The notes beneath the pieces were generated by a model that did no database searches, was not told the DNA's origin, and worked only from the letters and a program-made list of their open reading frames with translations. From assembly GCA_002269645.1 (NCBI GenBank), contig NIVC01001305.1, forward strand, positions 1 through 33,556: DNA of 33,556 nucleotides, given 5' to 3'. The position numbers and the translations under genes are program-made. Positions within the stretch are counted from its first letter, which is position 1. Every line of letters starts with the position of its first letter. This document shows positions 1 to 33,556 of this stretch, piece by piece. This stretch comes from Macrostomum lignano. Its lineage: Eukaryota.

Positions 1-105
1 CAGTAGCATGATTTACCCTAACCCTACTGACAGTAGCATGACTCACCCTACCCTACTGACAGTATATTATTCACCCTAACCCTACTGTCAGTAGTATCGT
101 TCAGC
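1..105. repeat. Short ~29-30 bp tandem repeat (~3.5 copies), unit CAGTAGCATGATTTACCCTAACCCTACTGA
   Basis: Units start at 1, 31, 60 and 89. Each has CAGTAG...CTACTG self-complementary ends. It lies in the intron upstream of the first visible SLCO exon and is cut by the window edge. Confidence 0.75.
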
Positions 106-133
106 CTATCTTTCTCATAGGTAATTTATTCAG

Positions 134-3100
134 ACCTGAGCCAACGCCCTCTCGCACTTATCAGAGCTGCTGCAGTTCATCAAGGAGCTGTACAGCAACA
201 CGTGTTCCTGACGCTGTACCTCGCACAATATTCGAGTTCGCGAGCCTTCATCATTCTGATCGGCTATTTTCCCAAGTTTATCGAATCGCATTTCTACGTC
301 AATGCGAACACGGCAAATATTATGTCCAGTGAGTTGCTGGCAGACGCTTTTCAGGACAAATGTCAGACACATTTCAGGACAAATGTCACACACATTTCAG
401 GACAAATGTCAGACACATTTCAGGACAAATGTCAGACACATTTCAGGACAAATCTCAGACACATTTCAGGACAAATCTCAGACACATTTCAGGACAAATG
501 TCAGACACATTTCAGGACAAATCTCAGACACATTTCAGGACAAATGTCAGACGCTTTTCAGGAGAAATGTCAGACACATTTCAGGACAAATGTCAGACAC
601 ATTTCAGGACATGTCAGGCACAAATGTCAGGCACATTTTTGGACAATTCTCAGAAACATTTCAGGAAACATTTCATGACAAATCTCAGATGCATTTCAGG
701 ACAAATCTCAAACACATTTCAGGAAAAATCTCAGACACATTTCAGGACAAATCTCAGACACATTTCAGGACAAATCTCAGACACATTTCAGAACAAATCT
801 CAGACACATTTCAGGACAAATCTCAAATGCATTTCAGGACAAATCTCAGATGCATTTCAGGACAAATCTCAGACACATTTCAGGACAAATCTCAGATGCA
901 TTTTAGGACAAATCTCAGATGCATTTCAGGACAAATCTCAGACACACGTGAGGAATAATCTCAAAACATGTCAGGTCACATGTTAGACCCAGGAGTAATG
1001 TCAGACAGCCTGATCACCCACCACCCGCCACCATCTCAGGCGTGAGTCTGGCCGGAGCCTCGGCCCTGGCCATCATGATCAGCAGCCTGGTGTCGAAGGT
1101 GTTCCCCATGTCGGTGACGCACATGAGCCTGTACCACGCCGTTGTCAACACGATCTCGGCGACGGCATTCCCAGTGCTGTTTCTGTTCCGCTGCGACAAG
1201 GTGGACATGGTTGGGCCGCACAACTTTGAGCAGGACGGACAGCTGGCTGAAATGTGAGCAGCTTTGTAGTTTCGATAGAGTACGAAATGTACTTTAAACA
1301 TAGAATCGTGCATAAAATTAACTTTGGTGTCATTTCAGCGAAAGAAACACCAAGTCAGCACGTTTTAACGCGCAATATCATTCCCAGATATAATAAGAAC
1401 AGTAAAACAAAACTTCTACATTCTCTACAATATTGAGTAATCAAAACCTGATAATTGTCGAAAAACGGGCAGCTCGCAATGCGGCCCATTGCACAATAAA
1501 ATTCCGCATTCGACCCACCAGGACCTGCTACGACCCGGCCAGCTGTCCCAAGTACGCCTACAACCCCGTGTGCGTGGGCGGCCGCAGCTTCATGACCCCC
1601 TGCCTGGCCGGCTGCACCAAACTGCCCGACCTGAACGATACGACTGTGAGCTCTCCACAGGGAAAACACTTTTGACCCATCTGACCCACCCAAACCATTC
1701 TTGAACCAACTGACCCACCCAAACCAGTCTTGACCCAACTGACCACCCAAACCAGTCTTGACCCAACCGACCCACCCAAACCAGTCTTGACCCATCTGAC
1801 CCACCCGACCCGAGCCACTCTTGACCCAACTGACCCACTCGAGCCACTCTTGACCCAACCGACCCACCCAAACCAGTCTTGACCCATCTGACCCACCCGA
1901 CCCGAGCCACTCTTGACCCAACTGACCCACCCGAACCACTCTTGACCATACTGACCCACCCGAACCACTCTTAAACCAACTGACCCACCCAAACCAGTCT
2001 TGACCGATCTGACCCACCAGAACAGTCTTGATTCACTTGACCCACCTAAAACAGTCTTGACCCATCTGACCCACCAAAACAGTCTTGACCCATCTGACCC
2101 ACCAAAAACACTCTTGACCCATCTGACCCACCCAAGGCACTCTTGACCCATCTGACCCACCAAAACAGTCTTGACCCATCTGACCCACCAAAAAACACTC
2201 TTAACCCATCTGACCCACCCAAGGCACTCTTGACCCCTCTGACCCAGCTGGAAAAGATTCGAGCTCCCCAAACGCGGCCCACCCGCAGCCGGGCTACGCG
2301 AACTGCCTCTGCTCGAACCAGACCGGGTCGCCGGGCATCTGCGCACCCCAGTGCAGCAACGTGTACGCCTACCTGGTGCTGTTCTTCTGCATCAGGGTGG
2401 TTGGCACCATCGCGGCAGTGCAGTTCACCCTCATCATGATGAAGTAGGAGCTGAAACCATACGAGTAACCTATTGTGTCCAAATTCATTAGCTCAGCTTT
2501 CAAACACCGCTTCAGAATTCCCAGCTCGCGCGAGATGAAGCCGCTGGCCATGGGTTCGATTTCCTTTCTGTTTGGCCTGCTGGGTAAGCTGGCTTCATCC
2601 TGTAACCCCACCCCACCCAAACAAAGTTTATTTTTATAGCGTATATCGTCGGCGGTAAAAGTTTTCCATTTCTATTGACGCGTTCCATGCCACCTCTGTG
2701 TGCAACATGGCAAAGGACTCTCCACCCGATCCCTTCACGAAGACCTCGGCCTGTCTGTGGGGACTGTCCACTCGGTCCTTCACGAAGACCACCTGGGCCT
2801 GTCTGCATGGGGTCTGTTCACCCGGTCCTTCACTAAGACCTCGGCCTGTCTGTGGGGACTGTCCACCCGGTCCCTCACGAAGACCATCTGGGCCTGTCTG
2901 CATGGGGACTGTCCACCCGGTCCTTCACGAAGACCTCGGTCAGTCTGTGGGGACTGTCCACACAGTCCCTTCATGAAGACCTCGGCCTGTCTGTGGGGAC
3001 TGTCCACATGGTCCTTCGCGAAGACCCGGAAGCGGCCACATTTGGCCGAAAAAAGGTTGTTTTATCCACTGGGACAATGATGCCTCATTCACTCGGCAGT

Positions 3101-3817
3101 CAGGATGAGGGATTTTTGCCAGGAACTTCTTCAATATCGTCGATCGAGCATCAACCGAGCTCACGGGATCTGGGCCCAGCAGACTTTTGGTTGAAATGGG
3201 AGCTTTCCGGTATCCAGATTGTTGGCAACACAGTGCGAACCAAGTGGGAACGAGTCGTGAGGAGCCTTCAAACTGTCGCATTCGCCCAGACCCCACCACC
3301 GCAGGTGTGATCACTGCCCACCACCCCACCACCGCAGGTGTGATCACTGCCCACCACCCCACCACCGCAGGTGTGATTACTGCCCCACCACCCCACCACC
3401 GCAGGTGTGATCACTGCCCCACCACCCCACCACCGCAGGTGTGATCACTGCCCCACCACCCCACACCGCAGGTGTGATCACTGCCCCACCACCCTCACCA
3501 CCGCAGGTGTGATCACTCCCCCGGTAGCCGGAAAGCTCATTGACACGGTGTGCATCGTCGAGAATCCGTCATCAAGTGGGCGCAGCTTCTGCCTGTTCTA
3601 CGACACGGACCGGTTCCGGCAGCTGGTGCACGGCATCGGCGGCTGCTTCCAGGTGCCGTCCTGCCTGCTGTTCTTCCTCTCCTACTGGCTCAGCCGCAGC
3701 CGCTACCCAGTGGAGAAAGACGAGGTCACCCGGCAGAAGCTCCGGCGAGCTCAGAAGGCGGCGGAGGCTGGCGGCGGCACGGGCGAGGAGCTGCAGCGGC
3801 TGCCCACATCGGGGTAG
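134..3817 (+). CDS. SLCO: SLCO/OATP organic anion transporter, 3' part; exons ~134/141-328, 1040-1253, 1522-1645, 2289-2443, 2516-2583, 3507-3817 (stop TAG 3815-3817); 5' exons upstream of window
   Basis: GT-AG junctions have consistent phases (1,2,0,2,1). The spliced translation gives OATP motifs: GYFPKFIESHFYVNANTANIM, the Kazal-like loop CYDPASCPKYAYNPVCVGGRSFMTPCLAGC, NCLC...GICAPQC, MKPLAMG, and GVITPPVAGKLIDTVC...CLFYDTDRFR. The first exon has apparent indel(s) near 200 (see findings). The specific paralog cannot be assigned. Confidence 0.9.
341..950. repeat. 23-bp minisatellite (TTTCAGGACAAATGTCAGACACA, ~26 copies) filling SLCO intron 329-1039
   Basis: Period 23 (TCAGG at 351, 374, ...). 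It accounts for the three repetitive + strand ORFs with 23-aa periodicity. Confidence 0.95.
1668..2245. repeat. ~28-bp minisatellite (CTTGACCCATCTGACCCACCAAAACAGT, variable length) in SLCO intron 1646-2288
   Basis: Direct tandem units are visible; same family as 4325-5168. Confidence 0.95.
2732..3030. repeat. 45/50-bp minisatellite with alternating A-B-A-B-A-A units in SLCO intron 2584-3506
   Basis: Unit starts at 2732, 2777, 2827, 2872, 2922, 2968 and 3013 (periods 45,50,45,50,46,45). Confidence 0.9.
3291..3517 (+). repeat. 33-35 bp minisatellite (7 copies) that includes the 3' splice site of the last SLCO exon
   Basis: Unit ...CCACCACCGCAG|GTGTGATCACTGCC; AG at 3303, 3336, 3369, 3403, 3437, 3470 and 3505. 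The last copy runs directly into the conserved exon. Confidence 0.95.
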
Positions 3818-4324
3818 TTCAGACAGAGCCTGGGATCGAATCTTTATGACAAGAAACCGTTTCCATTGAAGTGGAAATGAAAAAGCCTGACTTTTGCAAT
3901 CGGAAAGCAAAACCCTTTGCCGAACAGAATACTCTAGACAGCTTATTCTCGATAAAGAATTTTGCAATCAAAGCGGACCTCCGATGACTCGCTGCTCGTC
4001 TGATACCGTAGGCCTAGGCAGGCGCAAGAATGAAAAGAATGAAGTAAGCAAGAATGAAGTATGAAAACCTTAGTAGTAGGAAACTAGAAGTCTTCCAAAT
4101 ACTGTGTACATGCATGCCTGTAGTTTCCCCATTAAGATTCACAGATTCTGCAGAACTTTGCCATTGCTGATCTTCAATGCTTCGGTAGTGCAACTCGTAG
4201 TTTACAGCGCAGATGCTATAAATATACGAGTGGAATTCAACACTGTCAACTTTTAAGAGCAAGGCACTTCTGACTCGGTGGCGAAAACCTCTTCCAACCA
4301 ATGCCTACTTCCGATACTTCCAAA

Positions 4325-5168
4325 CCGTCTGACCCACCGGATTCTTCTGGATCAAACGATGCTTGACTCATCTGACCCACCAAAACCCTCTTGACTCATC
4401 TGACCCACCAAAACACTCTTGACTCATCTGACCCACCAAAACCCTCTTGACTCATCTGACCCACCAAAACACTCTTGACTCATCTGACCCACCAAAACAC
4501 TCGTCTTGACTCATCTGACCCACCAAAACCCTCTTGACTCATCTGACCCACCAAAACCCTCTTGACTCATCTGACCCACCAAAACACTCGTCTTGACTCA
4601 TCTGACCCACCGAAACCCTCTTGACTTATCTGACCCACCAAAACCCTCTTGACTCATCTGACCCACCTAAACACTCTTGAATCATCTGACCCACCAAACC
4701 ACTTTTGACTCATCTGACCCACCAAAACCCTCTTGACTCATCTGACCCACCAAAACCCTCGTCTTGACTCATCTGACCCACCAAAACCCTCTTGACTCAT
4801 CTGACCCACCAAAACACTCGTCTTGACTCATCTGACCCACCAAAACCCTCTTGACTCATCTGACCCACCTAAACACTCTTGAATCATCTGACCCACCAAA
4901 CCACTTTTGACTCATCTGACCCACCAAAACCCTCTTGACTCATCTGACCCACCAAAACCCTCTTGACTCATCTGACCCACCAAAACACTCGTCTTGACTC
5001 ACCTGACGCAGCAAAAGCACTATTGACCCATGTGACCCAGACTCATCATAACAATCTTGACTTATCTGACCCACCAAAACACTCTTGACTCATCTGACCC
5101 ACCAAAACCAGTCTTGACTCATTTGACCCACCCAAAAAATTCTGACCCATGTGACCCAGACCCACCAA
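4325..5168. repeat. ~28-bp minisatellite (CTTGACTCATCTGACCCACCAAAACCCT, ~29 copies) between the SLCO and HMBS 3' ends
   Basis: Direct tandem units; variant of the 1668-2245 family. Confidence 0.95.
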
Positions 5169-6119
5169 AAATACGGTTGAAGTGTCTTAAAATTAGTTCG
5201 AATGACATCTCCGAAAAAAAGTGTAACAGGTAGCCATGAACATCTATCAGTTTATCAAGAAATCGTATGATGCAACAAGGTATTGATTTTGTGAACCAAC
5301 AAGTGTCTGCAAAGGCAGTTTATTTTGTATCAATGATGCGTCAAAAAGCACAGCGCGTGTTTAGCCAGCTACAAGTAATCGATTGCTTCAAGCTGGCAGC
5401 ACTCATCAAGAATGAGTTTGCAGGCAACTAAAAAGAGAACAGAATTAAACTGACGCACTCTGAGTGAGCTCAAAACAGAAACTACGGCTAAATAATGCAA
5501 GCGGATAAATATGGATCATTTAATGAACTGCTAAATAAATGGGACAGGCCAGCTGTTCGCTGAACAATATCCTGAAACTACTACTACGTTAGCTAGTATT
5601 TTAATCTAGTATTCTCGCTAATAAGTTTACAACATAACACAAATTCAATACCAATTCATGCGCCGCTTCGAAGCCAAATTTGAAATTAAAAAATGAAAAG
5701 CCAAAGAAAACTCTAAGAAATTCATTAAACTACGAGAAAAATCTGCTTTCGTTTTTCGCAACACCCGCAGCTGCCTACTGCCAAGCTGCTGGCAGTAGTC
5801 AGGATAGGAAAAAACAAGCGGGAAAATTTAGAATTTTCTCACAAGGTAATTATTCTCTTGCTCTTTCTACAAAAACATTAAATACAGCACAGCAGCATTA
5901 CTGAAGACGAAAGCTAAATATTCTAAAATTTTTGGGACATCTGACAGATGCTCACAACAGCTTTGGTGGCGCGGTCAGTTCCTACTGTGAGCCGAGCAGC
6001 GATTCAAGTTACGTAGGAGAAAATAAATAATCTATTTCAGTATTAAACAGCTCAGCTCCCAGCCCTGCACCGCACAGCTTCCAGCCCCATCAAACATCAC
6101 AGGGAGGCCAGCGGGCCCC

Positions 6120-8072
6120 TCAGCAGCTGGGCTGCGCGTTCGCCTGCGGCACAGGCGGCGCCAGCTTGCCGGCTGCCGATTTTGCCGCGGCCTTGGCGGC
6201 GGCCAGCACCGGCCCGGCGCCCAGCGCCAGCAGCCCGTCGGCCACTCGGCGGCCCAGCCGGACACAGGCGGCCAGATGGCGGCCGTCCCGCCCGTCTGGC
6301 TCCGGGTAGTGCAGCCCGATGAAGCGCTCGGGAGACTCCGCTGCCTCCGCCTCCGCCGCCTCGCCGGCCGACTGCCGACGTCGCTTCGCGGCTGGCGGCC
6401 CCGCCTCCTCCTCGTCAGCGTCCTCCGTCAGCGCCTCGTCAGAATCGAACTCGAACACCTCAGTGCCGTCCACCGACAGCACGCGCGCCTCCAGCTTGAG
6501 CCGGCGCGGCGCGTCACCGGCCGCCTCCGACCAGACAGAGCGAACTCCGAGCGGCACCGAGCAGCCACCGTCCAGGGCGCGCAGCAGACTGCGCTCCGCC
6601 ACCGCCTGCGGGCATTTGGGAATTCGAAACTGTTGAGGATATTCATGGAAACTGACCAGCCCCGCAAACTGGCACTGACCAGCCTCACAAACTGGCACTG
6701 ACCAGCCCCGCAAACTGGCACTGACCAGCCTCACAAACTGGCACTGACCAGCCCCGCAAACTGGCACTGACCAGCCTCACAAACTGGCACTGACCAGCCC
6801 CGCAAACTGGCACTGACCAGCCTCACAAACTGGCACTGACCAGCCCCGCAAACTGGCACTGACCAGCCCCATAAACTGGCACTGACCAGCCCCACAAACT
6901 GGCACTGACCAGCCCCATAAACTGGCACTGACCAGCCCCACAAACTGGCACTGACCAGCCCCACAAACTGGCACTGACCAGCCCCATAAACTGGCACTGA
7001 CCAGCCCCACAAACTGGCACTGACCAGCCCCATAAACTGGCACTGACCAGCCCCACAAACTGGCACTGACCAGCCCCATAAACTGGCACTGACCAGCCCC
7101 ACAAACTGGCACTGACCAGCCTCGCAAACTGGCACTGACCAGCCTCACAAACTGGCACTGACCAGCCTCACAAACTGGCACTGACCAGCCCCACAAACTG
7201 GCACTGACCAGCCTCACAAACTGGCACTGACCAGCCCCCGAAAAAACTGCACAAAGCCCCATCAGACTCCGCCCCCGCACCTCCAGGAAGCTGTCCCGGT
7301 GCAGCAGGGGCCGCAGCAGCCGCACAGTGTCCTGATCGTCATCGCGGCACTGCACAGCGAGGGCGCCCTGTCCCACAGCGGGCAGGCAGTGCTGCAGGCT
7401 GCAGGCGATGCGATCAGTCCAGCCCATGCGGACGAGACCAGCCTCGGCCAGGATCAGGCCGTCCAGCCCGCACTCCTGGGCGTTCAGCTTTCGCCACCGG
7501 GTGCCGAGGTTGCCGCGCACGGACTGGAAGCGGAGGCCCGGGTGCGCCCGGCTGAGCTGCGCCGAGCGGCGGAGGCTGGACGTGCCGATGACGGAGCCGG
7601 GCGGCAGGCCGGCCAGGTCCTTGACGCCGGCCTCCACGTGGCGCGGGTGCAGGACGAGGGCGTCGCGCGGCAGCTCCCGGCGCAGGATGCAGGGCACGGC
7701 CAGGCCATCCGGGCACTGGGTGGGCAGGTCCTTCAGCGAGTGCACCACCAGCTGCACCTGGCCGCTGAGCAGGGCGGCGTCCAGCTCCTGAGTGAACAGG
7801 CCTTTGTCGCCGATGTGGGACAGCGCCCTGTCCAGGATCTGGTCCCCGATGGTGTCCATGTGGACGATGCGGAACTGGCGGCCGCAGTCCGGGCCGAGCT
7901 GACGCAGCACCTCATGCGTCTGGCGCAGTGCCAACTCGCTGCGCCGCGAGCCCACCGAGACGACGGGCAGCGCCGATGCTGACACCGAAGCTGCAGAGTC
8001 CGCATCGCCAGCAGCTGAGCTCGCGCTCGCAGAGTCGCCGCCGCTGTCCGTCCTGACAGAGGCCGGCTGCAT
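6120..8072 (-). CDS. HMBS: Hydroxymethylbilane synthase (porphobilinogen deaminase), 2 exons: 8072-7281 and 6605-6120, ~425 aa
   Basis: Motifs GSRRSELALRQ, MDTIGDQILD, KGLFTQELD, VHSLKDLPT, GTSSLRR, SVRGN, PAVGQGALAVQCR, AERSLLRALDGGCSVP (cofactor-binding Cys). Phase-0 GT-AG intron 7280-6606. Confidence 0.97.
6651..7236. repeat. 23-bp minisatellite (GACCAGCCCCRCAAACTGGCACT, ~25 copies) filling the HMBS intron
   Basis: Period 23 (GACC at 6677, 6700, ...); source of the GWSVPVCGAGQCQF ORFs. Confidence 0.95.
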
Positions 8073-8188
8073 TGCTGATTGGCTGAGGATTTCTATTGGA
8101 ATTCAATAGAACTGCCAGTCCCCGAACTGCGGAACTGAAATCAGGTTTATTGACAGCTGCTTAGCCGCAGGCCTGCGATCGCTAATTT

Positions 8189-8690
8189 AACCCTAAATTA
8201 ATCCTAATCTGACCCTAATTCGACCCTAAGTTGATCCTAATGTGACCCTAAGTTGATCCTAATTCGACTCTAAGTTGATCCTAATGTGACTCTAAGTTGA
8301 TCCTAATGTGATCCTAAGTTGATCCTAATGTGACTCTAAGTTGATCCTAATGTGACTCTAAGTTGATCCTAATGTGACTCTAAGTTGATCCTAATGTGAC
8401 CCTAAGTTGATCCTAATGTGACTCTAAGTTGATCCTAATGTGACTCTAAGTTGATCCTAATGTGACCCTAAGTTGATCCTAATGTGACTCTAAGTTGATC
8501 CTAATGTGACTCTAAGTTGATCCTAATGTGACTCTAAGTTGATCCTAATGTGACTCTAAGTTGATCCTAATGTGACCCTAAGTTGATCCTAATGTGACTC
8601 TAAGTTGATCCTAATGTGACCCTAAGTTGATCCTAATGTGACTCTAAGTTGATCCTAATCAGACCCTAAGTTGATCCTAATTTGATTAGG
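8189..8690. repeat. 22-bp minisatellite (GACYCTAAGTT-GATCCTAATGT) built from two diverged 11-mers, just upstream of HMBS
   Basis: The two 11-bp half-units alternate regularly; the left end is more degenerate. Confidence 0.92.
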
Positions 8691-9692
8691 TCAGCAAATA
8701 AATAAGAAGTCAGCTCAGCTGAGCTATAGACAGCAAATATATTATCTGCAGTGGAATCAGCCATAGGTAAAATTATGTGTACAAAAATAAAAAGAGTCAA
8801 TAATTAGGAGAACAAACCTGACTAAACAAAGGAATAGAAAAAGCTGTGCACCAAAGTCTTTAAGGCGGTTGACAAAACATGCACAGATATAGTGTAGCCA
8901 GTGCAGCAAAGCAGATATAGACAATATCGGAGCGTGGGAAATGCCCCGCTTCTGTGCCGCTCGCCAAGCAGAACAGCAGAACAGTAAAAAAGAGAATTTT
9001 TGTAGGATTTATTTGACTCTATTTGAAAATCTACCCTCCCTGCAGACTGGATTGAATGCGAAGGCCGTATGCGAGAGATTCAGATAAGATAGCACATACA
9101 CTGGCATTGCAGCCAGTGCGTAAATCTCCTGCAATCGCTAAAATACAATTTGAGCAAAGGAAAAGTGGCTGGCTGCTCAATAAACAATCTTGATTGGAAT
9201 TATTTTGCAGCTGGTTGGCTGCTGTTTTTTATTGAATTTGCTGCTCGCTGAGCAAAACAGTCAACCCCACGGCGACACTTGAGATTTATCTAGCAGAATA
9301 ATTTACTTTTTCTTAACCCATATACTACTTACAGTATCTTTGAAGAGTGTGCTTCTTAGTATTGAAAAAACAAGTCAATTTAATCCAAGTGAACTAGCGA
9401 GTGATAGTTATTACGAGCATTACTACACAAGGAAAGATGAGGGACTAATAAAACCGAATAGAAAAGCATGTCATTATTAATTTAAACAGGCAATACAGGC
9501 TCAAAGTGAGGGGCTAATTAAATATCAAAGTAGAATTTCAGCTCTTTAAGAACTTTAAAATGGATTATTTCAATCCAGGTGTTTTATTTTTCAAACGTCC
9601 ATGGCTAACGCTACGGAGTTGAATTAACACTACTATTAGTAGTACTTGAGTCAATACTACATAACTACTTGTGCAGGTAGGCATCAGTAGTC

Positions 9693-12292
9693 TCAGTCGA
9701 ACTCGGCCCCGATGGCGATGCTCATGTCGCCATCCAGAATCCTGGTGCCGTGGTACCACAGCGTGGTGTCCAGCGCGATGACCTGGCCGGGCTCCACAAC
9801 CACGCTGATTGGCTGGCACTGGTACGAGCACTCCAGCGGCGGCATCAGGTCCCAGCGCTTGCGGCCGCGCACCTGCGCCTGCCAGGACACGTGGCCGACA
9901 TCGTCCACGTGCATGTGGGCGCCGTAGTTCGGCGAGCCCATGAACACCCAGTCGGTGCCGAGGGTCTCAGACTCGCGGGGCAGGAAGTACGGCCGGGAAT
10001 AGTAGGAGCGGAGGATGGCGGCCACCCTTGGCGAGCAGTTGGACCAGCCGACGTACCTGCAGTGCGGCAGACAGTTGATTAAGAACAGATCAGTTTCAAT
10101 TAGAATCAACTCCATCAATACTCCGTTTCCTGTCTGAAGTCTCCTCCGCATTGAAGAAAATCGTTTCCGGGGGAAGGAGAACTGATGGCAGAAAACTTAA
10201 CTGATATTGACTTGCAGATTCGCATTGACTAAGCGAGGGTACCAGGGACCATTCCGCCCCTGACCAGTCCAGGAGACTGTGAGGCGGCCAATGACCATTT
10301 CATCCCTGACCAGTCCAGGAGACTGTGAGGCGGCCAAGGACCATTCTGTCTCAAGCAGTCCAGGAGACTGTAGGGGACGGAGCGGAGGACCATTCTCCAA
10401 GAATGGCCAAGGACTCATGAATTTAAATGGCCAAGGACCATTCTCTCTCAAGCAGTCCAGGAGACTGTAGGGGCCTGCCAAGGACCATTCCGCCCCCAAG
10501 CAGTCCAGGAGACTGTAGGAGGCGGCCAAGGACGATTCCGCCCCCGAGCAGTCCAGGTGACTCTAGGGGCGGCCAAGGACCACTCCGCCCCAAGCAGTCC
10601 AGGAGATTCTGAGGCGGGGGGGGGGGCAAGGACCGTTCCTTCCCTACCCCGCCCATCAGATAAGCTAGCTAGCCCGCAGTTCATATGCCGCATAAACCCA
10701 GACCAAAGCCCCTCACCAAGGCTTGAACCCGGGCTCCATGCGGGCCTGCGCCTCTGGCATAGCGAACACCTGGCCCAAATTGGCGAACTCGGATTTGTAT
10801 GGGAAGAACTGGCAGTGCTCCTCCTCGGCCGAGGCAGGGCTGTACAGACTGCGGAAGAAGTCGAAGTTCATGTGGTTCAGCTGCCAGCCGCGGGAACCAT
10901 CGGTAACAACGACGGGCACGCGAGCGTCGACGAATTCGCGCTGGAATTCGGCGGGGTCCAGGTTGGACCTGCGCGGCACCGCAGTGAGGTTGCGGCAGAA
11001 ATTGCAGTCGGGCACAACCGGCCTCAGCAACTGCATAGTAATCGCCTCAGGCAGCAGCGTGGTGGGGCTCACCTATGTTGTATTTTACAACATTGGGGTG
11101 TTGTATTTTATACTGCTCAGCTTGCTTCAATTAAATGCCTCCGCCATCCTTGACCCCTGTGTCCTCCCTTCTCCGCCCATTCATGTCCTCCCTTCTCCGC
11201 CCCTCCGTGTCCTCCCTTCTCCGCCCATTCATGTCCTCCATTCTCCGCCCATTCATGTCCTCCCTTTTCCGCCCATTCATGTCCTCCCTTCTCTGCCCCT
11301 CCGTGTCCTCCCTTCTCCGCCCATTCATGTCCTTCCCTCTCCGCCCCTCCGTGTACTCCCTTCTCTGCTCCTCCGTGTCCTCCCTTCTCCGCCCATTCAT
11401 GTCCTTCCTTCTCTGCCCCTTCGTGTCCTCCCTTCTCCGCCCATTCATGTCCTTCCCTCTCCGCCCATTCATGTCCTTCCCTCTCCGCCCCTCCGTGTCC
11501 TCCCTTCTCCGCCCATTCATGTCCTCCCTTCTCCGCCCATTCATGTCCTCCCTTTTCCGCCCATTCATGTCCTTCCCTCTCCGCCCATTCATGTCCTTCC
11601 CTCTCCGCCCCTCCGTGTCCTCCCTTCTCCGCCCATTCATGTCCTCCCTTTTCCGCCCATTCATGTCCTCCCTTCTCCGCCCATTCATGTCCTTCCTTCT
11701 CCGCCCCTCCGTGTCCTCCCTTCTCCGCCCATTCATGTCCTTCCTTCTCCGCCCATTCATGTCCTCCCTTCTCCGCCCATTCATGTCCTCCCTTCTCCGC
11801 CCATTCATGTCCTCCCTTCTCCACCCCGTGTCCTCTCTTCTCCGCCCCTCCGTCTCCTCCCTTCTCTGCCCCTCCGTATCCTCACTTCTCCGCTCCTCCT
11901 GTCCTCCCTTCTCCGCCCCTTTTCAAATATCAGCCCCACAATCTGCATCCCAGACTTCTCACCAGACACGCCTGGTCCATCGGCAGGCGCAGCAGCTGGC
12001 TGCCGATGAAGCCGATAACGGGCTCCAGCTGGCTGGCCAGCTCCGGCCGCAGCATCGGCACCAGCAGCAGCACCAGGAAGGCCAGCGCCACCATAGAGGC
12101 AACCAGTATGACAAACAGGAAGCCAATAAAACAGTAGCAGCCAGCGGTTCGAACCCGAGATCTCCAGTTGTGCAGGCGGGCAAGCGCGGGGTCCAGCTCG
12201 GCCAGCAGCTGCCACTGGTCGTCATTCAACGGTCGGGCCAGCAGCGCCTCCAGCAGGCGGGCGGATTCGGTGGGCGCCTCTTTGCCATCCAT
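9693..12292 (-). CDS. Membrane-anchored JmjC/cupin-like (putative Fe(II)/2-oxoglutarate oxygenase) protein; exons 12292-11963, 11072-10717, 10056-9693; ~349 aa
   Basis: GT-AG junctions with matching phases (0, 2). Hydrophobic segment CFIGFLFVILVASMVALAFLVLLLV. Cupin_8-like N-terminal part (RRSNLDPAEFQREFVDARVPVVVTD...W). C-terminal DWVFMG...GAHMHVD...WQAQVRGRKRW...VEPGQVI...WYHGT with HxD...H metal ligands. AATAAA at 9588-9583. Confidence 0.88.
10245..10635. repeat. Degenerate ~46-48 bp minisatellite (CAGTCCAGGAGACTGT...CCAAGGACCATTC) in JmjC intron 2
   Basis: CAGTCCAGG recurs near 10265, 10311, 10356, 10453, 10501, 10549 and 10595. Confidence 0.85.
11150..11930. repeat. 24-bp purine/pyrimidine-skewed minisatellite (CCGCCCATTCATGTCCTCCCTTCT, ~32 copies) in JmjC intron 1
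   Basis: Period 24; gives the in-frame PPIHVLPS and EKGGHEWA repeat ORFs. Confidence 0.95.
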
Positions 12293-13003
12293 AACAGAGG
12301 AACAAGGGATGGGGGAAGGCTGGGGAGCTGCGGAGACGTTCGGAAACTCTTGGAGCTGCTTTCGCTGAAAGCAAGAGCGGAGGGAAACTGGACGAGCACC
12401 AATTTAAATGGAAAGCAAAAGGCGAGACGAGGTTGGCTGCAGATGCCGCATTGCCCAACCCCAGGCCAAGCGAGCGGCCACTCTCAGCCAAGCCAACCGG
12501 CTTATCAGTAAAAATGGGATGCCAGCAGGCGGCTCTGGCGTTGGCGTGACGAATGAGCTTTCACCCACTCGTGCTCGAAGGCCTATCGTTCAGAGAACAA
12601 CTCGAATCGGGATAGCAGGGCGGCTGGGGCTCAAATCTCAGTGGCAAATATTCATCTGCAAACTCCTAATTAAAAACTAGGACTGTCCTGCCTGATGAAA
12701 ACGGTACCCAGGACAAGAAGCCCCCAGAGTCACTTGCGTCGCCCAGTCATCGTAGGTAACACAGGTAAAATAGGAAAGATGACTCTAGACGACTCTAAAA
12801 CGACAAGATGTCACGGTTACACAATAGAAGTCGTCAAAAGTTGTTAAAGAGTCGCCCAAGAGTAAATTTGAGGCATTTGATTGTCTGCGACTCTGAAACG
12901 ACTCTGGATTGACACAAGTGATTTTGACTCTGGGACCATCGAGTTTTACCTGAGGCATGCTGGAGTCGCTGTTGAGTCACTGAGTTGCGTCTAAAGCGCA
13001 TCT

Positions 13004-13788
13004 GGCTCATTCCATATAAGATGGACATATTTGGAAAATAGAAAAAAGTCAATATTTTTGCTTGCCATTGCCTAATTAGCCTATTTTTTTTACCAAATGT
13101 TTATATTGTGCAATATATACAATCTAAGAATAAAGGAATGGTAAAATGTTGGATTAGTATGTTATCAATTGGCAAAGTCATTTTTGTAAAAATTTGGACA
13201 TTTTTCGAAGCAAAAGACATCATTAAGATTTTGTACCTTTTAAAAACAAATAGAAAGCTTTTGAAGGTTGAAACAAACTATAGATAAAAGTATAGTACTT
13301 GCATCATCAGATAAAAGCATTGGTGACCAAATAATCTATTATATTTTTAATGTATTAGTACCTCAAAGTTACTGAATTGACAGAAAAAAATATGTTACGA
13401 CCATAATGTTACGACCATAAGGCTGCCTTTTCTTTTGTATCTTTGTTGCCTTTTGAGTTTATATATTCTAATAAAAGAGTATGATTTCTAAAGATGTTCT
13501 TAGTCAAATTTTAAAAATGTATTGCAAAATATCAAAAATGAAAAATGTTATAAGACTTTTACCTTTTAGTTTCTATATGTCAAAAATCCTGTTGTTACAA
13601 CCATAAGTGTCATTTAAGGTTTAATAGCATCTATACTAATGATGATATCTATATGAAACTCTATAAATATATTCTAGACAAAATAATCTTTCATTTAAAA
13701 TATTGGTTTAGTATATTCTATTATTAGATTTCATTTTATAAGTAAAAATAACCTGTCATGTTACGACCATGCTTATATGGAATGAGCC
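13004..13788. mobile_element. Non-autonomous DNA transposon (MITE-like), 785 bp, 17-bp TIR GGCTCATTCCATATAAG, 4-bp TSD ATCT
   Basis: Left TIR 13004-13020 and its exact reverse complement at 13772-13788. ATCT lies at 13000-13003 and 13789-13792. Internal TGTTACRACCAT repeats near 13393, 13407, 13593 and 13759. Confidence 0.88.
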
Positions 13789-13810
13789 ATCTGCATCACT
13801 TTATCAGTAA

Positions 13811-15610
13811 CACGACGGATGGCCTGCATAGCAGGCCATAGAGCCTTTCCACTCAAAACTGTTCTTTATGCCGTGCAGTCTGTGGGTAAATTGATGTCAA
13901 CTCAAGCTCGCTATTCCAGACTGCTAATTCTGCTGAGCCGAACGATTGACCATAGATATCTGTGTGGCACTGCAGTTAAGGACTGATGACCTGCATGGCA
14001 GGCCATCCGCTAATTCAGCAGAAGCAAAGACACGGTATTACGGTGTAGTTCAGATAATTTTATTTATGGAAGAGAACAAACCGTTATTAAAGTGAATATT
14101 TTTTACTTCTTACTCAGTCTGACAAATAGCAAAAAGAACCCGCGGTTTCAACAAGAAGAACTTTACAAATTTGTTAAAATACGAGTACGCCGAGGCTTCA
14201 ACAGAAATGAGTAGAAACGAGTATAAACTTTCAGGAATTTACCACGTCAATTACTGAGAAGAAAACTGTTGATTAATAAGTTCAATGGGCCTAAGTACAG
14301 GGATATAATTTATCATACCATCAAAATATAAAAGAGATTTATACACGAAAGCAATTGAATCCACATATAGAGTTAATTCAATTGTGCTATTTTCAATTTA
14401 TTTATTATTTGCCAATGCATTTGTTCCACAATGGACATCTCCAGGTCTTCATTAATACTCGTAATTTAATAGTCAGAAAACGATTCAGCACAATTGAATT
14501 TATTTTATATGTTGATTCTCGCTTTCGTTTATCTACAGCACTAGCGATTCGTCAATGCAGATGTTTTGCTCTGGCAAATAAGTATTCTGCATTCCCAGCT
14601 GCACAATTCTAAGAAACGGTCGAATCTTTCTTAGAGGGTCGTTCAAGTCTGCAATTGCGGTGCAGTCGTAGAAGCGCAGGAAGTGCATGATCTGTTTATA
14701 TCGATCTCTTGACAGGCTTGAAGGCTGCTGCATGAAAGGGCACTGGTCGAATGGGTCCGTAGACCAGTAAAGGTGCAATTCCAGCTTCTTGCTCAGCCCC
14801 ATGAAAAAGTTGGTCGCTATCACCTTCCTGATCTCGTTCAATGTGCAATTCTTCCAAGTCTTCAAGATTGGTGGCAACTCAGCTGGCTCACCTTCAGCTT
14901 GAAACCTTTCTAATTCAAACCAAGCTTTCTTGTTGGTCCACTCGCACAGCTTGTTCATCAGCGCATCAGTTAAAAATAGGTCGAAAAACCATTGAATATT
15001 GTTGTCTGGATCAGCTGGCGCCACCAAATCCGGGTGCAGGCCAGAGGTCGCCATGAATTCCGAATCTGGCTCCTGCAAACCATTCTCTCCTGGTACGACG
15101 CGTTGCCAGCCACCTATTTCTTCATCCATGGATGCACTGTCTAGATCGGAGGCCTCATCGGACGAGTCAGTAGTGGAATCGCTGCTATCTTGATCCTCGT
15201 CATCAGACATCAGCTGCTCAAAATCTGGCTCTTCGTTGAGTGATGCCATGAAAACTGCTCGTATTCTGTATGCCAACTCTTACAAAATCCAAACTCTTAT
15301 GCTAGGTTTTTTACAGTGACTTTCCTAACCACATTCATAAGATGTCATAAGACTCCAGGTCTTTAGCGGACAGTCAAACCAACTGTCTATGACATAACTT
15401 TAAAGTTATTCAACCTGTCAACGCAGTGACAACTTCCAGTACAATTTTTCAGTCAGGAGCTGTGACACTGAGTACAAACACGCCCATAGACAATATCGTA
15501 GTTGCCTGCAGCCATGGCCTGCATAGCAGGCCATCCGTCTTTAAGTGAGGAGATCAGAAGGTTTACAAAACTTAGAAAATTTTCTATGGCCTGCTATGCA
15601 GGCCACCCGT
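13811..15610 (-). mobile_element. piggyBac-like element, internally deleted; ends approximate (13811 to 15540 or 15610)
   Basis: Carries the transposase fragment. Four copies of a 21-bp palindrome lie near the ends. GTAA precedes 13811 and TTAA follows 15540 (imperfect TSD). Confidence 0.6.
14533..15276 (-). pseudogene. piggyBac/PGBD4-like transposase, N-terminal 247 aa, truncated just after the first catalytic Asp
   Basis: Acidic N-terminus, then FFDLFLTDALMNKLCEWTN, W...TLNEIRKVIA..FFMGL, YWSTD, SRDRYKQIMHFLRF, DPLRKIRPF, Y.PEQNICIDESLVL then stop. No downstream transposase sequence was recognised. Confidence 0.9.
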
Positions 15611-15751
15611 TCGCAATTGAGATGATATGTTTTCAATTCGTCAGGAAGAGGTTATGAATTAGACTAAGTAGAAATCAGTCTTCTTGAGTTAGTAGAAAAT
15701 AACATGGCTGTTAGACAACTCTTATAATTCTACAACTCAGGTGATGTTCTC

Positions 15752-16393
15752 TAGTGTTCCGCCATAGCCGTAGCTACAGCTACGGGATCCTACAGCAAAT
15801 ACAGTAAAATAGGTGCCTATGGCAGCTACGGATATGCCTATGGTAGGTAGCTGCTCTTACAGCTACAACTACAGAAATATGGTACTTGTTGTCACATTCT
15901 GTAGATTCCTGTAGCCATAGTTATTCATGTTAAAACATTGAAAAAATATTAGAAACAGGTAGAGTAAAACAAAGATACTTTTAGTAAACTGTATTATCAA
16001 CTTAGAAACTTTTAAAATATACCTTAAAAAGTACAATAAAGCACTAGCAAACTCTAATTTTTTTATGTGAAAAAGTTTAGCATTAGTACTTTCAGTAACA
16101 ATTAAGTATTGTTGCTTTAAAAAAAGACAAAATATAATCTTACAAAGGCAATTGAGTGTTTCTTTTATTTTCTAACTTAATTTGCAGTTGTTTAAGCACC
16201 AGGTTATCTTCTTGATTAAAAATATTTTGTTTTCTAGACTTTTTGTTAAAACTACGGCAATGGCTATGGGAACTACGGGAATATGGTAATATTAGGGTCC
16301 CTACAGCTACAGAATACGGAGAATTGGAATAAGCCGTAGTTTTGCTTACAGCTACGGCTACGGTACATAGACCCTCCTTATGGTGGAACACTA
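15752..16393. mobile_element. hAT-type non-autonomous element, 642 bp, TIR TAGTGTTCCRCCATA, 8-bp TSD ATGTTCTC
   Basis: TSD at 15744-15751 and 16394-16401 is identical. Subterminal GTAGCTACAGCTACGG-type repeats occur at both ends. Confidence 0.9.
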
Positions 16394-16574
16394 ATGTTCT
16401 CATGACTCAAAAGTTGCCTTTCAATCATATTATAGTTGTTTAAGTCATTAAAAAGCTACAAGTCACCCTAGCATTGCTAGAGCCATTAGTGAGTTGTTTG
16501 CAATGACTATTGATTCTTGTCATGGTAATGTTTTCAATGGTCTTGAAGCCTATCTGAGACTTTTTAAATAACTG

Positions 16575-16862
16575 TCGACTTATAACTTAAAGGTTAGGGG
16601 TTCAATTCATGCCCCAATTGGAACAATTTGTGTCCTTAAGCAAGAAACTTGACTCTGAATTGTTTTAGCTCACCTAGCTATAAAATGGATGCCAGCATTA
16701 GCTGGGTAATTGAGGGTATATGTGGTGACCCCCTAGTCCTTAGACTAAATAGCCAAAGGTAGCCTTTAGATACATTGCGCAATAGCTGCTGCTAAGCTTT
16801 TGGTTGAACATCTGCCTAATTAGGGCCTAGGGCAAGTGTATTAAATGATTATTAATATTATT
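16575..16862 (+). mobile_element. tRNA-derived SINE, heavily mutated copy (copy 3)
   Basis: Aligns along its length with the reverse complement of 24505-24816 and 26781-27088, including the AACAATTTGTGTCCTT core and an ATT-rich tail. B box degraded to GGTTCAATTC. Confidence 0.88.
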
Positions 16863-17154
16863 GACTACAATAGCAAAAAATAAAAGCTATAAAGGAATTT
16901 ATATTAGTCTGGAGCCATCAAAGAGTGAATAGGCAAATGAGTGTTTAGAGATACCAAAATGAAAGATGCCATTATAAATAGATAAATCTAGGATAAGTAG
17001 ACCTTGAACTAAAAGATTACCAAGTAAGACAAAAAATAAAGAAAATTTAATCATAGTAGCTAAAATAATTTAGGAAAGAGAAGCCAATATTGGGCAATGA
17101 AGGACAATCACTATTATATGAGACTTGGATAGATTATAAATACTTGTATATGGC

Positions 17155-18794
17155 CAGTGCTGGGCGTTAACTAGTTAATTGTTTAACTAGTTAATTAACT
17201 AGTTAAATTTTTAAAAAAATCGTTAAATTTTCGTTAAATTTTTTATGTATTAACTAGTTAACAAAAATCGTTAATTTTTTTCTGAAGTTAAAGTTAAATG
17301 ACAAAAGTTAATAATTCCGGGAAATGGAGTTCCCCGGGTTCAAAATCCGCGGGTTTCAATAGCTTGTATGCCATTAAAAAGTAAAATTAATACATACATA
17401 AAATAACTTCGCCTTTCTAAGCATTATTTAACGCGTCACAAACTACTATTACATGTATATATTTCAGTTACAAGTTATAATGTATAGAATATTCGGAAGA
17501 TTCTGGAATCTTCAACTATTATCTATTGATATTCTACCCAAGCACTACTATAAGTTATCGTTGTACATAGGGATGTCGATTCCCCGGGGAATTTTCTTAT
17601 CGGGGACCTGGGGAATTTACTGTCATTCCCCGGGGACCCCGGGGAAAAAAATAAGTAAAAAACGGCGGATAACTTAGATCTTTATAAGTCACTAAGTGGC
17701 ATTTTTTAAACTTTGATTAAAGCTTTGGATGGACTACATGTTCAAGGCGCAAGGGTAAAAACTTTAAGCAATGTTTGTTTAAAACTGTATTTGACAACGT
17801 GGCATCACCAAATCGTGCGCGCACCTTTATCAGAAAGGGTCCAGACTCCGGAGGCGGAAAATGCATACTCAGCAGCTGCACTCGTGGGAGGATAATTAAT
17901 GAATGAAACTGTTTTTATAATCGAAATTTTAATTTCTTGCAGATACAAATAAATCACCATTTTGTCCTGTCTAATACGGAGTATTTTGTTATTGTATGAT
18001 ATACCCCCCTATGCGTCAGTGACTGACGCAGGATATGGCGCTGTGCCTGCGTCAAATGTGTCAAGCCGTCAACGCAGACCAACACAATAGTCAGTAAGGC
18101 TTCTTTTTCCTGATGGGTTTCTACGCTCGTACGTTCAATTTGCTTGATTGAAAGACTCATAGTGAAAAAAACATTCAAACGGGTCGCTAATTTCATAAGA
18201 CCGAAATTTCACAACGCCAAAAATTCTGCATGCAATACAATCCTTATTGTAAAGTTTTCTACGATGTGAAATTTCGGTCTTATGAAGTTTCGGTCTTGTG
18301 AAGTATGGTGTTTCGGCGTTGTGAATTTCGGTCTTATGAACCCCCCCCATTCAAACGTGTGTTGTGTTTGAAATAATACATTGAAATAAGCAGTTTTGCG
18401 GTAAAAAAGCATAGACAGAGTTTCAATCAGCTTTCTGTGAATAATTTTCTTATTTAAATGGCAAAAATTTAGTTAAAAATGCTTTTTTTCTCCCCGGGGT
18501 CCCCGGTCTAATTCCCAGGGGAGTATTCCCCGACAAGCTCCCCAGGGCGCCGCGACCTGGCCACAGCCGCGCCGCGCCGACCTGAAATTTAAAAAAACAC
18601 GCCGAACACATGTCCGGGAAAATGTCACTTTTTCCGTTAGGGGAATTATTAACTTTAACTTTTAACTTTTCAGAAGTTAAATTTTGGGCAAAATTAAATA
18701 ATTAACTAGTTACAGTTAATTTTTTTTTGGAGCAATTAAATTAACTTTTTAACTTTTAACGAGTTAAAAAAATTGATTAACTTGCCCAGCACTG
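17155..18794. mobile_element. hAT-type non-autonomous element, 1640 bp, TIR CAGTGCTGGGC, 8-bp TSD TATATGGC
   Basis: TIRs at 17155-17165 and 18784-18794. TSD at 17147-17154 and 18795-18802 is identical. TTAACTAGTTAA subterminal palindromes. Confidence 0.92.
18181..18347. mobile_element. Mutator-like MITE (167 bp) nested in the hAT element, 9-bp TSD CATTCAAAC
   Basis: GGG...CCC termini. Inverted repeat TTCATAAGACCGAAATT(T)CACAACGCC at ~18192-18218 and ~18315-18340. TSD at 18172-18180 and 18348-18356. Confidence 0.85.
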
Positions 18795-19914
18795 TATATG
18801 GCAATATCAAAAAATTTAAGTCTAAGAGTATGCTTCAATAACTAAATTGTTACCAAACTAATAATTGACACAAAATATGCCAAAAAGCCCTAGTAGCCTA
18901 GCTTTGCTGCTTAGGTTTAGAGAGTAGAAAGTTATGGCTAGAGTTGGATTAGAGCTACCACTTGTTTATGACTAGTTTTGGATTAAAAGCTTTAATATAA
19001 TTGCTTAAGTATACTTATTGCCAATATATAGGGTATAGATAATTATATATCATTTTAAATTATATTTTAAAATAATGAATAAGACAATGTTTGATAATTA
19101 ATATAATAGATACTATGCATATACATAAGCTTTTTATCATTTTTATGAGGTAATAATGAGGCCATATTAATGTAAGACAATCTTATAAATTATATTTAGT
19201 TTTAGGCTTATATCTAAAAATCTATTTTTTTTCAATGAAATATTTTAAAGTAAGGATTATTTTATTAAATATTTTTAACATTTATAAGAGCTTCATAGGC
19301 CTAAGTGCCTTTTTAATTTTGATTATAACCATCTAATATAGAGCCCTGTCTGATAAAGCCTATGAAAATAATATATTTATTAATATTGATTATTTCCGAT
19401 TTTAAAAATAACAACAGGCCTACAAAAGTACTATAGTCTAGAGATAGGCCTATAAAGAAAAAAAACTAAAAAATTATATCAATGCATACATTAAAAAGGC
19501 ATAAAAATTGGTTAGAGTTAGAGAGACCTATAAGCATTATATTGAAAATATTTGTATACAGGTACAAAACTAACTTTTTGGTTTAAAATGATCAATAGTG
19601 CCCTAAGCCATAAGTCTTTAACTTATGCCTACAAAGGCTAAATGGACAAAAATGTACTACAAAAGTCTTACAATTTTAGAATACAAAAAGTTTTATAACA
19701 TTTCATTACATGACAAATTGTCAAAAGTAAGGCATCCTCTTTTTTTAAATACCTGCACCCGGGCCTGCAGCAATGACCACGCGACTGGGCGGGCCGAGGT
19801 TGTGACGCCCGCAGACGGGAAACTTTACAAGAAGCCAGCAGTAAAACAAAAAATTGACTCAGAATTTGAAATATTGAAAATTACTAACTACAAAGAATAA
19901 TTTAAGTGGCGCAC

Positions 19915-20262
19915 CCACAAAGGGCCTGTCAACTTAAGCTCATAAAGTGGAGCCCGAGTAACCTATATACACAAATGATACGTCATTCTGCTCACCGTGA
20001 CACCAAGAAGCAGGGTTTGGCAAAAAAGCGACGAATATTGGACTTGTAAATAATTAAGGGACTATTATACGTCAACTTAAGCTCATAAATCAGAGTCCCT
20101 GTAATTATCCCCTTGCTTGTTCTCCCCTATCCCAAGTCCAATTTTAGTCACTGCCAAACCCTGCTTCCTGGTGTTCACTGTACGTGAGCAGAATGACGGA
20201 TCATTTGTGTACATGGGTTACTCGGGCTCCATGAGCTTAAGTTGACATGCAGGCCTTTTGTT
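19915..20262. mobile_element. Fold-back element / MITE with ~110-bp imperfect inverted arms
   Basis: 19915-20022 matches the reverse complement of 20152-20262 (GTCAACTTAAGCTCAT, GGAGCCCGAGTAACC, CACAAATGAT, GTCATTCTGCTCAC, AGCAGGGTTTGGCA). No TSD was identified. Confidence 0.75.
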
Positions 20263-20629
20263 GAAGGGGGCGGATTCTGGAGGGTAAAGCTTTAATTTTT
20301 TTGCCTTTGACTTTTTTTCAGGTCCCGCCTGATAATTTCAATAATTCAAGTCTTCAACACCAGAAAATTTTTTTAAGAATTTTTTTAAAAACTGCATTTA
20401 GATTAGTTTTTACCTTAAGTTAGTTTCTTACGGAAATGATGTTTAAAAAGCAAAAAATCAGCAGCCCTGAAAGTAAGCTCTAGTCTAAAATATCAGCATC
20501 CCCTGTGTTTGGCATCGAATTCCTCTACTTACAGTGAGCCATGGCTTAACTCTAACTCTTCCTTTAGCTTGGCCTATCAACAAAAACTTCTAACAGACCC
20601 TTGGTTGCATCTCAGCAGCATTGAATCCT

Positions 20630-21455
20630 CCTTCATGAGCCACAGCATTTCAGCAATCCCCCATGCATGAGCTTTGACGTAGCTCAGCAATCTCCCCGTA
20701 AGCCTCAGCAATTCCCCCATTAGTCTTTTTATGATCTGAACCCTAACCCTAAAACTCTAACCCTGTTAAGAGTCACAGCAACAGCAATTCCGCATGAGTC
20801 TTGACATCTTAGCAACCCCCCATGAGCCACAGAATTTTAGCTACAGTATTCTCCCGGCCATTTAATAATAAATCATATAATATAAGATCTATGGTCTCGA
20901 CATCTCAGCAATTTCCCTCTCATGAGATCTAACATCCTATAAATTACCTCAATGAGTCTTTTATGGACAGGGCGATTCTTTTATTGCTGAACCCAGCTTT
21001 AACCCAGACGAAAGCCACATGCAGCATTTTAGCAATTCCCTACCACAGATCTTGACATTTCAACGATTCCCTCCATGAGCCTTGACATCCTAGCAATTCC
21101 TCAAACGAGTCTTATGGTTGAAATGACAATATCAACCATGCTACATTGTCATGCTTTGGCAAGTAAATATACGAGCCGTAAGACGTGGACAAAATTATAC
21201 AGTTTAGGCAATTACGTCTAGCTCATAGACTTGTATTAGTGATATAGATTCCTAAATTTAGAATTCTATTGCATTTTTAGTATACTTGACTAGCAATTGC
21301 CCCCCCCCGGGAGGACACAAAACTGCACCCCCTAAGCTTGCCATCTCAGTAATTCCCCCAGAAGCCTCGACATTTCAGCCATTTACCCAGTAAGCCTTCA
21401 GATCTCGTCAATTCACCCAGTAAGCCTTGCCATCTCAGCAATTCCCCCACGAGTC
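20630..21455. repeat. Dispersed, degenerate copies of the 28/29-bp satellite unit found intact at 32052-33326
   Basis: Recurrent AGCCTTGACATCTCAGCAATTCCCC-like strings in the same orientation (e.g. ~20670, 20797, 21077, 21335, 21423). Confidence 0.8.
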
Positions 21456-22090
21456 TTAAAGGCTAACTTCTTTGACCAAAAACAATACTTTAAGCTATTC
21501 CAGAACTGATCAATTCCAGAAAAAGTACATTTAATTAGTATTGCCATTGGCAGCTCAAGCAATAACTAAAAATTAACTTTTTGTTCAAATAAACGTTTTA
21601 ACTTATAAAAAATCTACGCTATTTCAACCCCATTTGCCTCGCGTAGGCACAGGAAATGTTTTTAAATACGAGTCGTAATCAAAATTGACACCTCTGCAAG
21701 TCTCAGCAGCTTTGGGGAATAGAGGAATTATTTATAGCATCAGCTCGAGAATTGAAGTTTAGTCTATGGCCATATAAACATATTGAGCTCTCACTGAGAG
21801 AAAAATACTCAAAATTATAGATCTTCTAATGTAAAAATTTGAAATTAGAAAATTAGTTGTGCAGTTTTTAAGGAGATGTGAATCTTCCACTCAAAGAAAG
21901 TCAGAAAGAAAGTCAGAAAGTGAAAGTGAATTGAAAAAAGACCTTAGACAAATAAAAAATCCATTTTAAGCTGCCCAAAGTTTTTGCATGTGTGTTTCAT
22001 CTAGCTGCTGCGCAAAAATAAGTAGCATATGGCAGACATGGCTAGCAATAAAAAGTACGAGCTATTTTTACTCGTAATTGCCTGTCACAG

Positions 22091-22292
<202 letters not shown>

Positions 22293-22514
22293 GAAAATCG
22301 CCTGCTCTGCCATGGCCCAGAAACCGAGTGCGAACTCGCTACACCTGAATACGTCAAGCGTCACAGAGTCACCTGGCGCCCTTATCTAATCCTTCAATTT
22401 AGTAATGCCAGCCAACATGCAGTAGAAGAATGAAATTGCGGAGAACTTTCTGCTGCACGCAAATTTCTGTTCGGAGTCGGGCAAACTGGCCTTAACTAAA
22501 TTGACTCAATTAAA

Positions 22515-24128
22515 ATGAATTTTATTATCAGAGGTGTTCTGGGCCTTGTGCTTTTCTTCGTTTTGTTTAATGTGGCCCGGAATCTGTTCTACGACCTGTA
22601 CGCCAGCAACTGGCACAGGGCCAGCCGAGAGAACACGGCTGGCAAGCGGGTGCTCATCACCGGCTCGAGTCGAGGCATCGGAGAGGCCCTGGCGCATGTC
22701 TACGCGGAGCTTGGCGCTCACGTGACTGTCCACGCGAGGCGGTTGGACTCGCTTGAGAAGGTGTGCGAAAACCTGCATGCATCCAGAGAGCCAAGAGGTC
22801 TCTGCAGCAGCATGATGAATACAGAATAGGGAAGCCAGTGCTTCGATAGGAAGATGACGTTCATGCTAGCCTACTCAAAAAAATTCTCTTGCTCGCAGAT
22901 TCGAGCCGAGTGCCGCCGACTCGGCGCTGCCAGTGTGCACGCAGTCGCCGGCGATATGTCCTCGCCGGGCAGGGCCGCTCAGGTGGTGGCTGACGCGGCA
23001 GCTGCGATGGGTGGCGGCCTGGACATCGTGGTGGTGAACCACATCAGCCCGTCAGAGCTGACAACGTTGTCGCGGGCGATGCCCGACTCTGCTCAGAAGC
23101 AGCTGGCCGCCATGCAGACGAACTACTTCAGCTACGTGGAGGCCGCCCGGGCCGCCCTGCCGCACCTGGAGAAGTCGGCCGGCAGCCTCGTGCTGATCTC
23201 CTCGGCCGCCGCCCGCCTGCCCATCCCCTACTGCTACGAGTACTGCGCCTCCAAGCGCGCTCTGGAGGGCTTCTTCTCGACGCTGCGCCAGGAGCTGGCG
23301 CTGAACGGGTCCGCCGTGCACGCCGGCCTGGCTGTCCTGGGCCTGATTGGCACAGATAGCGCCAGGCAGACTGTGCCGTGAGCAGAGTTTTACGTTACTC
23401 GTAGAAATTAAGTTAGCGTTATGTTAGACAGCATATGCATGATTGCTATCGGGGACTGACTGAGTAAAGACGGGATGAGCACGAAAGCAAAATTTCACCG
23501 ATGCCGAAAAATCCTTCAAAGCCCGTCACAAGACTGACAACTTTTGTCACGTCTTTGAAAGGCTTGTGAAGTAAACTCCCAATGACATTGTCCTGCGAAA
23601 CAATATGCTTTGACGTAGCCCTTCAGTTTAGGCAGGTGTAGGCAGGTGACTGTACGAGAAGGTGACTTAGTAGGCAGGTGACTAAGAAGGCAATAAGGCA
23701 GGTTACTTAGAAGGCAGTAAGGCAGGTGACTTAGAAGGCAGTAGGCAGGGGACTAAGAAGGCAATAGGCAGGTTACTTAGAAGGCAGTGAGGCAGGTGAC
23801 TTAGAAGGCAGTAAGGCAGGTGACTTAGAAGGCATAAGACGAGTGCGAGGTTCCTGGCTAAGAGAAGCTTCTACATGTATAAAAAGATGAAAACAGCGCT
23901 CCGGTTTCCCCCAATATTCCACATGACCTGGACTGCAGCAAGTACAGCAAGGGCTCCAACTTAGACTTTGCGTCTCCGGCGGCCACGGCGCTGGACGTCA
24001 CCGCCATCCCAGTCGGCCGGCTGCGCGAGCTGGCGAGTCCCTGGAAGATGCGAGTGCCTCTGCTGCTGGGCGGCTGGGCGCCGGAGCACATTGAGCGGCA
24101 CCTGCAGGCTCTCACTAGGATCCTCTGA
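22515..24128 (+). CDS. Classical short-chain dehydrogenase/reductase, 11-beta-hydroxysteroid dehydrogenase 1-like; exons 22515-22760, 22899-23377, 23939-24128; ~304 aa
   Basis: N-terminal hydrophobic anchor, GKRVLITGSSRGIG (TGxxxGIG), GGLDIVVVNH, MQTNYFSYV, GSLVLISS, catalytic YCASK, and C-terminal SPAATALDV...RLREL. GT-AG junctions with phases 0 and 2. Closest resemblance is to HSD11B1/HSD11B1L; orthology not established. Confidence 0.9.
23630..23835. repeat. ~23-24 bp minisatellite (AGGCAGGTGACTTAGAAGGCAGTA) in SDR intron 2
   Basis: Tandem units are visible, e.g. starting at 23697 and 23721. Confidence 0.9.
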
Positions 24129-24504
24129 GGCAGAGGTGCAATTTTCTAATGCCGTTGATGAAGCAGAGGAGACAGGAACACAAGAACATGCTGTTCAAGT
24201 TTGAAATAAAATTTTACTGTCAGATTTCATTATTGATTTTTGCTTCATGTACAACTAGGCTATAAATGCTACACGCATATCATTGTCACTTAAGAACTGC
24301 TTCCCTCTATTGGCAGTAATGCCCCTTTCTCGATTGCCATAGCGAAGAGATCAAGGAAGCTATACAAGCTAAAATTTTAACCCGTATCAAATTTCAAACG
24401 AGAACAAGATCCCAAAAACGTGGAGTTGCTGGACTTACAAATTCATGGAAACAATAGCGGCAATAGCCGATTTGAGTCGATTTGAACTGAGCTTCATTCA
24501 CTTA

Positions 24505-24816
24505 ATTAATAATAATACTAACTGATTACACCTGCCCCAATTGGGCCAGATGTGCAACCGACAGCTCAGCCGCAGCCATTGCTGCGGGCTGCGAATCTGA
24601 TGGCTGCGAACGGCTGTTCAGTCCGAGGACTGGGGGGTCGCCACACACACCCTCAATTACCCAATGCTGGCACCCATTTTACAGCTGGGTGAACTGTGAA
24701 ACAATGCAGAGTTAAGTGTCTTGCTCAAGGACACAAATTGTTCCAGTGGTATCGGGAATCGAACCTCCGACCTTCAAGTCATGAGTCCGACGCTCTAACC
24801 TCCAATCTACAACCCC
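24505..24816 (-). mobile_element. tRNA-derived SINE (copy 1)
   Basis: Minus strand: tRNA-like head with B box GGTTCGATTCC, central TGTGTCCTTGAGCAAGACACTTAAC...CCCAGCTGTAAAATGGG, and a (TTA)n tail. Confidence 0.9.
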
Positions 24817-25719
24817 TACAGTTAAGCAAAAGTTTATAAATAGTAAAATAAAAATATTCAAGCACTAAGGCTGATGATCTGAACTCTGATCAAGAATTTC
24901 TATTTGCAACTTTGGAGCCATCTTAGGTTAAAAAATATCGCAAATTATCGCAAATTTTCGCATCGATGATGGTAACTTTAGGCTAACTTCATTTTTTAGC
25001 TAAAATGCAGAATTAATGCGCATTTTCATCCAGATTCAGTTCACTTTAGCTAAAAGGTCGCCTGAATGACGTCAGCTTCATCGAAAGCATTGTCGATCAG
25101 CAGCTTCGAAGCGGCTGCCTATGGACACTTAGCTCTTGTGCTACGAATCGAGGATCAAGGTTTGAAGCAGCAATGCATGCTGCAGTAAGACTACCGGTAC
25201 GCAAGCTGCTGCAAAAGGTGGCTACCTAAGGTTACAGCAGCTCAAGAACCCACCTTTGCAGTAAGACGGCCTGCATGGTAGCTGTGAGTTGCAAACTTGG
25301 CTTGATGCAGCAATTCATCCAGCTCATGGAGATTTGGGCTTGAGGCATGAGCACCTGAACTGACGGGGAGGCTGCATCAGACACTGACAGCTTTTCTCTT
25401 CAAGAGTCATTGCTACGAGGAAGCAAGAATGAAAGCCAAAGCTGGAGATTTGAACTTCGCGGACATCTTTGTTCATTTTATATGAGCTGCAAATGAAGTG
25501 GCCAAGAGTTGGATCAGAAATGGTACCACCAAAATTTCTGCCCACCGAAGTGCTTGAAGAGTAGTAAGACTGCGTGCTGCTAGGAGGCCGCGTGAGCTGC
25601 ACCAAACAGCGATGATCTCAATGGATCTCATATAGCGGCCGTGGCAAACCAGTCCAGCTCCGGACGTGACAGTTTGTTCGGTCCTCTGTGCGCCTGGACC
25701 TTCTGTGCAGCAGCGCGCT

Positions 25720-26338
25720 GAGCCCTGGTCCCGTCATCCAGACAGAGCTCAGATCGCAGCACCGAGCCCTGGTCCCGTCATCCAGACAGAGCTCAGATCG
25801 CAGCACCGAGCCCTGGTCCCGTCATCCAGGCAGAGCTCAGATCGCAGCACCGAGCCCTGGTCCCGTCATCCAGACAGAGCTCAGATCGCAGCACCGAGCC
25901 CTGGTCCCGTCATCCAGGCAGAGCTCAGATCGCAGCACCGAGCCCTGGTCCCGTCATCCAGGCAGAGCTCAGATCGCAGCACCGAGCCCTGGTCCCGTCA
26001 TCCAGGCAGAGCTCAGATCGCAGCACCGAGCCCTGGTCCCGTCATCCAGGCAGAGCTCAGATCGCAGCACCGAGCCCTGGTCCCGTCATCCAGACAGAGC
26101 TCAGATCGCAGCACCGAGCCCTGGTCCCGTCATCCAGACAGAGCTCAGATCGCAGCACCGAGCCCTGGTCCCGTCATCCAGACAGAGCTCAGATCGCAGC
26201 ACCGAGCCCTGGTCCCGTCATCCAGACAGAGCTCAGATCGCAGCACCGAGCCCTGGTCCCGTCATCCAGACAGAGCTCAGATCGCAGCACCGAGCCCTGG
26301 TCCCGTCATCCAGACACAGCTCAGATCGCAGCACCGAG
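25720..26338. repeat. 44-bp minisatellite, 14 near-identical copies (GAGCCCTGGTCCCGTCATCCAGRCAGAGCTCAGATCGCAGCACC)
   Basis: Unit starts at 25720, 25764 ... 26292; differences are almost confined to one A/G site. Confidence 0.97.
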
Positions 26339-26780
26339 TACACCGCGGCCAAAGCTATTGTAAAACCACTTGATACAGAAATTCTACATTTGCTCAATTC
26401 TGTTCATTTTAATTCACACACGCTCAAAACAGCGCATACGCAAGACAGGTTTGTTAATCCAGTTAGGAAAGTGCAGCCACTCGCTGAAAAAAGAATTTTT
26501 AATTTTTTATCATAGCCCACGACACCAAAAACACCATCTTCGCAGCTATGAAGTCCCGAGCACGCGAGTATTGCAGCACTGTGGGTGCTATTCATTGAAT
26601 TCGCAACCGCGTCCATCGGCGGCCGGCTTCGAGGCGGCTAACTGGATTTGGGTTGCTCGCGGCAGACTGGCCCATAAGAGTTGCAAGCTTTAATTATGCA
26701 TGGCTCACAGAAAGGAGCCATTATGAGCAGGTTTCATCAACAGAACCGGGAATGATGTGGTCTTCATCATCTTCATCTCT

Positions 26781-27088
26781 AATAATAATAATAATAATAA
26801 AATTGATTACACCTGCCCTATTGGGCAGATGTGCAACCGGACAGCTCAGCCGCAGTTATTGCGCGGCAAATCTGAAGGCTGCGAACGGCTGTTCAGTCCG
26901 AGGACTGGGGTTGCTACACACACCCTTAATTATCCCAGCTAATGCTGGGACCCTGAAGCTGGGTGAACTGAAGCAATGCAGAGTTAAGTGTCTTGCTCAA
27001 GGACACAAATTGTTACAGTGGGATCCCGAGTCGAACCCCCGACCTTCAAGTCGTGAGTCCGACGCTCTGACCACTGGGCCACAACGCC
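26781..27088 (-). mobile_element. tRNA-derived SINE (copy 2)
   Basis: Minus strand: A box TGGCCCAGTGG, B box GGTTCGACTC, the same central domain as copy 1, and a (TTA)n tail at 26781-26800. Confidence 0.92.
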
Positions 27089-27480
27089 AACCACAATCTG
27101 CGCTCGAGTCTAAGAACAGATAGCAAAGAAAAAAATGCAAGCCAACAAGCCGAGACCAAAGTTGCTGAAGCATTTTATAAATTTATTGATTGCGCCTTTT
27201 GCTCTCTCGGTCGGACATCTTTCGCAAAAAGATTTTCAATTAGGCTACACAAAACTGCAAACTGTCGCCAGAAGATGCGAAGATTGTGGAACGCTGAGCT
27301 TCAACAGAGAGACAGACGGAGACAGAGGGAGGAAAGGGTCTATAGCGGACTTCAGTAGCTGTATTGGGGTTCACTCCCAGTGATTGAGACAGTCTGGCCT
27401 ACGGGGGATGGCTTGTTTTTAGTGCAAGTTGCCTCGCTATTCCTTTGTCAGAGTGCTTTCTCCTGCCGAAAGTCAATGGC

Positions 27481-28054
27481 TCAGAAGTGGCCATTCTCCA
27501 CCGACAGTCGGCAGTCTTGGTACCGCGTCACCATGACGCGCAGCCGCGGCCCTTTGTGCGGATCGCCGAGGGCTCGGCTGAACAGGGCGTTGAATTCGTC
27601 TGCGGGATTCGCGGTGGTTCGAGGAGGAAGTTCTTGGAGCGCGGGGTTCAGCTCTTATGTCAGCTGTGATCGAAGTTGCTGACGATCAAAACTGATTGTT
27701 CGTTACTTTGAAGGGCAATGAAAGGGGGACAAATGCGATCGGTAAATCGAAAACGCAGCTTTTCTGACGTACACTATGCTGGGGGAATCTATATACGCGG
27801 ACACTGATGTACCAAACATTTATATACGTACACATCGGTATCGGCATCGACGCATTTCTCTTACCGTCAGTCATAGTTCGGCGCATAATCTTCTCGGCCA
27901 GGTGTTTCATCTGGATAAAAGGATTTCGACCGCAGATTCGCTCAACCTCGGAGTCCTGCGCCAAGGCCCCCTGGAGGCTGCAGCAGCAGCAGCAGATGAC
28001 TAGCAGAAGGGCCAGGCCGAGGGCCGACCTCGGCAGACTCTTCAGCTGAGGCAT
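27481..28054 (-). CDS. Small predicted secreted protein of unknown family (~120 aa); exons 28054-27865 and ~27653-27481
   Basis: ATG at 28054, signal peptide MPQLKSLPRSALGLALLLVICCCCSLQGALA, strong donor G|GTAAG at 27864. The GC3-rich frame ELNPALQ...YQDCRLSVENGHF* forms exon 2. AATAAA at 27187-27182. The exon 2 acceptor is uncertain: either a weak AAG, or an upstream CAG plus a 1-nt indel. Confidence 0.65.
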
Positions 28055-30274
28055 TTCTCTAAGAGATAAAGAAGGAATGAGGATCAACAAGCAGAACAGA
28101 AACAAGAAAAAAGATTTTGCAATGGAGTACTCACCTGAGTTTGATTTCGGTAAATTAATGAAAACTGGGGCGAACGAGAAGGCAGAAGCGCGAGCTGGTC
28201 GGCAAAGTCAGCAGCTGGAAGGACTGGGCGGACTCGGGCAGCATTTTATAAGCTCTCTTGAGCCAATCTCAGGCCGTTAGCGCTGAGCTGCCCTGCTCAG
28301 GTCTCCGTGCAGCCTCCCGATCCCCCAGCAGAGCAAATGGGAGAGTTCAGTCCGAGACCACCCGGCAACTCTCCCGCAGTCTGTTGCTCGCATTATCACC
28401 GACACTAAGCCGCGGCTGGCAGTCGTTGCTGGGCTGGCCAGCTTACAGAAACAGCGATAATCCGGTAGGCTGAGGACCGATTGGCACGGACCCAACCCTG
28501 GGTATCAGTTTCCCCCAAGCTGCTCGAAGTCCACTCATTCGAATTCGAGATCACGCGCGATGTCGCAAGACCTTGTCATTCATGTCTCAGCCATCAGCTG
28601 CAGGCCGAGATCGCGGACTCACGCAGATCGAATGCTGCAGCCTTGGCGGCTCTAGATCCCGAAGCACTTGGGAGCAGCTGAGACTGAATCAGCCTCTTCA
28701 ATGCCTTCCTCAGAAACCAAGTCGTGTCTGCGGTTTACATCGCGGATTTTGCAGGCTCCTCACCTGTCATAGCAAGCTAAAAAGTTGTGAGCACCGGTGC
28801 AAGAACTGCTCAAATTCGACTAGTCACTGGCATGGCGCGCCAGGATTTTCTCTCCGGCAGTCGTGACGAATTTTATAATTCTCTGCCGTACTCAGGCATA
28901 CAACACGATCGAGCAACTGAGTTGGATGGCTGGCTGCACCTCGATTACGAAAATTGAATTTTGAATTTGCACTTTTTGGCAGTTTGCTGCGAGTACATAG
29001 CACCAAGCCATTTGGCTGCGGTCGCACAGCCGACAAGCAAGCGCTGCTGCGGGCGAACTCGGACCATTTGTTGCATCGGATTAGGGATTAGCAAAGCTCG
29101 CAGCGGCATTAGGACGACGGTCATTTTGGAGTCCCAAGACAGTCGCACAGGCTGAGTGCCTCGCCTAGCCAGGCACTTTGGCGGCTTCGGCAAGAAGCCC
29201 CGGCCAAGCAGACTCGGAGGCGCCTCGGACAGGCATATTTGGCAGCTTCTTCGGAATTGAAGAGAGCTGGAGCATTCGGGACAGAGGCACAGAAATAGAT
29301 GCCCAACCCATTGGCATCAATTAGCTCCGGTTGAGATTAGCCAAGTCGCATTATCTTCCTATGTGACTTGTGGAGCTGGCAAATACCTGCCATTTGCTTC
29401 GAAAAAGCACGGTCGATCTCAACATTGTAGGGAGTTGACAATGAGATTTCCAGTCAGACTAGGAACCAACGTGAGAAAGAGATGTCTAATAAAGTAAGTC
29501 TAGGTAAACCGGATGTCAAATAAAAGGGACTAAAATCGCCAGACAGGCACAAATTCGTCATACAAGAAGTGCAGCTGTGGATGCAGATTCAGGAAGTCAA
29601 TGAAGTGCAGCAGTGGTGACGCGGAACGGTCGGTTATTAGAGTGGCAGGCCATGTGCAATGGCAAAAGGTTCGGGTGGACGCCGCTACAGAACATGTGTA
29701 TATTGATATATCTTGCAACAAAGTGTTGCGAAACATAATAAATACTAACGATTGTGAATCAAAAGTCGGAATTCACTGTTGCACATATAATTTGAGCTTA
29801 GTTTCAGTAGAAAGCATCATCTAAATTGATTATACTGCTATTTTATAGTAGAAAAATGGAAGAATGCAATAATTTTCATTGCGTAAGAGCTGGTGTTCGA
29901 ATAAAATGAATGGAGAAGAGAATAGGGCTAGGCCCGAATTCAGGTGACAGGTGACGCAGTCAGTCTATAGATGCAGTCTCATAGTGCTTGTATAAAAAAT
30001 CAATGCTTTTGCTTGTAACAAATCTGAACCTTATGAAAGACACAAAATTTGCTAGTGGTTGGCTCACGATAGTACTGTAAATAGTTATTGTAGTAGTCTT
30101 AGACAAATCGGGAGCTGATTTTAAAGAATGTGCTTTCCAATAGTTTAGCCATACAGACAGAGTACGCAGTGAATTTCTAGTTAGAAAGTACGAAAAACTC
30201 TAAACGGACGCCCAATTGAAAGTAGTGTATAACTAACTAATGGAGTGGCATATCTTTGTGCTTCAGTATCTGCG

Positions 30275-30714
30275 TTAACCACTGAGTTGCTCAGTCTTGC
30301 CCGGCAGCTCCTCGTTGTGGAAGATTCTGTGCTGGAAGGTCACCGAATCCAACTGCTGCCATCGCTGCTTCCGGTGCCGGTGCCAGGCTAGCAGCAAGCC
30401 GCCAGCAGCAGCAGCAGCGCCAGGCCGGTCAGCAACAGCACAGCAACGGCCACCTCTCGGTGCCAGGCGTCACCGCGGCCGCCAGCCAGCAGGGCGGAGC
30501 CGCGGCTCTCACAACGCTGGCCGACAAACGGCGCCAAGCAGCTGCAGCGGTTGCAGACGGCATTCAAGCCGCTGCCGGTGCACTGCGCGCAAACGCCGTC
30601 ATTGAAGCAGTAGCGAATGCACGCCTTGGGCAGGGCCATGAATGGCGATTGGAGGCAATGCAATTCCGGCTGCACTTCAGCTTTGCTAGACAGACTCAGG
30701 CTCAGGTCGAGATT
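30275..30714 (-). CDS. EGF-like domain plus transmembrane helix and short cytoplasmic tail; 5' end unresolved; apparent 1-nt frameshift at 30401-30402
   Basis: CIRYCFNDGVCAQCTGSGLNAVCNRCSCLAPFVGQRCE, then EVAVAVLLLTGLALLLLL. After the shift the reading continues GLLLAWHRHRKQRWQQLDSVTFQHRIFHNEELPGKTEQLSG* (stop 30277-30275). Confidence 0.75.
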
Positions 30715-31507
30715 CTAGACACCGACGCAAAAGTTCCCGAAGACATTTTCCCGAGTGGAAACACTTCACTGGACATTTACGTATTGAGGCAGGGGACATC
30801 TAAGTCTACTAGGACAAGCTAGCCAAAACTGAATAGTGTATTAGATAAAATAGACCCTGCTAAGCACTGTTAAAACAGCTGAGCCTTGCAATGCCGTCAC
30901 CAATTTGCACCTGTGCTAAGGCCAAGTACACTTGCTGCAGTGCACACAGTGCAGTACAGCGCAGCACCGGTCAAAGTTCGAATCCGCTGGTCTAACGGCG
31001 CCACACCCCGCGCAGAGACAAGAAATTTCTAAGCAACGGAATTGAAGTGAAAGATTTCTTATCTGCCTGAGAAACTGCCTGATAAAAAGAGCAAAATTAA
31101 AAAGAACGCCAACACATTAAGCCTACTGCTTAACTCATCAGAATGTATTTAAGAATTCAAATGTGTGCTTTAGAATATAACAAAGCAACTCGTGGAAAAG
31201 TGGCAATTTAAAAAAAAGTTGATGAATCAAAAAACGCATTTATGTAACCAATAAGAATATTAAAAATGAGGGCGAGCAAATCACTCTTCAAATCTGTTTC
31301 AGGCTGTCATTCGTCCGAGAAGATGATGCAATCAGGGTCTAATGGGCTGCAGCAAACATGCGCCAACTTCGCAACAATTAAGGCTGGGCATCCCCCGCCC
31401 GCATGGGCAAACTGTACCGCCTGTCTGCGAACTTAAAAAATTGAAAGAAATGGTTCGGTTCTCACTCAGAATTGGCGTGGGGTCGCAGCTCGATCAGGCT
31501 TTGCTGC

Positions 31508-31686
31508 TCACAGCTTGGCCTTGAGCTCGCCAACCCGCGACTGGAACTCGCGCAGCTTCATGGCCAGCCCCATGTTGCCCTGCATCTTGAGCTTGCCGCT
31601 GAAGAACGCCTGCTGCGGATTGAGCTTGCCGAGCATCAGCTGCACCAGGTCCTGGTCCGAGATCGTGATGGTCACGTCAGCCTTGC
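31508..31686 (-). CDS. SCP2: Last exon of sterol carrier protein 2 (SCP2/SCPx) with peroxisomal PTS1 -AKL; upstream exons not found in the window
   Basis: [45 protein letters not shown]...[13 protein letters not shown] is SCP2-type rather than HSD17B4-type. Acceptor CCCCAACCCCGCAG at 31687 matches the other acceptors in the window. Confidence 0.9.
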
Positions 31687-31813
31687 CTGCGGGGTTGGGG
31701 ATCGGGCGGTAGTGGGCTGTGACGAATTCGCTGCCCAAACCACCGCTTCCTGTGGGGCCAGAGCGCGCATCGGTTATGATTGTTAGCAGAGCACTAACCA
31801 TCTTTAGTATATG

Positions 31814-31847
31814 GACTAGCAATCTAGTGCCCCCCTTCGGGGCGGCG
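31814..31847 (-). mobile_element. Putative Helitron 3' terminus (GC hairpin with GAA loop followed by CTAG|T)
   Basis: Minus strand reads CGCCGCCCCGAAGGGGGGCACTAGATTGCTAG|T. A similar end occurs at 21288-21314. No 5' end was found. Confidence 0.5.
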
Positions 31848-32051
31848 AATAAGCAAGGGACGAAATATATTTATGTGAATCCTTTAAAATGAAAGCACAT
31901 TTTCTTAAAGGCATTTATTCTTCAGTTTCATAAATCACCTAAATAAATTCTTAATCAAGTAAAATTTTTAGGGACAAAGATTTAGGGAGCCAACAAAGAA
32001 TGGAATATTTTTTGGATAAACTACGAGCTACATGTAGCTTCTGACTTCTCA

Positions 32052-33326
32052 GCCTTGACATCTCAGCAATTACCCGAAAGCCTTGACATCTCAGCAATTC
32101 CCCGAAAGCCTTGACATCTCAGCAATTCCCCGAAAGCCTTGACATCTCAGCAATTCCCCGAAAGCCTTGACATCTCAGCAATTCCCGAAAGCCTTGACAT
32201 CTCAGCAATTCCCCGAAAGCCTTGACATCTCAGCAATTCCCCGAAAGCCTTGACATCTCAGCAATTCTCCGAAAGCCTTGACATCTCAGCAATTCCCCGA
32301 AAGCCTTGACATCTCAGCAATTCCCCGAAAGCCTTGACATCTCAGCAATTCCCCGAAAGCCTTGACATCTCAGCAATTCCCCGAAAGCCTTGACATCTCA
32401 GCAATTCCCCGAAAGCCTTGACATCTCAGCAATTCCCCGAAAGCCTTGACATCTCAGCAATTCCCCGAAAGCCTTGACATCTCAGCAATCCCCCCATAAG
32501 CCTTGACATCTCAGCAATTCCCGAAAGCCTTGACATCTCAGCAATTCCCCGAAAGCCTTGACATCTCAGCAATTCCCGAAAGCCTTGACATCTCAGCAAT
32601 CCCCCCATAAGCCTTGACATCTCAGCAATTCCCCGAAAGCCTTGACATCTCAGCAATTCCCCGAAAGCCTTGACATCTCAGCAATTCCCCGAAAGCCTTG
32701 ACATCTCAGCAATTCCCCGAAAGCCTTGATATCTCAGCAATTCCCCCATAAGCCTTGACATCTCAGCAATTCCCCCATAAGCCTTGATATCTCAGCAATT
32801 CCCCCATAAGCCTTGACATCTCAGCAATTCCGCCATAAGCCTTGACATCTCAGCAATTCCCCCATAAGCCTTGATATCTCAGCAATCCCCCCATAAGCCT
32901 TGATATCTCAGCAATTCCCCCATAAGCCATGACATCTCAGCAATTCTCCCATAAGCCTTGACACCTCAGCAATTCCCCCATAAACCTTGACATCTCAGCA
33001 ATTCCCCCATAAGCCTTGATATCTCAGCAATTCCCCCATAAGCCTTGACATCTCAGCAATTCCCCCATAAGCCTTGAAATCTCAGCAATTCCCCCATAAA
33101 CCTTGACATCTCAGCAATTCCCCCATAAGCCTTGACATCTCAGCAATTCCCCCATAAGCCTTGACATCTCAGCAATTCCCCCATAAGCCTTGATATCTCA
33201 GCAATTCCCCCATAAGCCTTGACATCTCAGCAATTCCCCCATAAGCCTTGACATCTCAGCAATTCCCCCATAAACCTTGACATCTCAGCAATTCCCCCAT
33301 AAGCCTTGACATCTCAGCAATTCCCC
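32052..33326. repeat. 28/29-bp satellite array (GCCTTGACATCTCAGCAATTCCCCGAAA / ...CCCCCATAA), ~45 copies, upstream of the last SCP2 exon (presumed intron)
   Basis: Direct tandem units. The 28-bp variant dominates on the left and the 29-bp variant on the right. Confidence 0.97.
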
Positions 33327-33556
33327 TGTATCGCAGAAGGGTGAGCTCGAACTCAGCTTAATTGACCACTCGCTCAATGTGACTGCCTTGAGGGGAGACG
33401 CAAGAGTACGAGTATTCAGCTGCGTACTAACCATGCACAGTCAACTCTGCAAAACTTGCAGCGCTCAAGAGGGGGTTGTGGTCTTCAAGAGCCGGTGGAC
33501 TATTCATAGCCTACTGCCTACTGGACCTCCTCGAGACTTCACAGCAAACAACAGCC

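Follow-up and report, generated by a model that had tools for sequence, protein, structure and literature searches.

Several described systems leave mutation patterns that resemble parts of what is found here. Fungal repeat-induced point mutation (RIP), which in Neurospora crassa depends on RID/DIM-2, makes C:G>T:A changes with a preference for CpA on both strands and leaves AT- and TpA-rich relics. It is triggered by duplication, acts in premeiotic bursts and strikes all sufficiently similar copies. The SINEs studied here, from the flatworm Macrostomum lignano, differ: ~5,000 near-identical copies have escaped, the main target is CpG and the change is slow; the host, moreover, is an animal. 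Editing of retroelements by AID/APOBEC enzymes also produces C>T/G>A hypermutation of retroelement copies. It is strand-asymmetric and governed by the 5' neighbor (TC, CC, WRC), whereas in M. lignano the strands are equal and the 3' neighbor decides. Animal CpG decay, as in Alu and L1 of mammals and in the methylated gene bodies of invertebrates, shares with our case the near-complete loss of CpG and the hypermutability between paralogs. It is classically confined to CpG, while CpA in the affected M. lignano copies changes 4–5 times faster than CpC/CpT.

Mammalian DNMT3A/B methylate non-CpG sites, mostly CpA, in oocytes, embryonic stem cells and neurons. The order of preference (CpG, then CpA, then CpT/CpC) and the lack of strand symmetry are like those reported here. 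Animal non-CpG methylation is usually seen as a vertebrate specialty of neurons, oocytes and stem cells, and it is essentially vertebrate where described, while the present footprint lies in a flatworm germline lineage. We know of no evolutionary mutation footprint of animal non-CpG methylation. The closest mechanistic match comes from the fungus Zymoseptoria tritici, where 5-methylcytosine (5mC) deposited by the transposon-methylating Dim2 makes C>T changes in transposons more frequent at CpA specifically, without RIP machinery (PMC8016269). That enzyme belongs to the fungal DIM-2 class and its effect was shown by experiment; in M. lignano the role of DNMT3 is putative, CpG is struck harder and the evidence is sequence only. 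According to reviews (PMC11292947, PMC9246332 and PMC10658182), M. lignano has retained DNMT1 and DNMT3, and its 5mC level is low; the genome-wide methylation pattern of free-living flatworms has been described as unknown (PMC9246332).

SINE copies in the window

The window is the whole stretch of 33,556 nt that was analyzed. It contains three copies of one tRNA-derived SINE of ~292 nt with a (TAT)n tail:

16537–16864, forward strand: SINE copy 3, old and decayed (consensus alignment and per-context spectrum; nhmmer match at 16574–16845)
24522–24817, reverse strand: SINE copy 1, young subfamily, 5.6% from the consensus, without CpA or CpG excess
26802–27088, reverse strand: SINE copy 2, young subfamily, 7.7% from the consensus, with a flat spectrum
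24622–24627 and 26900–26905 (consensus 194–197): CCTCGG state in copies 1 and 2

The element is a tRNA-derived SINE by its head with A and B boxes, its short length, its simple-repeat tail and its high copy number. The B box in the consensus head is GGTTCGATTCC. The head takes up a tRNA-like, Val-CAC-like fold in ARAGORN at a relaxed threshold; no Rfam match and no strict ARAGORN tRNA was found in the window. Degenerate 35-nt patterns match ~5,010 copies in the genome (Mlig_3_7). These ~5,000 copies are near-identical, lying ~4% from the consensus. The family consensus of 292 nt was built from ~50 genomic copies.

Alignment to this consensus changes the outline of copy 3. An earlier note placed its start at 16575, but the true start is ~16537, and the head is present, badly decayed and interrupted by a small insertion. 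Copies 1 and 2, which served there as intact siblings, are merely members of a much younger main subfamily. They share CG within CCTCGG with each other and with the paralog of copy 1 on contig C387, while 48 of 51 copies have TG. This may reflect either a small sub-subfamily or the joint history of neighboring copies. As the family consensus is CCTTGG, just one change separates it from the CCTTAG of copy 3, and the example built on CCTCGG needs correction.

Substitution spectrum of copy 3

Copy 3 differs from the consensus by 63 substitutions over 291 aligned positions. The earlier manual count of about 33, with about 25 of the C>T type, was therefore an undercount; the C>T excess itself stands, with 36 of the 63 being C>T/G>A and the other 27 not C>T. 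Mutations are found at 17 of the 47 CpA/TpG sites (36%) and at 12 of the 28 CpG positions (43%), against 3/45 for CpC and 4/38 for CpT, pooled 7/83 (8%). The difference from CpC+CpT is significant both for CpA (Fisher p = 2.5e-4) and for CpG (p = 1.2e-4), and the CpA/TpG enrichment thus survives a proper alignment. The estimate of about 17 non-CpG CpA/TpG changes proved exact. Both strands are struck as claimed, with 8 of the CpA changes on the plus and 9 on the minus strand. The direction is fixed by the B box, where the change GGTTCGA>GGTTCAA is confirmed at consensus position 57.

Of the 14 CpGs only 2 survive, the TpA count goes up from 11 to 34 and G+C drops from 55% to 40%. There are 48 G:C to A:T substitutions versus 7 in the opposite direction, and T>C changes number only 4 (3%). 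The most struck trinucleotides are CAG (9/16) and TCA (7/10, p = 0.02). C>A at CpA is somewhat raised as well (6/47), which deamination of 5mC does not predict.

The locus, its paralogs and the surrounding transposon island

M. lignano is a neopolyploid with three subgenomes (PMC10733133), and the locus of copy 3 is accordingly present three times: on C1305 (the window), on C1698 (100% identical over the SINE) and on C387 (92–96% identical, 93% over the SINE). The following features surround it:

13000–22000, no strand: AT-rich island of transposon debris, 29–43% G+C, between G+C-rich genes (composition profile and dinucleotide indices)
15652–17142, no strand: block aligned with the C387 paralog, holding the MITE, a 143-nt spacer and copy 3
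15751–16393, forward strand: MITE-like repeat of 643 bp, 143 nt upstream of copy 3, with at least 37 genomic copies at 89–91% identity
14533–15279, reverse strand: piggyBac-type transposase remnant, open over 248 codons (Pfam DDE_Tnp_1_7, profile positions 5–135 of 349)
17155–18793: hAT-like insert of 1,639 bp with terminal inverted repeats and an 8-bp target-site duplication
7200–8102, reverse strand: porphobilinogen deaminase (HMBS) exon (Pfam PF01379)

The TpA/ApT index reaches its maximum for the window at 15001–19500 (1.04–1.17), where (CpA+TpG)/(ApC+GpT) is 1.11–1.14. Between the window and C387, 18 of 32 CpG cytosines (56%) differ in the block 15652–17142, versus 3 of 83 (3.6%) around copy 1 (Fisher p = 8e-10). 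Around copy 1 the CpG differences between paralogs are the same as those in other contexts. The block also shows seven CA/TG double differences, and within the MITE the paralog differences are mostly CpG<->TpG/CpA. CpA<->TpA differences in the parts of the block that flank the SINE are ~2-fold those of CpC/CpT per site, which is not significant (p = 0.11). Within the SINE, approximately three CpA>TpA changes are private to one paralog; the process therefore ran on after the subgenome split. We infer from this pattern that the block is germline CpG-methylated, locally and recently; the same signature is absent around copy 1.

The other elements of the island were characterized as follows. The terminal repeats of the MITE measure ~18 bp (TAGTGTTCCRCCATA), and CCGTAG/CTACGG motifs are abundant in it. 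Long inverted arms, sought in it for polarizing the changes, were not found; it has only the ~18-bp terminal repeats. Further copies of the MITE lie at most 0.5 kb from old SINE copies on C356/C1592 and C416. The spacer at 16400–16540 (~140 nt) shows a 73% match to sequence ~1 kb from another SINE copy (L035/L037) and may be a fragment of a further repeat. The insert at 17155–18793 carries the terminal inverted repeats CAGTGCTGGGC.../...GCCCAGCACTG and the target-site duplication TATATGGC, and it is missing from both paralogous contigs, C1698 and C387. It looks like a recent insertion of a hAT-like non-autonomous DNA transposon, specific to one subgenome copy. Outside the open segment of the piggyBac remnant, the remainder of the gene is broken. 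The reading frame of the HMBS exon runs open into a 23-nt minisatellite array (6513–7381), the whole spanning 6513–8102 on the reverse strand; in the window there are at least 10 other minisatellite arrays, their periods ranging from 11 to 44 nt.

Young copies have a flat spectrum

In 74 young copies, the rare C>T changes occur at nearly the same rate in every context: 0.90% for CpA, 0.85% for CpC, 0.68% for CpG and 0.82% for CpT. Fifteen copies with 56% of the transversion load of copy 3 show 5.5% at CpA, 2.1% at CpG and 3.5% at CpC/CpT (CpY). When these are scaled by transversions to the age of copy 3, its CpY and T>C changes are as expected, and CpA is ~3.7-fold and CpG ~11-fold in excess. 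Time alone thus does not account for the excess, which is a property of certain copies; age and methylation state are partly confounded in the old class.

One young-type SINE copy (C2790:109305-109581, L039) carries 11 CpG transitions and only one transversion. It is apparently a recent insertion into methylated DNA; it was chosen for its similarity to copy 3 and is not an unbiased example.

Recurrence of CpA changes in old copies genome-wide

Old copies were counted with 35-nt degenerate patterns in which every C or G was also allowed to be its transition product. The samples come from one SINE family throughout and cover copies free of transversions and indels. Raw counts are inflated by triplicate paralogs, yet after de-duplication the tests still give p < 1e-12. 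The first census covers consensus 186–220 and yields 82 matches, 44 of them distinct (Mlig_3_7). It was selected on only two CpG-derived states, 209A and 212T, which mark an older 'subfamily B'. CpA-type sites are mutated in 30.5% and CpY-type sites in 7.5% of cases (odds ratio 5.4, p = 1e-31). The second census (consensus 207–241, 80 matches) gives 31% for CpA-type versus 8.6% for CpY-type sites (p = 6e-22). Here 5.8% of the CpG dinucleotides are intact and 94% are lost. The TG and CA products are about equal, so the decay is independent from copy to copy, and former CpGs often proceeded to TA. Sites 208 and 213, which are CpA/TpG only since the decay of a CpG, show the further step to TpA in 15–35% of copies. 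The per-site rates in this old class stand at 15.8 : 4.1 : 1 for CpG, CpA and CpC/CpT.

The CpA changes occur in every combination: all 21 of the 21 CpA site pairs in the first census show the four possible combinations (four-gamete test). They are therefore recurrent and independent rather than inherited, and the TpA states are not those of a separate subfamily, which would have undone the earlier note's reading. CpA is still the majority state at these sites, and the direction of change is thereby fixed.

The excess goes together with the loss of CpG. Among copies with T at CpA site 188 whose CpGs are intact, 2.0% of CpA-type and 2.9% of CpY-type sites are mutated. Where the CpGs have decayed the values are 43% and 6.7% (30 distinct sequences, with the window locus excluded). 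A double change at consensus 187–188 (T187 + T188, giving CTTAG) is seen in many otherwise intact copies. CTTAG probably marks a young sub-subfamily, and for this reason positions 186 and 187 were dropped from one tally. A pattern selected on CpG>TpG at position 180 matched mostly young copies and showed no CpA excess; being mostly young, these matches are silent on methylation. Further copies with several TpA changes came to light here for the first time.

The earlier note had predicted a minority class of copies shifted to TpA, and it is found genome-wide with ~80 sampled members per segment. Copy 3 is an ordinary member of this small old class, which would make up perhaps ~2–3% of the ~5,000 copies when extrapolated from the 80–82 pattern matches. 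When copy 3 itself served as the genome query, the best 40 candidates included none above 82% identity outside the paralogous locus. This tests subfamily membership only weakly, as an old copy is closer to the young consensus than to other old copies.

Sequence specificity and methyltransferase genes

In the old copies the 3' base decides which cytosines change: CpG and CpA are struck, and CpT and CpC are spared. In the first census the cytosine of CTG, the CWG counterpart of CAG, shows no elevated rate, so the target is not the symmetric CWG motif. No consistent effect of the 5' neighbor was found across ten census sites, and TCA is enriched only in copy 3. The absence of a consistent 5'-neighbor rule, together with the symmetry of the strands, disfavors editing of the AID/APOBEC type, which would leave strand-asymmetric clusters with a 5' motif.

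DNMT3-type de novo methyltransferases prefer CpG, then CpA, then the rest, and the order of ~16:4:1 observed here agrees with this preference. The usual animal mCpA:mCpG ratios are lower than a CpA rate of one quarter of the CpG rate, which speaks against methylation of CpA as the source. Three gene loci gave matches to the C5-methyltransferase domain PF00145, and each locus has three paralogous copies. One of these loci is preceded at a distance of 3.4 kb, on the same strand, by an ADD_DNMT3 domain (PF17980); DNMT3, which the earlier note had proposed to look for, is present in the genome. We read the three loci as putative DNMT1, DNMT2 and DNMT3. The question of a RID/Masc1-type homolog comes down to the same three PF00145 loci, one with ADD_DNMT3, which are classed by domain matches.

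Discussion

The pattern of copy 3 probably arose by slow deamination of 5mC, placed on CpG and to a lesser degree on CpA in a minority of silenced, methylated transposon copies. DNMT1 and DNMT3 would keep CpG methylated in transposon islands, and DNMT3 would also place lower-level methylation on CpA. Deamination of 5mC would then give T:G mismatches, fixed as TpG/CpA and TpA, and cytosine would slowly turn into thymine on both strands of the old SINE class. What the sequence shows is the mutation spectrum, seen again at independent loci and limited to copies that have lost their CpGs, together with hypermutable CpG in the local block and a DNMT3 in the genome. CpG is hypermutable in the same DNA, both in copy 3 (2 of 14 left) and in its block (56% versus 3.6% around copy 1), and in the second census 5.8% is intact. 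The PF00145 loci and PF17980 agree with the reviews that DNMT1 and DNMT3 are encoded. The spectrum suggests methylation, present or past, of the CpA cytosines; the chemical step would be deamination of 5mC and not of C. Non-CpG methylation followed by deamination, which the earlier note had put forward as a possible cause, is thus the best-supported explanation, with the methylation of CpA read from the spectrum.

The main rival is a context-dependent mutation process that needs no methylation and acts in heterochromatic AT-rich transposon islands, beside ordinary CpG-methylation decay. For example, C might deaminate spontaneously at a higher rate where CpA/TpG steps melt easily, or repair or replication might be error-prone there. 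Such a process fits the position of copy 3 in an island of 29–43% G+C with the highest TpA/ApT index of the window. It also fits the raised C>A at CpA in copy 3 and the limitation of the excess to a minority of copies, and mCpA is here a prediction from the sequence. However, the effect tracks the 3' base just as DNMT3 does (CpG and CpA, but not CpT, CpC or CTG), the CpA excess accompanies near-complete CpG loss copy by copy, and neither T>C nor CpY transitions are raised. We consider this explanation unlikely, though it deserves more weight than the others that follow.

We can also imagine, as a rather improbable extension, a chromatin- or small-RNA-targeted germline system that methylates silenced transposon copies at CpA and CpG, or deaminates them enzymatically, and so mutates them irreversibly. 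It would be an animal functional analog of the fungal RIP/Dim2 defense without a homology trigger.

An enzymatic defense analogous to RIP, in which an AID/APOBEC-like deaminase or methyltransferase-catalyzed deamination strikes silenced copies in bursts, is less probable still, and we hold it quite doubtful. Such a defense would favor CpA on either strand and leave relics rich in TpA, like those of fungal RIP. CpA-preferring C:G>T:A change on both strands is indeed seen in copy 3 and in the old class, the shifted copies form a distinct minority class, and TCA is the most struck trinucleotide in copy 3 by proportion. But the young copies, ~5,000 in number and near-identical, have been spared, so that duplication does not act as a trigger. 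Their flat C>T spectrum rules out a homology-triggered RIP-like mechanism, and this version of the defense, which the earlier note had raised as repeat-induced hypermutation, is largely refuted. A burst would give many transitions and few other changes; copy 3 has 27 other substitutions, and its CpA changes persisted past the paralog split. CpG is a poorer target than CpA in the Neurospora hierarchy, whereas here CpG is struck harder (94% lost versus 31% for CpA). A query made from a RIP-converted consensus (CpA/TpG to TpA) found a best match of 83%, no better than the 84% for a control converted at CpC/CpT; this search, which did not retrieve copy 3 either, can exclude only copies that were converted heavily and recently. 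The deaminase variant is further opposed by the symmetric strands (8 versus 9) and the lack of a consistent 5'-neighbor motif at the census sites. As for a dedicated methyltransferase, only three C5-methyltransferase loci were found, which match DNMT1, DNMT2 and DNMT3.

An artifact of polarity or ancestry, in which an older master was already TpA and the changes are subfamily-diagnostic states, is essentially excluded. An older subfamily does exist: among 15 sequences with two decayed CpG positions, 209A is present in 14 and 212T in 12. Copy 3 has 209A, and several old copies share TATATG and CTAG with it. Nevertheless, most old copies still have CpA at every CpA site but 201 (18/30), and all 21 site pairs fail the four-gamete test for simple descent. 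No copy outside the paralogous locus exceeds 82% identity to copy 3 among the best 40 candidates, and sites 208 and 213 reach TpA although they became CpA/TpG only after CpG decay. At position 57 the canonical B box sets the direction. Plain old age, with drift to an AT-rich local equilibrium and no context effect, would account for the 48 versus 7 substitutions and the fall in G+C, but it is essentially excluded too, and a shade more firmly, by the ~3.7-fold CpA and ~11-fold CpG excess after transversion scaling, at which CpY and T>C are as expected, and by the CpA versus CpY contrast within copy 3.

If deamination of 5mC at CpG and CpA is indeed the cause, the 4–5-fold excess of CpA>TpA in CpG-decayed copies predicts substantial germline methylation of CpA at the transposon islands of M. 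lignano. Such methylation, if true, would cause enough mutation to contribute to the destruction of old transposons. Repeat dating and estimates of neutral rates in M. lignano go wrong if CpA is counted as an ordinary context. The prediction is directly testable with existing bisulfite or long-read data and with RNAi of DNMT3 in this established laboratory model.
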